This document shows, piece by piece, positions 1 through 62,468 of a DNA stretch of 62,468 nucleotides; the first letter of the stretch is position 1; each line of letters opens with the position of its first letter. The translations under genes and the position numbers were made by a program. The notes beneath the pieces were generated by a model. The model worked only from the letters and a program-made list of their open reading frames with translations. It searched no databases and was not told where the DNA came from. The DNA comes from Chloroflexota bacterium (GTDB lineage Bacteria > Chloroflexota > Dehalococcoidia > DSTF01 > RBG-16-68-14). The DNA is taken from assembly GCA_022562155.1 (NCBI GenBank), contig JADFPV010000005.1:1-62468 (forward strand), given 5' to 3'.

Positions 1-171
1 AATCAAAATGAATAGTTCGCCGCCACTACGGGAGTGTGAGATATTCCGCCAGGCGTGAACCTCATGGACGCTGAGAGTTGGCGCATCGATCGCCAGCGCG
101 GGGCCGGCCATCATAAGCGCCGGCAACAGGGCGGCCAGGACCAGGGCGGTTATCTTTGCCAGGCGTTTCAT
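1..171 (-). CDS. Secreted protein, N-terminal part only (runs off window)
   Basis: Manual translation MKRLAKITALVLAALLPALMMAGPALA|IDAPTLSVHEV... has a Sec-type signal peptide ending in ALA; its ATG overlaps the upstream TGA (ATGA). Not in the ORF track. Confidence 0.65.
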   Translation of the reverse strand, partial: MKRLAKITALVLAALLPALMMAGPALAIDAPTLSVHEVHAWRNISHSRSGGELFILI

Positions 172-347
172 TCGTCGGCCTGTTTTTTGGTGGGCGTGAG
201 GATCGCCACCAGTTCAAGCGCCGCCCAGGCGAACGCGACCAGGGCCATGATAAATAGCACGGTGCCCAGGGGCAGGCTTACCGCCATGAATAGCGACCCC
301 AGGTAGATCAGGGCGACGCCGGCCAGGACTAAGAGGGGCGATTGCAT
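168..347 (-). CDS. Small hydrophobic membrane protein (59 aa), possible phage structural/assembly protein
   Basis: Manual translation MQSPLLVLAGVALIYLGSLFMAVSLPLGTVLFIMALVAFAWAALELVAILTPTKKQADE; TAATG coupling to the ATPase and ATGA coupling to the next ORF. Confidence 0.7.
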   Translation of the reverse strand: MQSPLLVLAGVALIYLGSLFMAVSLPLGTVLFIMALVAFAWAALELVAILTPTKKQADE

Positions 348-1303
348 TAGACGCCCGCCCCGGCTCTGATCCTTCCCGCTTCCTCCGGCTGGTCGGCGGC
401 GTATGCGTCCGCCAGGCCGTCAGGGATAAGCCACTCTCTTGATTGGCCGTGCCGGCTATTGACTGACAGGGCGAACCCGTAGAGTTGGAATTCCCGCAGG
501 GCCATCCCGATTTTCGTAGTGGTCACGTTGATGGCCGGTTCCAAGCTCGATAGGTAATACTGGACCGTCCCCGGCCGGACGGCGTTGGTGCCAGTGAGGG
601 CGCAGGAAATCACATATCCCCAGATGGCTTTAGTCTGAGTCAGTTGGGCGATAGCCCGTAGCTCTGAGGCCGTTTGCCGGGCCGATCCAACGGCAACGTA
701 ACGCTTGTGATCGTAGAGATTCATAAAGCGCCAGGCGTTTTTCAGGACCGCCCGACTTGATCGCTGGTGAATCATCGAGTCACGATTCCACGGCGCGCCG
801 ATCCTGATGTGGTGAACCGATTTGCCGGCCGTGGTGGTCTGACATAAAACCTGGTGATCTACCCGGCGCAAGAACCGCCCATTTATCTCGTTAGGGAATT
901 GAGTCGTCGCCACTATCTCAACACCCTGATGGCGCATCTGGATCATTACGCCGATGGTGTCCACTTGCACTGTTGCGCCGGTCCGCAGGTTGTTTAGATA
1001 TTCCTCCAGTTCGTCAAACAGAACGACGCAATTTGAGTAACCGTTATCTCTGAATACCGCCATATCTAATTCGCGCCCGAAGTTCACCGCGCCGTTATGA
1101 AAGAGGGGCACGCCCATCGCGTAGACCTGGGCGACGTGGCTAACCGCTGAGATACTTTTGCCTGATCCTTTCTCTCCGGTGTAGAGAGTGGTCGGCGGAT
1201 TTTCGGCCGGGATCACCGGGCCGCCGTTGTCTTCGATAGCGGCGGCGTGAGACGCCTCAACACTCTCCGGGGTGTAGATGTTGGATTTTTTGCGTCGCGG
1301 CAC
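347..1303 (-). CDS. Zot/pI-like P-loop ATPase (FtsK-HerA superfamily; inovirus morphogenesis type)
   Basis: Walker A GEKGSGKS, Walker B VVLFDE, and Zot-type MRHQGVEIVATTQFP (RHxGxxhxxxTQ). No clear C-terminal TM helix. Confidence 0.75.
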   Translation of the reverse strand: MPRRKKSNIYTPESVEASHAAAIEDNGGPVIPAENPPTTLYTGEKGSGKSISAVSHVAQVYAMGVPLFHNGAVNFGRELDMAVFRDNGYSNCVVLFDELEEYLNNLRTGATVQVDTIGVMIQMRHQGVEIVATTQFPNEINGRFLRRVDHQVLCQTTTAGKSVHHIRIGAPWNRDSMIHQRSSRAVLKNAWRFMNLYDHKRYVAVGSARQTASELRAIAQLTQTKAIWGYVISCALTGTNAVRPGTVQYYLSSLEPAINVTTTKIGMALREFQLYGFALSVNSRHGQSREWLIPDGLADAYAADQPEEAGRIRAGAGV

Positions 1304-1361
1304 CTAGTACTCGTTTCAGATTCGTTACCAGTCGGATTAGAAGTGACACCAGTGTAAACGA

Positions 1362-1393
1362 AGGGAGCGCCCGCAGTTCTGCGGGCGCTCCCT
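1362..1393 (-). terminator. Perfect GC-rich hairpin, probable intrinsic terminator
   Basis: AGGGAGCGCCCGCAG-TT-CTGCGGGCGCTCCCT; followed on the minus strand by TCGTTT, ~30 nt after the stop of 1424..2002. Confidence 0.65.
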
Positions 1394-1423
1394 ATGTTCA
1401 CGGCTGTTAGCTCGCGGGCCTGG

Positions 1424-2002
1424 TCAACCCTCGCGGCCACCTGATCTAATCGCCAGGAACGCCACCGAGCCGGCGAGGCCCAGCCCAAGGTCGCCTAGCG
1501 TGTCCGTGTACGCCGTTGCTAGCTCGGGCGAATTGCGAATAAACGTGACGTACTCCATTAGTTCCCAAAGGATGGCGGTCGTAGCTCCAAACCCGATACC
1601 CAGGAGACCGACGACAAGCGCAGTTAGGTTAGACCAGCGAACCAGCAGCACAAATCCGGCTGTGAGCAAGGCCCAATTCATGAAGTGGTTGGCGTCGTCC
1701 CACCAGCCGATGCTGTCGTAGAGATTCAATGCGTTTCCCACAGTGTCGATGAGGAATGGTGCCGTGATGAGCAGGTCCGCCGCGAAGGGGTAAGGTCGTT
1801 CCCGGGCGAACAGCCACCAGCCGACAGGAACCATCATGGTAGCAAGCGGGTAGGCAATCGCTCGTCCGGTCATCGCCTTGCCGGCAAATTGGGCTAGGTC
1901 AGGGTTCAGCGCCCCGAAGACGAGCAGAGCGACGAGGAGCGCTTTGGCGGCAATGTCAGCGATGAGTCCGACGCGGCTGTACATCGGGTATGAGTGTATC
2001 AA
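1424..2002 (-). CDS. Integral membrane protein (YjdF/DUF2238-like)
   Basis: Several TM segments; motifs LYDSIGWWDDANH, WELMEY, YTDTLGDL. Start uncertain. Confidence 0.7.
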   Translation of the reverse strand: MIHSYPMYSRVGLIADIAAKALLVALLVFGALNPDLAQFAGKAMTGRAIAYPLATMMVPVGWWLFARERPYPFAADLLITAPFLIDTVGNALNLYDSIGWWDDANHFMNWALLTAGFVLLVRWSNLTALVVGLLGIGFGATTAILWELMEYVTFIRNSPELATAYTDTLGDLGLGLAGSVAFLAIRSGGREG

Positions 2003-2033
2003 GGAGACTGCAGCGGCGAAGACCGGTCCGCAA

Positions 2034-2081
2034 TGCTTCCCAAGCAGAGGGTCGCGAGTTCGACTCTCGTCTCCCGCTCCA
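2034..2081 (+). tRNA. tRNA-Gly(CCC) 3' half (att-like)
   Basis: TGCTTCCCAAGCAGAGGGTCGCGAGTTCGACTCTCGTCTCCCGCTCCA: anticodon loop, T arm, acceptor strand and CCA; no D arm upstream. Confidence 0.9.
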
Positions 2082-2528
2082 CCCCAACATCTAATGCTTC
2101 TCTGGTAGCTTGGGTGGCAGAACGGCTAGACTCGCCTGCGCATACCTGCGGTCTTCACAGCTGACATCAACAGTTATGCCGCTGGCTTCGCCGACAGCGA
2201 TAACAGCAAAACAGGCTTCATCGAAAGGCTTCTCGGCGGGATCGAGGATGGTTTCCTCAGCCTCGTCAATGAGGGCTTCCAGTTCGGCCATCGTCTCCGC
2301 TTCCGCGATGACATCAAGTACTTCGTCCCACGCGGCGGGATGTTTGGCTCGTCATTCGCTTCTCTGCGGCGTTGGCGCTGTCCAGGGGCGTGAGGCGTCG
2401 GGCTTCGCCCATGGCACTCTCAGTTTACAGCAGCTAGCAAGGCCCTTCGCTCCTGCTGCCCTCAGTGCTGTAAGATAAGGCCTCAATCGCGCATGGCGCG
2501 CATACGGCTGGTAGGAGGCAGGGCCCGC

Positions 2529-2837
2529 GTGGAACCGCGCATCCAGTACGCCAAGACCGAGGACGGCGTGAGCATTGCCTATGCCAGCGAACGCGAAGGA
2601 ACAACGTTAGTCTATTTGGCCTTCGCCCCGGTATCTCACGTCCAGCGAGGCTTGGATATGTTTCCGAACATTTTCCCGCCGATGACAACGAACTTCCGTC
2701 TTATCCGATTCGACCCCTGTGGCACAGGTCTCTCCGACCGAGGTGAGATCGACTTTTCCATGCAGGCGATGACGCGTGACTTCGACGCCGTTGTCGAGCG
2801 CATTGGCCTCCAGTCGTTTGCCATTGGACGGGGTTAA
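2529..2837 (+). pseudogene. N-terminal fragment of alpha/beta-hydrolase + class III nucleotide cyclase protein
   Basis: GTG after AGGAGG; EPRIQYAKTEDGVSIAY...FDPCGTGLSDR; stops at about the nucleophile elbow. Confidence 0.75.
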
Positions 2838-2943
2838 TAAAGTGTAGTAGCCACTACTTGACCTGACCGACGTGGATTATCCGACATGAATCCACCATCT
2901 ATCATAGGAAGAGAGACCAGCAACAGAAGGAGGGAGAGCGCTA

Positions 2944-3225
2944 ATGGCAGCGTATATAATCTTTGAGGTAGAAGTCACCGACCCGGAGGCGACGGATGAA
3001 TATGCCAAACTTGCTGGCGAGTCCCTGGCACCCTTGCAGGCGAAGCCAATAATTCATGGCGGTATGGTAGAGGTATTGGATGGAGACTGGGAACCCAAGA
3101 CGTTGGTAATGGTGGAATTCGAAAGCATGGAGCAAGCTCGGCAGTGGTACAAGTCGCCAGCATACGCCAAAGCAAAGGATGTTCTTATACCGTACAGCAA
3201 TGTAATCTTGATTGAAGGCGTGTAA
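2944..3225 (+). CDS. DUF1330 domain protein
   Basis: MAAYIIFEVEVTD...LDGDWEPKTLVMVEFESMEQARQWYKSPAY; strong RBS; visibly more AT-rich than its neighbours. Confidence 0.9.
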   Translation: MAAYIIFEVEVTDPEATDEYAKLAGESLAPLQAKPIIHGGMVEVLDGDWEPKTLVMVEFESMEQARQWYKSPAYAKAKDVLIPYSNVILIEGV

Positions 3226-3321
3226 GACACCGGTTGCAAAATTGGGAGCCGTCGCAATACGGGCCAAGAAGCGGGCTTCATTTCTTGCCATTCAACAACC
3301 CACAAAAGAGAAAACCCGCCA

Positions 3322-3525
3322 ATGGAGCAAGACCTCTTCGGTGCCTCCGCGCAGCTCGCCCGGCGCATCTGCGATCACGCGGAGGCGAGGCAGATCCTGG
3401 CCGCGAACGTCGTGCGCGAACTCGCGGCCGGAAAGCAGTTCCTGTTCGCTGATCTGGGCGAAACTGAACTGCGCGGCTTCGAAGACCCGGTCACGCTCTG
3501 GGAGCTACCCTGGCAAGACGGCTAG
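3322..3525 (+). pseudogene. C-terminal fragment of class III adenylate/guanylate cyclase domain
   Basis: DLFGASAQLARRICDHAEARQILAANVVRELAAGK...LRGFEDPVTLWEL matches the cyclase C-terminus. Confidence 0.8.
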
Positions 3526-3873
3526 TTCTACGCCGAAACTCACACCACATAACTGGGCCAGTTTGGGTTGGCTTCTCCCTTCTGAAGCACAGCGCTTAGC
3601 GCGAGATACTCAGAAAGCAGATGGCCACTCGCGCACCAAGCGACTAGGCTCACATTTCCCAGATTAGCCGGATGGGAGCGTCATAATCCGGTAAGAGTAC
3701 TGCCCCACATACCGCTTACACGGGCATCATGGCCAGTGAGTGTGCTAGACTCGCCGTGTTTAGCGGGATCTAGCTCTGGATAACAGACATTTGCGAGGGA
3801 GCGAATGCCAGAGAGGATTTGAGGATGAGATCCATTTGATCGGATAGCACAGGTCACCACACTCGGCTCTGGA

Positions 3874-3915
3874 TTTGGGAACAAGAGGTCCGCGGTTCGA
3901 ATCTGCGCCGTGCGA
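3874..3915 (+). pseudogene. Degenerate tRNA 3' half, probably tRNA-Pro(TGG) att remnant
   Basis: TTTGGGA-ACAAG-AGGTC-CGCGG-TTCGAAT-CTGCG-CCGTGCG-A has correct tRNA arm spacing; no matching 5' half. Confidence 0.6.
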
Positions 3916-3984
3916 TTGTAACAGAGCTGGCTATCTCGCTCCGCCTGCCTCCTGTGGTGAAGCTGTCGGCAGCTGATAACAATC

Positions 3985-4026
3985 CGCTCTAGTGCTCGCT
4001 GTCCCAGCTACGGCGCTCTAGTGCTC
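3985..4026. repeat. 13-bp direct repeat CGCTCTAGTGCTC x2 (3985-3997, 4014-4026)
   Basis: Exact copies with a 29-nt period, ending 9 nt from the tRNA-Gly break core. Confidence 0.8.
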
Positions 4027-4035
4027 ACAGCGCCA

Positions 4036-4075
4036 TGCTTGGGAAGCAGATGCTCTACCACTGAGCTACTCCCGC
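4036..4075 (-). tRNA. tRNA-Gly(CCC) 5' half, broken just after the anticodon loop
   Basis: GCGGGAGTAGCTCAGTGGTAGAGCATCTGCTTCCCAAGCA followed by non-tRNA sequence; GCGGGAG pairs with CTCCCGC at 2071-2077. Confidence 0.9.
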
Positions 4076-4093
4076 TCGGTCACGCGCGACGCC

Positions 4094-4102
4094 ATTGTAG
4101 CA
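4094..4102 (-). promoter_or_regulatory. Extended -10 promoter upstream of the tRNA-Gly 5' half
   Basis: TGCTACAAT (TGnTAcAAT), 18 nt upstream of tRNA position 1. Confidence 0.55.
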
Positions 4103-4116
4103 GAGCGCCAGAGCGG

Positions 4117-4608
4117 TCAGGCGTCTATGTCTTCAGGGCTCTCATGATCGTCGTCGGGTGAGGTCTGCTGGCCAAACAACCTTCGGAAGAGCGGTGGATC
4201 GTCACGGCGGCCAGAGATGTATTCGGAGAACGGTCGCATCTCCAATATCAAAAAGATCAGCACGGCCCCGACTAGCGCCACGAGATAGAGTTCAAGGCCG
4301 ATGAGCACGCCGATTGCGGCCACGGCCCAGATAGTTGCCGCTGTAGTGATGCCTCGAAGATTGCTGCCGTCCCTAAAAATGATGCCAGCGCCGAGAAAGC
4401 CGATGCCTGTAACGATGTTGGCAACCACCCGGTCCATTCCGAGCACTTCGTTCGCCGCGGTGAACATGGCTGCGCCTGCCGCCACGAGGGCCATCGTGCG
4501 CAACCCCGCGACGTACTGGCGGCGGTCGCGCTGCCAGCCGACGACACCGCCGCAGAACGCGGCCAGCAGCACCTTGCCTACGACTTCTGCCTGTTCCGCA
4601 AAATCCAT
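4117..4608 (-). CDS. MgtC/SapB family protein
   Basis: AGLRTMALV, RVVANIVTGIGFLGAGII, GITTAATIW. Confidence 0.92.
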   Translation of the reverse strand: MDFAEQAEVVGKVLLAAFCGGVVGWQRDRRQYVAGLRTMALVAAGAAMFTAANEVLGMDRVVANIVTGIGFLGAGIIFRDGSNLRGITTAATIWAVAAIGVLIGLELYLVALVGAVLIFLILEMRPFSEYISGRRDDPPLFRRLFGQQTSPDDDHESPEDIDA

Positions 4609-4673
4609 AACGAGCTAGCCGCACTCGATGCGGCGCGGCCATTGTAGCATCGACGCCTCAGCGAGGCGTCCGG

Positions 4674-5690
4674 CTACTGGTAGATGACGACTGCGGGTGT
4701 GGGCTTCAGGAAGAGCACGTCTTCCTCTGACATCAGATCCGGGTCGTACTCGAAAAAGAGCTTGATAGCGGCGTGTGCGGCGTAGGGACGGGCCGCAAAC
4801 TCTTCGTAGGTAGCGCGTTTGACCGCTGCCGGTCCGAAGCCGTCCATGTCGATGATCAGCTCGACGCCCGGAAAGTAATCGATTGTGTCGGCCCCGAGGA
4901 GCATCTCATCCAGGAACTGATGCACCATGAGCAGCTTCGGGGGGAGCCGTTCGGCGACCACGAGGTCTTGTAGCATCGTCTGAGCGACCTCGATGTCGGC
5001 AGCGTTCAGGCTGCCGATGATGTCTCCCGGCGCGTATCTGCTGTCGACCGCGAACTCCGGATCGAGGGCGAGGTGAACGTTCGGGCGGCTGAGATAGGGG
5101 AGCACCTTTTCGATCTCATCCGCCACAGAACTTCGGCCGATCTGGAGGTCCAAGAAGAGCAGCATGTCGCGCTCTTCAGTCAGAGCAAGGTAGCGGTCCA
5201 GCGTTTCGTCATCGACGTACTGGAGGTACAGACCGTTGTCAGTTGGGTGGGGTTGAGCCACCGCGTACACCAGATGGATGGCTGGGATCACGTCTAACGG
5301 TCCGTTGAGCTTGTCGTAGCGGGCAGCATGGGTCTCGAGGAGATCGGCTACCGCTTCCAGGTCGTCGCTGCCAAGTATGCCCATCAGTTCGGTATACGGA
5401 TTGCCGTAGTAACTCACGATTTGATGCTGCGACAGAAGGGAGAGGCGCGATGCCAGCACTGCGGTCATGCTAGGAAAGCGCGTGGCCAGGTTCGTCAGCC
5501 ACAGCGGCTCGAGCGGGCGTGGTGGGTCCATGGGCGTCGATGGCAGGGCGACGCGGTCGCTGGCTGTCGTCTGCCGGCTGGTGGCCTCAGCGCTGTTGTC
5601 GGGCGGTACTGCCACCGTGAGCGTCACGAGCGCCACGATCGCGCCGAGCAGCAGGATGGAAAAGCGCCTGTCGGCACTTACTGCAGTCAT
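4674..5690 (-). CDS. Membrane-anchored hypothetical protein (possible glycoside-hydrolase-like fold)
   Basis: N-terminal TM; VSYYGNP, LDLQIGR, HLALDPEF, MVHQF, DMDGFG. Confidence 0.65.
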   Translation of the reverse strand: MTAVSADRRFSILLLGAIVALVTLTVAVPPDNSAEATSRQTTASDRVALPSTPMDPPRPLEPLWLTNLATRFPSMTAVLASRLSLLSQHQIVSYYGNPYTELMGILGSDDLEAVADLLETHAARYDKLNGPLDVIPAIHLVYAVAQPHPTDNGLYLQYVDDETLDRYLALTEERDMLLFLDLQIGRSSVADEIEKVLPYLSRPNVHLALDPEFAVDSRYAPGDIIGSLNAADIEVAQTMLQDLVVAERLPPKLLMVHQFLDEMLLGADTIDYFPGVELIIDMDGFGPAAVKRATYEEFAARPYAAHAAIKLFFEYDPDLMSEEDVLFLKPTPAVVIYQ

Positions 5691-5789
5691 GCTGGTGAAG
5701 TTCCTGTAGGTTACTGGACGCCTGTCCGGCCGAGGTACCTACCACGGTACTTCAGGTCCAGGGGGAAATCGAGCGGTTATGGTGAGGTG

Positions 5790-6611
5790 CTAGAAATTTC
5801 TTGTGTCGCTCGTGCGAGCGAGAAGCGAACCAGCCAGGGCCGTGATCGCGGCGCCTACCATAAAGATGATCCCGTTGCGGATTGGCGCCCAGGCTAGCTC
5901 CTGCCCCAGCTGTAGGAACTCGTGAGAGACGTAGTCATCCGCGCCGTCGGCGGCGACTCGAAACGCGAAGCGGACCGCGACGGCGAAGGCAAGGAATGGC
6001 GCTGACGCAAGCAAGAGGCTAACGCCGACGGCGACGATACGGCCGTATCCTCGTGTGACCGAGGCGAGGGCGACGGCCAGGCCAGCCGCGATAACGCCTA
6101 GAGCAATCGTGAGTCCGTATGAGACCCTATGTGGTGCGGGACGGAGGATGTCGATGCCCCGCCGGAGCGCGCCTTCTGTTGAGAAGAAGCCTTCGTCGCC
6201 TTCGCGCCCCTCAAGCAGTACCGAGGCGCCGTCTTTATGGAGGCGTTCGGCCGCGCGCGCGAGGAGCAACTCTCGGAACTCCGCGCGATCGCCGGCCAAC
6301 ACCTCCTCGGCCGTGAACAGGACCGGCACCGGGAAGTCGGTGAGGGCGACTTGGCCGGTCGTCTCGCTCGCGCGCTCGCGGAGGATCTCGTACTCGGCGT
6401 CGAGGAAGCTATCGACCTCAGTGAGGATCGCGAGGCTCTGGGCGAGGCTCCGCTTTGCGGAGCCCTCCGCGGTGATGTTCGCGAAGGCCAGCGAGCAGAG
6501 CAAGCCGGCTGTGACGAACGCCAGGACGGTTCCCAGCGTCCACTTCGCCCGCCCCGCAGTGTCCTCGTCGCGAAGCTGACGTTCGAGAGAGGACGGCGGC
6601 CCGGGCCTCAT
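5790..6611 (-). CDS. Hypothetical membrane protein
   Basis: About four hydrophobic segments; ATGA-coupled to the RDD gene. Confidence 0.7.
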   Translation of the reverse strand: MRPGPPSSLERQLRDEDTAGRAKWTLGTVLAFVTAGLLCSLAFANITAEGSAKRSLAQSLAILTEVDSFLDAEYEILRERASETTGQVALTDFPVPVLFTAEEVLAGDRAEFRELLLARAAERLHKDGASVLLEGREGDEGFFSTEGALRRGIDILRPAPHRVSYGLTIALGVIAAGLAVALASVTRGYGRIVAVGVSLLLASAPFLAFAVAVRFAFRVAADGADDYVSHEFLQLGQELAWAPIRNGIIFMVGAAITALAGSLLARTSDTRNF

Positions 6612-7225
6612 GCCTGTTCCGCCGCGACGACCCGTGTGCGGGCGAGCCGGTCGTGGACGCCCCGTCGTTCTGAGTCGAGCGCCATCGTCGCGAAACTCAC
6701 GATGGGTACGGCGATACAGAGGAGCACCAGGGCTAGCGTCAGCACCAGAACGCTGCGACTGAGCGTCACGGAGGTGGCGTATGCCGCCAGCAGCGTCCAG
6801 ACAGGGACCAGGAGGGGGTGGTACAAGACGGGGTTAAGGCCGAACCATCGCAGCAGAACCCCGCCTGCAGTCCGGACGCCAGGCCCGACGAACGTCGCCT
6901 TGATGCCGACCACGTACATCCCAATCGATTGCGCGCGCCAGCGGTCCAGCATCAGGTTGAACAGCGACCAAGAGACGAGCGGACCTCCGATAAGGATCGC
7001 GATGAAGGCGTTGTACGCGGCATCGGGCGGGTCATCCTTGCCCCAGTCGCTCGTGAAGAGGAGGACGGCCCCGCCGATCACGAAGAAGATAAGCAGGAAC
7101 ACGAGCAGGACGATCGAATCGATGAGGTACCCCGCGATGCGCGTGCCGAAGCTGGCCGGAGTGCGCGAGGAACTGGACGGCGCCATCGTCGCCTCTCTAG
7201 CACGATATCCAGATGTAGCGACCAT
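6608..7225 (-). CDS. RDD family membrane protein
   Basis: ASFGTRIAGYLID ... RRGVHDRLARTRVV. Confidence 0.85.
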   Translation of the reverse strand: MVATSGYRAREATMAPSSSSRTPASFGTRIAGYLIDSIVLLVFLLIFFVIGGAVLLFTSDWGKDDPPDAAYNAFIAILIGGPLVSWSLFNLMLDRWRAQSIGMYVVGIKATFVGPGVRTAGGVLLRWFGLNPVLYHPLLVPVWTLLAAYATSVTLSRSVLVLTLALVLLCIAVPIVSFATMALDSERRGVHDRLARTRVVAAEQA

Positions 7226-7266
7226 CCGCCGCGATTATAGCACTCGTCTCGGTCGCCGTACGGCGG

Positions 7267-8022
7267 CTACGGCACATCCATCTGGCTAAGCCGCCGGACA
7301 GTGAGGTAGAAGAAGCCAATAGTTACGGCGGCGACGCCTACGAGGGCCGCTGGGAATTCGATTGCGCGGCTGCTGAGATCGGCGAAACTAACGTCGTCGA
7401 GGCCATGCACGAGGCCGAGCGTGTAGCCGCGAACGCTGAGATAGCGGATGCCGCCTAGAAACGAGCTGACCACGCCTTCCCAGAGCACTACGTAGACCAG
7501 CGCATAGGGTAAGGCACGCGTGCTCATGAGGCCTGCCCACGTGAAGAGAGAGGTGTATGCGACGGAGCCAAGGAACAGCGCGAGTCCTATTGCGGCGATG
7601 GCCCGAGGCGTGCTGTCAAACAGGACGATCTTCGATCCGATGGTGCCTGCGCCAAGCCAGGCCGCGATCACGCCGCTCAGCACGATCAGCGGGAGGCCGA
7701 TTGCGAGGGCGGCTGCCAACTTTGCCACTACGATCTGGTAGCGCGGTACAGGCCGCAACGTGAGGTAGTTTAGCGTTTGATCTTCCACCTCGTTGCCAAA
7801 CAGCGCCGTCGCGAGCACCAGGCTGACGATGGGCATGACCCCTCCGATGAGCAGGCCATCCAGGAGTGTGTCTACGAACTCTTCATTCGACGTTTCGTCC
7901 TCGCCTAAGGTGAGCGCAACAAGCACCGCTAGCCCAACTGGCAGCGCGGCCAGGAGCAGCAGCAGCAGCAGCCTCCACTTACCCGTGAGCTGCCTGAGCG
8001 AAAGTCGAAATAGCGCTCCCAT
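7267..8022 (-). CDS. ABC-2 type transporter permease
   Basis: EVEDQTLNYLTLRPVPRYQIVVAK; about 6 TMs. Confidence 0.88.
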   Translation of the reverse strand: MGALFRLSLRQLTGKWRLLLLLLLAALPVGLAVLVALTLGEDETSNEEFVDTLLDGLLIGGVMPIVSLVLATALFGNEVEDQTLNYLTLRPVPRYQIVVAKLAAALAIGLPLIVLSGVIAAWLGAGTIGSKIVLFDSTPRAIAAIGLALFLGSVAYTSLFTWAGLMSTRALPYALVYVVLWEGVVSSFLGGIRYLSVRGYTLGLVHGLDDVSFADLSSRAIEFPAALVGVAAVTIGFFYLTVRRLSQMDVP

Positions 8023-8967
8023 TTAGGCCTCTGCCAGGTAGCCGAAGACGCTCTCCAGCGATTCGTCAAGCGGCTCGACGCGCAAGAGCCGGATACTCTG
8101 TTCCTTCGCAATCTGAGGAATCGAGCGCTGCAACGCTTCTACGTTTCTGCTGAGGACGACAAGTGCGTCCTGATCGACGACGTTCACCGAGTCGACGGCT
8201 TCCAGGCTTATCAAGGCGGCAGCCATCGCTCTGGCGTTGCTCGACACGACGCGCACGTTATAGGGTTGTTCGTCCAGTTTCGCCCTGATGGCGTGGAAAT
8301 CGCCGGAAGCGGCCAGTTTGCCGGCAACCATGAGCAAGATGTTGTCGGCGAGCGTTTCGACCTCGTCCAGGACGTGCGACGAAATCAGGATCGTGCGGCC
8401 TTCGGCTGCTTGCTCGAGCATGAGCTGTTCGAACTCAAGCCGTTGTCGCGGGTCGGTGCCGCTCAGGGGCTCGTCCAGCACGAGTAGTTCTGGTTCGTTG
8501 ACGAGCGCCACCGCCAGCCGCATGCGCTGACGCATCCCTCGTGAGTACGTTCCCAGTGTGCGCCCGGCCACGTCTGAGAGGCCGACCCGTTCGATCGCAA
8601 GACCGACGGCAGCGTCTACGTCGCTCAGTTCGTGCATCTCGGCGGCGAGCGCTACGAACTCGCGCCCCGTGAGGACGTCGTACACGGCTTCCTGTTCCGT
8701 CATCACGCCGACACGGCGGTACAGGTCAGGACTGCTGCGTGGCGGTTGGCCTAAGATTCTGATCGAACCCTCGGAGGGCTTTGCCAGGCCGGTAATCATG
8801 CGCAACAGTGTCGTTTTGCCCGCCCCGTTACTGCCGACCAGCCCCGTGATGCCGGGTAGCACTTGGAAGGAGATGTCGTTGACAGCGACGACGTTGCCAA
8901 ACCACTTCGAGACGTTCTGCACGTCGATCGAAGGTTCGTGGGCCGTGGGCGTGTCGGCGTTTGTCAC
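8023..8967 (-). CDS. ABC transporter ATP-binding protein
   Basis: GSNGAGKTT, YSRGMRQR, LVLDEP; likely GTG start at 8967 overlapping the upstream stop. Confidence 0.93.
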   Translation of the reverse strand: MTNADTPTAHEPSIDVQNVSKWFGNVVAVNDISFQVLPGITGLVGSNGAGKTTLLRMITGLAKPSEGSIRILGQPPRSSPDLYRRVGVMTEQEAVYDVLTGREFVALAAEMHELSDVDAAVGLAIERVGLSDVAGRTLGTYSRGMRQRMRLAVALVNEPELLVLDEPLSGTDPRQRLEFEQLMLEQAAEGRTILISSHVLDEVETLADNILLMVAGKLAASGDFHAIRAKLDEQPYNVRVVSSNARAMAAALISLEAVDSVNVVDQDALVVLSRNVEALQRSIPQIAKEQSIRLLRVEPLDESLESVFGYLAEA

Positions 8968-9896
8968 AGCGCCATCCTCCGGTACTGCCACCAGAGCACA
9001 AGGCCCGGAACGACGGTCAGGATCAGGAGCCACGCGACCGGCACAGCGCTGCTGTGTTCGCGGACCAGTTCGGCAACGTCCGATTCGTTGTCGTCATCGA
9101 AGATGAGGTCGCTGACGTGCAGGGGAACCTCGGGAAGCGATACGAGCGCGAGCCACTTCGCGGCGTCACCAGTCACGGGCTCACATTCGCTCTGGACCGC
9201 CCCGAGCCGGCCGTGCCCGTGGTCTTCGCAAAAGGTGAGAGAGCCGGCTACAACGGGTGTGATGACGAACAGAGCGATGACGATCGCGGCGGCATACGTC
9301 CGCCGGATCGTGAACGTTGATACGGCTAACGGGATTGAGGTCGCGAAGGCGGCGATGGCGGCTCCCACGGCGAGGAGGCGCGGAATATCGAGCCACTGAT
9401 CACGGAGATAGTCAAGCGGCTCATCCGCCGCAAACGTTAGGCCGATAAAGAGGACCACCTGGCCGGCATACACAAGCGCGAGCATAACCGAGAAGAAGGC
9501 GAACCAGCGCCCAATGACGTAATCCGTGGTTGTCAAGGGGCGCACCAGGTAGAGGTCTATCACGCGGTCTCGCCGGTCAGGAATGAGCATCTCGGGCGCC
9601 GTTGTGGCTGAAAACAGCAAGATGACGATGTTGATGATCCAGTAGTAATCTGCGTGCGTTGGGACGTCTTGGAGGATGTCGGCGGTGGAAGCGATGAAGC
9701 TAAACAGGAAGGCAGGCACCATCACCGCGAAGAATAGGAGGCCGGGCAGGACTTTCGATTGCCACCCACGTCCTAATCCGATGGCGGTCCGTACGCCGTT
9801 GACGAACAGAGCCTGCCGCGCTCGCATGCGGCCTTCGCGGGGGCCATCGTAGTGCTGGTACCCCAGATCGAAGACTTCGCCGGTGGCTTCAGTCAT
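8964..9896 (-). CDS. ABC-2 type transporter permease
   Basis: DRRDRVIDLYLVRPLTTTDYVIGRW; multiple TMs. Confidence 0.88.
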   Translation of the reverse strand: MTEATGEVFDLGYQHYDGPREGRMRARQALFVNGVRTAIGLGRGWQSKVLPGLLFFAVMVPAFLFSFIASTADILQDVPTHADYYWIINIVILLFSATTAPEMLIPDRRDRVIDLYLVRPLTTTDYVIGRWFAFFSVMLALVYAGQVVLFIGLTFAADEPLDYLRDQWLDIPRLLAVGAAIAAFATSIPLAVSTFTIRRTYAAAIVIALFVITPVVAGSLTFCEDHGHGRLGAVQSECEPVTGDAAKWLALVSLPEVPLHVSDLIFDDDNESDVAELVREHSSAVPVAWLLILTVVPGLVLWWQYRRMAL

Positions 9897-10797
9897 CGTT
9901 CTGTTTCCTGAAGATGTCTGTCAGGCCTCCGCGCCGGGGCGCCAGGCGATGGAGGCGTACTTCCGTCTCGACGATCGCATCGCGAACGGCGTCATACAGC
10001 TCATCGTTAGCAAGCTCAACGAGAAGCGACTTCCCGTCTTTGCTCGTTTCGATACCGCGATTAGACAGGGCGGTGGCCAGCTTCTCTGCGTCGTCGACTT
10101 CGACAACCAGCGTCGAAGTCTCCCGAGTGAAGCCGGACACGGGGCCTTGCTCCACGACGTGGCCGCCCTCGAGCACGATGAGCCGGTCGCACGTGCGATG
10201 GACGTCGCCCATGAGGTGGGTCGACAGCAGGATGCTGATGCCGGCCTCGCGGCTCGTTCGCCGGATCAGTTCCAGCATCTCTTCTCGGCCCGCCGGATCG
10301 AGGCCGGCGGTGGCCTCGTCCATCAGCACGAGGACAGGATCGTGGACCAGCGCCTGCGCCAGCTTGACGCGCTGCTTCATGCCGGTGGAGTATTCGCTTA
10401 GCGGCCGGTAGCGCTCCTCATGCAGGCCGACGTGGCGGAGGACGTCCGCTGCCCGAATACGCGCGTAATGGGGCGGCAGACCGCTGACCTGGGCCAAATG
10501 GCCGAGGAACTCCGTGGCCGAGATTGCGGGCGGGAGGCAGTCGTGCTCGGGCATGTAACCAAGCCGCCCTCTTGCCTCGAGCGCGTCGTAGGTGGGCATT
10601 CCCAGAACGGTGACCGAGCCTTCCGTCGGCGCGATCAGCCCCAGGAAGAGCTTGATTGCCGTGCTCTTTCCAGCGCCGTTAGGGCCCACCAGGCCGGTAA
10701 CGCCTGCTGTGATCTGGAGATCGACCGATTCGAGGGCGATGATTGAGCCGTAACGCTTCGTCAGGCCCTTCGCTTCAAGGAGCACGGCACCTGCCAT
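9889..10797 (-). CDS. ABC transporter ATP-binding protein
   Basis: GPNGAGKST, YSTGMKQR, VLMDE. Confidence 0.93.
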   Translation of the reverse strand: MAGAVLLEAKGLTKRYGSIIALESVDLQITAGVTGLVGPNGAGKSTAIKLFLGLIAPTEGSVTVLGMPTYDALEARGRLGYMPEHDCLPPAISATEFLGHLAQVSGLPPHYARIRAADVLRHVGLHEERYRPLSEYSTGMKQRVKLAQALVHDPVLVLMDEATAGLDPAGREEMLELIRRTSREAGISILLSTHLMGDVHRTCDRLIVLEGGHVVEQGPVSGFTRETSTLVVEVDDAEKLATALSNRGIETSKDGKSLLVELANDELYDAVRDAIVETEVRLHRLAPRRGGLTDIFRKQNDD

Positions 10798-10870
10798 GCG
10801 GCGAGTATAGCGAGGCTCATGGGTGGGTCAAGAATTAGCTGCCCGTCGAACCGAGCCGCTTGATAGGCCG

Positions 10871-11584
10871 TTATTCGGCGCGCGTCAACGTCATTGAGAG
10901 TCGGTATTCGAAGAGGTCAACGTCCAACAGGCCGGCGGTCGCCGTCCGCAGCTCGGGACTAATCGTTCTGGCCACGATTATAATCCGCACACGCTCTGCG
11001 GAGAAGATCTGCGCAATCCGACCTTGGTAGTAGAGGGCCTGGCCGATCGTGCGCTCGTGACCCTTACTTACCTTCAGCTCGATCACCACTGGCGTCCCGT
11101 CTCGGTCTTTAGCGAGGATATCGATTCGACGTCCCCGGTCGTCTACAGGAAACTCAACCGCCGGATGATCAGGCGCTGCCCATGGTTCCAGTCCATCTTC
11201 TATTAGCCGGAGGTTGCTTGCCAGGTAGTCGCGCAAGTCGGTTTCGTAGGCGAACCTCGTTTCATCCAGATCCTCTTCCTCGATCTCTTCTTCCTCTGGC
11301 GAACCGGAGAGGAACCGTTGATAAATGCTGAGATATCTCTGGATGAGACGCCTACCTGGATCCGTTGCCCCATTGGGCCATTTGTCAGAGACGAATTCAT
11401 CGATTAGGTTCTTGTTCGCCAGCAGGTCCGTCACTTTTCCGCGCTTGAGCGTGGACGTATACGAACCGAGCTGGTCAGTGCTCGTCCTGATCGCGGTAGC
11501 CTCCTCCGCGAGCCCGTGAGCTTCCAGGAAGCTCCACGCACTACGCAAAGGTAAGGCTTCAGGATTGTCCGGTAGAGCTGGCAC
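10871..11584 (-). CDS. NucS-like C-terminal PD-(D/E)xK nuclease domain protein
   Basis: FAYETDLRDYL...RIDILAKD...VVIELK...IGQALYY; unrelated N-terminal domain and acidic linker. Confidence 0.8.
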   Translation of the reverse strand: MPALPDNPEALPLRSAWSFLEAHGLAEEATAIRTSTDQLGSYTSTLKRGKVTDLLANKNLIDEFVSDKWPNGATDPGRRLIQRYLSIYQRFLSGSPEEEEIEEEDLDETRFAYETDLRDYLASNLRLIEDGLEPWAAPDHPAVEFPVDDRGRRIDILAKDRDGTPVVIELKVSKGHERTIGQALYYQGRIAQIFSAERVRIIIVARTISPELRTATAGLLDVDLFEYRLSMTLTRAE

Positions 11585-11621
11585 TTCTCCGGTATTCTAC
11601 TGCACCACCGGCCCACTGTGG

Positions 11622-12119
11622 TTAGGCGTTAGCCCTCGCCAGCGCCTCGTAGAACGCGTCGCTGAAGGCTTGGTGGAACGCCCCAGGCTGGCCGTCCGAG
11701 CACTGGCAGGGCCCGCTCTCGCCTGTGGAGCCTGAGGCGGCAGCGTAGGCTGCCTCGACGCGGTCCTGCTGTTCGTACGCTGGGATCTCAAGGGGATGCC
11801 TTCGTCCTTTTGTCCATCCGCTCAGGACCTTCTGAATGAAGTACCGGACGTAGAACGGTCGAATAAACCAAACGCCGGGCCCGCCCGCGCCCTGCTTGAT
11901 GTGAAACAGCTCGTGGGCGATCAGGGCGACGCCCTGGGCGCTGCACGGGTCGAACTTCTCGTCCGCGAAGTAGATGCGCCTGCCGACGGTGATCGCATGA
12001 GGGTTGCCCGTGGCGTAGAAGGGCAGTCCTTCATGGAAGGACACGGTCCCCATATCGACGTCCGGGTACATGCGCGAGTAGAATCGCTTGAGGCACTCAT
12101 GGAAGCCGAGCCTGGGCAT
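11622..12119 (-). CDS. DUF4157 (HExxH) domain protein
   Basis: AITVGRRIYF...LIAHELFHIKQ...HPLEIPAY. Confidence 0.8.
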   Translation of the reverse strand: MPRLGFHECLKRFYSRMYPDVDMGTVSFHEGLPFYATGNPHAITVGRRIYFADEKFDPCSAQGVALIAHELFHIKQGAGGPGVWFIRPFYVRYFIQKVLSGWTKGRRHPLEIPAYEQQDRVEAAYAAASGSTGESGPCQCSDGQPGAFHQAFSDAFYEALARANA

Positions 12120-12219
12120 CGTAACCTCCGTCAGGCTTCACCGCCTTGTTGACGGCGCAATGATACCAGAAGGCCGCGTATTGCTGCGCTGAGAAGGCCG
12201 GTGATAGCCTGAACACGAT

Positions 12220-13425
12220 ATGAGGCGGGAGTTGTGGGACCGAGGCTGCCTACTGGCGTCGCTCACGGTTGCGGCCTGCCTGCTGGGTGCCTGGTCGATA
12301 TCACTAGCCATTTCGATACCCGATGAGGACGACTTCAATGTGGTCTATTGGGAGATCAGGCATATACCGGGCAAGTGGCTGTACTTGACCGGTGAGTTCA
12401 TCAACGGGGAACTGTCCGAAGCGCAGGAGGACGAGCGGCTAGGACAGTTCTTGCTTGTTGCACAGCGCATCGAAGAACTAGAGCGCTCCTTTTCCGCCGG
12501 GGATGCCGACGAGTTGCAACGCTTGGTCCAGCAGCGGGATGAGCTAGAGAATGATGTCGAGGCGATCATCGAAGGGCGTCTCACGGCGCTCCTGGCGGGA
12601 ACGGGCCTGGAGTCGTCGCTGCCGCTGTTCCCAAATGCGCGGTGGGTGTTTCCACCTGTGGATGTCGAGTTCGACGAGGCGCCGCGGTCGCTGACGATCT
12701 CGCCGCGCGACAGGATCGAGCTAGTTGATCGCAGGCCGCTACGGCCCGGGCTGTCGCTCGATGAGGCGGTGGAGCGTGAGGCGGAGACGGAGAGGGCTGG
12801 TGACGTTTCGGCGCTTGTTGGGTCCTTGTCCGGCGCGGCGACCTACCCCAGCATCGTCGCTCCTAGAGGCGACTACCGATCGCTCGTCTCAACGATCGCG
12901 CACGAGTGGGTGCACCATTATTTGTTCTTCAAACCGCTGGGTGGGCACTATTACGACAGCATTGCGCTGCGCACCCTAAACGAGACTGTGGCCGATATCG
13001 CTGGTGATGCGCTCGCCGCGATGTTCGTTGACAGGCATCCCTTGCCGGCGCAGATTACATCGCTGTTTCCACCGCCGCGAGAGGCGCCGGACGTGGACGT
13101 CGACGCGTTCCTCCGAGAGTTGCGCCTTGATGTTGAATCGCTGCTGACGGCGGGTCAGATTGAAGTCGCTGAGGCGCTGATGGAGGAGCGGAGGCTCGAG
13201 CTCGTCGGTCAGGGTGTGGTGTTCCGCCGCATCAATCAGGCCTTTTTCGCCGCGAGGGGCATCTATGCGACAACGCCAGGCTCGGTCGACCCAACTGGCC
13301 CGAAGCTGCGCGCGCTTTTCCAACAATCGGACGATGTGGGTGAGTTCCTACGTGCCGCCGCCAGATTTACGGCGACGGCGGACTTGGACGCGGCCATCGC
13401 GGACGGCGATGCCAGATTGGAGTAA
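12220..13425 (+). CDS. Membrane-anchored putative zinc metallopeptidase (gluzincin-like)
   Basis: N-terminal TM; IAHEWVH followed by LNETVA. Confidence 0.7.
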   Translation: MRRELWDRGCLLASLTVAACLLGAWSISLAISIPDEDDFNVVYWEIRHIPGKWLYLTGEFINGELSEAQEDERLGQFLLVAQRIEELERSFSAGDADELQRLVQQRDELENDVEAIIEGRLTALLAGTGLESSLPLFPNARWVFPPVDVEFDEAPRSLTISPRDRIELVDRRPLRPGLSLDEAVEREAETERAGDVSALVGSLSGAATYPSIVAPRGDYRSLVSTIAHEWVHHYLFFKPLGGHYYDSIALRTLNETVADIAGDALAAMFVDRHPLPAQITSLFPPPREAPDVDVDAFLRELRLDVESLLTAGQIEVAEALMEERRLELVGQGVVFRRINQAFFAARGIYATTPGSVDPTGPKLRALFQQSDDVGEFLRAAARFTATADLDAAIADGDARLE

Positions 13426-13453
13426 GCGGCTCGCGGGAGTAAGATAGGTAGCG

Positions 13454-14080
13454 ATGAGCGACGAGCCGAGCCACAGCGATGCCCGGCCGGTTCGCACAGT
13501 GAAGCCGGGCGACCGGGTTCTTCGCGTGCGCACGCGGCGGGCACGACTGCCAATGATCGAGCGCGGCGTTTCCACGCCCGTAGCCGAGGGCCTTCAATTC
13601 CTGATCGACATTGGCACGCAGACGCCCGTATTGTGGTTCATCGGTGTGCTTGGCGTGCTAGTGGTCCTGGTGCCGATCCCGGTGTGGTTGTTCGAACGGA
13701 CGGGCGACAACGCGGACGTCACCAGCTACTGGGTCGGGCTTTGGTGGGCCGTCTCAGCGTTTACTACAGTCGGCCATAGCGGCGTCAGCGTGGACACAGT
13801 GGGTGGTCGGGTTGTCGGATCAATCTACACTGCGGTCGGCGTAGGGCTGTTCTTTGGTAGCGTGATCGCGGCCTTCAGCTCGTACTTCATCCTCACCTGG
13901 CGTAAGCCGAAGCGGCAGCTCGTCGACACCATTAACTACTATCTCCAGCGGATCGATGAACTCTCGCCGGAAGAGATCGAAGACCTGGAGGACATGACGA
14001 GAGGCCTACTCCTGACCGCGAAGGAGCGTGCTGAAGAAGAAGGCCGGGAAGGCCTGGAATCCGAGGAAACGTCTAGCTAG
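13454..14080 (+). CDS. 2-TM potassium-channel-family protein
   Basis: TM - LWWAVSAFTTVGHSG - TM (GRVVG); KcsA-like layout with a non-canonical filter. Confidence 0.75.
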   Translation: MSDEPSHSDARPVRTVKPGDRVLRVRTRRARLPMIERGVSTPVAEGLQFLIDIGTQTPVLWFIGVLGVLVVLVPIPVWLFERTGDNADVTSYWVGLWWAVSAFTTVGHSGVSVDTVGGRVVGSIYTAVGVGLFFGSVIAAFSSYFILTWRKPKRQLVDTINYYLQRIDELSPEEIEDLEDMTRGLLLTAKERAEEEGREGLESEETSS

Positions 14081-16809
14081 CCGTCGTCGTCCGCTGGCTC
14101 CTTCGGGTCGGGTTTGGGGCTGTTGTCAGGTTCGGGTTCGACAACGCCGACAAGCAGCACCTGCACCCGCTGCTCGCTTTCGCCTGCAGCCTCGTCACTG
14201 ATGACCAGCCGGAGCGTATAGAGGCCTAGCGAAAAGCCGTCCGTGTTCCAGATGCCCAGCACGCCCTCCGGTACAGAGTTCTGGACTTCGATGATCGGCT
14301 GCCAGTCGCCCGCCAGCGTGTCGTAGCGATACTCCAGCCGGTACGAGATGAAGCTTTCTGAGAAGGCGCGTCCCTCGATAACCACGTCCCCGGAAACTTG
14401 TTCGGCCCTGATCGGCGACGTGATTGCCATCGGCAGGTCGCGGACGTCCGTCGTCTCTGTCGGGACCTCGTCTGAGCTGGCATCCCCTAGCTCCTCCGCC
14501 CACTCCAAGGCCTGGTTGGTTTCCCAAGAGCCCAGCCCTTCGGGGAGCTGGAGGTAGAGCCGCTCCTCGATGAATTCGGCAGGTGTGAACTCGCTGGCCA
14601 GCTTGTTCGTTCGGCTATCGATCTGGGCTACCACCCACCAGTCGTCGTCCGCGTCGGAAAGCCGTTCTGCGACGAACAGGTCTGGTGGGTTCTTTATCGG
14701 GCAGGTCTCTGTGGCAACGATGCCCGAGGGGGCGCAGAGTTCCGCTTCAACCAGACCAGGTGGTCGGCGGAACTGTTCGACGGGTAGGCCTTCGTGGTAC
14801 GTGGTTATGATGTCGCGCACAGTGCGCCAGGAGACGCTGGTGCTGCTGATGTCTGTCATTGGGCTGTTATCGGCGTTGCCGAACCACGTCCCGACGACCA
14901 GCTGTGGCGTGTAGGCGAACGCCCACGTATCGCCGATAGCGAAGCTGTCTGAGTAGGGCTCGCTCGTACCGGTCTTAATGCCGGCCGGCCGGCCGGGGAT
15001 GCTGAGCGCGCCGCAGCCACCGAACGTGATCGTTTGCGCGCAGCCGTCTGAGAGGATGCTGTTGATCAGGTACGTCGCGGCTTCCGGCGCGACCCGTTGC
15101 TCCTGAAGATACGGGCCGTCGGCGGATGGCTCGCCGGCGATCAGCGGGTAGATGACCTCGCCATCGCGATTCTCAACGCGAATGATAGAGACCGGCTCGA
15201 TGTTGCGTTCGCCTGCCGGCCGCACGATCGTACTCTCGACACCCTTAAGGATGCCGAGGTTCGGGAACGCCGTGTACCCGTACACCATGTCGATCAGCCT
15301 GACGTCGACGCCGCCGATCGTCATCGATGGCCCCAGGCGGCTTGGCTCCAGGCCGGTGATGCCCATCTTGGTCGCCTGGTTGATCGTGTTAACGACGCCA
15401 GCGTACATGATCGCCTTGACGGCCGGGATGTTCAACGAGTTGCCGAGTGCGTTGCGTACCGTAATCGGGCCTTGGAAGCCTGTGCCGGGGTTTCGGGGGG
15501 GGCGTTCGCCGTCCCAGTACTCTCCTGGGAACGGCGTGTCGAGGATCAGCGTGCCGGCTCCCCAGCCGAGCTCGAGGAACGCGGTGAGGTACGTGAACGG
15601 CTTGAACGACGAACCGGGCGAGTTCAACGCCGCGGCCATGTTGTTACGGCCGTCGATGTCATCGCGAAAGTAGTCGCGGCTGCCGACGTAGGCCATGATC
15701 TCGGCCGTATTAGGGTCGATCGCCACAACAGCGCCGTTGTGGCCGCCGGAGTACTCAAACGTGGTGATCCATTCCTCCAGGTGGGCTTCCGCCTGCTTCT
15801 GGAACTCGAGGTCGATCGACGTGTAGACGATGAGCCCGTCGCGCCGTACTGCTTCCTCGCCGAAGAGGCGCTCCAGCTCTGGCCGGACGACGTTAAAGAC
15901 AAAGTGGGGCGCTTCTACAGGAAACGGCTGCAGCTCGACGCTGAGCGGCTCGGCCTGCGCCTCGATCATCAGGTCACGCGTGATGTAGGCCTCTTCGTAC
16001 ATTCGCCGCAGCACGACGTTCCGTTGCTCGAGTGCCGCCTCAGGTTCGTTGATGGGGTCGTAGCAGCTTGGACAGGAGGGGATAGCTGCCAGCATTGCGG
16101 CCTGCGGGAGTGTCAGGTCCTCCGCCGTCGTATTGAAGTAGCCGTTGGCGGCGGCCTCCGCGCCGATGAAGACGTTGCCGTAGGAGATGAGGTTGAGATA
16201 CCACTCGAGGATTTGCTCCTTGCTGTAATCTCTCGTTAGCTCTACAGCGATGGCTGTCTCTCTCAGTTTGCGGTCAATGCTGCGTTCGGTTCGCTCCTCT
16301 GGCGTGAAGTAGATGTTCTTGACTAGCTGCTGCGTGATCGAGCTGCCGCCCCGGCCTTCCAGGAAGCCCGACGAGTCGCCGAATGGAGAGAAGTTGTCCA
16401 ACGCCGCGGCCACTAGGCCGCTGAAATTGACACCGGGGTTGTCCATGAAACTGGCGTCCTCGGCCGCGATTGTCGCGCCGATGAGGTTGAGCGATATCTC
16501 ATTATGGGGGACGTATTTGCGCAGGCCGGTGACATCGTCGAAGAATTCGTACAGGAAGTTGCCGTTGCGGTCGCGGATTTCGGCGCCGCCTAGCGGCAGC
16601 TTTGCGATCTCTTCGGCGGGGGTAACCAGATCGTTCGTGTAGCTCCGATAGACGCCGTAGCCGACGCCGGCTACTACTCCCACCGAGATCGCAAACAGCC
16701 CGCCGAGGACGATCAGGCCTAGCAACCAGCGAGGCATCCCGTGGCCGTTTCCGCTGCGACGCCGTCTCCGGTATGCGGCGTAACGATAATACGCGCCGCC
16801 GTTAGCCAT
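14077..16809 (-). CDS. Class A penicillin-binding protein (transglycosylase/transpeptidase)
   Basis: AAEDASF, GGSSITQQLVKN, RKLRE; SSFK, SLN and KTGT motifs. Confidence 0.95.
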   Translation of the reverse strand: MANGGAYYRYAAYRRRRRSGNGHGMPRWLLGLIVLGGLFAISVGVVAGVGYGVYRSYTNDLVTPAEEIAKLPLGGAEIRDRNGNFLYEFFDDVTGLRKYVPHNEISLNLIGATIAAEDASFMDNPGVNFSGLVAAALDNFSPFGDSSGFLEGRGGSSITQQLVKNIYFTPEERTERSIDRKLRETAIAVELTRDYSKEQILEWYLNLISYGNVFIGAEAAANGYFNTTAEDLTLPQAAMLAAIPSCPSCYDPINEPEAALEQRNVVLRRMYEEAYITRDLMIEAQAEPLSVELQPFPVEAPHFVFNVVRPELERLFGEEAVRRDGLIVYTSIDLEFQKQAEAHLEEWITTFEYSGGHNGAVVAIDPNTAEIMAYVGSRDYFRDDIDGRNNMAAALNSPGSSFKPFTYLTAFLELGWGAGTLILDTPFPGEYWDGERPPRNPGTGFQGPITVRNALGNSLNIPAVKAIMYAGVVNTINQATKMGITGLEPSRLGPSMTIGGVDVRLIDMVYGYTAFPNLGILKGVESTIVRPAGERNIEPVSIIRVENRDGEVIYPLIAGEPSADGPYLQEQRVAPEAATYLINSILSDGCAQTITFGGCGALSIPGRPAGIKTGTSEPYSDSFAIGDTWAFAYTPQLVVGTWFGNADNSPMTDISSTSVSWRTVRDIITTYHEGLPVEQFRRPPGLVEAELCAPSGIVATETCPIKNPPDLFVAERLSDADDDWWVVAQIDSRTNKLASEFTPAEFIEERLYLQLPEGLGSWETNQALEWAEELGDASSDEVPTETTDVRDLPMAITSPIRAEQVSGDVVIEGRAFSESFISYRLEYRYDTLAGDWQPIIEVQNSVPEGVLGIWNTDGFSLGLYTLRLVISDEAAGESEQRVQVLLVGVVEPEPDNSPKPDPKEPADDDG

Positions 16810-17548
16810 TCGACTGTCCCCGCGTTCTTAACACGATGAAATGCGACAGCCCGAAGGCGCGCATGAAGCTGTTCTCCAGCCGGTAGAAGACCGCGCGTAG
16901 CAGGCCGCCGACCGCCTTGCTGCGGGCGGCAATGTTGTCGAAACCCGGATAGACCTGCGTATGGACGATGAGGTCGGCATCGAGATCCCTAAAGATGCGA
17001 CGGAGACCGCCCGATGTGTAGGCTCGCGCATGAGGGACGAGCCTTCTACGCAGAACATTGGGTAGGTAATTTACGAGCGGGATGTTGCCGAACACGTAGC
17101 GCTTTCCCAGGTAGACGCCGTGCGTCTCGAACGGGTAGAGCCGGTTCGGCGCGTAGATGACTACGTGGCCGCCCGGCCGCAAGACGCGACAGGCCTCCTG
17201 TAGCGTCGCAGCGTCATCTTGGACATGCTCGATGACCTCGTTGAGCAGGACAACGTCGAAGCTGCCGTCCGCAAATGGTAGGCGCTCACTGACCGCAACC
17301 GAGAGACCTTTCGCTTTGCCGTTCTGGACACGCGTGGCATCGATGTCGACGCCATAGACCTCGCCAGAAACCTCGCTCAGTTTCTCAACGTACGTGCCGA
17401 TTCCACAGCCAATGTCGAGCACACGGGCCCCTTCTAGATCGACGTAACGGCGGATGAGGTTCAATCGACGATCCTGTCCCGTCCGCCAGACAAAGCTCGG
17501 GTTCCCTAGCGCGACCTGCTCTGCTGTAGTTGACGGAGCTTCTGGCAT
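16802..17548 (-). CDS. Class I SAM-dependent methyltransferase
   Basis: VLDIGCGIG, LPFADGSFDVV, RVLRPGG; likely start at MPEAP (17548). Confidence 0.9.
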   Translation of the reverse strand: MPEAPSTTAEQVALGNPSFVWRTGQDRRLNLIRRYVDLEGARVLDIGCGIGTYVEKLSEVSGEVYGVDIDATRVQNGKAKGLSVAVSERLPFADGSFDVVLLNEVIEHVQDDAATLQEACRVLRPGGHVVIYAPNRLYPFETHGVYLGKRYVFGNIPLVNYLPNVLRRRLVPHARAYTSGGLRRIFRDLDADLIVHTQVYPGFDNIAARSKAVGGLLRAVFYRLENSFMRAFGLSHFIVLRTRGQSNG

Positions 17549-17696
17549 TAGGCTATTCGCAGCTCCCACTGCTCTCAGAGTAGCAATGCTGTTATGGTGG
17601 TACAAACCTACGCCGAAGCTAGCCAACCATTCTTAAGAGGATTGTCATATTCAGCCTTAACGTTCGCAGATCGGTATCTGTCGTAAGGAACCCAGC

Positions 17697-17987
17697 TTGA
17701 GTCTGACGAAGGAAGAAGTAGCGCACCTTGGGCAACTGGTTAGACTCGGCTTGACCGAGGAAGAGGTGGCCAGGTTCCAGGAGCAGCTGTCTGAGATACT
17801 GGGCCACTTTGACGCGCTCCAGGAGCTGGACACCGAGAACGTCCCGCCGACGCCATACCCGCTGCCGCTGAACAACGTCATGCGCAAGGACGTAGTCAAG
17901 GACTCTCTTTCCCAGGATGACGTGCTCGCGAACGCGCCCCTGCAAGAAGACGGGGCCTTCCGCGTCCGCGCGGTGCTGGACGAGTAG
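17697..17987 (+). CDS. gatC: Asp/Glu-tRNA amidotransferase subunit C
   Basis: SLTKEEVAHL...NVMRKD...LANAP...FRVRAVL; directly upstream of gatA. Confidence 0.95.
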   Translation: MSLTKEEVAHLGQLVRLGLTEEEVARFQEQLSEILGHFDALQELDTENVPPTPYPLPLNNVMRKDVVKDSLSQDDVLANAPLQEDGAFRVRAVLDE

Positions 17988-17993
17988 ACAAGC

Positions 17994-19469
17994 ATGGCGG
18001 ACGAACTACATCGCCTGACCGCACACGAGGCGCGAAAGCTACTCTCCAACCGAGAAGTGAGTTCAGTTGAGCTGACGCAGGCCGTGCTCGACCGGATCGC
18101 GGCGGTCGACGACAGGCTGGGAGCGTACCTTACCGTTTCGGACGAGCTAGCGCTCGCTCAGGCCGCGGACGCGGACACGTCGCTGTCTAACGGTGGCGGG
18201 GGGCTTCTCACCGGCGTCCCCGTGTCGGTCAAAGACAACATGTGCACCAAGGGAATTCGTACGACGTGCGGTTCGCGGATGCTTGAGACGTTCGTCCCGC
18301 CCTACGATGGACACGTCATTAGCAGGCTTCGGGACGCCGGGGCGGTGCTCATCGGCAAGACGAACATGGACGAATTCGCGATGGGCTCGTCCGTCGAACA
18401 CTCAGCCTTCAAGCCGACTCACAACCCATGGGCGCTCGACCGCGTGCCCGGCGGGTCGTCCGGCGGGTCAGCCGCGGCGATCGCGGCCGACGAGGCGATC
18501 ATCGCCCTCGGCTCCGACACCGGCGGGAGCATCCGCCAGCCCGCGTCTCTTTGCGGCGTTGTTGGCTTGAAGCCGACGTATGGCCGAGTGAGCCGCTACG
18601 GGCTGGTGGCCTTCGGCAGCTCGCTCGACCAGATCGGACCAATCACGAAGGACGTGCGCGACTGTGCGCTCATGCTGAACGTGATATCCGGACACGACGA
18701 ACGCGACGCAACGTCGGTGGAGATGGATGTTCCGGACTTCACCGAGGCGCTGACGGGCGACATCAAGGGCCTGCGGGTTGGCGTCGTCGACGAGTACCTG
18801 CCGGACGACCTCGACGCGGGCGTCCGCGGCGTCGCCGAGGCGGCACTCGCTGAGCTGGAAAGCCTGGGCGCGTCGATCGAACGTGGTGTTTCGCTACCGA
18901 ACACGAAGTACGCGCTGGCCTGCTACTACATCATCGCGCCCAGCGAGGCGTCCGCGAACCTTGCTAGATACGACGGCGTGAAGTACGGCTACTCGTATCA
19001 GGATGGCGACAGCATGTGGGCGAACATGGACGGGACGCGCCAGCACGGCTTCGGCGACGAGGTCAAGCGCCGGATCATGCTCGGAACCTACACACTCTCC
19101 ACCGGCTACTACGACGCGTACTACCTGAAGGCGCTCAAGGTGCGCACGTTAATCAGACAAGAGTTCGACGAGGCCTTCGAGCGCTTCGATGTCTTGTTCG
19201 GACTCGTTTCGCCAACTCCGGCGTTTCGTCTGGGTGAGAAAACGGACGACCCGTTTGAGATGTACCTGAGCGACGTATTCACCCTGCCGACCAACATCGC
19301 CGGCATCCCGGGCATGTCGCTGCCGGCGGGGTTCGTCGAGCAAGACGGTCAGCTGCTGCCCGTCGGCATCCAGCTACTGGCGAAGCCGTTCGACGAAGCC
19401 TCCATCCTTCGCACCGCCTACGCTTACGAACAGGCGACGTCGTGGCACACGGAGCGGCCGCCGGGCTAA
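17994..19469 (+). CDS. gatA: Asp/Glu-tRNA amidotransferase subunit A
   Basis: GKTNMDEFAMGSS, PGGSSGGS, GSDTGGSIRQP, EVKRRIMLG. Confidence 0.97.
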   Translation: MADELHRLTAHEARKLLSNREVSSVELTQAVLDRIAAVDDRLGAYLTVSDELALAQAADADTSLSNGGGGLLTGVPVSVKDNMCTKGIRTTCGSRMLETFVPPYDGHVISRLRDAGAVLIGKTNMDEFAMGSSVEHSAFKPTHNPWALDRVPGGSSGGSAAAIAADEAIIALGSDTGGSIRQPASLCGVVGLKPTYGRVSRYGLVAFGSSLDQIGPITKDVRDCALMLNVISGHDERDATSVEMDVPDFTEALTGDIKGLRVGVVDEYLPDDLDAGVRGVAEAALAELESLGASIERGVSLPNTKYALACYYIIAPSEASANLARYDGVKYGYSYQDGDSMWANMDGTRQHGFGDEVKRRIMLGTYTLSTGYYDAYYLKALKVRTLIRQEFDEAFERFDVLFGLVSPTPAFRLGEKTDDPFEMYLSDVFTLPTNIAGIPGMSLPAGFVEQDGQLLPVGIQLLAKPFDEASILRTAYAYEQATSWHTERPPG

Positions 19470-19473
19470 GGCC

Positions 19474-19722
19474 ATGAGTGATCGTGGGGCGGCCGACGAA
19501 TCTGCCGGCCGGCTCAACGTCGGCTGTTATGCAGGCCACCGCTACCCCGAGCGGCCAGAGTGGGTGGAGCTGGATGGCGAGCGGGTGGACGTGGTGGAAA
19601 TCGAGAAAGAGTGGCGCGAGGAAGATCGGCTCGGGTTCGTCGTGAAGCTAAGCGACCGTAGGCGACTGCTGCTGTACTATGAGCCAAATGACGATGCATG
19701 GTCAGGGGACTTGACAGAATGA
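19474..19722 (+). CDS. Small hypothetical protein
   Basis: Fills the operon gap; ATGA-coupled to the aminotransferase. Confidence 0.7.
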   Translation: MSDRGAADESAGRLNVGCYAGHRYPERPEWVELDGERVDVVEIEKEWREEDRLGFVVKLSDRRRLLLYYEPNDDAWSGDLTE

Positions 19723-20912
19723 CTGAGCAGGAACATCTCACACACAGAGGCGCTATTTCACAGCATGTCCAGGCGCTTCCGGCCTCTGGTATCCGCAGAT
19801 TCTTCGACCTGATCGCGAACACGGATGACATCATCTCGCTCGGCGTGGGCGAGCCGGACTTCGTGACGCCGCCGGCCATTAGCGCCGCCGCTGTGAAGTC
19901 GATCGACGAAGGTTTTACACACTACACGTCGAACTACGGGCTTCCAGAACTGCGCCAGCTCATCTCGACCCACCTCCACAAGCGCTATGGCGTTGAGTAC
20001 GACCCCTCGACTGAGATCATCATTACGACCGGCGTGAGCGAGGCGATCAATCTTGCCATGCTGGCCATCGTCGATCGAGGCGACGAAGTAATCGGACCGG
20101 ACCCTAGCTACGTCGCGTACCTACCGACGGTGTTGCTCGCAGGCGGCACCTATGTGCCGGTACCCACTACGCCGGCCAACGATTTCAAGATGAAGGCCGA
20201 AGACATTGAAGAGCTGATCACGCCCAAGACCAAAGCGATCTTCTTTGGCTATCCCTGCAACCCGACTGGAGCCATCATGGAAAGGAAGGACCTCCTCGCC
20301 GTCGCGGATGTGGCGAAACGGCATAATTTGTTCGTGATCTCCGATGAGATATATGACCGGCTGGTCTATGGCACCGAGCACACCTGCTTTTCATCGCTCC
20401 CCGATATGAAAGACCGCACACTGCTAATGGGCGGCTTCTCCAAGGCCTATGCGATGACAGGCTGGCGCGTTGGTTACACGTGCGGCCGGGTCGACCTGAC
20501 GGAAGCGATGATGCGCGTTCATCAGTACATCACGATGTCCGCTCCGACAGCAGCGCAGTACGCCGGCCTGGAAGCGATGCGTAACGGCGAAGAAGATGTC
20601 CGCGGCATGGTCAAGGAGTACGACCGCCGCCGGAAGATGATGGTGAAGGAACTCAACGATATGGGACTCACCTGCTTCGAGCCGCGCGGCGCGTTCTACT
20701 GCTTCCCTTCGGTGAGCATCACCGGTATGTCCGACGAGACGTTCTCAGAGACGCTGCTGATGGAAGAGAAGGTGGCCGTCGTTCCCGGCTCCGCCTTCGG
20801 CCAGTTTGGTGTCGGCCACGTGCGCATCTGCTACGCGGCCGACTACGACGACCTCGTCGAAGCGGCGAAGCGCATGCGCCGCTTCGTCGAGCGGCACACA
20901 ACCTCCGAATAG
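19719..20912 (+). CDS. PLP-dependent aminotransferase class I/II
   Basis: SLGVGEPDF, PCNPTG, ISDEIY, FSKAYAMTGWRVG. Confidence 0.95.
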   Translation: MTEQEHLTHRGAISQHVQALPASGIRRFFDLIANTDDIISLGVGEPDFVTPPAISAAAVKSIDEGFTHYTSNYGLPELRQLISTHLHKRYGVEYDPSTEIIITTGVSEAINLAMLAIVDRGDEVIGPDPSYVAYLPTVLLAGGTYVPVPTTPANDFKMKAEDIEELITPKTKAIFFGYPCNPTGAIMERKDLLAVADVAKRHNLFVISDEIYDRLVYGTEHTCFSSLPDMKDRTLLMGGFSKAYAMTGWRVGYTCGRVDLTEAMMRVHQYITMSAPTAAQYAGLEAMRNGEEDVRGMVKEYDRRRKMMVKELNDMGLTCFEPRGAFYCFPSVSITGMSDETFSETLLMEEKVAVVPGSAFGQFGVGHVRICYAADYDDLVEAAKRMRRFVERHTTSE

Positions 20913-20920
20913 CTCCTGCC

Positions 20921-21640
20921 ATGGCCGCCCACTCCAACGGCGCCGACGACCTCAGCGGCGATCTGGAGCTATCGATCCTCGGTGTCGCCGGGAAGGAGCG
21001 CCCCGACGGCGCGATCGACGTCAGCATCAACAGCTCTCGAGGTGAGATCACGGGCATTATGCACCCCTGCGAAGGCCAGCCGGGAGCGGCGATCTATGTG
21101 GGCGGTGCTCTGGGTGGACTCGACGGCCCCGCCGATGGTCTCTACCCCAAACTTGCTCAGGAGCTACGAGGACCCGGCGGCATGACCGGTCTCCGGTTGC
21201 ACTATCGAAAACCGAACCAGTTCGAGGAGTGCGTGCTCGACGTGCTGGGCGGCGTGTCGTTTCTCAAAGGTATCGGAGCGCAGCGGATTGCCCTCGTCGG
21301 ACATAGCTTCGGCGCGGCGGTCGCGATCAAGGCAGGGGAACTGTCTGAACTCGTCGTAGCCGTTGCCGCGTTGTCACCACAGGTCTACGGCACCCGGACT
21401 GTCGAACGCCTGGCGCCGCGATCGCTCCTGCTCGCTCACGGCACAGCCGACAAACTTCTGGATGTCCAAGCGAGCCGCGACATCTACTCCCGGGCCGGGG
21501 AGCCAAAGCGATTGGAGCTGTTCGAAGGCGCTGGACATTCGCTGCGCTCGTGCGCCGAAGAGTTGTTCGAGCTAGTGCAGGGCTGGCTCATGGAAGCAGT
21601 GAGCGCGAAAGAACAGCCGGAGGACGACGATGCCCTATGA
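20921..21640 (+). CDS. Alpha/beta hydrolase
   Basis: GHSFG, HGTAD, GAGH catalytic triad. Confidence 0.88.
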   Translation: MAAHSNGADDLSGDLELSILGVAGKERPDGAIDVSINSSRGEITGIMHPCEGQPGAAIYVGGALGGLDGPADGLYPKLAQELRGPGGMTGLRLHYRKPNQFEECVLDVLGGVSFLKGIGAQRIALVGHSFGAAVAIKAGELSELVVAVAALSPQVYGTRTVERLAPRSLLLAHGTADKLLDVQASRDIYSRAGEPKRLELFEGAGHSLRSCAEELFELVQGWLMEAVSAKEQPEDDDAL

Positions 21641-21959
21641 TGAACAGCTGGTTGGCCGCGTGCGGGGCGTGCTCGCCAAGAAACGCAACGTCGCAGAGAG
21701 GAAGATGTTCGGCGGGCTAACGTTTATGGTTCGCGGCCACATGGCGTGCGGTGTGGAGAACGAAAGGCTTATGGTGCGCGTTGGGCCTGCCGCCTACGAT
21801 GACGCGGTCGGCCGGCCTCACGCTCAGATGATGGACTTCACGGGCCGCCCCATGAAAGGCTTCGTCTTCGTCGAACCGGCGGGGCTGAAGAGCGATAAAG
21901 ACTTGGAGGCTTGGGTGCAGCGCGGCGTCGACTTCGCGATGTCGCTGCCCGCGAAGTAG
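21630..21959 (+). CDS. TfoX/Sxy N-terminal domain protein
   Basis: ERKMFGGLTFMVRG...MDFTGRPMKGFVFV. Confidence 0.9.
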   Translation: MPYDEQLVGRVRGVLAKKRNVAERKMFGGLTFMVRGHMACGVENERLMVRVGPAAYDDAVGRPHAQMMDFTGRPMKGFVFVEPAGLKSDKDLEAWVQRGVDFAMSLPAK

Positions 21960-21981
21960 CCCGCGCGACCCTGTCGCGCAC

Positions 21982-22638
21982 CTACTCGGCCGGATAGCGG
22001 AGCCAGTTTCCGGCGACCCAGCCCAACGCAGCTAGCCGCCACCAAGTGAGGCCATCCCTGTCCGTAGGGCCGGCGTTGATTGTGACCGGCGTCCCATCAT
22101 CTAGGCAATCGATGGGAACCGCGGCCAGCCCCGGCTGATCGCGAACTTGTAAACACTCGCTATCTACGGCAACAAGTACATCGGCGCCGACCGCGAGCGG
22201 CCAGGGAATGCTGGTCAGTTCGCCGCTGTAGATCTCTTCGACGAGGATTGTCCAGACGCCGTTGTCCAGTTCGAGGATGAAGAGACGCGTTAATTCGCTG
22301 AACGTAGGGCCGAGCTGATAGGCGATCCTGCCGTCGCGTTCGCTGTGAAGGCGCGCGCATTGCCTGCCGACGTCATCGGGGCGTTGCGCATCCTCGCAGC
22401 GAGGCACGAAGCCCTGGCTTAGGTGCTCCTGCACCCAAGTGCGCAGCACCCCCTCCGCGGAACCGGCCGTAGCGATCAGTTGCTCGAAGTCTTCCGTAGG
22501 GTCCGGCGTCGAAGGAGGGCCACCGTCACCGCCGGATGAGCAGCCCAGCACCAATACGGCCATGAATAGCAGCGCTCCGGCAGGCAGCCGCCTCACGTCA
22601 GTCCGTGCCGCTCGCCGGAAGATCCAGTTCACCCGCAT
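21982..22638 (-). CDS. Putative lipoprotein with C-terminal SH3-like domain
   Basis: Lipobox VLGC; CLQVRDQPG...GLTWW...GWVAGNWL. Confidence 0.7.
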   Translation of the reverse strand: MRVNWIFRRAARTDVRRLPAGALLFMAVLVLGCSSGGDGGPPSTPDPTEDFEQLIATAGSAEGVLRTWVQEHLSQGFVPRCEDAQRPDDVGRQCARLHSERDGRIAYQLGPTFSELTRLFILELDNGVWTILVEEIYSGELTSIPWPLAVGADVLVAVDSECLQVRDQPGLAAVPIDCLDDGTPVTINAGPTDRDGLTWWRLAALGWVAGNWLRYPAE

Positions 22639-23440
22639 GCTCTCTCTGCCAGTTCAGGAAGTCGTTGTGTGCGGCGGAGCTGCCGCAGAGGACGGTGCGT
22701 GAGCGCACCTCGACACTACCACCCAGGTGGTCCGTGATCGCGCCGCCTGCCTCTTTGACCAGCAGGATGCCCGCGGCGATGTCCCAGGGAAAAAGGTAGT
22801 GGTGGAGGAACAGGTCATAGCGGCCCGCGGCGGCGTAGGCGAGGCCTAACGCGGCGCTGCCGGGGATGCGAAAGCTCTGCACGCCGGGGAAGAGCTGATG
22901 GAGGAGCTTGAGCTGAGCGCGACCGCGTTCGTCGTGATAGCCGAGGTCGACGCCCAGTACCGACGCCGCGACGGTCGGCGCGGAGGACGCGCGGATCGGT
23001 GTGTCGTTGAGCCAGGCGCCGCCACCTCGCTCCGCCCAGAAACTTTCGCCGTGGTTGGGGTCGTGCGTGACGGCGATGACGGGAGCACCTTCCTGGCACA
23101 ACGCGACGTTCACGCAGAAGACCGGGATGCCGCTCACGAAGTTCCGCGTGCCGTCGATCGGGTCGATTACCCACACCCAGCCGTCTAGTCCTGTATCGCT
23201 TGCAGTCTCCTCAGATAGGATCTTGTGGTCTGGAAACTCGGCTGCGAGCGCTTCATGGAACAGCTTCTCCACGGCGAGATCCGACTCGGTGAGGAGGTCG
23301 CCGCGGCCCTTTACGGTGATCTCCTGAGGCTGGCGGAAGCGAGAGAGGGCGAGATCACCTGCTTCGAGCGCGACTGCACGGGCTACTTCGGTCGCGGAGC
23401 GCCCGGATACGCCGACAGGAACATCTTTCGTCACAACCAT
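22598..23440 (-). CDS. Inositol monophosphatase family protein
   Basis: WVIDPIDGTRNF, WDIAAG. Confidence 0.93.
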   Translation of the reverse strand: MVVTKDVPVGVSGRSATEVARAVALEAGDLALSRFRQPQEITVKGRGDLLTESDLAVEKLFHEALAAEFPDHKILSEETASDTGLDGWVWVIDPIDGTRNFVSGIPVFCVNVALCQEGAPVIAVTHDPNHGESFWAERGGGAWLNDTPIRASSAPTVAASVLGVDLGYHDERGRAQLKLLHQLFPGVQSFRIPGSAALGLAYAAAGRYDLFLHHYLFPWDIAAGILLVKEAGGAITDHLGGSVEVRSRTVLCGSSAAHNDFLNWQREHAGELDLPASGTD

Positions 23441-23453
23441 AAGGGGAGTGCCG

Positions 23454-25115
23454 CTACATGCGGTCCGGGGCGTCCATGCCCATGAGGCCGAGTGTCGTCG
23501 CGAGCACGGATTGGGCTGCCGCGACGAGCTTGAGGCGAGCGCGCGACAGATCGACGTTGTCCTCGTCGACGACGCGGCACTTCTCGTAGAAGTCGTGGAA
23601 CGTCGTTGCGAGGTCCTGCGCGTAGTGGGGGAGGTGGTGTGGTTCTAGCGTGCGGGCCATCACCTCGACCAGTTCCGGCAGGTGGAGCATCTTACGGATG
23701 AGCGCGAGTTCGGCTTCGTGCGTGAGGAGAGCGGTGTCGCCGTCCTCAGTTTCGGGCAGCCGTTCGCCGGCCGTTGTGAGGATGCCGGCGATGCGGGCGT
23801 GGGCGTACTGGACGTAGTAGACGGGGTTCTCTGAACTCTGTTGCTTCGCGAGGTCGAGATCGAAGTCGATCGTCGCGTCAGCGGAGCGGGAGAGAAAGAA
23901 AAAGAGGCACGCGTCCTTACCAACCTCGTCGATCACTTCGCGTAGCGTGACGATGTCGCCGCTGCGCTTCGAAAGTTTCAGCGTCTCGTCGCCGCGGCGT
24001 AGCGTGACCAGTTGGCCGATGATGATGTCTAGGCGTCCTTCCTCGATGCCCATCGCCTGGGTGGCAAGCTGCAGGGGGCGGACGTGGCCCTGGTGGTCGG
24101 CTCCCCAGATGTCGATCACGCGGTCGAAGCCACGAACGATGAATTTGTCGTAGTGATACCCGACGTCAGTAGCGAGATACGTCGGGAGCCCGCTTGATCG
24201 GACTAGGACTTCGTCCTTGTCCGCCTCCAGTTTGCTGGTGGCGAACCAAACAGCGCCCTCGCGTTCGGTCACCAGGTCCTTCTCGCGGAGCAGGCTCATG
24301 ACCTTGTCGAAGTAGCCTGAGTCGTACACGGTCTGCTCGCGATACCAGTTGTCGTACTCGACGCCAAGGCTGCTGAGGTCACGGCGGATCCAGTCCATGA
24401 CTTGCTCCATGCCGTAGCGGCCAAGCTGGTCAGGTGGAGGCTCGCCCTCCGGGCTGAGCATCGTATCCCCGAACTTTTCGCGCGCCTGTCCGGCGAGGTC
24501 GACCATGTAGGAGCCGACGTATCCATCCTCAGGCACGGGTACGTCGCGGCCGAAGAGCTGCTGATAGCGCGCATAGAGCGTTCTTGCGAAGACATCGATC
24601 TGCGTACCCGCGTCGTTGAAGTAGTACTCCGTCTGGACGTTGTAGCCGGCGACGCGGAGCACCCGTGCGAGTGTGCTGCCGAGCGCAGCCCATCGGCCGT
24701 TACCCGCATGGAGCGGGCCGGTGGGATTCGCGCTGACGAATTCGACCTGGACCTTCTCGCCGTTCCCGACAGACACTTCGGCAAACGCTGGACCCGCTTC
24801 GAGAATTTCGTCTACTTGGCTTGCAAGCCAGGCAGGGCTGAGATGGAAGTTGACGAAGCCCGGCGGCACTACTTCTAAGCGTTCGACGGCAGCAGACTCC
24901 GGCATATGCTTAATCAAGGTCGCTCCGAGATCGAGCGGCTTGGCCTGGGCGGCCCGCGCGAGTTGGAGCGGGAGGCTGGTGGCATAGTCGCCGTGCTCCG
25001 CTCGTTGTGGGCGTTCGATGATGGTCTCGGGCAGCGCGATCTCGGGCAGATCGCCGGCCTTTTGGGCACGGGCGGCTGCTTCCTGAACCATAACGCTGAT
25101 GTCGTCTTTAATCAC
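23454..25115 (-). CDS. argS: Arginine--tRNA ligase
   Basis: VEFVSANPTGPLH, WGADHQG, NPVYYVQYAHARI. Confidence 0.97.
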   Translation of the reverse strand: MIKDDISVMVQEAAARAQKAGDLPEIALPETIIERPQRAEHGDYATSLPLQLARAAQAKPLDLGATLIKHMPESAAVERLEVVPPGFVNFHLSPAWLASQVDEILEAGPAFAEVSVGNGEKVQVEFVSANPTGPLHAGNGRWAALGSTLARVLRVAGYNVQTEYYFNDAGTQIDVFARTLYARYQQLFGRDVPVPEDGYVGSYMVDLAGQAREKFGDTMLSPEGEPPPDQLGRYGMEQVMDWIRRDLSSLGVEYDNWYREQTVYDSGYFDKVMSLLREKDLVTEREGAVWFATSKLEADKDEVLVRSSGLPTYLATDVGYHYDKFIVRGFDRVIDIWGADHQGHVRPLQLATQAMGIEEGRLDIIIGQLVTLRRGDETLKLSKRSGDIVTLREVIDEVGKDACLFFFLSRSADATIDFDLDLAKQQSSENPVYYVQYAHARIAGILTTAGERLPETEDGDTALLTHEAELALIRKMLHLPELVEVMARTLEPHHLPHYAQDLATTFHDFYEKCRVVDEDNVDLSRARLKLVAAAQSVLATTLGLMGMDAPDRM

Positions 25116-25618
25116 GGCGACTCTGATGGAGCTCTTGCAAGGACGGCGAAGGGGCCCTCCGCAGCCGCCGCCAGCCGGACGAGTTCGTCCAAGGCGTTAC
25201 GGGCGTGTTCGATCACGTCTGGAGAATAGCCCATGCGCTTGCTGTTATCCAGAAACTCATCCTCGTCGAGTACCTCAAGCTTCCCTTGGGCAGAGACGCG
25301 CAGATCGAGGTCTAGGTCTACATAACGCACGCTGGTTCCATCGTACTCGGCTGGCGTGGTGACGTTGCAGTAGAAGCCTTCAAGCCCCTTGCGGTTGGGC
25401 TTCTCAAGAAGCATGACGTTGTACCAGCGGTCCGACCAGAAGTGATTCAGCGTGTCCCATGGCGTCCGCCAGGAGCCTTTCCAGTTCTTCAGTTCCTGGC
25501 CGGCGTGGTTGCTCGTGACGAGAAGGGGGCCTTCCTCGCGGACCAGCCAGGAGTCGAACTCCCAATGAGGCGAGCCGTCGTACTTCGTGGATCGAACGTG
25601 GATGCGCTTGCCGGTCAT
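25112..25618 (-). CDS. DUF402 family protein
   Basis: STKYDG, WYNV, YVDLDLD, LDEDEF; start at MTGKRIH. The longer ORF-track extension is read-through of repeats. Confidence 0.88.
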   Translation of the reverse strand: MTGKRIHVRSTKYDGSPHWEFDSWLVREEGPLLVTSNHAGQELKNWKGSWRTPWDTLNHFWSDRWYNVMLLEKPNRKGLEGFYCNVTTPAEYDGTSVRYVDLDLDLRVSAQGKLEVLDEDEFLDNSKRMGYSPDVIEHARNALDELVRLAAAAEGPFAVLARAPSESP

Positions 25619-25632
25619 GTGGGCAGTGTAAT

Positions 25633-25878
25633 CGGCTACTGCCGCAGGCAGTAGCTGGCTACAGGCTAATGAGGGCGGCCCTGAAGCGGGCAAGCGTGAG
25701 GGTGGAGGGCTGCGAAGTTTGTTTTGCAGAATCGTCCCTTTTCTGTATACGCTGATGAGTAGTTTCGTGGGCACACGGCTACTGGCTGCGCCAGTAGCTT
25801 GGAAGAACGCGAAGCGTTCTTCTGGCTGAGGCAGTAGTTTGCCCTGCGGGGCGGGCGCATGGCCATGCGCCCCTACAT
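25633..25878. repeat. REP-like palindromic mosaic, left copy
   Basis: GCTACTG..CAGTAGC hairpins, GAAGAACGC-GAA-GCGTTCTTC, and GGGCGCATGGCCATGCGCCC-CTAC (GTAG-type REP on minus). Confidence 0.8.
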
Positions 25879-25910
25879 GACGCCCCGATGTCGTTCGGCG
25901 AGTTGGCCTC

Positions 25911-26675
25911 TCACGCGGAGTTGGGGAGGACATCGGAGATCTGGGGCCTGCTGGTGTTGCGATACGCCGGAGATGCATTGTGGTCAATACGGGCGAGGGG
26001 TGAGGCCTGGCCGAGCCGCCGGGCCTGAAGCGCTTCGAGCTCGTGTAACGTGCCCTGCCAGAGGCGCTGGAGATGACCTTGGTAGCGCATGACCGTATCG
26101 AGGTCGATCTTGCCGGGGATCATCCGCCGCTCGCGACGCAATTGCATCTCTTCCTGGGTCGGATCAGGGAGGTCATTCCGTTTGCCGTCGGCCTGCTCGT
26201 AGACCGCCTCAACGCCGTAGAGGTACATCGCGCTGTTGATGAAATCCTCCTCCATAGAGGCAACGTGCATGGCTGTTACGGCTGTAATGTAGCGATTGAC
26301 CCGTCGAAACTGCCAGAGGTGGAGGGCAAGAAGCTCAGCGAGCTCACGCTCGAGGTAGCCCTCCGGCGCGACGCTTTCGATGATTCCATCCAGGTGAGCC
26401 TGCCATGCCTCCTCGGTCTCCATGCCGGGGATGACGGGGCTGGGGGACGTAATACCGTGCTTGATGGCGTTGCGGCTGACGGCCACCTTGCCGGCGGCAG
26501 TCTTGGGACCACCGCCCTTGCCCTGCCTCGATTTACCGTTCCTGGGAACCTGCTGCGCAGGTTCCTTGGGTTTCGTTGCAGAACCCTGGCCGGCAGTCTT
26601 AGTCTTTGCGTCCGCTTCGTTCTTGGGATTCACGCTGTTACCTGGTTCCGTCGCGCCATTCTTGGATTTCGCCAT
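25911..26675 (-). CDS. Uncharacterised GPKTxxGK...NAxKHG family protein (HGGxSTG-related)
   Basis: GGPKTAAGKVAVSRNAIKHG followed by a helical region with LALHLWQFRR; RBS-like AAGGCGG. Confidence 0.75.
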   Translation of the reverse strand: MAKSKNGATEPGNSVNPKNEADAKTKTAGQGSATKPKEPAQQVPRNGKSRQGKGGGPKTAAGKVAVSRNAIKHGITSPSPVIPGMETEEAWQAHLDGIIESVAPEGYLERELAELLALHLWQFRRVNRYITAVTAMHVASMEEDFINSAMYLYGVEAVYEQADGKRNDLPDPTQEEMQLRRERRMIPGKIDLDTVMRYQGHLQRLWQGTLHELEALQARRLGQASPLARIDHNASPAYRNTSRPQISDVLPNSA

Positions 26676-26806
26676 GGCTCACCGCCTTCCAGTGCTCTCC
26701 CGCCGGCCCACTTCCTCAGAGTGGCATGGAGTCTCGTCTTGCAGAAAGAACCTGTATTGCATAAGCAGATACTCCTATAAGCTATTCCTACTCTCCATAA
26801 CGTCGG

Positions 26807-26835
26807 ATTGTAGTACAAATGTGCGAGCATGTCAA
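26807..26835 (-). promoter_or_regulatory. Sigma70-type promoter with possible LexA box in the spacer
   Basis: TTGACA-N17-TACAAT; overlapping CGCACATTTGTACT resembles GAAC-N4-GTTC with two mismatches. Confidence 0.7.
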
Positions 26836-26990
26836 GGTGTACGGATGTGGAATTGAGGTTGGCTCCGCGCCCGGGCCGGCTGCGCTCGCTGGTTCGCTGT
26901 CTGATAGTCTCGCTGCAGAGTAAGGAGCAACGCCGTCGGAGGCCATCCGCCTCCGTGGAAGAGCGTCCTATGTGGTTCGAGATTTGAATC

Positions 26991-27067
26991 TGGAGCGGGA
27001 GACGAGAGCCGAACTCGCGACCCCTTCGGCTGCGCTCAGGACAGGCCTCTGCTTGGGAAGCAGATGC
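26991..27067 (-). pseudogene. tRNA-Gly(CCC) 3' portion (att remnant) with a 24-nt REP-like insertion
   Basis: GCATCTGCTTCCCAAGCAGAGG[CCTGTCCTGAGCGCAGCCGAAGGG]GTCGCGAGTTCGGCTCTCGTCTCCCGCTCCA. Confidence 0.88.
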
Positions 27068-27310
27068 GTCCCTTGCTGAGTCTGATGGAAGCCCCAGATG
27101 CCCTAATCGGCTCGCCTTGGCCCTAAGCCTCCAGAGGCTGAGGGCCTTTGCTTCCAGCAACACACTAACACAGACTTTAGTCCGCCGGAAGGAACTTCGG
27201 CGGTGGCTATCGGACATGAGAGGCTTCAATGGATGGGGCGCCGTACCTGCGTTGGCTCAGATTGTGAGAGGACGTTGATTCGGCACGCACAAACCGTTGG
27301 CGACTTCGAT

Positions 27311-28528
27311 TTACTTGTGCAGCCGAACAATGAATCGATCGTCCTCTTCGATGAGGTCGGGCTCACTACCGTTGTGTTCTTGCATGGAAGGGATCAGTTT
27401 GAATGGGATGCCCATTCCGCGTCCCTCCACGTAGCCGTAGTCGCGAAGGAGGTCCTTGAGAAGCTCATTACGAGCAGCTCGGAATCCAACTCTCATCTTA
27501 GGCACGGTGACGGTATTAGGCAGGTTTCCAGGGGAGACTACCTCGAGCCTGTTGCTGTATATAGAGAGCTCTACGTCAGTGACAGCGATCGTGTAGTCAC
27601 GGTGAACCACCGCGTTGACGATGACTTCACGGACCGCGTCCATCGGGTAACTGGGTCGGGTACGGCGTCGACCCTCCTCAACTCGGGCGCTACTGCCCAT
27701 GTTGCGGCGTGCAAACTCCAGGGCGCGATCTATGACACCGGGCTCTGACACTTCACCGTCTTCTGTTAGCGAAGGAACTAGAGGGCCGCGGATCGTCTCT
27801 TCGTCGACCGTGTCATAATCCTTGCCCTCTCCGCTATACGCCGTGGCAGTAATCCCTGTCTGCGGGAGGAACCGTCCTGGGTTGCGACCGAAGAGAATGA
27901 GGCCCGCAACCGTGGCGACGAAGTGACCTCTATCCTCCCGAAGGATGTCGATGTTGGAGAGTAAGCGCTCCCAAGCTGGTAAGTCGGTCGTCGCTGGGTG
28001 GTCTTGTCTGCGGAGAACGGCGAAATAATCAGTTAGTCGCCGAAGGTCGAGATCCTGGATGGTAGTGCCCGGGACGGGTCTGATTTCGTGCCTGACTACA
28101 CCGGACGCTTGGTATAGGCGCTGCTCCTCTTCACGTGTCACTTCACGACAGGTCGTACCTGTTCTAATGTATGGGGTCCAGGCTCTGCCCTGTCTAGCTT
28201 TGTAAGGCTTGTTGGGTGCATCCGCAGGGAGTGTAATCACTCCCACAACCTCGCCATCGATTTCGATCGTTTCCCAGTACGGTATGGTAGGAGGCTGAAG
28301 ACGGTCTCTACACACGTTCATCACCCATTCCTCCGCCTCAGGCAGAGGGCGGGTTAGACCGCTAAGCGTACCGTCGTCTTCGACCCCTAGAAGAATGTGG
28401 CCACCCTCGAAGTTGAGTAGACAGCTTACTAGTCTGGCAAGGCGTTCTGGCAGAATGTCATCTCGTTTGAAATCTACGCCGGAACTTTCGCCGTTGGTTA
28501 TCAGTTCGAGGAGTTCGGAGCGGAGCAT
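27311..28528 (-). CDS. Schlafen/AlbA_2 + HATPase_c_4 (RecG-C-like) protein
   Basis: GESSGVDFKR...NFEGGHILLGVEDDG; AVREVIVNAVVHRDY, RLEVVSPG, RN, EGRGMGI. Confidence 0.88.
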   Translation of the reverse strand: MLRSELLELITNGESSGVDFKRDDILPERLARLVSCLLNFEGGHILLGVEDDGTLSGLTRPLPEAEEWVMNVCRDRLQPPTIPYWETIEIDGEVVGVITLPADAPNKPYKARQGRAWTPYIRTGTTCREVTREEEQRLYQASGVVRHEIRPVPGTTIQDLDLRRLTDYFAVLRRQDHPATTDLPAWERLLSNIDILREDRGHFVATVAGLILFGRNPGRFLPQTGITATAYSGEGKDYDTVDEETIRGPLVPSLTEDGEVSEPGVIDRALEFARRNMGSSARVEEGRRRTRPSYPMDAVREVIVNAVVHRDYTIAVTDVELSIYSNRLEVVSPGNLPNTVTVPKMRVGFRAARNELLKDLLRDYGYVEGRGMGIPFKLIPSMQEHNGSEPDLIEEDDRFIVRLHK

Positions 28529-28530
28529 TG

Positions 28531-31206
28531 TCAGAAGTTGTACTTTCGACGGCGGGTCTCGAAGGCTTCTCGGCCACCTTCCAAGAGGTCTTCTACGATT
28601 TCCCTGATCGTGAGAACGTCGATCGAGCCGAGATGGCCGATAGGAACTTCAGCCCGACTCTCGGTCGCCTCTAGCGCAACTATCAACTCAGCATCGCCGA
28701 GAACTGGCACGTTGGCGTTGTGAGTCGCAAACAAGAACTGTCGACGACGCTTCTCGTCGCGCATTCTAGGAACCACCCCTTCGGTTATGAAACGATTGTC
28801 AAGGTCGTCCTCAGGCTGGTCGATGATCAATGGGCCCTCGGATTCGAGGAGAAGGAGAAGAAGCACAGCGGTCGCCTTCTGTCCTGTAGAGAGTTCATCT
28901 AACGGATGCCAGTCTGGGGCTGAGTCATCGTGAGCGGTGTTGAGCTCTGGGCTCGTTGTGTGAGGGAGCTCGAGTTCTTCGATTAGCATGCAGGCCTCGG
29001 CCGACGCCCCCGAAAGGCGTTCAGCCTGTGCCGGTGCTATTTTGTACTTGTCCACCAGCGTGGTTTGGCCCTGACGACACGCGTCGGCAAATTCGGATAA
29101 CGAAACGTCCTTCGCATCGCGCAGGATGCTCATAGCCTCGGATACCCGGCCGCCCACGTGCTCTCGGAGAAGACTAATCAGCGGCTCCCGGTCCTTTCCG
29201 AATTGAACATTGACCCGGACCCTGGGTACAAGTTGACTGGAGACTCTGTTCGCAGCCTTGTCGAGGCGTTGAAACTCCTCGCCCTTGAGGCTTTCCCAGT
29301 CGGCGACTAAGCCTCGTCGGCTCTCTTGGAGCTCGCGACGCTCGCGCGTGAATCTGTCCTCTGATTCGCGGAGAGGACGAAGTTCTTCTATCTGCGTGCG
29401 TAGCCTGACGTATTCTTCTCCGTCCACGTTGGCGGTCTGGAGTTCGCGAAGAACGGCTTCGTAGGCTTCCTGTGCCGCGGTCTTCCTGACAGTCCAGCGC
29501 GTACGTAGACTCTTTATTTCTGTCGTGGCACGTTCAAGTGCTTGTCGAATCAGACCAGATGCCTTACGGACGTCTTCCTCGAACGCGTCGAGTATATCCG
29601 TGGCTTCTGAAAGCAGATCTCGTGCTGGGAGGTCAGCAAGAGCCTTGTCGGATAGAAACGCGCTGTCAACGGGAGTCAGGGTCTCAAGGAGCTCTAGTGC
29701 TTCGGTAGACGGCTCAAGGCGTTCACTCAGAATCTTGAGAACACGCTCCTCGCGAATCAGCAGGTTTCGATCCTTGAGACGCTCCTCGACTCCAAGTTCG
29801 CGGAAACGCTCTAATATCTCTTCTAGGCCAGGAAGCGCGGCTAGTCGATCTACGATCTCAGCCTGCTCTCGGTCGATTAGTAGAATCCTGATTCTCGATT
29901 GCTCGAGGCGCATCTTGACATCAGCTTTGCGTCGATCGATTGCTGGGTCGTGGTCCAGAAACCGATGCAGGAGACGAGTCAATTTAGGCGGGCTCTTGGC
30001 AAGCTCTGACAGTTCGTGCTGCCCGTAAACTTCTAGACCTGGCAGAATGTCCTGCGGACGGAGAGGGAGGACGTTACCCTCCTCATCTCTGACGACCGGT
30101 GGGTTGGGTATGGAGCGCTCGATTAGGTAAGTCTTCTCCGACGGATGATAGGAGCGCACTGCCAACGAGATCTTAGTGCCGCTGCGCAGGACCTTCTGGA
30201 CAATGTCTTCGTGCAATTTGGTCGCTTCGTCGCCTAGCGGTTCGAGGCCGAGCGTCGCCCTCAGACTCTCGATGATCGTCGACTTACCTGTGCCACGACC
30301 ACCAATCAAAACATTGAGGTTCTCGTTGAAATGGATTGCACACTGATCGAGGAACCCTCCTTGCCAGGTAATCGAGAGCAACACGCTGTGGTCTTCCGTT
30401 TCTGGATCAGTTGACAAGCGAATGCGGGAGTCCGGATCGAGGAAGGCTAGCCGCAGTCCGTCGATCGAGACAGATGTCATCTTGATGTAGCAGGAGGTGC
30501 CGGGGTTATCGAAGTCTTCAGGGGATGAAACGTCAGATGCATTGATCACGGCAACGGGGTAGTCACGTTTGTACTGTGGATCCTTGCCGGCAAGGATTCC
30601 GCGGAACTGTTCAGGGGCCTCGGCAACAGGTCCAGGTAAGGAGACCGCCAAGAGGTTTTCATGACGCCAGGCATTGACACGCGGTTGTCCGCTCAGTTCC
30701 GCTAGGAGGCCGCTTTTACTCACAACGTGGGCGGCAATGCAGAGGCCGCCCCATTCCTTACACTTCTCGAGGAGTTCGGTAACGTCTAAGCTAGACGTTA
30801 CCGACCTGGGGGATTCATCGTATATTCCGCAGGCTCCAAGTACTCTCTCGAGGTCCAGCGGGACGTCTGGATCGAAAAGGCACAGGAAGTGGACGCCATC
30901 CTTAGTAGTCGCTTCAAAGCCGGGATACACGCGTAGCCCGGCGTCCTTGGCTGCCTCAGTGAGGCTAAGGGCTGTCTTGACTCGATGATGATCGGTAATA
31001 GCGATTACTTCTACGCTGTTTCGCTTGCACGCCTCGATTATCGCCTCGTTGTAGGTTCCCTCGTCAGTGAAGCTACTAGAGCGGCCGTGAGTGGCTAGGT
31101 AGTCGAATGGGTTCACCTGTAGGGCGCACTTGAAGAACCGTGCACCATTCGGCAATTGGAGAGCTTCTAGAGCGGAGTTGCTATTGGCCATCAGCGACCT
31201 TGTCAA
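28531..31206 (-). CDS. PHP domain + SMC/ABC-type ATPase (Ppl/TrlF-like anti-phage protein)
   Basis: AITDHH, GFE..GVHFLCLF, IAAHV; IGGRGTGKST, coiled coil, LSTGQK, LIIDQPEDDLDN, ATHNAN, LLEGGREAF. Confidence 0.88.
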   Translation of the reverse strand: MTRSLMANSNSALEALQLPNGARFFKCALQVNPFDYLATHGRSSSFTDEGTYNEAIIEACKRNSVEVIAITDHHRVKTALSLTEAAKDAGLRVYPGFEATTKDGVHFLCLFDPDVPLDLERVLGACGIYDESPRSVTSSLDVTELLEKCKEWGGLCIAAHVVSKSGLLAELSGQPRVNAWRHENLLAVSLPGPVAEAPEQFRGILAGKDPQYKRDYPVAVINASDVSSPEDFDNPGTSCYIKMTSVSIDGLRLAFLDPDSRIRLSTDPETEDHSVLLSITWQGGFLDQCAIHFNENLNVLIGGRGTGKSTIIESLRATLGLEPLGDEATKLHEDIVQKVLRSGTKISLAVRSYHPSEKTYLIERSIPNPPVVRDEEGNVLPLRPQDILPGLEVYGQHELSELAKSPPKLTRLLHRFLDHDPAIDRRKADVKMRLEQSRIRILLIDREQAEIVDRLAALPGLEEILERFRELGVEERLKDRNLLIREERVLKILSERLEPSTEALELLETLTPVDSAFLSDKALADLPARDLLSEATDILDAFEEDVRKASGLIRQALERATTEIKSLRTRWTVRKTAAQEAYEAVLRELQTANVDGEEYVRLRTQIEELRPLRESEDRFTRERRELQESRRGLVADWESLKGEEFQRLDKAANRVSSQLVPRVRVNVQFGKDREPLISLLREHVGGRVSEAMSILRDAKDVSLSEFADACRQGQTTLVDKYKIAPAQAERLSGASAEACMLIEELELPHTTSPELNTAHDDSAPDWHPLDELSTGQKATAVLLLLLLESEGPLIIDQPEDDLDNRFITEGVVPRMRDEKRRRQFLFATHNANVPVLGDAELIVALEATESRAEVPIGHLGSIDVLTIREIVEDLLEGGREAFETRRRKYNF

Positions 31207-31382
31207 TTCGTTAGCTAATCTACCATCACTATAGTGCGGGATCGTAGAGCATGCTAGCGGGAATTAGGGACAGATATGCTCTCTGCTTACTGGACGAAGG
31301 TTGGCTTGTCACCCATCCTTGCAGACCTCGTCTGGCCAAACGAATACGCAGGAGTCAACCAGGACAGGCCGTATAGGCCGCC

Positions 31383-32126
31383 TTACAGTCTGACGCCCTG
31401 GAACGCCGCCGGTCGGGGCTGGAGCGGCAGGCCCCGGTCAGCGCATGTCCGTTTTACGATGGCAACGAATAGAGCTCCACGCGACTTTCGAATCTTTCCT
31501 TCGTGTACGGCTCGCTTCACGAGACTGAGCGTCTCGAAGATGGTGTCTTTCGGGACGGTCGCTGCGAGGCGTCTGTAGTAGCTTTCGCTCTCGGTGTCCT
31601 GCAGGACCGAGAGCATCTCGTGTACCAGGCCTTCACGTTCGTCGTCCGACGGGGCCTGATGTTTCTTACTTGAAAACGTTACGTTCTGAACAACGTCATT
31701 TAGTCTTTCTTCTCTTTGTCTTTCTTCGGGTGACATTTTTGTCTTTCTGCGGGTGACATTATTGTCACCCCTGGCGAAGCGTTCCTCATAGCGGTGGGCC
31801 TCGTCGTCGCTCACGTCTTCGATGTAGAGCAAGTTGGTGTAGCCCGGTCGCTCCTCCTTGGTCAGGAGAGCAGTCTCTACGAGTTCCTCGATGTGCCGCT
31901 GGATGGTTCGGTCGGTTACAGAGCGTATGGATGCGAGCGTTTCCACGGAGGGGTACGCGAAGCCTTTGCGGAGCCCCTGGCCGTCCTGCCAGTCGAAGCT
32001 GTCGATGACTTGGTAGGTTACTTTCGCGCTGTCGGAAACATGGGAGTAGCCGAACAGTAGGACGTTCGACGTGATGACGAAGTGCTTCTTTAGCCGGTTC
32101 CTCCGGCGGAAGGTGACGTTGTCCAT
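31383..32126 (-). CDS. Helix-turn-helix replication initiator (phage/plasmid type)
   Basis: SDSAKVTY...AYPSVETLA...DRTIQRHIEELV...TNLLY (HTH_36-like), followed by a linker carrying DNA repeats. Confidence 0.75.
   Translation of the reverse strand: MDNVTFRRRNRLKKHFVITSNVLLFGYSHVSDSAKVTYQVIDSFDWQDGQGLRKGFAYPSVETLASIRSVTDRTIQRHIEELVETALLTKEERPGYTNLLYIEDVSDDEAHRYEERFARGDNNVTRRKTKMSPEERQREERLNDVVQNVTFSSKKHQAPSDDEREGLVHEMLSVLQDTESESYYRRLAATVPKDTIFETLSLVKRAVHEGKIRKSRGALFVAIVKRTCADRGLPLQPRPAAFQGVRL
31728..31770. repeat. Iteron-like repeats inside the rep gene (putative origin)
   Basis: GGGTGACATTTTTGTC (31728-31743) and palindromic GGGTGACATTATTGTCACCC (31751-31770), next to an AT-rich strand-skewed tract. 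Confidence 0.65.
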
Positions 32127-32191
32127 AGATAAACAAGCCCGCGCGGACGGTCGATAGCCTTCCGGCGGGCGCGAGCAGATATGTTGACTAC

Positions 32192-32220
32192 ACTATACAA
32201 TAAAAAGGCACAGCTGTCAA
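32192..32220 (-). promoter_or_regulatory. Sigma70-type promoter of the rep gene
   Basis: TTGACA-N17-TATAGT. Confidence 0.75.
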
Positions 32221-32232
32221 AACCAAATACGC

Positions 32233-34527
32233 TTAGGTGAGCGGCTCTAGGCATACGACCGGCTCCCGCGCAAGCATTTCGCGCAGCGGGCTTAGATCCG
32301 GCAGTCCTAGCGCAGCCGAAATCGCATCGTCCGCAGCCTTACGTACCGGGTCCAGATGCATTTCTGGGAACGGAAGCAGAGCCCCTTTACAGACGTTATC
32401 GTAAGCCTTCGCAAGCGCATCGCGCTGCTTTGGGGACAACGACACAACATCGAGAACAGGCATGTCCTCCAGCACGGGCTTCTTGAAGTCAATCCACGCT
32501 CCCCGCGTCTCCTCCCTATGCGCGAGCATAACCAAGAGGCCGAGTGTCGAGTTCCACCACAAGACGAGAGATTTTTCAGCGGCTGCGGAGTCGGCATGGA
32601 GAGATAGTGGCCACCAGACGTTTGACAGGACTTTTTGCTTCATTCGCACAGCAGCAGCGCGCTGTGTTTTAAGCCAAAGCCTCTCAGCCAAGAGAATCCG
32701 ACCAGCCCGCGGCCAGAGAACGGTGACCTTACGCAGCGGCCGACCTTCCTTCGCTTTCGCCAGAGGAGCCAAATAGCTATTTGGCTCTGCCGCCATCGTC
32801 GTGACAGCCGTTGCATCGTGTCCCCATAGCGCAGGATAGGTAGTCTTGCCGTTTGCTAGATTGAACCCGTCGTGAATATCGCGACGGTCAGGACCTAGGA
32901 CGCCGAGCCCCTTCAGAGGTACGAGCGGAACGTTTCCGACTGTGCCTTGGCCGGGCAGGGTCACAGTCCCGACCTCGAGTTGGCTGGCAGCGCGAACTAG
33001 TTCAGCTTGCGCGAACGCGCAGGGCGGCATCCACAGGTTTTCCTTCAGTGTCACCCAGTCAGCGCGGACGGCTTCGCCAAGTTTCCTGTCACCAACTCGT
33101 ATTTCAAGTGCACCTTGGCCGCCAGTTATGTCGGGAGCGGTGCCCTCGCTTAGTGCTTGCGCAATCGCCAGCGCTTCGAACGCCGTTGTCGGGTTCTTCC
33201 ACAGATTGACGCAGACCACTTTCGCGTCCGCCTCGCCATCGTCAACTTTTCGCCCTATGACCAGCACCTCACTGAGGCTGGTGTTATCCGAGAAGTTCCA
33301 CCGCTCGGGGTCGTGGCTGCATATCAGGTACTCTAGGCGATATCGTAGACCAAATAGCGCACGCGTCTTGCCCCAGGCTACGCCGCTGAGTAGTGCTTTG
33401 GGCAACACCAGGGCCATGCGGCCACCTTCCTTCAAGTACTTATCGCCAATGGCGACGAACACAGAGCCAAGCCCGGCTGTTGCGCTTGCCAAAACACCTG
33501 GAACTTTCAGCAGCCGCGAAAGTTCCTTTTGCATCGGAGCGCGCTCGGCGGCAGGCAACGAACCAAATAGCAGGTTCCCGCCTACACTACGAGTGAACGG
33601 GGGGTTCATCACGCAAAGATCGATGTCTGGGGCTGAAGCAGTCTGTCGCTGTACGTCGCCTGCCCCCGTCACTTGTTCGGTAGCTTCTGCAAGGCCGAAG
33701 AGATCAACACTGATTGCAACGTCGCGGTCTCGAAGAAATTCGATACTTCCCAATCTCTTATGCGTACCGCCGTGCGGCATGCTGTAAAGCCGCATACCGT
33801 GGAACGATACCTCGGGTGCCCTTATAGCGAGGGTTGATGCAGTTAGGTGCAGCGCTGACGGAAGCACATCATAGCCATATATGACGTCCTCAATTAAGAC
33901 TTGGTGCAGATCGCTCAACTTGGGTTCGTCACCGCTGCTTCCGCACTCTCGAACGTAGTTGTCGGCCAGGGCTTCTGCTGCCGCCATGAGCAACGTGCCC
34001 GTACCACAGGCGAAGTCGACAACGCGGAAATCGTCGCTCATCTCCTCCAGGTCTGACCAATCGACTGGCCACGACTCAGGATCAAGAGCAAGCTTCAATA
34101 GTAGAGTCGCTGCTGGCACAGAGGTGTAGTAAGTCCCCAGGTACTTCGCTTCTTCCAGCAGCTGGTGATAAATTCGACCCATCAAGTCATGGCGCAGAGC
34201 CGCGCGCTGTCCGACGATGTAGAGAGCGGCCTTCGCCAAGTCTCTCAGCGCTGCGTTAACATCCGGGCCAGATGAGAGGCCAAGTAGCACATTTCGCGCG
34301 ACACGGAAGATAGGGACGTAATTTATGTCGGTGAGAATAAACTGCCAGTGGTCGGCGAACGCCGTTATCACGTCGCCACCACGGAGCGTCTTTCTTACGG
34401 TCTGAACTTGTGAGTTGTGGATGGAGAGTATTTCTTGGAAGGCCATGGCGTTGACTACTGTCAGCCCCGCGATTCTCGCAACCGCGTGCTCTTGTCGCGC
34501 ACTAAGGTTCAAGCCGGACCTAGCCAC
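32233..34527 (-). CDS. N6-adenine DNA methyltransferase with C-terminal specificity region (Type IIG-like)
   Basis: LGTYYT, motif I DFACGTGTLL, motif IV VMNPPF; likely GTG start at 34527 overlapping the upstream stop. Confidence 0.9.
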   Translation of the reverse strand: MARSGLNLSARQEHAVARIAGLTVVNAMAFQEILSIHNSQVQTVRKTLRGGDVITAFADHWQFILTDINYVPIFRVARNVLLGLSSGPDVNAALRDLAKAALYIVGQRAALRHDLMGRIYHQLLEEAKYLGTYYTSVPAATLLLKLALDPESWPVDWSDLEEMSDDFRVVDFACGTGTLLMAAAEALADNYVRECGSSGDEPKLSDLHQVLIEDVIYGYDVLPSALHLTASTLAIRAPEVSFHGMRLYSMPHGGTHKRLGSIEFLRDRDVAISVDLFGLAEATEQVTGAGDVQRQTASAPDIDLCVMNPPFTRSVGGNLLFGSLPAAERAPMQKELSRLLKVPGVLASATAGLGSVFVAIGDKYLKEGGRMALVLPKALLSGVAWGKTRALFGLRYRLEYLICSHDPERWNFSDNTSLSEVLVIGRKVDDGEADAKVVCVNLWKNPTTAFEALAIAQALSEGTAPDITGGQGALEIRVGDRKLGEAVRADWVTLKENLWMPPCAFAQAELVRAASQLEVGTVTLPGQGTVGNVPLVPLKGLGVLGPDRRDIHDGFNLANGKTTYPALWGHDATAVTTMAAEPNSYLAPLAKAKEGRPLRKVTVLWPRAGRILLAERLWLKTQRAAAVRMKQKVLSNVWWPLSLHADSAAAEKSLVLWWNSTLGLLVMLAHREETRGAWIDFKKPVLEDMPVLDVVSLSPKQRDALAKAYDNVCKGALLPFPEMHLDPVRKAADDAISAALGLPDLSPLREMLAREPVVCLEPLT

Positions 34528-35137
34528 GGCGACGTCTCCGCTTCGGTGTCGCGTCCCCAGTAGTTTCTCCAGCCATGCCCAAAGCTTGGGCAGCACGTTC
34601 GACGCTACCCGGCTCGGGCAGAACTGCGCGGGCGAATCCTTCTACCGCCTGACTAAGCACCTCGACAGCACGGGCCACCACATCCTCTTCCACGAGTTGT
34701 TCATACGTACGCCGCAGTAGCTGGGAAAGGTGCTCCAAGTTGCCTTCCACCCAGCCCGTGTCACCGCTCTCGCTGAACACCGCGATTCGGAGAGGCGCTA
34801 CCTCAAGCCCCCTTTTCAGATCCTTGAATGGGGTCTTTCGCAACTCTTTAGGATATAGGAGCGCAACGGCGAGATGACTTACGCCTTCTTCCACGCGTTG
34901 AGCAGCATTCGCCCGAACCTCTTTTGCGGCACCTGGATGGTCGTCAACCTTTCCCTCCACTACTGTTCTGAGGCCATGGAAGGTCACAATCACATCCGGC
35001 ATCCGCCTCTGACGGGCTGTTGTCTGCAGGATTTGTTCAGGGGCCGAGGCGATGCCTCGCTCATGCAGTAGCTGAGCGAGCAACACGTTCAAGACTTCTT
35101 CACGGTGGGTCTCAGTAGCCACTATGGTGGCCCCCAT
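34520..35137 (-). CDS. Putative PD-(D/E)xK restriction endonuclease subunit
   Basis: EEVLNV...RRMPDVIV...VVEGK; overlaps the MTase start. Confidence 0.7.
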   Translation of the reverse strand: MGATIVATETHREEVLNVLLAQLLHERGIASAPEQILQTTARQRRMPDVIVTFHGLRTVVEGKVDDHPGAAKEVRANAAQRVEEGVSHLAVALLYPKELRKTPFKDLKRGLEVAPLRIAVFSESGDTGWVEGNLEHLSQLLRRTYEQLVEEDVVARAVEVLSQAVEGFARAVLPEPGSVERAAQALGMAGETTGDATPKRRRRRG

Positions 35138-35395
35138 TTCGCGCCCATCACCGCCGAGTGTACCACCAGCGCGTCTTAGCAGCCCTCTCGTCAGCTAGGG
35201 TGCGCGCGCGGCGTCATTTTGCGCGCCGCCGAAACGAGGAACGCCACACGTCGCATAATGCGCGATGAGCGACGCGGGCCGTCAGGTTGGCGTAGCCTGC
35301 ACACGGTAATGCCCATCAAACGTCACTTGGCCGATAGCCTGCCGAACTGCGGTCTATAGGCCCGAACCGGTGGCCGATAGTTGCGGCAGGGCGTT

Positions 35396-35870
35396 CGGCT
35401 ACTGGCACAGCCAGTAGCTTGGAATCCTTCGACAAGCTCAGGATGGAACGCGGGTAACGCCGTGGGCGCACGGCTACTGGCACAGCCAGTAGCTTGGAAT
35501 CCTTCGACAAGCTCAGGATGGCTACTGCAAAGGCAGTAGCTTGCGCGTTCTTCTGGCCGGCCCTGCGGGGCGGGCGCATGGCCATGCGCCCCTACATCGC
35601 GGCGGCGGTAGCTTGCGCGTTCTTCTGGCTGGCCCTGCGGGGCGGGCGCACGACGAATGCCAGAGGCAGTAGCTTGGAATCCTTCGACAAGCTCAGGATG
35701 GCTACCGCCGTAGGGCGGTAGCTTGGAAGAAGCTTCGCTTCTTCTGGATACAGGAGCGATTCGGGACGAGGGGCCGTACCCCTCGGGGGCGGGCGCATGG
35801 CGACTGCTGTGATGCAGTCGCTTGGAAAGAATGGCTACTGCCTTTGGCAGTAGCTGCGCTTCTTCTGGCC
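35396..35870. repeat. REP-like palindromic mosaic array, right copy
   Basis: 51-bp exact direct repeat (35396-35446, 35471-35521); three TCCTTCGACAAGCTCAGGATG units; about 8 GTAGCTTG-like heads; GTAG-type REP palindrome. Confidence 0.9.
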
Positions 35871-36027
35871 GGGCCGGTAGTGGCGGCGGGGCCGCAGGCC
35901 CCGAACGGCCCGGCAGCGGGCCACGGCACAACGCCCGAGCGGCACGGCGCAGGTCCTCGGGCGCGTCAAGAGGCGCCCCTACACCAGCCCCAAGGGGTGG
36001 GGGGTGCCGGGTTGCACACGGGCGAGG

Positions 36028-37680
36028 CTAGCGCTCCACGAGGGCCGAGAGCGTATCCTTGCGCTGAAGGAAGTTAAACCAGAGGCCGTCGATCTTGACT
36101 GACCGCACGTCGTACAGCTGCCAGAGGCGGAGGTCGGCGAACAGGGCGTTGCGGGCTACAACAGGTGAGGGGACGGCGGCGAGCACGCGGAACGCCTCCG
36201 TTGTCAGCGGCCCCGGCTGGGCGTCGTTCGTGATGATGATTTCAGGCAGGACGTTGTCTAGGACGTAGTCGATGTTGTACTTCTCGTGGCCGGCGAGCCC
36301 GGTGCCGAAGTCCGGCACATCGGAGTGCGCGATGACAACATCGTTCAGGCCGAGCAGATCGAGGACATCTCGCTCGCCGTAGTACCCGATGGCTCCTACG
36401 GCGAAGGCGGCGATGGTGTAGTCCGGGGGCGTGTTGTCGGACAGCCACCTTCCCAGCACTTCGCGTCCTCGCTGGGCCTGTCGTTCATGCTCGACGGGTC
36501 CAGCGAGTTCGAGCGACGCGTGGAACAGCGACACCGCGCCTAGCGTGAGCACGGCCGCGGCGATCACGCCCGACCGGATGGCCGAAGTAGAGAGTCGACC
36601 GAGAAGAGTCGCGAGTCCTGCAAGCCCCGCGACGTAGACCAAAGGCAAGATAGGGATGATCATGCGCCCATGCGGGAAGTCGTCACCGCCTTCGATTACG
36701 ACTCCTGCGAGCATGGCCGCGGTCAGCACGAGAACGTACGCGGCATCCGATCGCAGGCGGACGTTCGTAAGGAGAACGGCCACACCGCCTAAGAGAGGAA
36801 GGAGTTGGTAACGGAAGGCGTACGTCCAGACGTAATCGAGGCCTCGTTCGTAGAGCGCGGACGTCGGCTCCACCTTCGCGTAGAACGTGTTTGGCAGGAG
36901 ATGGTCGTAGTACGTATAGCGCCATGCGAAGTAGGAACCGTAGAGAACCAGGAGCACCGCCGACCACGACGCGAGTCGCAAAAGCGCCTCGCGGCGGTCG
37001 CTAGCGAAGCCCGCGCGAATAACGAGGAAGGCTCCCGAGACCGCGATCGCGATCAGCCCCTCCGGTCGGGTCATGGCCGTCGCGGCCAGAGCCACGGCTG
37101 ACCAAGGCAGGCCGCCTGCGCGCTGTTCGCGCAAGAACAGAAAGGCACTCAGCGTGAGCAACGCCATGAACGCCGCCGTCTCCATGCCACTGAAGCCCCA
37201 GAACGCTACGCCATCCGTAAGCGCGAGCGCGATGATGGCCGCCGCGATGACCAACGGGCTCGCGAAGTCGCCGGCGGGTTCATCATCACTCCACATGCTC
37301 CAGGTCCGGTGCATGATCAGCATGGTGCCGACAACGGCAGCGAGCCCCAGGACACGCGACATCTCGACTACGTCGAACCCAATCTTCGCCAGTCCTGCGT
37401 GGGTTCCCATCCAGAGGAACGTTGTGTATCCCTCCACACGGCCGTCGCTGTTCCAATTCGGCCCTTGTCCGTCGGCCAGATGCTGTGAGTAGCGCAGCGT
37501 GATCAATGCGTCGTCCGCGTAGAAGTCGAAGTAGAAGGGGCCGTGGATGAGCAAGATTGCGGTTGCGCCGAGTAGCGCGATGGCGGCCGCGAGAAGGCGC
37601 TGTTGGCGTGCGAGCAGGACGCCGCCTGCCGTTGCGATGGCCAGTAGCGAGACGGTGAGGACGTAGAGCGGAAAGGACAT
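36028..37680 (-). CDS. GT-C-type membrane glycosyltransferase
   Basis: YADDALITLRYS, VEGYT, SGMET, TRPEG, LPNTFYAK, DLLGLND. Confidence 0.8.
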   Translation of the reverse strand: MSFPLYVLTVSLLAIATAGGVLLARQQRLLAAAIALLGATAILLIHGPFYFDFYADDALITLRYSQHLADGQGPNWNSDGRVEGYTTFLWMGTHAGLAKIGFDVVEMSRVLGLAAVVGTMLIMHRTWSMWSDDEPAGDFASPLVIAAAIIALALTDGVAFWGFSGMETAAFMALLTLSAFLFLREQRAGGLPWSAVALAATAMTRPEGLIAIAVSGAFLVIRAGFASDRREALLRLASWSAVLLVLYGSYFAWRYTYYDHLLPNTFYAKVEPTSALYERGLDYVWTYAFRYQLLPLLGGVAVLLTNVRLRSDAAYVLVLTAAMLAGVVIEGGDDFPHGRMIIPILPLVYVAGLAGLATLLGRLSTSAIRSGVIAAAVLTLGAVSLFHASLELAGPVEHERQAQRGREVLGRWLSDNTPPDYTIAAFAVGAIGYYGERDVLDLLGLNDVVIAHSDVPDFGTGLAGHEKYNIDYVLDNVLPEIIITNDAQPGPLTTEAFRVLAAVPSPVVARNALFADLRLWQLYDVRSVKIDGLWFNFLQRKDTLSALVER

Positions 37681-37683
37681 CAG

Positions 37684-39336
37684 CTAACGGAGGCCGCTCG
37701 CTTGCAGGTCGCCGAGGGTGTCCCGTCGCTGCATAAAGTGGATCCAGCGGTCCGCGACGCGGAGAGCTCGCGCTTCATAGCGCTCCCACAAGCGAGGGTC
37801 AGTGAGCAAGACGTAGCTGGCTGAGAACAGTGACGTTTCGCGGATCGCCCGCTGTAGTTCGTCGGCGGTGAGCGGTTCGGGGCGGGACTGTCCGACGACG
37901 ATGATCTCAGGCCGGACTTCGTCGTACACGTAGTCTGCGTTGTACTTCTCATGCCCGACGACTCCCCGTCCCATGTCCGGTATCTCCGTGTGGGCGATCA
38001 CCACGTCGTTGAGACCGAGCAGATCGAGGAAGTCGCGGTCGTTCGCGTAGTAGGCAACGGCGCCGATGGCGAAGTCGGCGATGACGTAGTCAGCCGGCGT
38101 ATGTTCGTTGAGCCAAGTACCGAGCGCCCGCCGCTGTTCGATGGCGCGAGAACCGAGCGGCACAAGAGGGTCGTACGAGGCCGGCAAGAGCGAAAGCCCA
38201 CCGAACACAAGCGCAGACGCGCTGATCATCGCGAAGTGCGCCCGCGGAAGCGATGCTCGTCTAAGCAGCGTCGTATAACCGGCGAGGCCCGTGATCAGCA
38301 GCAGTGGCATGATCGGGACGATGAACCGTCCGTGTGAGTCGCCGCCCTCTAACACTACGGCGGCCAGCATCGCTCCGGTGAGCATGATGATATACGTTGC
38401 ATCGCGGCGCCATCGCGGCTCCGCGAGGAGCAGCGCACTACCGACGAACAGGATCCCGAGATGGTACTGGAGCCCGGACGTTGTCACGTAGCGGAGGCCA
38501 CGATCGAGGGCGTCCAGATTGAGCCCGACCTTCGCGTAATAGGTGTTTGGAAGCAGATAGTCGTAGTACGTGTAGCGCCAGAGGAAATAGGAACCGTAGA
38601 GGCCGATGAATACGGCGCCCCAGGAAGCTGCCCAGAGCACAGCTTGGCGTCGGTCTGATGCGGTAGCGGCGTCAAACAGGACGAACGCTCCCGTCACCGC
38701 AACAACAATCAGCCCTTCGGGCCGGGTCATCGCCGTGGCGGCGAGCGCGACCGCCGACCAGGGAACGCCGTGGCTGCGCCGCTCGAGCACATAGCGGTAG
38801 GCGCTGAACGTGACAAGCGCCATGAAGAGCGGCGTCTCCATCCCGGAGAACCCCCAGAAGGCCACGCCGTCGACGAGCGCGAGGCCGAGGAAGACTACGC
38901 CTAGTAAGGCCGGGCTGGCGATGCCGCTATCCGGTCGCTCGCGACTCCAGAGATTCCAGATCAAGTAGACGGCGCCGAACGTCGCCAAGAGCGAGGCGAA
39001 GCCGAGGTAACGTGAAACATCGACGATGTCGAAGCCCAGCTTGGCGAATCCGGCCAAGACGCCCATCCAGAGGAACGTCGTGTAGCCTTCGACGTGGCCT
39101 TCACTGTTCCAGTCTGGCCCTAGGCCCTGGGCGAGGTGGGTCGAATAGCGCAGCGTGATGAAGGCGTCGTCCGCGTAGTAATCGAAATAGATCGGCCCGT
39201 GGACGATGAGCAGGGCGGTGGCGCCAAGGAACGCCACGATGATCGCGAGCGGCCGCCGATCAGCGCATGCGAGAACGCCGCCGATTGTGGCAACGGCAAT
39301 CGCCGAACTCGTGAGCACGAACAGTGGAAACGGCAT
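37684..39336 (-). CDS. GT-C-type membrane glycosyltransferase (tandem paralog)
   Basis: YADDAFITLRYS and the same motif set; both proteins are 550 aa. Confidence 0.8.
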   Translation of the reverse strand: MPFPLFVLTSSAIAVATIGGVLACADRRPLAIIVAFLGATALLIVHGPIYFDYYADDAFITLRYSTHLAQGLGPDWNSEGHVEGYTTFLWMGVLAGFAKLGFDIVDVSRYLGFASLLATFGAVYLIWNLWSRERPDSGIASPALLGVVFLGLALVDGVAFWGFSGMETPLFMALVTFSAYRYVLERRSHGVPWSAVALAATAMTRPEGLIVVAVTGAFVLFDAATASDRRQAVLWAASWGAVFIGLYGSYFLWRYTYYDYLLPNTYYAKVGLNLDALDRGLRYVTTSGLQYHLGILFVGSALLLAEPRWRRDATYIIMLTGAMLAAVVLEGGDSHGRFIVPIMPLLLITGLAGYTTLLRRASLPRAHFAMISASALVFGGLSLLPASYDPLVPLGSRAIEQRRALGTWLNEHTPADYVIADFAIGAVAYYANDRDFLDLLGLNDVVIAHTEIPDMGRGVVGHEKYNADYVYDEVRPEIIVVGQSRPEPLTADELQRAIRETSLFSASYVLLTDPRLWERYEARALRVADRWIHFMQRRDTLGDLQASGLR

Positions 39337-39346
39337 CGCGAAGCGG

Positions 39347-41770
39347 CTAGTGGAGTTCGTCGCTCACGCGCTCAAAGAGGCGGGCCACGATCTGTTTGAG
39401 GCCGGCGTGCTCAGGCTTCGAGAGGTCAGGGTCGTCATCGAGGATTGTTGTGGCTTCGGTGCGCGCTAACTCGATGAGCCTGGTGTCGAGCAGGTTGGCG
39501 ACTCGCAGGTCTGGCAACCCTGCCTGCATCGTGCCGAAAAACTCGCCGGGCCCTCGAATCTCAAGGTCGGCCTGAGCAAGGCGAAAGCCGTCGTTCGTTT
39601 CCTCCAGCAGTCGCAGCCGCTCTTGCGCTTCGAGCGATGGACTCTCGGAGAGCAGCAGACAGTAGGATTGGTCGGCGCCACGCCCAACGCGGCCTCGGAA
39701 CTGGTGGAGCTGTGAGAGTCCGAAGCGGTCCGCCCCTTCGATCATCATGACCGTTGCGTTGGGTATGTCGATACCGACCTCGACGACGGACGTCGAGACG
39801 AGGATCTGCGCCTCGCCCGAACGGAAGCGCTGCATGGCCGCGTCTTTGTCGCGCCCGGCCATCCGGCCGTGGATTAGTTCCACCTCCAGGTCAGGGTAGA
39901 TGTCCGACTTGAGACGTTCGTATTCCTGGACTGCCGATTTCGCTTGCAGCGCCTCGGACTCCTCAACGAGTGGACAGATTACAAAGGCCTGCCGGCCCGC
40001 ATCGACTTGGCCACGCAAGAACGCGTATGCGCCATCGCGCTCCTCGGGCGGCCACCAGCGTGTGCTGATCGGCTTGCGTCCCGGCGGAAGCTCATCGATC
40101 ACTGAGACATCGAGGTCGCCGTAGAGCGTCAGGTACAGCGAGCGCGGGATCGGCGTCGCCGTCATCACGAGCATATGCACGGAACGCTCTGATTTGTCAC
40201 GTAGGGCAGCGCGCTGCATGACACCGAAGCGATGCTGCTCATCGACGATGACGAAGCCGAGGTTCGGGAAATCGACGTCCTCTTGAATCAACGCGTGCGT
40301 CCCGATGGCGAGGTCGACGTCGCCTGCGCGGATCGCTTCATGGACGGCCGTCTTCTGTTTGGCGCCCATGCTGCCTTTGAGCAGTCCGATTCGTAGAGGC
40401 CGGTCGAGGTACGGCGGCGTCGCTTCCACGATAGGACCGTCGCTTTCAGCACCGAAGAGACCGCAGATGGTCCGGAAGTGCTGGTCCGCGAGCACCTCAG
40501 TTGGAGCCATCATCACAGCTTGCCGTCCGGACTTTACGGCTGCCAACAGGCCGCAGGCCGCGACAACAGTCTTGCCTGAGCCGACGTCGCCCTGGAGGAG
40601 GCGGCTCATCGGCACGTCGCGCGCTAGGTCCTCAAGCAACTGATCGAGGACCTTCTGCTGGGCAGACGTGAGTTCGAACGGCAGCGTCGCGAGGAAGGAA
40701 GACTTCAGTTCTTCGTCGAGTGCTATCGAGTCAGCCGTACCGGCCTTCTGCCAGAGCTGACGACGCAAGAGGACGGATATCTGTAAGGGAAGCAGTTCGT
40801 CGATAGCGAGGCGCCGGCGTGCCTTCGCCAGTTCGTCAAGGGTGTCCGGGTAGTGGGCCTGCGCGACGGCCTTGCGGATGTCGCCGAGACCCAGGCGCTG
40901 ACGCAGCGCCTCCGGCAGCGGATCAGATAGTTTATCCAGGTAGCCGTCCAGCGCGGCTCTCGCGAAGCGCCGGACATTTCGGCCGGTGAGGCCTGCCGTT
41001 GCGGGATACACCGGCACGAGCCGCCCGGTATGGGTGAGCTCCTCCTGTCCGTCCCAGAGTTCCCATTCCGGATTTTCGAACGACGGCCGGCCCTTGTACA
41101 GTCTGACCCGGCCGGAGAGGACGATCTCCGCGTTCGTGCGAAGCTGGCGCGCGATAAAAGGCATGTTGAACCAGACGACCTTCATCATGCCGGAGTCGTC
41201 GCCGACGGTTGCCTCGGTGCCTTTCCGCGCGCCGAGGCGTTTCTCATCCGCGCTCCAGACCGTTGCACGCACCGTCTCCTCTTCGCCCGGCGTCAGCTCT
41301 CCGACCTGCCGCAGATTCGAGTAGTCGATATGGCGGCGTGGGAAGAGGAACAGCAGGTCGCGCACTGTCTGGACTCCTAGTTTCTCGAACTTGTCCGCCA
41401 GACCAGCCTTGATGCCTTTCAGCACCGTGATCGGCGAATCGATGCCTGGCGACGGTGGCGGTGGAGCGGAGCTGCGTGGTGGGCGCGGCGTCGCCGCGCG
41501 CGAGGGGGCCGGTCGGCCGCCAAGCGCCCGGAGGACGTCCTCCAGCCAGGCGTTGCGTTCGTGTTTGGCCAAGCCACCGTAGCCACTGTTAGGGAGAGCG
41601 CGGATGGCGTCCGCGGCCGGCGAGTGCATCGTGGAGGAGCCGGCAAGGTAGTTGTTGAGGAAGCCGTCCAGGCCACCGGCGACGGCTCCGTTCGAGTAGT
41701 CACGTTGGCGTTCCAGTTCGAGGATCCTACGGAGGCGTTCGTCGGTGATCGTTTGGCTCGTGGACGTCAA
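39347..41770 (-). CDS. recG: ATP-dependent DNA helicase RecG
   Basis: RLLQGDVGSGKT, DEQHRFG, MTATPIPR, QFRGRVGRG, DLEIRGPGE. Confidence 0.97.
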   Translation of the reverse strand: MTSTSQTITDERLRRILELERQRDYSNGAVAGGLDGFLNNYLAGSSTMHSPAADAIRALPNSGYGGLAKHERNAWLEDVLRALGGRPAPSRAATPRPPRSSAPPPPSPGIDSPITVLKGIKAGLADKFEKLGVQTVRDLLFLFPRRHIDYSNLRQVGELTPGEEETVRATVWSADEKRLGARKGTEATVGDDSGMMKVVWFNMPFIARQLRTNAEIVLSGRVRLYKGRPSFENPEWELWDGQEELTHTGRLVPVYPATAGLTGRNVRRFARAALDGYLDKLSDPLPEALRQRLGLGDIRKAVAQAHYPDTLDELAKARRRLAIDELLPLQISVLLRRQLWQKAGTADSIALDEELKSSFLATLPFELTSAQQKVLDQLLEDLARDVPMSRLLQGDVGSGKTVVAACGLLAAVKSGRQAVMMAPTEVLADQHFRTICGLFGAESDGPIVEATPPYLDRPLRIGLLKGSMGAKQKTAVHEAIRAGDVDLAIGTHALIQEDVDFPNLGFVIVDEQHRFGVMQRAALRDKSERSVHMLVMTATPIPRSLYLTLYGDLDVSVIDELPPGRKPISTRWWPPEERDGAYAFLRGQVDAGRQAFVICPLVEESEALQAKSAVQEYERLKSDIYPDLEVELIHGRMAGRDKDAAMQRFRSGEAQILVSTSVVEVGIDIPNATVMMIEGADRFGLSQLHQFRGRVGRGADQSYCLLLSESPSLEAQERLRLLEETNDGFRLAQADLEIRGPGEFFGTMQAGLPDLRVANLLDTRLIELARTEATTILDDDPDLSKPEHAGLKQIVARLFERVSDELH

Positions 41771-42684
41771 GATGACGGCTCGCTTGCAGGTCGCTCGGCC
41801 AGGATGACGGCGAGGCCGATCAGCCCAGGCCCCGCGTGAACGCCGATGACGGGACCGATCCTGCCGGCGTGGATTGGAATGTTGGGGTAGCGTCGTCTAA
41901 TCTCTTCTGTCAGATACACTGCGTCTTCGATGTCGGTCGTATGCATGACGGTCGCTTCTTCTACGTCGCCTGATTCCAGGCAGACGCGTAAGAGCTCGTC
42001 CAGCGCTTTCTTGCGTGTACGGACGCGACTGAGGGGGAAGGCCTCGCCGTCGCGAATCGTCAGGATCGGCTTGAGCCGGAGCAGCCCTCCGATAAACGCC
42101 GTCGCCCTGCCGATGCGGCCACCGCGTCGAAGGTACTCCAGCGTATCAAGTGCAACGGCAAGGCGTTGTCGTCCCAGCACGGAGCGCGCGATCCGCTCGC
42201 AGGTGTCGACGTCGGCGCCGCCCGCGGCGGCACGCGCCGCAGCGATCACGCTAAAGCCCATAGCCATCGAGACCGTGCCGGAGTCGATGACCTCGATCTG
42301 ACACTCTTCCGCAAGCGTCGCGGCGGCCTGTTCGGCCGCGCCGACTGTCCCCGAAAAGCCCGATGAGAGGTGAATCGAGAGTACATGGTCTGTTTCTTCG
42401 GCGAGCCGTTGATAGACCTCCTGGAATTCGCCGATCGAGGGTTGTGATGTGGTCGGTAGCTCCTCGGCCTCCGCGAGCTTTCGGAAGAACTCCTCGCTTG
42501 AAAGGTCTACACCATCACGAAAACTCTCAGAACCGAAGATCACCTGTAGCGGGACGACGGTGATGCCTAGTTCGGCCGCAAGCTCGGCTGGTATATCGGC
42601 CGTGCTGTCGGTGACCAGGCGGACCGGCTTCGGACGTTGTCGTTGGCCGGGAAGAAGGCTCCGAAGGCGCTGAACGATCGTCAT
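41767..42684 (-). CDS. DegV family fatty acid-binding protein (FakB-like)
   Basis: VTDSTAD, PTTSQPS, LRRGGRI, GVHAGPG. Confidence 0.93.
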   Translation of the reverse strand: MTIVQRLRSLLPGQRQRPKPVRLVTDSTADIPAELAAELGITVVPLQVIFGSESFRDGVDLSSEEFFRKLAEAEELPTTSQPSIGEFQEVYQRLAEETDHVLSIHLSSGFSGTVGAAEQAAATLAEECQIEVIDSGTVSMAMGFSVIAAARAAAGGADVDTCERIARSVLGRQRLAVALDTLEYLRRGGRIGRATAFIGGLLRLKPILTIRDGEAFPLSRVRTRKKALDELLRVCLESGDVEEATVMHTTDIEDAVYLTEEIRRRYPNIPIHAGRIGPVIGVHAGPGLIGLAVILAERPASEPSS

Positions 42685-44339
42685 TCGAGCGACAGCAGGT
42701 ACGAGTAGTGCCGTTGTCCGCCTGGCACCAGCTCGACTTCGAGATCTGGATTGCGTTCGCGAAGCTCCCGGACGAGCGCTTCGGCCTCGTGCTGGCGCAC
42801 GTCAGCGCCGGAGTAGACCGTGAGCAGGCTCGAACGAGCGGGGTCCATTTCCGTGATTGAGTCGTGGACCGCCTGCTCCAGGTCTGTCGAAACGACAGTG
42901 AGGTCGCCGTCGACGATGCCGATCGCTTGTCCGGCGTGGATCTTGCGGCCATTGATGACCGTCGCCCGGACAGCTCGCGTGACCTCCGCCGAGCGCACCG
43001 CTGCCGCGGCGCGTGCCATTGAGCCGACGTTTTCATCGAATGACTGATCGGGGCTCAAAGCAAGGACGGCGGTAACACCCTGAGGAATGGACTTCGATGG
43101 CACAACAGTGGCCGTCTTTTTGGCTTCCGCGGCGGCCTGCTCGGCGGCGGCGATGACGTTGCCGTTGTTCGGCAGGATGATGACGTGGTCCTGAGGGCAG
43201 GCGTCGATCGCCTCGAGGATTTCGCCGGCGCTAGGGTTCATCGTTTGGCCGCCCTCGATGAGCTGCGTGACCCCGATGCTGCGGAACGCCGCCTCGATTC
43301 CCGGGCCCTCCGCGACGGCCACGATACCGATGTCGGCCAGGGTTGCTGCTTCCTTCGAAGCGAACTCCAGGACCTGCTGCTCCATGTTATCGACCTTGAC
43401 CTGGGAAACGTCTCCCAGTGTGTGTCCATACGCCAGCGCATCGTCAGGCGTAGCCGTGTGGACGTGGACGCGCAGGAGGCTCTCGTCGCCGACAACGAGG
43501 AGGGAGTCGCCGAACTGCTGCAGATGAGACCGGACCTCCCCTGCGTCTGTCGCCGCACCGGCTACGACGAACTCTGTGCAGTAACCCGCCGTCCCGTGCC
43601 GTGCGTCGTGGAGGGAGGCAGCCTGGCTTTGCCAACCCGCGATGTCCGGAATCTCCGGCGTCAGATCGACGTCCAGCGTCTTACCGTGAAACGACCGCGA
43701 TAGTCCTTCAAGCAGGATCGCAAGGCCGAGGCCTCCAGCGTCGACGACTCCGGCCTCCTTGAGCACCGGCAACAGCTCAGGCGTCTGTTCCACTGCTGCA
43801 TGGGCTGCGGCCGCGGCGTTTGCCAGCACTTGGCCGGCGTTCAGGTGATCGGCGCTGGCAGCATCAGCCGCGGCACGAATGACGGTGAGGATCGTACCCT
43901 CCCTCGGCTCCGCGAGCGCCGCGTAGGCGTCGTCGGCTGCGCTGGCCAGTGCGCCGGCTAGCGTTGCTCCGCCGACGTTGGTCTCGCCGTCCAGGCTGCG
44001 AGCGAAGCCCCTGAGGATCTGCGACAGGATCACGCCGGAGTTGCCCCTAGCGCCCATGAGCGCGCCATGGGCGAGCGCTTCCGCGACGTCCGGTGCGTCG
44101 GTAACCTCCAGGGCATTCATCGCCTCGATAGCGGCCTTCATCGTCAGGTGCATGTTGGTGCCGGTGTCGCCGTCGGGCACGGGGAAGACGTTGATCGCGT
44201 TCAGGGCGGCGACGTGTCGTTCGAGGAGGGCCCGAGCATCGATGAACATGGTTCGCAGACGCGACCCTGTCAGCGTTTGGACGTTGGGTTGGTTGGTGTT
44301 CCGGCTCAGATTGGCGGGCTCGTCAGTTGAATCGACCAT
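42681..44339 (-). CDS. DAK2 domain protein (fatty acid kinase FakA-like)
   Basis: NVFPVPDGDTGTNM, GARGNSGVILSQ, GGQTMNPS. Confidence 0.94.
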   Translation of the reverse strand: MVDSTDEPANLSRNTNQPNVQTLTGSRLRTMFIDARALLERHVAALNAINVFPVPDGDTGTNMHLTMKAAIEAMNALEVTDAPDVAEALAHGALMGARGNSGVILSQILRGFARSLDGETNVGGATLAGALASAADDAYAALAEPREGTILTVIRAAADAASADHLNAGQVLANAAAAAHAAVEQTPELLPVLKEAGVVDAGGLGLAILLEGLSRSFHGKTLDVDLTPEIPDIAGWQSQAASLHDARHGTAGYCTEFVVAGAATDAGEVRSHLQQFGDSLLVVGDESLLRVHVHTATPDDALAYGHTLGDVSQVKVDNMEQQVLEFASKEAATLADIGIVAVAEGPGIEAAFRSIGVTQLIEGGQTMNPSAGEILEAIDACPQDHVIILPNNGNVIAAAEQAAAEAKKTATVVPSKSIPQGVTAVLALSPDQSFDENVGSMARAAAAVRSAEVTRAVRATVINGRKIHAGQAIGIVDGDLTVVSTDLEQAVHDSITEMDPARSSLLTVYSGADVRQHEAEALVRELRERNPDLEVELVPGGQRHYSYLLSLE

Positions 44340-44433
44340 GGTGTCGGTTGTCCGCTACCGGTGGCCTTGGTATCATACGGCATCGTATTCCAGCTTGCCC
44401 GATCGAGGCAAGATAAGGAGTAAATAAGCTCAA

Positions 44434-44646
44434 ATGGCAGCAAGATGTGGCCTGTGCGGCAAAGGCACCGCATTCGGTCAGAACATTCGGCACAAGAGCA
44501 CGGGCCGCTGGGAGCGGAAGGCTTCCCGCACGAAGCGGAAGTTCAGGCCGAACCTGCAGCACCACTTTGTCTTTAGAGAGGGACGCAAGGTGCGCATGCG
44601 ACTCTGCACTCGGTGCCTCCGCACCGAGCTGCGGGCGGCGGTCTAA
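44434..44646 (+). CDS. rpmB: 50S ribosomal protein L28 (Zn-binding form)
   Basis: CGLCGK...RTKRKFRPNLQ...CTRCLR; divergent from the DAK2 gene. Confidence 0.95.
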   Translation: MAARCGLCGKGTAFGQNIRHKSTGRWERKASRTKRKFRPNLQHHFVFREGRKVRMRLCTRCLRTELRAAV

Positions 44647-44663
44647 CCTCAGTCCCCGCTTCC

Positions 44664-45344
44664 TCAAGCACTAGGTTCGTTCGAAGCGAGAGCTTCTCGT
44701 AGTTCGCGCATGTTGTCGGCTACAGACGCCTTGTCGTTGAAGACGACCGACCCCGCGACGAGCACGTTCGCGCCCGCCGCCGCGCACTCGGCGGCGTTGT
44801 GCACTTTCACCCCGCCGTCGATCTCGATGTCTGGATTCAGCCCTCGTTCGTCGAGCAGTTCGCGTAGCTCTCGGAGCTTCGGAAGCGTCTCGGGAATGAG
44901 CGACTGGCCTCCCCAGCCTGGGTTGACGCCCATGACGAGCACCTGGTCGATCTCCTCAAGGACGCCTTCGATTGCGGAGATTGCTGTCTCCGGGTTGAGC
45001 CCCACGCCCGCGCGACAGCCGAGCGCCTTGATCCGCGCCAGAATGCCTGGCAGGTCATCGCAGGCCTCGACGTGCACGTCGAGGGTGTCGCCGCCGGCCT
45101 TCGCGAACGCCTCGATCTGCCGTTCCGGATGTTCGATCATCAGGTGAACGTCGAGCGGTAGGTCCGTGATCTTGTCGATCGCCTTGACGACGATCGCGCC
45201 AAACGAGATCGGCGGGACGAAGTGGCCGTCCATCACGTCCAGGTGCAGGACATCGGCGCCTGCCGCCTCAACGGCGCGCACTTCCTCGGCCAGCCGCCCG
45301 AGGTCGGCGGTGAGAAATGACGGCGCGATCTTGATGGCGGGCAT
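44664..45344 (-). CDS. rpe: Ribulose-phosphate 3-epimerase
   Basis: HLDVMDGHFVP, DVHLM, EIDGGV. Confidence 0.96.
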   Translation of the reverse strand: MPAIKIAPSFLTADLGRLAEEVRAVEAAGADVLHLDVMDGHFVPPISFGAIVVKAIDKITDLPLDVHLMIEHPERQIEAFAKAGGDTLDVHVEACDDLPGILARIKALGCRAGVGLNPETAISAIEGVLEEIDQVLVMGVNPGWGGQSLIPETLPKLRELRELLDERGLNPDIEIDGGVKVHNAAECAAAGANVLVAGSVVFNDKASVADNMRELREALASNEPSA

Positions 45345-45346
45345 AG

Positions 45347-45844
45347 TCAGACGACCTGCTCAAGGGGCTCAAAGCCCATCCTTTGATAGAGGTGCTCCGC
45401 TGGTTCATTGCCGGCGGTGACGACGAGGTTGAGGACAGTCTCACTCTTCGCTTCTAGCGCGTTCATGCTCAGCTGGATCAGAGTCCGCGCAAGCCCACGG
45501 TTCTGGTGCGAGGGCGTCGTGAACACCTGCGGCAGCAGAGGGTCGCCTTGGTCAAGCGAAGCGAGCACGGCACTGATCGCACGACCGGTCTCGAATGCGA
45601 CGTAGCTACAATCGAGCAATGGAGCGCCGAAGTCGCCCGCGAAGTATCTCTCGATGTGAACGATTGCTTCTGCTGCGCTCTTGTGCCTCTCGTCGATCGT
45701 GCCGCGGTAAGCGTCGAACATGAGCGAACCGAGAGCTTGGCAGTCGTCTGCCGTGGGATGGCGATGGTCACGTCGAAGTTCGACCGGTCGGGAGATGACG
45801 CTTGCACGCCAGATCTGACGAGGGTGCGTCTTGATCTGCGGCAT
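45347..45844 (-). CDS. GNAT N-acetyltransferase
   Basis: HQNRGLA, GNEPAEHLYQRMGF; TGATG-coupled start. Confidence 0.85.
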   Translation of the reverse strand: MPQIKTHPRQIWRASVISRPVELRRDHRHPTADDCQALGSLMFDAYRGTIDERHKSAAEAIVHIERYFAGDFGAPLLDCSYVAFETGRAISAVLASLDQGDPLLPQVFTTPSHQNRGLARTLIQLSMNALEAKSETVLNLVVTAGNEPAEHLYQRMGFEPLEQVV

Positions 45845-46743
45845 CAGTCCAGCCTTTTGGTGTAGTTCCAGTTGTGGCCGGCGACGCGAAAGCCGCACGA
45901 CTCATAGAGCATCTGTGCGCCCGGATTGTCGGTCGAAGTGTAGACGATGGCGCGTTCCGCCCCGAGCGCCTTAAGCCGGTGCAGCCCCTCCAAGATCAGG
46001 GCACGCGTGACGCCTTTGCGCCGATGGTTTGGATGGCAGCCGACCGGCTGGAACTCGCCAACCTTGATAGCATCGTCGTACCAGGCGTTCGTGCACGAGA
46101 CGAAAGCGCCTTCGGGGCCGACTGCGACCAGGTCCAACTCCTGCCGGTAGCCCGGCATCTTGACTAGCTCCTGGTAGACATCGGTGGATAACGCAGATGG
46201 CTTCTCGTCCGACCAGGCCGCGCGATGTGCTTCAGCACGACGTTCGATCCCGTCAGTGCCTGTGATGCCGCGGACGCTGTAGCCTTCCGGAGGGTCGGGC
46301 GAGTTGAAACCGGTCGTCAGATCGATTAGGAGGTGCTGATCGCCGTAGCCGGCTCTAGCGTACCCGCGATCAGCTAAGAACGCGCTGCGGCGGTCGTCAC
46401 CGAGGAAGCAGTCTGTGCTGAAGTCTTTGGAACCGCGACGGCGGGCCTCGTCCTCGAATCGGGCGAATATGATTGTCTCGGTCTGCTCATCGGCGTCCGG
46501 ATGTCGCATGGCGTTGCCGCCCACGGCGTGATCCAGCCAAAACAGGCCAGTAAGGTGACCCGATGAGTCGTGCCATACGTGGATGTCCTCTTCCGGATCA
46601 CGCCCAGGCCATGGAAGCAGCCCCCAGTACAGGTCGCCGACGTGGAGCGTGACGCGCGGCCCATCGCGGCGCCACTTCTCCGAGATGAGGGTGTGTAGCG
46701 CGGGGATGTCCTCCCAGCGGAAGAATCGCGATGTAAGCTCCAT
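45844..46743 (-). CDS. GNAT N-acetyltransferase (two-domain)
   Basis: VGCHPNHRRKGV, NPGAQMLYESCGF; TGATG-coupled to argH. Confidence 0.88.
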   Translation of the reverse strand: MELTSRFFRWEDIPALHTLISEKWRRDGPRVTLHVGDLYWGLLPWPGRDPEEDIHVWHDSSGHLTGLFWLDHAVGGNAMRHPDADEQTETIIFARFEDEARRRGSKDFSTDCFLGDDRRSAFLADRGYARAGYGDQHLLIDLTTGFNSPDPPEGYSVRGITGTDGIERRAEAHRAAWSDEKPSALSTDVYQELVKMPGYRQELDLVAVGPEGAFVSCTNAWYDDAIKVGEFQPVGCHPNHRRKGVTRALILEGLHRLKALGAERAIVYTSTDNPGAQMLYESCGFRVAGHNWNYTKRLD

Positions 46744-48137
46744 CAGTCCTGGAGTTGGCGTCGCCACTTGCGGAGCTGCGCGCCGACTTGCCGGGGCGCG
46801 GTGCCCCCGCGTGCCGAACGCGCCCGCAGTGCGTCATCGACGGTGAGCTTGGGGGCGTCTTCCGGGAACAGCTTAGAGAAGCGCTGGAACTCTTGCGATG
46901 TGAGGTCGGAAAACTCCTTACCTTGCCCCTCCGCGTAACGGACGAGCTTGCCGACGACTTCGTGTGCCTGGCGGAACGGTAACCCATTGCGGACCAGCAG
47001 ATCGGCGTAGTCCGTCGCAAGTGCATAGTTCGCGCTGCTGGCTGCGCGGCCACGCGCCTCGTCGAAGGTGAACTCCGGTATCATCGCCGCGAACACCGTG
47101 AGCGTCTCTAGCAGCGTGTCCTCAGCCTCGAAGAACGCGCGTTTGTCCTCCTGCAGGTCGCGGTTGTACGCGAGGGGGAGTCCCTTCAGGGTGGCCAGCA
47201 ATGACTGAAGCAGGCCCTGCACGTGTCCGGTGCGGCCACGCGCCAGCTCGGCGACGTCCGGGTTGCGCTTCTGCGGCATGATGCTCGAGCCGGTCGAGAA
47301 CGCGTCCGGCAGCTTAAGGAAGCCGAACTCGGCGGTCGACCAGAGGACGATCTCCTCCGCGAGCCGAGAGATGTGGGTCATGCAGAGCGCGGCGGCCGCC
47401 ACGAAATCAACAGCGAAATCGCGGTCGGAGACGGCGTCCAGGCTGTTTTCGCAGAGCCTGCTGAAGCCCAACTCCTTCGCCACGCCGTCGCGGTCGATAG
47501 GGTAGGGCACCCCAGCGAGCGCGCCGCTGCCTAGAGGCAGCGCATCGGCTTCGTCGCTCGCGCTCGCGAAACGCTGGATATCGCGTTCGATCATCTCGAC
47601 GTAGGCCAGCAGGTGATGCGCGAGCAGCACCGGCTGCGCACGCTGCAGGTGCGTGTAGCCGGGCATAACGACGCGGCGGTTCGCGTCGGCGAGGTCGAGC
47701 AGCGCGACCTGGAGCCGCTTAGCTGCTTCCATTATGCGGTCGCACGCGGCCATCGCGTAGAGACGCAGGTCCGTGGCCACCTGGTCGTTGCGCGAGCGGG
47801 CCGTATGCAACTTGCCTCCGGTCGCGCCGATCTTCTGAACCAACCGAGCTTCTATGTTCGTGTGGATGTCTTCGAGATCATCGCGCCAGCGAAACTTGCC
47901 GTTCGCGATGTCGCGTCCGATCTCGCGCAATCCGCTGATGATGGCACTGGCCTCCGCTCGCTTGATGATGCGCTGGCGGCCGAGCATGCGGGCGTGCGCG
48001 ATCGAGGCCGCGATCTCCTCGCGCCACATGCGGCGGTCGACGGGCAGCGAGAGCGTGTAGGCGTCGACGAGCGGATGCGTTTTGCCCTGGAAGCGCCCGC
48101 CCCAGGTCTTGCCACTACGCCTCTGTGCTTTCGCCAT
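46743..48137 (-). CDS. argH: Argininosuccinate lyase
   Basis: HTARSRNDQV, PGYTHLQRAQP, GSSIMPQKRNPD. Confidence 0.97.
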   Translation of the reverse strand: MAKAQRRSGKTWGGRFQGKTHPLVDAYTLSLPVDRRMWREEIAASIAHARMLGRQRIIKRAEASAIISGLREIGRDIANGKFRWRDDLEDIHTNIEARLVQKIGATGGKLHTARSRNDQVATDLRLYAMAACDRIMEAAKRLQVALLDLADANRRVVMPGYTHLQRAQPVLLAHHLLAYVEMIERDIQRFASASDEADALPLGSGALAGVPYPIDRDGVAKELGFSRLCENSLDAVSDRDFAVDFVAAAALCMTHISRLAEEIVLWSTAEFGFLKLPDAFSTGSSIMPQKRNPDVAELARGRTGHVQGLLQSLLATLKGLPLAYNRDLQEDKRAFFEAEDTLLETLTVFAAMIPEFTFDEARGRAASSANYALATDYADLLVRNGLPFRQAHEVVGKLVRYAEGQGKEFSDLTSQEFQRFSKLFPEDAPKLTVDDALRARSARGGTAPRQVGAQLRKWRRQLQD

Positions 48138-48139
48138 GG

Positions 48140-48865
48140 TTAGGCCGCCTTCTCGGCGTAGCCGACGTACGACATGCCGGTGTCATCCCCGATAACGAAG
48201 CCGCCGAGCTTCCTGGTACGGGCGAACGAGATGCCGGCTGCGATCGGGTTCTGCTTGAGCGCGAGGCCGCGTGTCTCGCAGTTCCGCAGGCCGTGTCGCG
48301 CCATGATCTCCTCAAGCTCCGCTGGCTTGATGAAGCGCGCGTACTCGTGCGTGTCCGGCGGCGCGATGTGAAAGACGTTCTGCGGCAACCACACCAGCAG
48401 CAAGCGCGACTTCCAGGTGCGATTCACCGTGTCGTAGACGAAGCGACCGCCCGGACGCAGCACGCGAGCGGACTCGCGCACTACCTGTTCAACGTCGTCG
48501 ACGTGCTCCAGCGTATCCGCGGACACGACGGCCTCGAAGCTCTCGTCAGAGAACGGGAAGTGTTCCCCGACAGCGGGTGCGTAGTCGATGCTCAGGCCGG
48601 AATCTCTGGCATGTCTGGTTGCGGCCGCTATCGAGGCCGCGGAGCGGTCGATCGCCGTGACGGACGCGCCGCGGCGGGCATACTCCTCAGCCATGAGCCC
48701 GCCGCCGCAGCCAAGCTCCAGCAAGCGCATTCCGTGCAGGTCGCCAAGGACGCCGCAGAAGTACTCTACGCGTACGGGGTTGATCTCATGCAGCGGCCCG
48801 ACAACGCCATCTGGGTCCCACCAGGCGTCTCCTAGGTCGTGGTACCACTCATTGTCGACCGGCAT
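48140..48865 (-). CDS. UbiG-family O-methyltransferase
   Basis: WWDPDG...LHEINPVR, LELGCGGGL, FIKPAEL. Confidence 0.8.
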   Translation of the reverse strand: MPVDNEWYHDLGDAWWDPDGVVGPLHEINPVRVEYFCGVLGDLHGMRLLELGCGGGLMAEEYARRGASVTAIDRSAASIAAATRHARDSGLSIDYAPAVGEHFPFSDESFEAVVSADTLEHVDDVEQVVRESARVLRPGGRFVYDTVNRTWKSRLLLVWLPQNVFHIAPPDTHEYARFIKPAELEEIMARHGLRNCETRGLALKQNPIAAGISFARTRKLGGFVIGDDTGMSYVGYAEKAA

Positions 48866-48868
48866 TGC

Positions 48869-49639
48869 TTAGCCGGCCGGAGTTCGGCCGTTCTTCTCGA
48901 AGATGGGGAGTTGGAGCAGTTCGTTCAGTTCGTCGATCACGAAGTCCGGCTCCACATGGTCGACGTTCGTCTCGTCGATCTCATGGTGCCTGTTCCAGAT
49001 GCCCGCTATACCGAGTGCCTGTGCGCCGGCGACATCGGCCTTGAGTGAGTCGCCAACCATGACCGCCTCTTCCGGTGTGACGCCCATCGCTTCCAGCGCG
49101 TGCTCGAAGATCTTGCGATGCGGCTTCATATAGCCGAGGTCGCACGATATCGACATCACGTCGAAGTAGTCATCCAAGCCAAGGCTGGAAACCTCCTCGA
49201 CAAACGTTGGACCGCTATAGGGGCGGTTCGTCACGCAGCCGAAACGCAGTCCGCGGCTCCGCAGTTCGTCCAGCGTGTCGATGGCGTCCTCGAAGAGGCG
49301 GCGCCCGAAGAACGAACCCTCCAAGTTCCAGGTGTGCCACAGCTCCGCGCTCTGCTCGAGTGAAATTTCGAGGCCTTTCTTGGCGACGATGTCTTGCACG
49401 ACCGCTGGAATGTCCGGACTGAGTTGATCACTCTCGAATGCTGCTTCATCCGCGGCGCCTACGCCGAGCCTGAGGTCGCGGCCGAGGAACCGCAGCTCGC
49501 CTTCCGGCTTGACGCCCCATCTCCCCAGCAGCCCGAAGATACGCCGCACTGTCTCCTTGCGGATCTCGTCAACGGGCGGCCGCTCCGGAATGTGCCAGAG
49601 CGTGTTTCCCAGATCGAACAGGATGGCTTTCTTCGTCAT
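48869..49639 (-). CDS. HAD family hydrolase
   Basis: FDLGNTL, KPHRKIF, VGDSLKADVAGA. Confidence 0.9.
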   Translation of the reverse strand: MTKKAILFDLGNTLWHIPERPPVDEIRKETVRRIFGLLGRWGVKPEGELRFLGRDLRLGVGAADEAAFESDQLSPDIPAVVQDIVAKKGLEISLEQSAELWHTWNLEGSFFGRRLFEDAIDTLDELRSRGLRFGCVTNRPYSGPTFVEEVSSLGLDDYFDVMSISCDLGYMKPHRKIFEHALEAMGVTPEEAVMVGDSLKADVAGAQALGIAGIWNRHHEIDETNVDHVEPDFVIDELNELLQLPIFEKNGRTPAG

Positions 49640-49720
49640 AGGTCACCATGCTACCGAACGCGCAGATGCGGGGCTAGGTCGAGCAGGCGTTAGTTGACAG
49701 CCTTGGGCGACAGTGGGAGA

Positions 49721-50689
49721 ATGGAGCGCGGACGGAGCGCCGGTATGAGAGCCCTCGTACTCCTTGTTGCATTCATTGTGCTCACCGTGTTAGTGCCGCC
49801 GGGACGCGACGCGGCGGCGAAAGGGGCGCCAGTTGGCATCTCGCCTGACAGCGGTGAGTTGGGGACTGTGGTGGAGGTTTGGAGCGAGAGCTGGCCGCCG
49901 GATACAGAAGTGCGGCTGTACGCTGCCTTCACTACGTCCGCCGCGGAGCGCTATCCGGGTCCTTCCGAGTATGTCGGGCCCATCCGCATCGTGCGTTCGG
50001 ACTCTGACGGCGTTTGGCAGACCCAGGTTGCGACCGACGACATCCCTGGCCTAGCCCCGCCCGGTGAGCCCGGGTTCCTCTTTTTCCGCGCCGATTCCGA
50101 CGATCTCCCCGCGTTTCTGGAAGGCAACGCGACCGACTTCGTCGTGGAACACCAGGGGCTCCGCCCGCCCGGCAGCGGCGAGATCAGGCTCTCTATCGCT
50201 CTGGCGAGCGGAGGATCAGTGCCGGCGGGTGTCTTCGGCTGGCGCCGAGCCGACGCCCCCTGGTTCTTTTCGCCGTACGGAGTGATCCCCGTCCCGTTCG
50301 AGACGACTATCAGCAGCCTCGCGGACGGTGAGTGGGAGATCGTGGCGATGACCCGAGCTGGGTCGGAGCCGATCGGCGAAGGGACATACGACCTGGGAGG
50401 AGCCTCGCTCTGCTTCAACCCGTCGTGCGCCGGAGGCACGCCTATCGTACAGGTGCACTCCGCCTTCCGCGTGACGATCGAGAATGCTCAGATTGTGGAG
50501 GCCAACGTCGTGCTTGGCACGCTCCGCAGCGATGAACCACCAGCACAGCAGGAAAGGGTCGACCCGCTGGTCGCCACTGTTCCGCCTAGCGAGGATGGCC
50601 GCACTGCCCTCATTGCGGGCGCGAGTGTGCTACTCGCGATACTTGCCGCGGGGACTGTGCTCGTACGGTCACGTCGCGTCGCGCGCTAG
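49721..50689 (+). CDS. Exported protein with C-terminal membrane anchor
   Basis: Signal-like N-terminus; C-terminal TM plus RSRRVAR tail. Confidence 0.7.
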   Translation: MERGRSAGMRALVLLVAFIVLTVLVPPGRDAAAKGAPVGISPDSGELGTVVEVWSESWPPDTEVRLYAAFTTSAAERYPGPSEYVGPIRIVRSDSDGVWQTQVATDDIPGLAPPGEPGFLFFRADSDDLPAFLEGNATDFVVEHQGLRPPGSGEIRLSIALASGGSVPAGVFGWRRADAPWFFSPYGVIPVPFETTISSLADGEWEIVAMTRAGSEPIGEGTYDLGGASLCFNPSCAGGTPIVQVHSAFRVTIENAQIVEANVVLGTLRSDEPPAQQERVDPLVATVPPSEDGRTALIAGASVLLAILAAGTVLVRSRRVAR

Positions 50690-50727
50690 TTGACGACAGT
50701 GGGAGATTTGTCGCAGGCGGAATTGTC

Positions 50728-51684
50728 ATGAGATCGCTTCTGTTCGCTGCCGTCCTAGCCATGGCCGTGATTGGTGCCTTGGGTCTGAGCGTGTCCGAAG
50801 AAGTCGCGTATGCCAAAGGAACGGCGATTGGGTTCACTCCGGACGCCGGTCCCGCGCACGAAGAGGTGATGGTGTCGGGCGGTAGCTGGCCGGAAAACAC
50901 CGAAGTGCGGCTCTTCGCGGCGTTCTCACCGATCATGGAAGGAAGCTATCCCCATGCTGACGAGTTCGTGGGTCCCTTCGAGGTTGTTCGTTCAGATACG
51001 GAAGGGCGCTGGGAGGCGCAGATTACCCCAGACACTATCGCAGGACTCGACCTACCCGGAGAGCCCGGATTCCTGATCGTGAGGGCGGAGTCCGACGACT
51101 TGCCGCTCTATCTGGAGGGGGCCAATTCCAACCACTTCGTGTTGACCGTGGACGGCCAACGTCCGGCAGGCTCTGGGAAGATAGAAGTCTCTTTCACATT
51201 CGAGTCGGAGCAGCCACGCGTGCGTTACGGCGGATTCGGTTGGCGTCGCGTTGGCAACGACAGCTTCTACTCGCCCTATCAGACAGGCCTCTCATTGCCT
51301 GGAACACGGACCACATCATCCTTGTCAGATGGTGATTACGAGGTAGCTCTTAGCCTTCCTGACGACTTAGAGATTTCCATCGGAGATCATTTCAGGCTGG
51401 ATAGTGGCCCAATGTGTGATGGTCTGGAGGGCGTTCCCTGCTACCGAGCGAATAGATTGTTTGTCCTCAACATCTCGGTCGTCAATGCAGAGATCGCGCA
51501 TGCCGATATCGTCCTGAGGCGGATAGCCACTGTCCAACCAGTGGACCTCGCAATCGACGCTCTGGTCGCCATTGCTCCGCCTAGCGAGGATGGCCGCACT
51601 GCCCTCATCGCGGGCGCGAGCGCGCTGCTTGCGATCCTTGCCGCGGGGACGGCGGTACTCAGATACTGTCGCGTCGCGCGCTAG
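50728..51684 (+). CDS. Exported protein with C-terminal membrane anchor (paralog of the preceding gene)
   Basis: Shared SWPxxTEVRLxAAF, PGEPGFL..RAxSDDLP, PPSEDGRTALIAGAS. Confidence 0.7.
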   Translation: MRSLLFAAVLAMAVIGALGLSVSEEVAYAKGTAIGFTPDAGPAHEEVMVSGGSWPENTEVRLFAAFSPIMEGSYPHADEFVGPFEVVRSDTEGRWEAQITPDTIAGLDLPGEPGFLIVRAESDDLPLYLEGANSNHFVLTVDGQRPAGSGKIEVSFTFESEQPRVRYGGFGWRRVGNDSFYSPYQTGLSLPGTRTTSSLSDGDYEVALSLPDDLEISIGDHFRLDSGPMCDGLEGVPCYRANRLFVLNISVVNAEIAHADIVLRRIATVQPVDLAIDALVAIAPPSEDGRTALIAGASALLAILAAGTAVLRYCRVAR

Positions 51685-52481
51685 TAGCGCTCCGCGTTGC
51701 CGTCTGCGTGTGGTGTGGGGCTTTGTGCAGCCTGGGCCAGGTTTCCCTCTGGTAAGAGGCCGAGGGTGAACAACTCCCAGAGGTCGTGGATCGTGTAGTC
51801 GGCCTCGTCGGCAGGGGGAACCTCCTGGCGCCCGTTCAGCTTCCAGACTGTCGTCATGCCGAGCGCCTTCGCGCCCATGATGTCGACGTCGAGCACGTCA
51901 CCGACGAACACGCAGTCTGCGGCTCCCACATCCAGCACGTCGAGCGCTCGCAGGAACGGCTCCGGCCTTGGCTTGGGGCGCATCACGTCGGCCGAAAACA
52001 CGAAGGCGTCGAACAGCCTTTCGGGAAGGTCCAGCTTGTGGAGGAGCGGCACGCGCGTATCGGCGGTGTAGTAGCTGTTCGATACAAGTCCGACCTTCAC
52101 CGGCATAGCGCGAAGCTTGCGGAGCGTATCGAGCGAGTCAGGGAAGAGCTGCCAGCCCCACAGCGGTAAGCCCACGGCCGATGCCTTCCAGAACTCGCGC
52201 GCCTGTTCCTCGGAAGACTCGAATCCATGAGCCGCTAGCGCGCCCTGAGTAACGAACGGCCCATCGACCTCCAGCCCCCGCGACCGGCGCTCGCTCTGGG
52301 CCTCCTCGACAGCCTGATAGAGGTCGCCCAATAGCCCAACGGCGTCGATCCTGGTATTCCATTTCTTGAGGAGGGGGCGAACCTGTGCGGCCATCGCCTC
52401 GTAGAGCGCGGCTTCGTCGGGTTGGTGGGCCTGGAAGATCAAGGTGTCGCCGAAATCGAAGAGGACGGCGCGGACGGGCAT
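51681..52481 (-). CDS. HAD family hydrolase
   Basis: FDFGDTL, KPRPEPF, VGDVLDVDIMGA. Confidence 0.9.
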   Translation of the reverse strand: MPVRAVLFDFGDTLIFQAHQPDEAALYEAMAAQVRPLLKKWNTRIDAVGLLGDLYQAVEEAQSERRSRGLEVDGPFVTQGALAAHGFESSEEQAREFWKASAVGLPLWGWQLFPDSLDTLRKLRAMPVKVGLVSNSYYTADTRVPLLHKLDLPERLFDAFVFSADVMRPKPRPEPFLRALDVLDVGAADCVFVGDVLDVDIMGAKALGMTTVWKLNGRQEVPPADEADYTIHDLWELFTLGLLPEGNLAQAAQSPTPHADGNAERY

Positions 52482-52564
52482 ACGCTGATCCTATCGCATC
52501 CTTCGTTGCTGGCCCGCAGGCCGTGGTAGAATGCCCTTGGAGAGTGAGAACGACCTTGATTGGC

Positions 52565-52996
52565 ATGGACAACGACTTCGATCTGGACCATGGCCAGATC
52601 ATCAACACGATCCGTAAGGCAGAGGTCGTCACCTTCCGCTTCGTCGTCGTCAGCGAGCGGTTGCTCTTTGACACGCGGTCGTCAGAGATCGATCCGCCGC
52701 TCGTGAAGCTTGTGCCACGGGCGACGAGTGTGGCGGACCGGTTTCGCTCGCTCAAGCAGCTCCGCCCTCGGTTCAAACTCCCTCAGAAGATCAGCGCTGT
52801 GTGGTGGCCGAAATCGATCGACAGTTTGGTGAGCCACGGCGTTTGGGATGCCATCGTCGAGCGCGTCGACAGCGCCGGCTTCGCAGAGGCGGCGCGGGAA
52901 TACGCGGGCGTGTTGGAGGAGCTACGGGCTTCCGAGCGCAAGGAGTTGCACAACGCCCTCACCGGCGATGGCTACCAGTCCCTCTGGGAGCGTTAG
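52565..52996 (+). CDS. Conserved hypothetical protein
   Basis: Coding-like from MDNDFDL; sits directly upstream of the zincin gene. Confidence 0.65.
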   Translation: MDNDFDLDHGQIINTIRKAEVVTFRFVVVSERLLFDTRSSEIDPPLVKLVPRATSVADRFRSLKQLRPRFKLPQKISAVWWPKSIDSLVSHGVWDAIVERVDSAGFAEAAREYAGVLEELRASERKELHNALTGDGYQSLWER

Positions 52997-53005
52997 CTCC
53001 TAGCG

Positions 53006-53374
53006 ATGCAGCGCGGACGCTTCCTAAAGCTTGTCCGCAGGGCGCTGGCGGAGGTGCCTGACCCGTTTGCCACCTGGCTGGAGAACGTCGACGTTCTTGT
53101 TGAGAAGCGCCCAACCAAACGACAACGGCAGGAGCTGGGCCTCCAGCCCGGCGAGACGCTCTTTGGCCTCTACGAAGGCATTCCCCAGACAGAGCGCGAC
53201 AGCGGTTACGGCATGGTCCTGCCGGACACGATTACGATTTTCCAAGAGCCGCTGGAGCAAACATTTCGCGACGACGCCGAACTCGTCGAAGAGGTGCGCC
53301 TCACCGTGCTGCACGAGCTGGCTCATTTCTTCGGGATGTCGGACGACGAGCTGCACAGACTGGGCCTCGACTGA
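53006..53374 (+). CDS. Zincin-like metallopeptidase (Zincin_1/DUF1025)
   Basis: LFGLYEGIP, PDTITIF, TVLHELAHFFG. Confidence 0.92.
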   Translation: MQRGRFLKLVRRALAEVPDPFATWLENVDVLVEKRPTKRQRQELGLQPGETLFGLYEGIPQTERDSGYGMVLPDTITIFQEPLEQTFRDDAELVEEVRLTVLHELAHFFGMSDDELHRLGLD

Positions 53375-53418
53375 CTCCAAGTTACCGGAATCTCAACTTC
53401 CTGCCGATACTAAAACCC

Positions 53419-53640
53419 ATGAGGGAAACTGTTGCGTTCATCTGCGAGGACATGGTCGCTTACGGGGCTTACCTGCGAGGAGCGATCCGTGGTGAGCGGG
53501 AGCAGACGCTGGCGGAGTACAGTCTGATCATTACGGTGATTGCTGTTGGCGTAGTAGTGACTTCGGTGGCCGTATTTCGGGGAGCACTTGCTGGCGCGTT
53601 CACCACCGTGGCCGACTGTATCACCGCAACTACCTGCTAA
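53419..53640 (+). CDS. Flp family type IVb pilin
   Basis: QTLAEYSLII followed by a hydrophobic helix; start may be the ATG at ~53452. Confidence 0.75.
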   Translation: MRETVAFICEDMVAYGAYLRGAIRGEREQTLAEYSLIITVIAVGVVVTSVAVFRGALAGAFTTVADCITATTC

Positions 53641-53668
53641 TGCTCAGGGCGCAGTCGCGGTCGTTAGC

Positions 53669-55159
53669 CTAGGTATCGGCCCGCAAAAGAAACTGGCCTG
53701 ACGGGGCCGGCCTGACCTTGCCGTTCTCAACCACAACCTGGCCGTTCACGATGACGTGTGAGATGCCCGTCGGATGCTGGCGCGGCTCTTCGTAGGTGGA
53801 GGTCTCCACGATCTTGGCCGGATCGAAGATGACGAGGTCGGCCCAAGCTCCTTCTCTGATCTCGCCGCGGTCTGCGAGCATGAATGTCTTTGCCGGCAGG
53901 GACGTCATCTTGCGCACCCCCTCCTCTAGGGAGAAGATGCCTTCCTCCCGCACGTAACGTTCAAGCACCCGTGGGAAGGTGCCGTAGAGCCGGGGGTGCG
54001 GCTTACCGGTCGGGGAGGGGATACCGTCGGAGCCGATCATGCACTGCGGATGTTGGAGGACGCGCCGGACGTCTCCTTCTTCCATGATGAACATCACCGC
54101 GACGACAGCCTGCTCCTCGTCGTTCAGGAGCTTTGGCACGGCGTCTTCGACAGGCAGGTCCATCATGTCCGCGATTTCGTCTAGACGTTTGCCTTCGTAC
54201 TCGTGTTGGTGCTTGACGGACGCCACCATCACATCGTGTGGGTCCATCGCCCTGATCAGGCGGCCGTTTCGCGTCAGCGCCGCGAGCGCCGTGCTGGCCG
54301 CTGTATAAGGGTAGGCGTCCATCGTGACCTCGACACCGCGCTCGCGTGCCTCGTCGATCACGGCCAGCGAATGCTTCGTCAGGCCCCAGTTGTCACGGCC
54401 GCTCGCTTTGTGATGTGAGATCTGAACGGGCGTTCCGGTTTCTTCGCCGATACGGATCGCTTCTCGTACTGAGTCGAGTAAGCCAGGCCCCTCATTCCGG
54501 ATGTGGCTGACGTAGATGCCACCGTGTTCGGCGACCACGTGGTTCAACTCGATCAATTCTTCAGTCTTCGCGAACGCGCCGGGCACGTACGTGAGGCCGG
54601 TCGATAGCCCGAGGGCGCCAGCGGCCATCCCCTCCGCGAGATGTTCTTTCATCTTGCCGAGTTCGGCGTCGGTCGGGGCGCGATGCTCCCAGCCCATCGT
54701 GCTCACTCGCAACGTGCCGTGAGGCACGAGGAACGCCGCGTTGGGCGTGGGCTTCGCCGCCCGGACCGCCTCGTAGAACTCGCCGATCGTCTGCCAGGAG
54801 AAGTGGGGTACGGGCCCTAGCACGCCTTCGATGCCACGGGCAAAGAATTCATGCACGTGTTCGTTGGCGGGCGCGGCGCCAAGGCCGCAGTTGCCGCAGA
54901 TGACAGTCGTCACGCCCTGCGCTGTTTTGAAATCTAGCGATGGTGTGTTGAGCAGGGCCACGTCATCGTGGCAATGGACATCGATGAACCCCGGAGCCAC
55001 CGACGAGCCGGAGGCGTCGATCTCGCGATCGGCGGTGCCATCAATGTTACCAACCATTGCGACTTTGCCATCCTTGACCGCCACATCGCCCGCACGAGCA
55101 GGCGCGCCCGTGCCATCGATGAGGCTGCCTCCGCGAATGAGCAGGTCGAACGGGCTCAT
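53669..55159 (-). CDS. N-acyl-D-amino-acid deacylase family amidohydrolase
   Basis: PGFIDVHCH, GNCG, SHIRNE, ISHHK, PHPRLYGTFPR. Confidence 0.92.
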   Translation of the reverse strand: MSPFDLLIRGGSLIDGTGAPARAGDVAVKDGKVAMVGNIDGTADREIDASGSSVAPGFIDVHCHDDVALLNTPSLDFKTAQGVTTVICGNCGLGAAPANEHVHEFFARGIEGVLGPVPHFSWQTIGEFYEAVRAAKPTPNAAFLVPHGTLRVSTMGWEHRAPTDAELGKMKEHLAEGMAAGALGLSTGLTYVPGAFAKTEELIELNHVVAEHGGIYVSHIRNEGPGLLDSVREAIRIGEETGTPVQISHHKASGRDNWGLTKHSLAVIDEARERGVEVTMDAYPYTAASTALAALTRNGRLIRAMDPHDVMVASVKHQHEYEGKRLDEIADMMDLPVEDAVPKLLNDEEQAVVAVMFIMEEGDVRRVLQHPQCMIGSDGIPSPTGKPHPRLYGTFPRVLERYVREEGIFSLEEGVRKMTSLPAKTFMLADRGEIREGAWADLVIFDPAKIVETSTYEEPRQHPTGISHVIVNGQVVVENGKVRPAPSGQFLLRADT

Positions 55160-55217
55160 AGCGCGGCAAGCCTACCGCACGGTGTGAGCAGGCGGCAACA
55201 GGTGGGCCTTGCTTGGT

Positions 55218-56951
55218 CTAGGCGGCTTCTCGCTTGCCGGGGTGGACGAAGGGGCTTGCGACCTGGCTGGCGAGGATCTCGCGGAGGGCGCCTTGCTCGA
55301 AGAGCGCGTGGAACGCTTCGACGACTTGTGGTGAGAATTGGCGCCTGGCATGCGACTCGATCTCGGCCAGCGCCTTGTCGGCCGGCCAAGCGTGCTTGTA
55401 TGGCCTGGGAGAGGTGAGCGCGTCGAAGACGTCGGCCACCGTGACGATCTGCACGGCGAGCGGGATCTCGTCGCCGGAGATGCCGTCGGGGTAGCCGCCG
55501 CCATCCCACCGCTCGTGATGCCAGCGAGCGATCTGCAGCGAGACCTGGGGGATGTTGGAGTGCGCCAGGATCTCTTCGCCATAGAGCGGGTGCTGTCGGA
55601 TCAAGTCCCATTCCCGTTTGTCGAGACTTCCCGGCTTGAGCAATATGGAGTCGGGCACGCGGAGCTTGCCCACATCGTGCAGGCCGGCCCCGAACCGGAG
55701 TGCCTCGACGTCCTCAGGCGAAAGCTCAAGCTCCGTCGCCAGTGTCGTTGTGTACGCCTCGATGTTTCTGAGGTGCTGGCCCGTGAACGGGTCCCGCGCT
55801 TCGGCTGCGTAGGCAAGCGTTTGCACCGTCGCGTGGTGGCTGGCGGTCAGGCTCGCGTTTGCGTCCTGAACCTCTTCGAACAGGCGTACGCTCTTGAGGA
55901 TGGCTGCGATGTGGCTGGCCAGCGCGGTGAACACGCGCAGGCGTTCCCACGTTTCGCTTTCGCTGTACGTACTCGTGATCCTGAGCGTACCGAGGTACTC
56001 GTCACCGTACGCAAGTGGTATCTGAACCAGGAAACGGATGCCGGTTTCGATCATCCAACGCTTGCTCTGCTCCTCCATGGTGGATAGTTGCGCCGGGTCA
56101 GCAAAGAGAAGCGGGCCCTCACGCCCTTCAAAGAAGCGTCTGGTCTCGTCCAGCGCGTCGTCGGTCGCGTAGAACTGGAGTGCCCAGTCGACATACTCCT
56201 CGGAGTACGCGGCTTCGTCGACGGCGAGCGCGGCAGGGTTCTGTCCACTGGCGGTCTTCGTGCCCTGGGCGACGAGTCCAATGGACGTGAATCCCGTCGC
56301 CGCGCGGGCCCGCTCGACGACGTCCTGTAAGCGTTCGGAGAACGGCCGCTGTTGGGTGAGGATGCTACTGAGCTCCTCCAGCAGGTGCAGTTCGTTGGCG
56401 TCGCTCAGCGCCCACGCTCGGCCCACGGTCTGCTGAAGCGCAGGTGATGCCAGCTGGGCGATCGACTGGGTCACCTCTTTGCTCGGCGGCTTGGCGTTGT
56501 GTTGGGGCGAACCAATCATCCACAGGATCCCGACGACTTGTTTGTCCTGGTACAGCTCGACGGCTGTGGACCAAGAATCCGGGTAGAGCAGTTCCATGAT
56601 GGAGTCGGGCAGAGGATTGGCGTCTTCCCACTCCGCCATCGTTGTGGATACGCCGCCCGTGCTCATCAGCCGTGTCGTGTTGACGCCAACTTGCTTCTCC
56701 ATGTAGGCGTTGATGAACGCGTCTCGCAGCTCATCGGTGCGGAAATAGACGGCGATGGACGCGTCTTCCTCGTTACGGGTGGGGAAGATGCCGCATGCGT
56801 CGAGCGACAGCGTCACTCCGACCACATCGATAACCTGCTGGGGTGTTGGATTGCCGTCCGCAGCCTCGTTGAGTGCCAGCAGCAGCCGCCCGCTGGTCTG
56901 GACGTCCCAAGGCTGGTCACCGTGGCTGGAGGCCTGCTTACGTTTTCCCAT
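55218..56951 (-). CDS. GAF + HD-GYP cyclic-dinucleotide phosphodiesterase
   Basis: LHDVGK, HHERWDGGGYPDG, VADVFDAL..RPYK; likely start MGKRKQ. Confidence 0.92.
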   Translation of the reverse strand: MGKRKQASSHGDQPWDVQTSGRLLLALNEAADGNPTPQQVIDVVGVTLSLDACGIFPTRNEEDASIAVYFRTDELRDAFINAYMEKQVGVNTTRLMSTGGVSTTMAEWEDANPLPDSIMELLYPDSWSTAVELYQDKQVVGILWMIGSPQHNAKPPSKEVTQSIAQLASPALQQTVGRAWALSDANELHLLEELSSILTQQRPFSERLQDVVERARAATGFTSIGLVAQGTKTASGQNPAALAVDEAAYSEEYVDWALQFYATDDALDETRRFFEGREGPLLFADPAQLSTMEEQSKRWMIETGIRFLVQIPLAYGDEYLGTLRITSTYSESETWERLRVFTALASHIAAILKSVRLFEEVQDANASLTASHHATVQTLAYAAEARDPFTGQHLRNIEAYTTTLATELELSPEDVEALRFGAGLHDVGKLRVPDSILLKPGSLDKREWDLIRQHPLYGEEILAHSNIPQVSLQIARWHHERWDGGGYPDGISGDEIPLAVQIVTVADVFDALTSPRPYKHAWPADKALAEIESHARRQFSPQVVEAFHALFEQGALREILASQVASPFVHPGKREAA

Positions 56952-57106
56952 AGAGATTTTCCTTAGGAAGTATCGGTAGTCTAAACAGTCACTTGAACCT
57001 AGAATTAACGTTTTCGATAATTCCGCCAACTTCTACCGACTGTGGCATAGGCCGGTTCGTGGCTACAATTTAGACAGGCAGCCCTAGATTCCTCGGAGGT
57101 GAATGC

Positions 57107-58465
57107 ATGGTCCGCTGGCTACTACGATCGGTTCCCGTGATGCTTCTGGGCTTGCTGATTGCTTGCAACGGGGGCGATGACTCGCCACCACAGGGCGAGA
57201 CTCCAGCCGGACCTACCGCCGTTACCGTTTGGCATTCCATGCCAGACCCAGCGGGAGGGTCGCTCCAGCGTATCGTGGACGACTTCAACGCTTCCCAGAC
57301 TGATTACGAGGTCGAACTGATCTTTCAGGGCGGGTACACGGATTCACTGAACAAGCTGATCAGCTCCATCGGCTCCGATAATATCCCCGCCGCCATCCAG
57401 CTCAGCGACGCCTCGACGCAGATCATGATCGACAGCGGCGCGATTACGCCCATCCAGGACTTCATCGATCAAGAGGAGTACGACCTCTCTGACTTCGAAC
57501 CGAAGGCGCTTGTGTATTACACGATCGGCGATGTTCTCTATTCGATGCCGTTCAACATGTCCGGGCCCATCCTCTACTACGACCGGCTTGCGTTCGAAGA
57601 GGCCGGCCTCGATCCTGATGACCCTCCAACCACTCTGGAAGAGGTCCGGGAGTACTCGGAACAGCTACTACAGCGCAACGATGATGGCAGCGTCTCTCGC
57701 TATGGCATCTCTCTTCAGACGAGCGCCTGGTACTTCGAACAGATGCTCGCGATTGGAGGCGAGCTATATACGGATGGCGAGAACGGCCGCGAAGGCCGCG
57801 CGACGAGGGCGGTCTTCGATAACGCCACCGGCGTTGAGATCATCACCTGGTGGGATGAGATGGTCGACGAAGGTCTCGCTTACAACGCGGGCGGTGATGC
57901 GGTTGACGCGATGATAAAGCTGGCGTCCGGCCAGGCCGCAATGACGATCGGGTCGACAGCCGCTCTCAGGGCGGCCATCGCCGCGATCACGCTGATTGGC
58001 CGGGATCCGTTCCAGTATGACACGGCGCCGATGCCTGGCCCGGAGGGTACTGGTGGGATCGCGCTCGGCGGCGCGTCGCTCTGGATTCTCAATGGCCGGC
58101 CCGAGGAGGAACAGCGCGGCGCCTGGGAGTTCATCAAGTTCGCCGCGAGCCCGCAACAGCAGGCGCAGTGGCACTCCGATACCGGCTACTTCCCGAATCG
58201 AGTCTCCGCGTACGATGAGCCTCCAGCCGTGCGGGCGCGGGAAGAGTTCCCCCAGTTCATGACGGCCGTCGAACAGCTCCGGGCCTCGCCCGAAACGCCG
58301 GCGACCTCCGGTGTCTTGCTTGGTCCGCTGAATGCCGTGCGTGCGCGGCTGGTCGAAGCCTTCGATCAGGTACTGGCGGGCGGGGGCGATCCGGCCCAAG
58401 AGTTGGCGGCGGCCGCCGAAGACGCGACCGACATCATCGAGGAGTACAACCGCACGGCACCGTAG
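57107..58465 (+). CDS. ABC transporter substrate-binding lipoprotein (UgpB-like)
   Basis: Lipobox LIAC; VWHSM, SMPFN, GGASLWI, TGYFP. Confidence 0.9.
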   Translation: MVRWLLRSVPVMLLGLLIACNGGDDSPPQGETPAGPTAVTVWHSMPDPAGGSLQRIVDDFNASQTDYEVELIFQGGYTDSLNKLISSIGSDNIPAAIQLSDASTQIMIDSGAITPIQDFIDQEEYDLSDFEPKALVYYTIGDVLYSMPFNMSGPILYYDRLAFEEAGLDPDDPPTTLEEVREYSEQLLQRNDDGSVSRYGISLQTSAWYFEQMLAIGGELYTDGENGREGRATRAVFDNATGVEIITWWDEMVDEGLAYNAGGDAVDAMIKLASGQAAMTIGSTAALRAAIAAITLIGRDPFQYDTAPMPGPEGTGGIALGGASLWILNGRPEEEQRGAWEFIKFAASPQQQAQWHSDTGYFPNRVSAYDEPPAVRAREEFPQFMTAVEQLRASPETPATSGVLLGPLNAVRARLVEAFDQVLAGGGDPAQELAAAAEDATDIIEEYNRTAP

Positions 58466-58478
58466 GTATCCGATCGAA

Positions 58479-58508
58479 TTGACGGTCCGGCTTCGACGCC
58501 GATATACT
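58479..58508 (+). promoter_or_regulatory. Sigma70-type promoter of the thiolase gene
   Basis: TTGACG-N18-TATACT. Confidence 0.6.
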
Positions 58509-58557
58509 TCCATCCCCGCCCAATGGAGCCGATAGGCAGGTAGAAAGAGGGAGAGCC

Positions 58558-59733
58558 ATGGAAGATGTTGTAATCGTCAGCGGTTGTCGCACCGCCATCG
58601 GAAAGCTGAGTGGCGCGTTCGAGAACACGTCCGCCTCCGATCTGGCGGCGGCTGTTCTCAAGGAGGCCGTCTCCCGTGCCGGCATCGAACCCGATCAGGT
58701 CGACCAGGTTATCTTAGGCTGCGTCGGTCAGGTGATGGAGGACGGCTACATCGCCCGCCATGCTGCAGTGAAGGCAGGCATGCCGGTCGAAGTGCCAGCC
58801 TTCACGGTGAACCGCATCTGCGGAAGCGGGCTGGAGGCGATCAACACCGCGGCGCGCTGGATCCAATCCGGGGATGCGGACGTCGTTGTCGCTGGTGGCG
58901 CCGAGAACATGACGATGATGCCGTACTACATTCGCAAGGGCCGCTCCGGATATCGGCTGGGCCACGGCGAACTGGAGGATGGGATTCTCCACCTCCTCTC
59001 CGATCCGTTCAGTAGCGAGCATATGGGCATTACGGCGGAGAACCTGGCCGAGAAGTTCGACATCGGTCGTGATGAGCAGGACAAGGTTGCCGCGCGCAGT
59101 CAGGAGCGCGCGGTCGCTGCGATCGAAGCCGGTAGGTTCCGTGACGAGATCGTGCCGATCGAGGTGAAAGTGGGCCGCGAAACGAAGGTCTTCGATACGG
59201 ACGAGTTTCCGCGCGCTAGCACCAATATGGAAACGTTGGCGAAGCTGAAGCCTGCGTTCAAGAAGGACGGCAAGGTAACGGCGGGCAATGCAAGCGGCAT
59301 CAACGACGGGGCAGCCGCGGTCGTCGTCATGAGCAAATCGAAGGCCGACGAGCTGGGCGTGAAGGCGCGGCTGCGTCTAGTGGCGCGCGCTGAAGCGGGC
59401 GTCGAGCCCGCCGTGATGGGCATGGGCCCGATTCCGGCCGTCCGCAAAGTGATGGACAAGGCCGGCATGACCGTCGACCAGATGGACGTCATCGAGCTGA
59501 ACGAGGCGTTCGCGTCGGTCGCGGCGGCTTGCAGCAACGAACTTGGCCTGGATGAAGCGAAGACCAACCCCAACGGTGGCGCGATCGCGCTGGGTCATCC
59601 GGTCGGCGCTAGCGGCGCTATCCTCACCGTGAAGATCATGTACGAGCTAGAGCGAACGCAGGGTAAGTTCGGACTCGTCAGCCTCTGCATCGGCGGCGGC
59701 CAGGGCATCGCCACGATCTTCGAACGCGTCTAG
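58558..59733 (+). CDS. Acetyl-CoA C-acyltransferase (thiolase)
   Basis: NRICGSG, ELNEAFA, GHPVGASG, CIGGGQG. Confidence 0.96.
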   Translation: MEDVVIVSGCRTAIGKLSGAFENTSASDLAAAVLKEAVSRAGIEPDQVDQVILGCVGQVMEDGYIARHAAVKAGMPVEVPAFTVNRICGSGLEAINTAARWIQSGDADVVVAGGAENMTMMPYYIRKGRSGYRLGHGELEDGILHLLSDPFSSEHMGITAENLAEKFDIGRDEQDKVAARSQERAVAAIEAGRFRDEIVPIEVKVGRETKVFDTDEFPRASTNMETLAKLKPAFKKDGKVTAGNASGINDGAAAVVVMSKSKADELGVKARLRLVARAEAGVEPAVMGMGPIPAVRKVMDKAGMTVDQMDVIELNEAFASVAAACSNELGLDEAKTNPNGGAIALGHPVGASGAILTVKIMYELERTQGKFGLVSLCIGGGQGIATIFERV

Positions 59734-59807
59734 GTTATAACGTACGGTGTCTCGATCCTCGCGTGAGGCGCGTGTACAATGCGGTGCGTACTGAATAGGG
59801 AGCCTAG

Positions 59808-60803
59808 ATGCCTTCAGCACTCATCACGGGTATTACCGGTCAGGACGGCTCGTATCTAGCGGAGTACCTGCTCTCGCAAGGCTACGAGGTGCATGGCCTC
59901 GTCCGCGGCCAGGCAAATCCCAAGCGGCCGCTCGTGGAAGCCCTGCTGCCCGACGTTGACGTGGTCGAGGGCGACCTGCTCGACCAGGCGTCGCTCATCA
60001 GTGTGGTGCAGAGCTGCCAGCCGGATGAGGTGTACAATCTCGGCGCCATCAGCTTCATCCCGATTTCCTGGAAGCAGGCAGAGCTGACAGCCGAGACAAC
60101 GGGACTGGGCGTCCTGCGCATGCTCGAGGCGATCCGGCTCGTGACCGGCGCCAGCAAGTCGCGACCGGGCGGTGGTGCCGGTATCAAGTTCTATCAGGCG
60201 TCGAGCAGCGAGATGTTCGGTAAGGTTCGCGAGAGTCCGCAGAGCGAGTCGACGCCGTTCTATCCGCGCAGCCCGTACGGTGTGGCCAAGGTCTACGGCC
60301 ACTACATCACGATGAACTATCGCGAAAGCTACGATCTCTTTGCGTGCAGCGGTATTCTCTTCAACCATGAGTCGCCGCGTCGGGGGCTGGACTTCGTAAC
60401 ACGAAAGCTCAGCCTAGGAGCGGCGCGTATCAAGCTGGGAACACAGGCCGAACTGCTGATGGGAAACCTCGAATCGAAGCGCGATTGGGGCTACGCGCCC
60501 GACTACGTTCGCGCTATGCATCTAATGCTGCAGCAGGAAGAGCCAGATGACTTCGTGATCGGCACCGGCGAGAACCATACCGGTCGGGAGTTCGCCGAGT
60601 TGGCGTTCAAACACGTTGGACTGAATTGCGATGACTACATCAAAACGGACGAACGCTTTATGCGGCCGGCAGAGGTCGATCACCTGCTAGCGGATGCTTC
60701 CAAGGCCCGCGAGAAGCTGGGGTGGGAGCCTTCGGTAGACTTTCAGGAGCTCGTGAGCATCATGGTCGACGCCGATCTGCAGGCGGAGGCAAAGGCCGGC
60801 TAG
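59808..60803 (+). CDS. gmd: GDP-mannose 4,6-dehydratase
   Basis: ITGITGQDGSYLAE, YQASSSEMFG, PRSPYGVAK, GILFNHESPRR. Confidence 0.95.
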   Translation: MPSALITGITGQDGSYLAEYLLSQGYEVHGLVRGQANPKRPLVEALLPDVDVVEGDLLDQASLISVVQSCQPDEVYNLGAISFIPISWKQAELTAETTGLGVLRMLEAIRLVTGASKSRPGGGAGIKFYQASSSEMFGKVRESPQSESTPFYPRSPYGVAKVYGHYITMNYRESYDLFACSGILFNHESPRRGLDFVTRKLSLGAARIKLGTQAELLMGNLESKRDWGYAPDYVRAMHLMLQQEEPDDFVIGTGENHTGREFAELAFKHVGLNCDDYIKTDERFMRPAEVDHLLADASKAREKLGWEPSVDFQELVSIMVDADLQAEAKAG

Positions 60804-60924
60804 GGCCGGTCGGCCAGCTAGGGCTGGCCAGCCAGCTAGACGCCGGCCTATCACGTAGGGCCGGTATTATCGCTAAGATTAGGACGCCCCGGCCGGAGTC
60901 GGGGCGTTCGTGTGGAGGTGACGT

Positions 60925-61923
60925 GTGGCAAAGGAAGTACTCTCGGGTCTGTACCAGCTCAAGGTGCCGATCCCCAACAATCCCATCGGCTTCGTACTGC
61001 CGTATCTGATCCCAGGAGACGACGGCTACACGCTCGTCGATTCAGGATGGAACACGCCCGAGGCCTTCGCCGCGCTGGAGGCGGAGCTTGACGAAGTGTC
61101 GGTCTCGTTTGACGAAATCAAGCGCTTGCTCGTCACCCACGTCCATCCGGATCACTACGGGCTGGCAGGGCGGATCAAAGAGATCTGCGGCGCGGAAGTC
61201 ATCATCCACCAGCGGGAGCGGGATTTCATTCGTAGCCGTTACCGGCAGCCCGAACAGTTGCTGGAGCGCATGGCCACGTGGCTCACGGAGAATGGCGTCC
61301 CCGAAGATGAGATGTCAGAACTCCAGCAGTCTTCGATGCCGGCGCGAGCCTACGTCGTGGCTGTCGAACCCGATACTGTCCTCTGGGGCGGAGAGACGCT
61401 CGATTTCGGCGTGTACCGGTTCGAGGTGTACTGGACGCCGGGCCACTCGCCGGGCCACATGTGCTTTTACGATCGAGCGCAGCGGACCATCCTTACCGGC
61501 GATCATGTCCTGCCGACCATCACGCCCAACGTGAGCCTACACCCGCAGCAGATGGGTAACCCGCTCGGTGACTACCTCGCCTCGCTGAAGCGCCTTATGC
61601 CGCTGGAGGTCGAGCAGGTCCTGCCCGCACACGAATACTCGTTCACAGACCTGCAGGGGCGCCTGACTGAGATCGTCGAGCACCATGACCAGCGTCTGGA
61701 CGAGATGCTGGCCATCGTCGGAGAGGACGGCGCGACCGGCTACGACGTCGCGTCGGGCATCGTCTGGACGACAGGAACGTTCGACACTTTCTCGTTCTGG
61801 ATGCAGCGCGCCGCGATCAGCGAGACGCTGGCCCACCTTGAGTACCTGGTGTACGAAGGCAGGGTGTATGCGACGAGGCGAGACAACGTCGTCTACTACG
61901 AGAAGGTGACGCAAGAAGAATAA
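60925..61923 (+). CDS. MBL-fold metallo-hydrolase
   Basis: THVHPDHYG, TPGHSPGH, TGDH, LPAH. Confidence 0.92.
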   Translation: MAKEVLSGLYQLKVPIPNNPIGFVLPYLIPGDDGYTLVDSGWNTPEAFAALEAELDEVSVSFDEIKRLLVTHVHPDHYGLAGRIKEICGAEVIIHQRERDFIRSRYRQPEQLLERMATWLTENGVPEDEMSELQQSSMPARAYVVAVEPDTVLWGGETLDFGVYRFEVYWTPGHSPGHMCFYDRAQRTILTGDHVLPTITPNVSLHPQQMGNPLGDYLASLKRLMPLEVEQVLPAHEYSFTDLQGRLTEIVEHHDQRLDEMLAIVGEDGATGYDVASGIVWTTGTFDTFSFWMQRAAISETLAHLEYLVYEGRVYATRRDNVVYYEKVTQEE

Positions 61924-61932
61924 GGGGCGGTG

Positions 61933-62468
61933 TCAGCTGGTGATGCCGGTGATGGCGGTGGGCTGCTTACTCGGCAGGCCTTCCAGGTATTCGTGGATCG
62001 TAGTCGCCGCCCGACGGCCGTCGGCCAGCGCGGTCACGACGAGGTCCGCGCCGTTCACACAGTCGCCGCCCGCGAAGACTCCAGGACGGCTCGTCTCGAA
62101 CGTATCCTGGTTCACAGAGACCAATGACCACTGATCGGTCTCGATACCTTTCGCGTTGCGGACGACCTCGTCGTCCGTGCCGTACCCGATGGCGAGCACG
62201 ACAGTGTCGGCATCGACCGTGAACTCCTCACCCGTCGGCAGGGGGCGCCTGCGACCAGACTCGTCTGGCTCGCCCAGCTCCATCCGCGAGAACTGCACCC
62301 GCGCGATGCTCCCGTCCTCGCCGGCCTCGAAGTGCAATGGGGCCGCCAGGTACTCGAACCGCACGCCCTCCTCGACCGCGTGCACGCGCTCCTCAATGCG
62401 GCCCTTCTGCTCCGCCTCAGTCCGCCGGTAGACGCACGTCACCTCCTCCGCACCGAGGCGGACGGCCG
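61933..62468 (-). CDS. GltD/SudA/NfnB-type FAD oxidoreductase, C-terminal part
   Basis: RLGAEEVTCVYRR, MELGEPDESGRRRP, GVFAGGD; runs off the window. Confidence 0.88.
   Translation of the reverse strand, partial: AVRLGAEEVTCVYRRTEAEQKGRIEERVHAVEEGVRFEYLAAPLHFEAGEDGSIARVQFSRMELGEPDESGRRRPLPTGEEFTVDADTVVLAIGYGTDDEVVRNAKGIETDQWSLVSVNQDTFETSRPGVFAGGDCVNGADLVVTALADGRRAATTIHEYLEGLPSKQPTAITGITS

Follow-up and report, generated by a model that had tools for sequence, protein, structure and literature searches.

Work by Williams (2002) and on a Dehalococcoides ssrA island is reportedly part of the background to the locus described here. The closest described systems are the tDNA islands of the Islander catalogue (PMC4383910), which, in the parts of that source drawn on here, come with displaced 3' or 5' tRNA fragments and anticodon-centred sites; 3760 islands have a 3' fragment, 159 a 5' fragment and 2083 an anticodon-centred site, with 4 arrays of three or more among 3919 islands. 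In Thermococcus, integrase-made inversions between inverted tRNA sites have been shown (PMC5495485), and in T. kodakarensis an inversion put partial and full tRNA-Arg copies on opposite strands (PMC9897764), according to the sections of these two accounts used here. The passages cited for Caldiarchaeum subterraneum describe a 5' fragment of tRNA-Thr scattered by a recombinase-bearing element, with a 1.8-kb insert (PMC3293823).

The locus that we describe lies in a stretch of 62,468 nt (the window), which is one whole contig of a metagenome-assembled genome (MAG) of 134 contigs, at a distance of 2 kb from the contig end. The nearest named records of the host are Dehalococcoidia/Chloroflexota MAGs, and a tmRNA is present. 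As the original prediction had it, the window contains a tRNA-Gly(CCC) gene in two convergent halves, a 40-nt 5' half and a 48-nt 3' half, both of which can be read directly. The features are as follows:

1463-2033, minus: the flank on the left, called "A", with a DUF2238-like gene for a membrane protein (ORF 1424-2002, assigned by a weak Pfam match) plus the 31 nt up to the core
2034-2081, plus: 3' half of tRNA-Gly(CCC), positions 28-75 including CCA (TGC-TTCCCAA-GCAGA..CTCCCGC-TCCA)
2082-2096, plus: downstream element-type flank, CCCCAACATCTAATG, which travels with island-borne 3' halves
2493-3525, plus: island debris (Pfam)
3553-3640, minus: decayed anticodon arm joined to an arm called "Y2", TATCTCGCGCTAAGCGCTGTGC...
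3837-3915, plus: displaced 3' half, tRNA-Pro(UGG)-like, plus an element arm that is conserved; an att scar of another kind
3958-4035, minus: "Y" arm, joined directly to the 5' half past the anticodon arm, probably an att arm of a mobile element
4036-4075, minus: 5' half of tRNA-Gly(CCC), positions 1-40, read 4075 to 4036 (GCGGGAG..TCTGC-TTCCCAA-GCA)
4076-4110, minus: promoter-like upstream region, TGCTACAAT, of extended -10 type
4117-5690, minus: MgtC-family gene (4117-4608) and a conserved neighbour gene (4674-5690) that anchors the synteny
26991-27067, minus: further tRNA-Gly(CCC)-derived piece, from position 26 through CCA, whose variable region carries a 23-nt insertion

This arrangement, as read here, shares with the Islander tDNA islands a tyrosine-integrase crossover in the anticodon loop, a replacement tRNA part, a displaced end fragment and tandem arrays (PMC4383910, in the parts used), and the full anatomy of that type is present in two relatives (G002 and G014). 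Unlike such islands, the window has no regenerated intact tRNA, its fragment is convergent instead of direct, and no integrase lies between the halves. The likeness to Thermococcales is that an integrase acts on scattered tRNA-derived sites and that tRNA pieces lie on opposite strands (PMC5495485, PMC9897764); those systems are archaeal and, in the portions cited, the tRNA stays whole, whereas the host here is a bacterium, the syntenic gene is broken and the enzyme is only putative. Caldiarchaeum, as far as the cited passages go, offers a mobile element that parts a 5' tRNA fragment from its gene in a population heterogeneous at the locus (PMC3293823), but that case is archaeal and concerns intron gain with a recombinase inside the insert, which the 2-kb segment here does not have. 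Short inverted repeats around about 2 kb are also found in programmed invertible DNA switches (surveyed in PMC5903667 and PMC9881135); in contrast to those switches, no adjacent invertase, conserved module or second orientation was seen here.

No tRNA gene was called by ARAGORN in the unmodified 62,468-nt window, and Rfam gave no match at E ≤ 1 within positions 1-12000, on which basis the Y arm was rejected as a known RNA. Inverting positions 2047-4035 in silico restored the predicted canonical molecule, which ARAGORN called as tRNA-Gly(ccc), 75 nt long, at c[4001,4075]; its 7-bp acceptor stem is free of mismatches. This restored tRNA is identical to the intact gene of two congeners (G001 and G002), and the 48-nt fragment (position 28 to CCA) is identical to the matching part of their genes. 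The halves are bounded by a 13-nt inverted repeat (2034-2046 / 4036-4048, 100% match). In the same 8-kb scan there were 18 inverted pairs, a second perfect 13-mer among them (279-291 / 3052-3064); the repeat alone is thus not beyond chance, but its tRNA context is. Upstream of the 5' half, TGCTACAAT ends 18 nt before G1, and a counterpart, TGCTATCAT, is found upstream of the intact tRNA-Gly(CCC) in G002, G007 and G012. The extended -10 that had been proposed is to that extent present, but a simple sigma-70 scan did not flag it; the same type of scan gave no promoter-like site before the 3' half.

Many copies of the same pieces were observed across the MAG. The 13-nt core is present 13 times, against 0.07 expected from composition, and the inverted repeats are att cores found at 11 other genome sites. 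There are six exact copies of the 48-nt 3' half and nine of the 32-nt T-arm/acceptor piece, besides decayed copies of tRNA-Gly(CCC) pieces (BLAST), while the sole exact copy of the 40-nt 5' half is that of the window. With six 3' halves to one 5' half, any of the 3' halves would complete the tRNA, and the other displaced 3' halves are as letter-perfect as the one in the window. Window positions 2034-2096 are 98% identical over 64 aligned positions to a site on contig C92 (45354-45417), and the CCCCAACATCTAATG flank also follows 3' halves in C92, C93 and C57 as well as the intact gene of G002. Contig C92 alone carries 7 tRNA-Gly(CCC) pieces on a single strand over 34 kb, a density that is high by comparison with Islander (PMC4383910, in the parts used). 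This row of fragments contains metabolic cargo and has no remaining integrase. The only tRNA-Gly(ccc) called by ARAGORN in the MAG is also on C92 (45327-45401); the 5' strand of its acceptor stem reads CTGCGAG against the required GCGGGAG, and, examined as a candidate reciprocal product, it showed no similarity of its upstream flank to the Y-site of G002. A tRNA-Gly(UCC) gene is present on C120. In E. coli, tRNA-Gly(CCC) is dispensable.

An intact tRNA-Gly(ccc) lies beside the ortholog of ORF 4674-5690 in 3 of 6 relatives' loci (G001, G002 and G009; ARAGORN), and from this synteny the 5' half of the window is a remnant of the chromosomal gene. On contig C2 of G002, the intact tRNA is followed by an 8.3-kb island, a broken PF00589 integrase and then a 48-nt direct repeat starting from tRNA position 28, as expected of tRNA-targeting integrases, which normally rebuild their target tRNA and produce direct repeats. 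Between the integrase and this repeat lies an arm that contains CACCGAA three times and GGGTTAACAATTA, and the same arm precedes 3' halves in MAG contigs C50, C93 and C92. Full-length homologues of the integrase, 58-66% identical, were found in open frames of 352-381 aa in G014, G007, G021, G038 and G029, while G024 had two matches, both within a 653-aa frame; the integrases of G014 and G024 are followed by the arm, TTCCCAA and the 3' half. From this anatomy, the tyrosine-integrase islands of the relatives cross over in the anticodon loop and bring a replacement 3' half, so that each integration leaves the displaced 3' half behind.

Homologues of both junctions of the window were observed in the sister species G002. 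Flank A has its counterpart at C7:31855-32426 (85% identity over 570 nt), with a decayed core and 3' half next to it, and a decayed 5' half with the core and Y is found on C5 (95% identity over 84 nt), where the first 54 nt of the Y arm are identical at 50 of 54 positions. These two sites lie on separate contigs with at least 80 kb between them, the closest contig ends being 32 kb and 48 kb away, and G002 also carries an intact tRNA-Gly(CCC). By these homologues, both junction types are older than the present genome. Among 40 relatives, window positions 1-2033 matched G002 only, and by the same comparison the convergent module is not conserved in close relatives. Exact-pattern scans of metagenome and genome contigs, which may lack records of this MAG, gave the same joints in no independent contig.

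The two non-tRNA flanks had been proposed to join into a near-perfect palindrome resembling an attP site. The palindrome has 9 of 10 pairs, but 5 of these belong to the anticodon stem; the flanks contribute the remaining 4, out of 5 positions, for which our own arithmetic gives about p = 0.016 by chance. The right flank is plausible as an att arm: Y contains two 13-nt direct repeats, GAGCACTAGAGCG (plus-strand 3985-3997 and 4014-4026), as att arms have, and a Y homologue on C98 of G012 is joined to the 5' part of tRNA-Ala(UGC). A single attP made of both flanks would be hypothetical. Flank A has no arm-type repeats, and the arm with three CACCGAA copies is seen at other copies but not at this one.

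Between the halves, the 2-kb segment consists of low-GC gene debris with two more att-type scars. The debris (51-60% GC against 62.4% for the genome) includes an N-terminal fragment of an alpha/beta-hydrolase (2493-2837), a whole DUF1330 gene (2944-3225) and a C-terminal fragment of a cyclase (3322-3525), as assigned by Pfam. Copies of the Y2 type were observed on C98 and C94 of the MAG and in G012 (C46 and C65) and G002 (C1). In the tRNA-Pro(UGG)-like piece, the arm is conserved among this MAG (G000), G002 and G012, whereas the T stems vary by compensating changes. TTCCCAA is found both in the tRNA-Gly(CCC) loop and, read as reverse complement, in that of tRNA-Pro(UGG); cross-recombination between the two was considered and rejected, as no hybrid joints were found in the MAG or in any of the fetched loci.

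No recombinase was found in the window, either by Pfam on the 10 ORFs in 168-6611 or by PF00589 and PF00239 searches, the view to the left of the feature ending with the contig 2 kb away. Across the MAG there were three PF00589 matches, namely full-length tyrosine recombinases on C114 and C108 and a fragment on C9, and one PF00239 match, a serine recombinase on C85. The C114 and C108 proteins are the best matches in the MAG to the G002 island integrase fragment, at 32% identity, and perhaps are Xer-like, to judge by their size. An island-type integrase was not found in the MAG, which is 91% complete; mobile elements are often missing from bins. Beside a well-kept Y-type joint on C1 of G002, none of the 8 ORFs scanned was a recombinase.

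We consider it fairly probable, at roughly 0.6, that both halves are relics of att sites, left at a tRNA-Gly(CCC) integration hotspot in a marine-sediment Dehalococcoidia genome, and that they form a fixed scar and not the states of a switch. Tyrosine-integrase islands of the lineage have their recombination site within TTCCCAA, the 7-nt loop of the anticodon arm. Here the syntenic gene of the ancestor, promoter included, would have been cut past the anticodon arm and fused to the Y arm of another element, and the 3' half in the window would be one among many island-borne or displaced copies, at an old junction beside the membrane-protein gene. Recombination between the dispersed cores, by an integrase acting in trans or by short homology, may then have given the convergent arrangement. 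Integrases would have made the joints, the gene would now be dead and GGG would be read by tRNA-Gly(UCC). This comes close to the second option of the original prediction, a non-restoring integration followed by rearrangement, with an order of events that we infer; we attempted to reconstruct a single simple series of events yielding the convergent order and obtained none. Neither half in the window differs by a letter from the functional gene of G001 and G002, while their homologous halves in G002 have decayed, which suggests either that the disruption is recent or that selection has kept the halves. The equally perfect state of the other 3' halves makes the argument from selection weaker but does not remove it. 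The failure to find in the MAG a recombinase that could have produced the joints also counts against a scar of this origin, as do the break in public contigs at the 63-nt repeat and the differing letters in run X1 given below.

The convergent pair could instead be an assembly chimera, in which the contig was misjoined at a short repeat (2034-2096 or the 5' half) and the pair exists in no cell, although the pieces themselves would still be att relics. The fragmentation of the MAG and the nearby contig end are in keeping with this, as is the finding that 6 of the 9 exact 32-nt pieces are no more than 2.1 kb away from where a contig stops, a clustering that marks an assembly tangle, and the near-identity of 2034-2096 to C92 points the same way. 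Contigs from public runs span 1744-2060 and 2067-2481, but no single one bridges 2060-2067 or the 63-nt repeat (2034-2096), and in run X1 all contigs over 4030-4035 differ in letters from the window. Against a chimera, the left joint (flank A, the core and 14 nt of the 3' half) is present in contigs of X1 (0 differences), X3 and X4, the last perhaps an RNA run, from two studies, and the homologues of both joint types in G002 argue that such joints are biological. The repeats are also below the usual read length, so paired 150-nt reads should span them, and even with partners exchanged at the 63-nt repeat, a 3' half on the plus strand would face the 5' half on the minus strand. Taken together, we regard a misjoin as unlikely. 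No strand-changing joint between the cores (2046 to 4035) was found in the assembled contigs of four public runs, a weak null since it covers contigs, which drop rare forms, and carries no information for the stretches that they do not cover.

This null counts weakly against an active switch, in which a recombinase from elsewhere would flip 2047-4035 and a population would hold both broken and intact tRNA-Gly(CCC), as in the first option of the original prediction. The exact inverted cores around the segment, the perfect tRNA given by the flip, the undecayed halves and the kept promoter all fit such a switch; tyrosine integrases are able to invert DNA between inverted tRNA sites, in the portion of the Thermococcus account cited (PMC5495485), and tRNA-Gly(UCC) on C120 means that loss of tRNA-Gly(CCC) would be tolerated. 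We nonetheless judge a switch very improbable: the window has no recombinase and the MAG none of the island type, the corresponding joints of G002 are far apart and decayed, the left side of the module was matched in 1 of 40 relatives, only gene debris and no regulated cargo lies between the cores, and the perfect fit is not specific when at least six identical copies of the 3' half exist. The anticodon arm of tRNA-Gly(CCC) might, more broadly, be a genome-wide recombination hub at which integrases in trans shuffle promoter-bearing 5' halves and the many 3' halves, so that the gene goes through repeated rounds of breakage and repair, a reading to which we likewise give little credence. If it were true, cells with and without tRNA-Gly(CCC) would coexist in one population as a phase-variable tRNA, and the letter-perfect halves and 3' copies would reflect ongoing exchange and not a recent accident. 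Least credible of all is a true split tRNA, with halves transcribed separately and then united in trans, by joining or by pairing, like those of Nanoarchaeum. The promoter-like site retained by the 5' half is compatible with it, and promoter-bearing 5' halves on Y-type arms recur in relatives, but the tmRNA and the nearest records make the host a bacterium, and the 3' half has no promoter-like site upstream. Between the trailer behind the 5' half and the leader ahead of the 3' half, only 4 of 5 nt next to the core are complementary and a long GC-rich complement is absent, and the presence of the whole anticodon loop in both halves is typical of a crossover site, not a splice site.

An inversion-controlled tRNA gene would have been new, and the evidence points to an ordinary cause. 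Read as a recombination scar, the locus would be a clear and unusually dense case of anticodon-loop integrases littering a genome with tRNA halves, in which recombination among such sites can put even the chromosomal tRNA gene out of action. It also carries a warning for annotation, in that pairs of halves that appear to fit are expected by chance where identical 3' halves are many. For marine Dehalococcoidia, these observations would mark out tRNA-Gly(CCC) as a principal site at which islands are gained and rearrangements occur.

The MAG (2.77 Mb in 134 contigs, 62.4% GC, 90.9% complete and 2.7% contaminated), of which the window is the entire contig C39, had Dehalococcoidia and Chloroflexota MAGs as its closest named records, and the runs containing it were marine-sediment and marine metagenomes. 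Two convergent parts of a tRNA-Gly(CCC) gene were identified by reading the sequence:

4075->4036, minus strand: tRNA-Gly(CCC) positions 1-40 (5' half)
2034-2081, plus strand: tRNA-Gly(CCC) positions 28-75 with CCA (3' half)

Because each half carries the whole anticodon loop, they have a 13-nt core in common (TGCTTCCCAAGCA), in inverted order. ARAGORN found no tRNA in the window, and Rfam gave no match within 1-12000 (E<=1). After in-silico inversion of 2047-4035, ARAGORN reported a canonical 75-nt tRNA-Gly(ccc) identical to the intact gene of two congeners, G001 and the sister species G002, confirming the original prediction that the halves form a tRNA on flipping. Exact copies of the same gene parts were counted across the MAG:

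13-nt core: 13 copies, with 0.07 expected by composition
48-nt 3' half: 6 copies
32-nt T-arm/acceptor piece: 9 copies
40-nt 5' half: 1 copy

The lone 5' half can be completed in silico by any of the six 3' halves, so its perfect fit on flipping is not specific to the window pair. Further decayed or interrupted copies were observed by BLAST on C32, C94, C97, C98 and C102, and the copies resemble one another over only about 50-190 nt on the upstream side and at most about 80 nt on the downstream side. Seven pieces lie on one strand within 34 kb of contig C92 (11646-45401), separated by menaquinone-type (men-like operon), acyl-CoA dehydrogenase, SDR and PPDK-like genes. None of the 20 largest C92 ORFs scanned was an integrase, and this is an unusually long island array with no integrase left. 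ARAGORN called one piece (C92:45327-45401) a tRNA-Gly(ccc), yet its 5' acceptor strand reads CTGCGAG where GCGGGAG is needed, so that the stem has two mismatches and one wobble pair. The piece probably represents an att copy of almost full length (positions 5-75) and not a working gene, although an annotation pipeline would take it as the genome's tRNA-Gly(CCC). This mismatched copy is the only tRNA-Gly(CCC) that ARAGORN called in the MAG, which has no canonical one. Within long open frames, 15.5% of the glycine codons are GGG; ARAGORN did find tRNA-Gly(UCC), and a UCC anticodon can in general read GGG. A decayed, almost full-length tRNA-Gly(UCC)-like copy was also observed about 9 kb from the real gene (C120:31750-31830, minus), which suggests that tRNA-Gly(UCC) is an integration site as well.

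Some pieces differ by an insertion in the variable region:

26991-27067 of the window, minus strand: tRNA-Gly(CCC) piece, anticodon stem to CCA, with the 23-nt insertion CCTGTCCTGAGCGCAGCCGAAGG
C92:13273-13346, C32:20917, C92:24674-24788, C102:18148 and C102:26787 of the MAG: pieces of the same type

Several of these contain extra hairpin insertions, one within the T loop. They may represent a variant att arm or a small inserted element; such an arm, if recombined into the gene, would give a tRNA-Gly with a long variable arm.

The 5' half adjoins an MgtC gene and ORF 4674-5690, whose ortholog lies beside an intact tRNA-Gly(ccc) in three (G001, G002, G009) of the six relatives' loci run through ARAGORN, with no tRNA called in the other three (G012, G007, G008); four more relatives have an adjacent 5'-half match by BLAST only. 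Judging from this gene order, the intact neighbors indicate that the window 5' half is a remnant of the syntenic chromosomal gene. Upstream of it TGCTACAAT is kept; the corresponding position in relatives reads TGCTATCAT. The MgtC-family gene (4117-4608, minus) lies between the 5' half and the conserved neighbor; only about 70-80 nt separate the tRNA from that neighbor in G001 and G002, where MgtC homologues are elsewhere.

After the anticodon arm, the 5' half is joined to a 78-nt arm, Y, containing two 13-nt direct repeats. In G002:C5, the Gly 5' half joined to Y is decayed (95% identity over 84 nt, 50/54 first Y nucleotides identical). In the relative G012 (C98, about 3795-3965), Y is attached to a tRNA-Ala(UGC)-like gene of which the 5' part and the complete anticodon arm are present; a tRNA-Ile(GAT) lies 2.9 kb before it. 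Since the anticodon stems of tRNA-Ala(UGC) and tRNA-Gly(CCC) are almost identical, this suggests that the same recombinase uses both genes. Y has tRNA-Pro(UGG) or a displaced 3' half of Pro type next to it in all three genomes. In the window, such a 3' half is found among other remnants in the segment that separates the two cores (51-60% GC):

Between the cores: hydrolase fragment, DUF1330 gene and cyclase fragment
3640->3553: decayed anticodon arm with a second arm, Y2
3837-3915, plus strand: displaced tRNA-Pro(UGG)-like 3' half with conserved arm (Pro-type att scar)

Counterparts of the Pro-type half always adjoin Y (G002:C5:46245-46313; G012:C98, about 3968-4060), and their T stems vary among the three genomes by compensating changes; tRNA-Pro(UGG) was absent from the ARAGORN list for the MAG.

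Flank A, where a DUF2238-like membrane-protein gene begins, precedes the 3' half, which is followed by the 15-nt flank that accompanies island-borne copies. An ortholog of the joint between flank A and the 3' half occurs in G002:C7 (85% identity over 570 nt, core and 3' half decayed), upstream of which the region is colinear with MAG C92:27176-32951. The G002 homologues of the two joints lie on different contigs, with the closest contig end 32 kb and 48 kb away, and G002 has an intact tRNA-Gly(CCC) gene as well. Their presence there indicates, from the comparison of these two genomes, that both joint types predate the species split and did not arise by a private 2-kb flip.

At the left contig end we observed:

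1-347: two small membrane ORFs beside the ATPase
347-1303, minus strand: Zot-like P-loop ATPase (PF05707, 1e-5; phrog_197, 2e-5)
1354-1401: palindrome with 23-nt arms

The region 1-1401 resembles the border of a filamentous-phage-like element and had no match in the 40 relatives searched.

Islands with an integrase were seen in relatives. Behind the intact tRNA of G002:C2 come, in order, an 8.3-kb island with oxidoreductase-type cargo, a tyrosine integrase broken into two ORFs (PF00589, 1e-15 and 1e-13), and a perfect 48-nt direct repeat beginning at tRNA position 28. The arm from integrase stop to repeat (CACCGAA x3 plus GGGTTAACAATTA) also precedes 3' halves on MAG contigs C50, C93 and C92. 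Full-length homologues (open frames of 352-381 aa, 58-66% identical) were found in G014, G007, G021, G038 and G029, and two matches within one 653-aa frame in G024. In G014 and G024 the integrase precedes an arm in which identity to the tRNA begins at the loop TTCCCAA. These islands (G002, G014, G024) belong to the anticodon-centred tDNA islands, a class catalogued in PMC4383910. Complete genomes of the order contain 10-21 paralogous integrase matches, clustered, many of them on one strand within about 150 kb; these clusters, at G027:C1:543-688 kb and likewise in G024, G033 and G036, are very long tandem island arrays. PF00589 matches in the MAG were limited to C114, C108 and a fragment on C9, and PF00239 to one gene on C85; the best MAG matches to the island integrase were 32% identical.

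We consider the locus most likely to be a recombination scar, now fixed, at a hotspot for islands, with a probability of about 0.6. Integrase-type recombination between dispersed anticodon-loop cores would have broken the syntenic gene and left the convergent 3' half near it. Element integrases catalyse such recombination between tRNA-derived sites, and tRNA pieces on opposite strands result from such events (PMC5495485 and PMC9897764, respectively). Against this reading, neither half is decayed, so either the gene was broken recently or exchange continues, and one simple order of events could not be derived. The inversion-controlled tRNA of the original prediction is not supported, and an active switch is improbable, as the 5' half fits six interchangeable 3' halves, the segment between the cores contains no recombinase, and the joints, on two separate G002 contigs, are older than a private flip.

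The flipped form also had no support in public sequencing runs, compared as assembled contigs only, whereas the split form had partial independent support. The left joint was bridged by contigs of runs X1 (1744-2060, 0 differences), X3 and X4, and X1 contigs covered 2067-2481 and 3197-3612 without differences. The bridged left joint counts against an assembly chimera across the 63-nt repeat, which we regard as unlikely even though no public-run contig spanned the repeat or 2060-2067. At 4030-4035 all X1 contigs had the G002-like letters and a small share in X4 matched the window. Among the joints listed, none linked the cores with a change of strand. A split tRNA joined in trans is the least probable explanation. 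The noteworthy aspects of this locus are the dense array of fragments and the probable loss of the chromosomal tRNA gene.

Follow-up and report, generated by a model that had tools for sequence, protein, structure and literature searches.

The 62,468-nt window analyzed here (Chloroflexota bacterium, GCA_022562155.1, JADFPV010000005.1:1-62468) carries, as judged from the protein families encoded, a new copy of the already named trlF–trlG pair rather than an undescribed system, and this cassette is probably a horizontally acquired two-gene module. On balance, we favor the view that trlF–trlG is an ATPase-controlled Schlafen RNase abortive-infection cassette, which probably blocks phage infection by arresting growth of the host cell. 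Both genes are adjacent on the minus strand, and because the stop codon of trlF ends at 28531 and trlG starts at 28528, the spacer between them is 2 nt. A likelier start for trlF than the TTG listed in the table is the ATG at 31191, six codons into the ORF and preceded by AAGG.

Features of the trlF–trlG locus and its surroundings, in window coordinates
Feature	Coordinates	Strand	Details
trlF, PHP fused to SMC/Rad50-like ABC ATPase	28531..31206	-	891 aa from TTG
PHP domain of TrlF	30397..31149	-	~residues 20-270; QxN variant at first HxH, terminal His absent; motif table
ABC ATPase of TrlF	28534..30384	-	~residues 275-891; Pfam SMC_N, AAA_23, AAA_21
trlG, predicted Schlafen-type RNase domain, GHKL/histidine-kinase-like ATP-binding domain and C-terminal winged-helix-like end	27311..28528	-	405 aa, ATG start
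Schlafen domain of TrlG	28094..28528	-	~residues 1-145; E14, D19, K21, R22
GHKL-like and winged-helix part of TrlG	27314..27943	-	~residues 196-405; invariant columns
Low-GC island bearing the cassette	26700..35300	.	approximate borders; about 8.5 kb
REP-like repeats flanking the island on both sides	25634-25878 and 35389-35984
HTH_36 protein upstream of trlF	31383..32126	-	247 aa; Pfam HTH_36 E 1.9e-6
N6-adenine DNA methyltransferase-like protein	32233..34596	-	787 aa; start uncertain; 77-nt overlap with next ORF
205-aa protein	34520..35137	-	ESM Atlas structural look-alikes
tRNA-Gly(CCC) 3' fragment just downstream of trlG	26991..27063	-	73 nt, anticodon arm to CCA end; 24-nt insert

With respect to family assignment, TrlF (Pfam: PHP, SMC_N, AAA_23 and AAA_21) passes the NCBI TrlF model NF045780, which is named after the Photorhabdus TRL locus, with 502.4 bits over residues 20-890 and model positions 1-944 (curated cut-off 350 bits), and a whole-genome search with this model gave the same outcome as the single-protein search. 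The initial annotation had proposed a candidate two-gene defence system; the pair is the one named trlF–trlG in PMC7554251, not Ppl. The Ppl model itself (NF042955) matched TrlF at 173.7 bits in two partial stretches, below its cut-off of 1000, and the PADLOC Ppl model gave a weak match (134 bits, best stretch 771-885). PADLOC AriA gave weak, partial matches to TrlF (32.6 bits, residues 768-832).

The motif content of TrlF, read across 81 alignment rows, agrees with that reported in the initial annotation, as does the gene spacing. The PHP domain retains T71-D72-H73, E98, H106 and A159-H160, yet reads Q31-V-N33 at the position of the relatives' HxH and D225-V-S227 where canonical PHP domains have DxH. 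Most members of the TrlF family lack the terminal His, and the window's trlF is not exceptional in this respect. When folded alone, the domain gave an AlphaFold model with a pLDDT of 94.8, for which the nearest solved structures in Foldseek are the PHP nucleases EndoQ (7k30; E 2.3e-7, TMq 0.63), TM0559 and RNase AM; a PDB profile search also returned matches for this domain. In the QxN clade, Gln and Asn replace two metal-binding His residues and a third is missing; the PHP domain of this clade more likely serves in sensing or regulation than as a strong exonuclease. The ATPase motifs are intact, comprising Walker A GTGKST (305-310), Q-loop Q396, signature LSTGQK (772-777), Walker B DQPED (796-800) and H-loop THN (828-830), and the head appears to be divided by a long helical insert whose inferred boundaries are approximately residues 421-760.

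TrlG is predicted to be a metal-dependent Schlafen-type endoribonuclease, most likely a tRNase. Pfam identifies SLFN_AlbA_2 (PF04326, residues 14-130, E 2.9e-15) and HATPase_c_4 (PF13749, residues 318-403, E 2.1e-18), and a structure model of the protein (pLDDT 90.5) retrieves 3lmm, SLFN14, SLFN11, SLFN13, SLFN5, the SAMD9 tRNase and GHKL kinases in Foldseek. In the C-terminal part, E301 and N305 are invariant (ExxxN, which we take to be the GHKL N-box) and G371-x-G373 is conserved; the GHKL-like fold matches PDK2 and the CusS catalytic core, and the winged-helix-like end was read from the secondary-structure pattern of the model. A PDB profile search likewise returns 3lmm (1.8e-21), along with CbCash (1.7e-9), and aligns TrlG residues E14, D19, K21 and R22 to CbCash E17, D22, K24 and R25. 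The latter are described as catalytic, with E17, D22 and K24 needed for tRNA cleavage (PMC13462974). TrlG therefore carries an intact copy of the Schlafen RNase motif Ex4(E/D)xK (E14-x4-D19-x-K21), a motif presented as general to prokaryotic Schlafens (bioRxiv 10.1101/2025.07.24.666596), which supports the initial annotation in this respect. In a 47-row alignment, E14 and K21 are each kept in 46 rows and Ser16 in 43, while position 19 holds an acidic residue (E or D) in 29 and Q in 18. Gln in place of the second acidic residue (E-Q-K) was seen in 19 of the 58 TrlG rows that could be read, every one from a single HxH clade, which suggests that RNase activity may not be universal; all 27 TrlGs paired with a QxN-type TrlF keep the full triad.

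The two genes form a conserved unit characterized by patchy distribution, operon coupling and co-evolution. Of 77 assessable loci, taken from the best 80 of 531 confirmed ones and drawn from many phyla and one archaeon, 51 have a TrlG homologue as the next gene after trlF in the same orientation, with gaps mostly of -19 to +15 nt when the first possible start codon is used. Co-evolution of the two proteins is evident from a Mantel r of 0.92 across 55 pairs, a value reached in none of 999 permutations. These observations support the two-gene unit of the initial annotation, whose refuting condition, a pairing that is not conserved, does not apply. Of 93 genomes from the order, four including that of the window have TrlF at E <= 1e-40; neither of two same-genus genomes (77-87% complete) does. 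The source organism is represented by a metagenome-assembled genome only. Among plasmid records, TrlF occurs in 914 and TrlG in 155.

TrlF is also found without TrlG in the other 26 of the 77 assessable loci and on several plasmids, including pMAR2, Xanthomonas plB and V. anguillarum p292, and on the first two of these it adjoins partition and toxin–antitoxin (TA) genes. TrlF may thus be able to work, or at least to persist, without its partner. Ppl, a single-gene anti-phage protein of E. coli that reportedly goes back to Gao et al. 2020, has the same PHP plus ABC-type ATPase architecture and constitutes a sister family in NCBIfam. It is described as acting alone as an NTP-inhibited ssDNA exonuclease (review PMC12904381; preprint PMC11482910), whereas TrlF of the window has a co-evolving partner gene. 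These parallels frame an alternative in which TrlF itself would attack phage DNA, as an effector of the Ppl-like DNA exonuclease/ATPase type, with TrlG as an accessory DNA- or RNA-binding regulator or a dispensable second effector. The frequency of solo TrlF, the reported self-sufficiency of Ppl (PMC12904381), the winged-helix-like fold that ends TrlG, the COG-style labeling of TrlG-like proteins as transcriptional regulators and the E-Q-K variant all fit this alternative. We nonetheless consider it unlikely, given that Ppl-like proteins from six genomes keep HxH and D-x-H while the PHP site of the window lacks these three canonical His ligands, that the Schlafen triad is complete in 27 of 27 partners of QxN-type TrlF, and that the phenotype in Photorhabdus has been traced to trlG, never to trlF (PMC7554251).

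The initial annotation had further suggested that the Schlafen protein replaces a weakened PHP domain. A history of this type, in which the PHP nuclease decayed within a lineage and TrlG was recruited as the new effector, would account for the loss of His ligands in the QxN clade and for the retention of Ex4(E/D)xK by all of its TrlG partners when one HxH clade has E-Q-K. The family tree makes it very improbable, however. QxN-type PHP domains form a single clade of 43 rows, with TrlG present in 26 and absent in 17, while TrlG accompanies 32 of the other 46 rows (43 of those scorable); since PHP type and TrlG presence are clade traits, these row counts are not independent events. TrlG is found in every major clade of the TrlF family. 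Among seven Ppl-like loci whose HxH...DxH sites are complete, six also have TrlG downstream, and the strict conservation of QVN across phyla resembles a selected variant more than decay.

The closest described counterpart is the TRL operon (trlR-trlF-trlG) of Photorhabdus laumondii DJC, the "temperature restriction locus" (Hapeshi et al. 2020, PMC7554251). Compared by description, it comprises the same two families in the same order, the first protein being a PHP ATPase annotated 'histidinol phosphatase' and the second an AlbA_2 plus HATPase_c_4 protein misannotated as RecG. It differs in phylum, in genomic site and in its 79-aa HTH regulator, trlR, in place of which the window has the non-homologous 247-aa HTH_36 gene. 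No trlR-like small regulator is present at the window locus, and a 65-69-aa HTH gene lies upstream of trlF in only five related loci. The paper names Vibrio parahaemolyticus as the source of the closest TrlG homologue outside Photorhabdus (PMC7554251); a V. parahaemolyticus plasmid TrlG, which may differ from that homologue, is 42% identical to TrlG of the window, and its TrlF likewise reads QVN. According to the same account, the locus restricts growth above about 35 C and its transcription is induced by temperature upshift. In temperature-tolerant clones, trlG was altered by substitutions, stop codons or IS insertions, mutation or loss of trlG relieved growth arrest, deletion of the whole operon likewise gave tolerance, and no mutations were reported in the larger trlF gene. 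This asymmetry is consistent with a toxic TrlG that is kept in check by TrlF. One such substitution is Ser16Asn (PMC7554251), which falls inside the Ex4(E/D)xK motif if the Photorhabdus TrlG numbering matches that of the window.

In terms of genomic context, relatives of the pair are nested inside type I restriction, type III restriction and BREX operons, which bears out the proposed association with defence. IncC plasmids carry the arrangements hsdM-hsdS-trlF-trlG-hsdR and hsdR-trlF-trlG-hsdS-AAA-hsdM, and a Vibrio plasmid carries pglX-trlF-trlG-pglZ-brxL. The nearest upstream neighbor is a Mod-like methylase in 6 of 73 loci, and the nearest downstream neighbor among 69 is ResIII in six and RE_endonuc in five. 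Restriction–modification (RM) genes lie within 6 kb in 13 of 80 related loci; by the seeds used, the remaining 67 have no RM gene in this range, and immediate neighbors are often housekeeping genes. Schlafen proteins with a minimal histidine kinase and wHTH have been termed backup suicidal effectors, and their close linkage to core loci of BREX and BREX-related systems is reported for at least 1017 taxa (PMC12839542).

The sole published phenotype, growth restriction above about 35 C with upshift-induced transcription (PMC7554251), together with frequent plasmid carriage and the solo TrlF genes beside partition and TA genes on pMAR2 and plB, could instead point to a non-immune role as a stress- or temperature-responsive growth brake, or as a toxin–antitoxin-like addiction module stabilizing islands and plasmids. 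In the papers found, no experiment shows phage defence by TrlF–TrlG, and the word 'phage' is absent from PMC7554251. Repeated insertion among type I, type III and BREX genes is, however, what defence modules typically show, each of the two proteins has relatives with experimentally demonstrated anti-phage activity (Ppl and the prokaryotic Schlafens), and addiction and abortive infection are not mutually exclusive; we regard a purely non-immune role as quite improbable.

PrrC, encoded within the EcoprrI type I RM locus, and PARIS (the OLD-family ABC ATPase AriA plus the Toprim tRNase AriB; PMC12839542) follow a logic similar to that proposed for trlF–trlG: an ABC-type ATPase is coupled to a latent tRNA nuclease, and the unit often sits within or next to a restriction system and backs it up. 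The hsdM-hsdS-trlF-trlG-hsdR arrangement mirrors prrC placement, although the window cassette adjoins an RM pair instead of lying inside one. TrlF belongs to a different ATPase clade from those of PARIS and PrrC, no anti-restriction trigger is known for TrlF–TrlG, and the nuclease folds differ, being Schlafen in TrlG, Toprim in PARIS and the PrrC C-domain in PrrC; Pfam finds a Toprim domain in neither TrlF nor TrlG. The prokaryotic Schlafens (Cash, pSlfn and BREX-linked) share with TrlG the Ex4(E/D)xK motif and a defence-island habit, and its order of Schlafen, HisK-like and HTH parts is given as the commonest pSlfn architecture (34% plus 19.2%; bioRxiv 10.1101/2025.07.24.666596). Cash is controlled by a fused cA4 sensor (PMC13462974) and pSlfn5 by a fused Ig-like sensor (same preprint), whereas the presumed controller of TrlG is a separate ABC ATPase. 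The main texts of PMC13462974, PMC12839542 and the preprint mention no PHP or ABC-ATPase partner.

The island bearing the cassette has a GC content of 0.557-0.573, compared with 0.60-0.645 in its flanks. In the family relatives G405 and G411, the flanking genes are present without an island-sized stretch between them, and in a same-genus genome the site is filled by 8.5 kb of ordinary genes. Upstream of the HTH_36 gene, which has no homologue in the 80 related loci, is a promoter-like site at 32220-32192. The 787-aa protein matches Pfam N6_Mtase (30.6 bits; cut-off 20.4) and PADLOC MTase models and contains an NPPF motif. The adjacent 205-aa protein has no Pfam match; its ESM Atlas look-alikes are the N-termini of Eco57I/MmeI-type enzymes, BpuSI_N and HSDR_N, and it is probably a PD-(D/E)xK nuclease that has become separated from the rest of a type IIG-like enzyme, a reading that we offer as a lead only. 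The RM association noted initially is present in the window and recurrent across the family, but for these particular RM-like genes (32233-35137) none of the 80 related loci has a homologue. The presumed disruption of a tRNA-Gly gene reduces to a remnant: ARAGORN and Rfam call no tRNA there, and a degenerate pattern gives 13 forward and 2 reverse matches in the genome, making it one of at least 13 such 3' fragments and probably an integration scar or dispersed repeat.

Taken together, we favor a model in which TrlG would be the growth-arresting effector and TrlF, in which an N-terminal PHP domain precedes a Rad50/SMC-like ABC ATPase bearing a long coiled-coil insert, would control it, most plausibly by holding it inactive. 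An infection cue sensed by TrlF would release or activate TrlG, and active TrlG would then cut tRNA, halting translation and leading to abortive infection. Candidate cues are DNA ends or nucleotide depletion, both published for the relative Ppl, or the disabling of a neighboring methylation-based defence. We infer each element here, namely anti-phage activity, trigger, TrlF–TrlG binding, direction of control and tRNA target. A more specific version, which we hold only tentatively and consider somewhat unlikely, is that TrlF–TrlG is a guard cassette for methylation-based immunity that fires when a phage disables or outruns the accompanying RM or BREX system, with TrlF sequestering TrlG and the QxN PHP domain serving as a non-catalytic sensor of nucleotides or DNA ends. 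If true, this would be the logic of PrrC and PARIS rebuilt from a Rad50-like ATPase and the RNase fold of human SLFN11, and it would also account for the temperature limit of Photorhabdus: at 36 C, TrlF would fail and TrlG would be set free by accident.

Overall, the two genes under study, separated by 2 nt, are a further copy of the named trlF–trlG pair, which is both real and conserved. Specifically, the larger protein reaches 502 bits with the NCBIfam TrlF model (cut-off 350) and falls below the threshold of the Ppl model (174 bits, cut-off 1000), which places it in TrlF and not in Ppl, the family cited in the initial annotation. The gene spacing, the QVN and DVS readings of the PHP domain and the intact ATPase motifs described there were all found in the window. 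TrlF is composed of PHP, SMC_N, AAA_23 and AAA_21 domains (Pfam), with Q31-V-N33 at the HxH position and D225-V-S227 at the DxH position of the PHP domain; the other PHP motif residues (T71-D72-H73, E98, H106 and A159-H160) are kept, as are the Walker A, Q-loop, signature, Walker B and H-loop motifs of the ATPase. The PHP model (pLDDT 94.8) is similar to EndoQ, TM0559 and RNase AM, all of them PHP nucleases. Translation of trlF probably starts at an ATG at 31191, with AAGG just before it, rather than at the TTG of the open reading frame. TrlG contains SLFN_AlbA_2 (residues 14–130) and HATPase_c_4 (residues 318–403) domains (Pfam).

Positions of the trlF–trlG genes and surrounding features in the window
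Feature	Position	Strand	Remarks
trlF ORF	28531-31206	-	891 aa
trlG ORF	27311-28528	-	405 aa
HTH_36 gene			247 aa; island member
N6-adenine methylase (methylase/target-recognition protein)	32233-34596	-	787 aa; island member
Detached type IIG nuclease domain by resemblance	34520-35137	-	205 aa; island member
Border protein	25911-26675	-	254 aa; island border
tRNA-Gly(CCC) 3' fragment	26991-27063	-	73 nt; island end
Further copy of tRNA-Gly(CCC) 3' part	2051-2081	+	
REP-like repeat cluster	25634-25878		palindromic; flanks island
REP-like repeat cluster	35389-35984		palindromic; flanks island

TrlF is named after a "temperature restriction locus" (trlR-trlF-trlG) in Photorhabdus laumondii, where trlF is annotated as a histidinol phosphatase and trlG, an AlbA_2 + HATPase_c_4 protein, is misannotated as RecG (PMC7554251). 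According to the accessible text of that article, clones growing at 36 °C carry substitutions, stop codons or IS insertions in trlG and none has a trlF mutation, deletion of the whole trl operon confers the same 36 °C tolerance, and phage is nowhere mentioned. The pairing is already published, but not as an immune system. In the literature searched, this was the only paper with TrlF or TrlG as a whole word that concerns the trl locus and the only one linking HATPase_c_4 with defense; none combined Schlafen, PHP, ATPase and phage defense. A pairing of this type may already be described by Krishnan et al. 2020 (NAR, PMC7544218), which PMC12839542 cites for Schlafen-linked and ABC-ATPase conflict systems, and the supplements of the Schlafen and BREX papers may list the architecture along with its neighbours.

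Conservation of the pairing, which the initial annotation had singled out for checking, was borne out. The pair is widespread: TrlF-family stretches were confirmed at 531 places in species-representative genomes, and the best 80, a set biased towards relatives of the window's TrlF, were compared as related loci. In 51 of these 80, trlF is followed at once, on the same strand, by a gene for a TrlG homologue (phmmer E ≤ 1e-5), and two of the 51 have a broken trlF (L033 and L058); TrlG is absent in 26, and a contig edge cuts the remaining three, which are unscorable. The spacing of the two genes is mostly between −19 and +15 nt. TrlF and TrlG are closely correlated in their pairwise identities (Mantel r 0.92 for 55 pairs, a value reached in 0 of 999 permutations), also within the clade bearing the QVN-type PHP motif (QxN; r 0.83). 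The pair is a mobile accessory cassette: the topology of the TrlF tree crosses taxonomy, and TrlF (E ≤ 1e-40) occurs in 4 of 93 genomes of the window's order, its own counted, and in neither of two same-genus genomes, both incomplete. Plasmid records hold TrlF in 914 cases and TrlG in 155, IncC resistance plasmids among them. On the TrlF tree, for example, very short branches separate an ANME-1 archaeon from its neighbour, a genome of actinobacterial type. Near-identical trlF–trlG cassettes were seen in 'Candidatus Hakubella thermalkaliphila' and an ANME-1 archaeon (L010 and L012; branches of ~0.08–0.10), and this near-identity suggests a recent transfer between domains.

With respect to function, the TrlG model (pLDDT 90.5) matches Schlafen and SAMD9 tRNase structures in its N-terminal domain and GHKL kinases in the remainder. 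E301 and N305 of an ExxxN motif, which we take to be the N-box, and a GxG motif are invariant in TrlG, a pattern consistent with ATP binding. A profile of 47 TrlG proteins matched the solved prokaryotic Schlafen CbCash (E 1.7e-9), with E14, D19, K21 and R22 aligning to CbCash E17, D22, K24 and R25, which are described in the available portion of PMC13462974 as the catalytic centre cutting tRNA loops. An Ex4(E/D)xK motif is reported to be general to bacterial Schlafens, whose commonest architecture is Schlafen + HisK-like (+HTH) (bioRxiv 10.1101/2025.07.24.666596, accessible text). Among the tolerant Photorhabdus trlG substitutions is Ser16Asn (PMC7554251, accessible text), which would fall inside the TrlG catalytic motif if the numbering matches.

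The best-supported reading is that trlF–trlG is an ATPase-controlled Schlafen RNase, in which TrlG arrests growth and TrlF sets the timing. TrlF would restrain TrlG by sequestration and then release it. Sequestration is favoured because many independent Photorhabdus suppressors fell in the 1.2-kb trlG and none in the 2.7-kb trlF; such a set without trlF hits would be expected if loss of TrlF were harmful rather than protective. By analogy with Ppl, the cue could be DNA 3' ends together with nucleotide depletion (review PMC12904381, accessible text); an analogy with PrrC and PARIS would instead make the loss of a restriction system next door the possible cue. Segments 231–280, 461–520 and 571–610 of TrlF are conserved only in paired forms when paired and solo members of the QxN clade are compared, and they form a candidate docking site that is a lead rather than evidence, since the solo forms represent few clades. 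A predicted complex of TrlF 296–891 with TrlG 1–404, kept below 1000 residues by excluding PHP together with the initial strands of the ATPase head, scored 0.00 (mark 0.32) without controls, which speaks neither for nor against binding.

The main rival is that TrlF itself is the effector, in favour of which stand TrlF genes without TrlG and a TrlG clade with Gln at the second acidic position of the triad (E-Q-K). These two groups show that other arrangements exist alongside the ATPase-controlled Schlafen. Behind the solo HxH-type TrlF of a Chloroflexota clade lies a group-1 glycosyltransferase (L051:8939-10015, L055:8829-9962 and L054:8977-10053), which may be an alternative partner; of the two scanned, that of L055 scores above the Pfam 'GT4-conflict' cut-off and that of L051 just below.

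Replacement of a weakened PHP by the Schlafen protein, as proposed in the initial annotation, is not supported. In a FastTree phylogeny of TrlF (89 rows, after removal of the broken or truncated L024, L033, L039, L057 and L058), the 43 rows with the QxN variant fall together in one well-supported clade, which is nested among lineages that bear HxH. TrlG is present in 26 and absent in 17 of these, versus 32 present, 11 absent and three unscorable in the other 46. No Ppl proper scored above cut-off in 400 genomes of one class, and the comparison used Ppl-like proteins from this sample (389–614 bits), not E. coli Ppl itself; these keep the complete HxH...DxH site, and TrlG lies directly downstream in six of seven such loci. 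As TrlG accompanies intact-PHP ATPases and is missing from 17 QxN rows, it was not recruited as a replacement after PHP decay. The terminal PHP His is absent from most of the TrlF family, not from the window gene alone. TrlG is an old, general partner of this ATPase superfamily and has been lost several times, with at least nine changes of its presence on the tree. The conservation of QVN from phylum to phylum suggests that the variant is selected, perhaps for a sensing role. One contrast leans towards replacement: the full catalytic triad is found in all 27 TrlG partners of QxN-type TrlF, and Gln occupies the second acidic position in one HxH clade (19 rows); these are clade traits, however, and the triad is likewise kept in the clade with intact PHP sites.

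The association with restriction–modification (RM) genes noted initially holds for the family as a recurrent link to methylation-based defence, but not for the window's own RM genes: neither the methylase nor the 205-aa protein has a homologue in the best 80 of the 531 loci, and the same is true of the HTH_36 and 254-aa neighbours. Of these 80 loci, 13 have RM genes at a distance of up to 6 kb; by the seeds used, the other 67 have none. Neighbours are often housekeeping genes. Gene orders include mod-trlF-trlG-res in several related loci, hsdM-hsdS-trlF-trlG-hsdR and hsdR-trlF-trlG-hsdS-AAA-hsdM on IncC plasmids, and pglX-trlF-trlG-pglZ-brxL on a Vibrio plasmid. Solo QxN TrlF was observed directly after hsdM-hsdS-hsdR in Microbacterium (L038:118-5992) and directly before a Mod/Res pair in Arthrobacter (L029:8768-13191), indicating a restriction link independent of TrlG. 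In at least 1017 taxa, Schlafen + minimal histidine kinase + wHTH proteins have independently been reported as closely linked to the core loci of BREX and related systems and interpreted as backup suicidal effectors, an ATPase partner going unmentioned in the accessible text (PMC12839542).

The window's copy is an ordinary further one on a small acquired island of ~8.5 kb (GC 0.56 versus 0.60–0.65 outside). The 205-aa and 787-aa frames overlap by 77 nt and look like a split type IIG-like RM enzyme. In two relatives from the family (G405 and G411), the glycosyltransferase and/or RecG genes come after ArgS-DUF402 and nothing the size of the island intervenes. A chromosomal defence hot spot is unsupported, as a same-genus genome has ordinary genes at the site (ABC-2 transporter, TetR, response regulator and acyltransferase). 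The border protein, Lys/Gly-rich at its N-terminus, was matched by neither Pfam nor NCBIfam, nor clearly by PADLOC, and has a 44% identical counterpart at the same site in a same-genus genome without the island. The REP-like clusters share an exact 38-nt direct repeat (25841-25878 and 35560-35597) and translate into spurious ORFs with repeated peptide motifs. Nor is the tRNA-Gly fragment a disrupted gene, as first suspected: the genome has the 3' part (anticodon arm to CCA end) in at least 13 copies, of which this is one, on contigs including C50, C57, C92 and C93, and an apparently intact tRNA-Gly(CCC), read from an alignment rather than a tRNA finder, lies on C92 (L119). The window's copy and one on C92 share an insert of 24 nt at the place of the variable loop. 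The copies may be scars of repeated integration, or else a dispersed repeat derived from a tRNA.

Taken together, TrlF–TrlG joins two families with proven anti-phage relatives. Testing the pair directly would give the defence catalogue a common two-gene system, account for the bacterial temperature limit already in print and reveal what activates Schlafen + HisK-like + HTH proteins, the commonest Schlafen architecture of bacteria.
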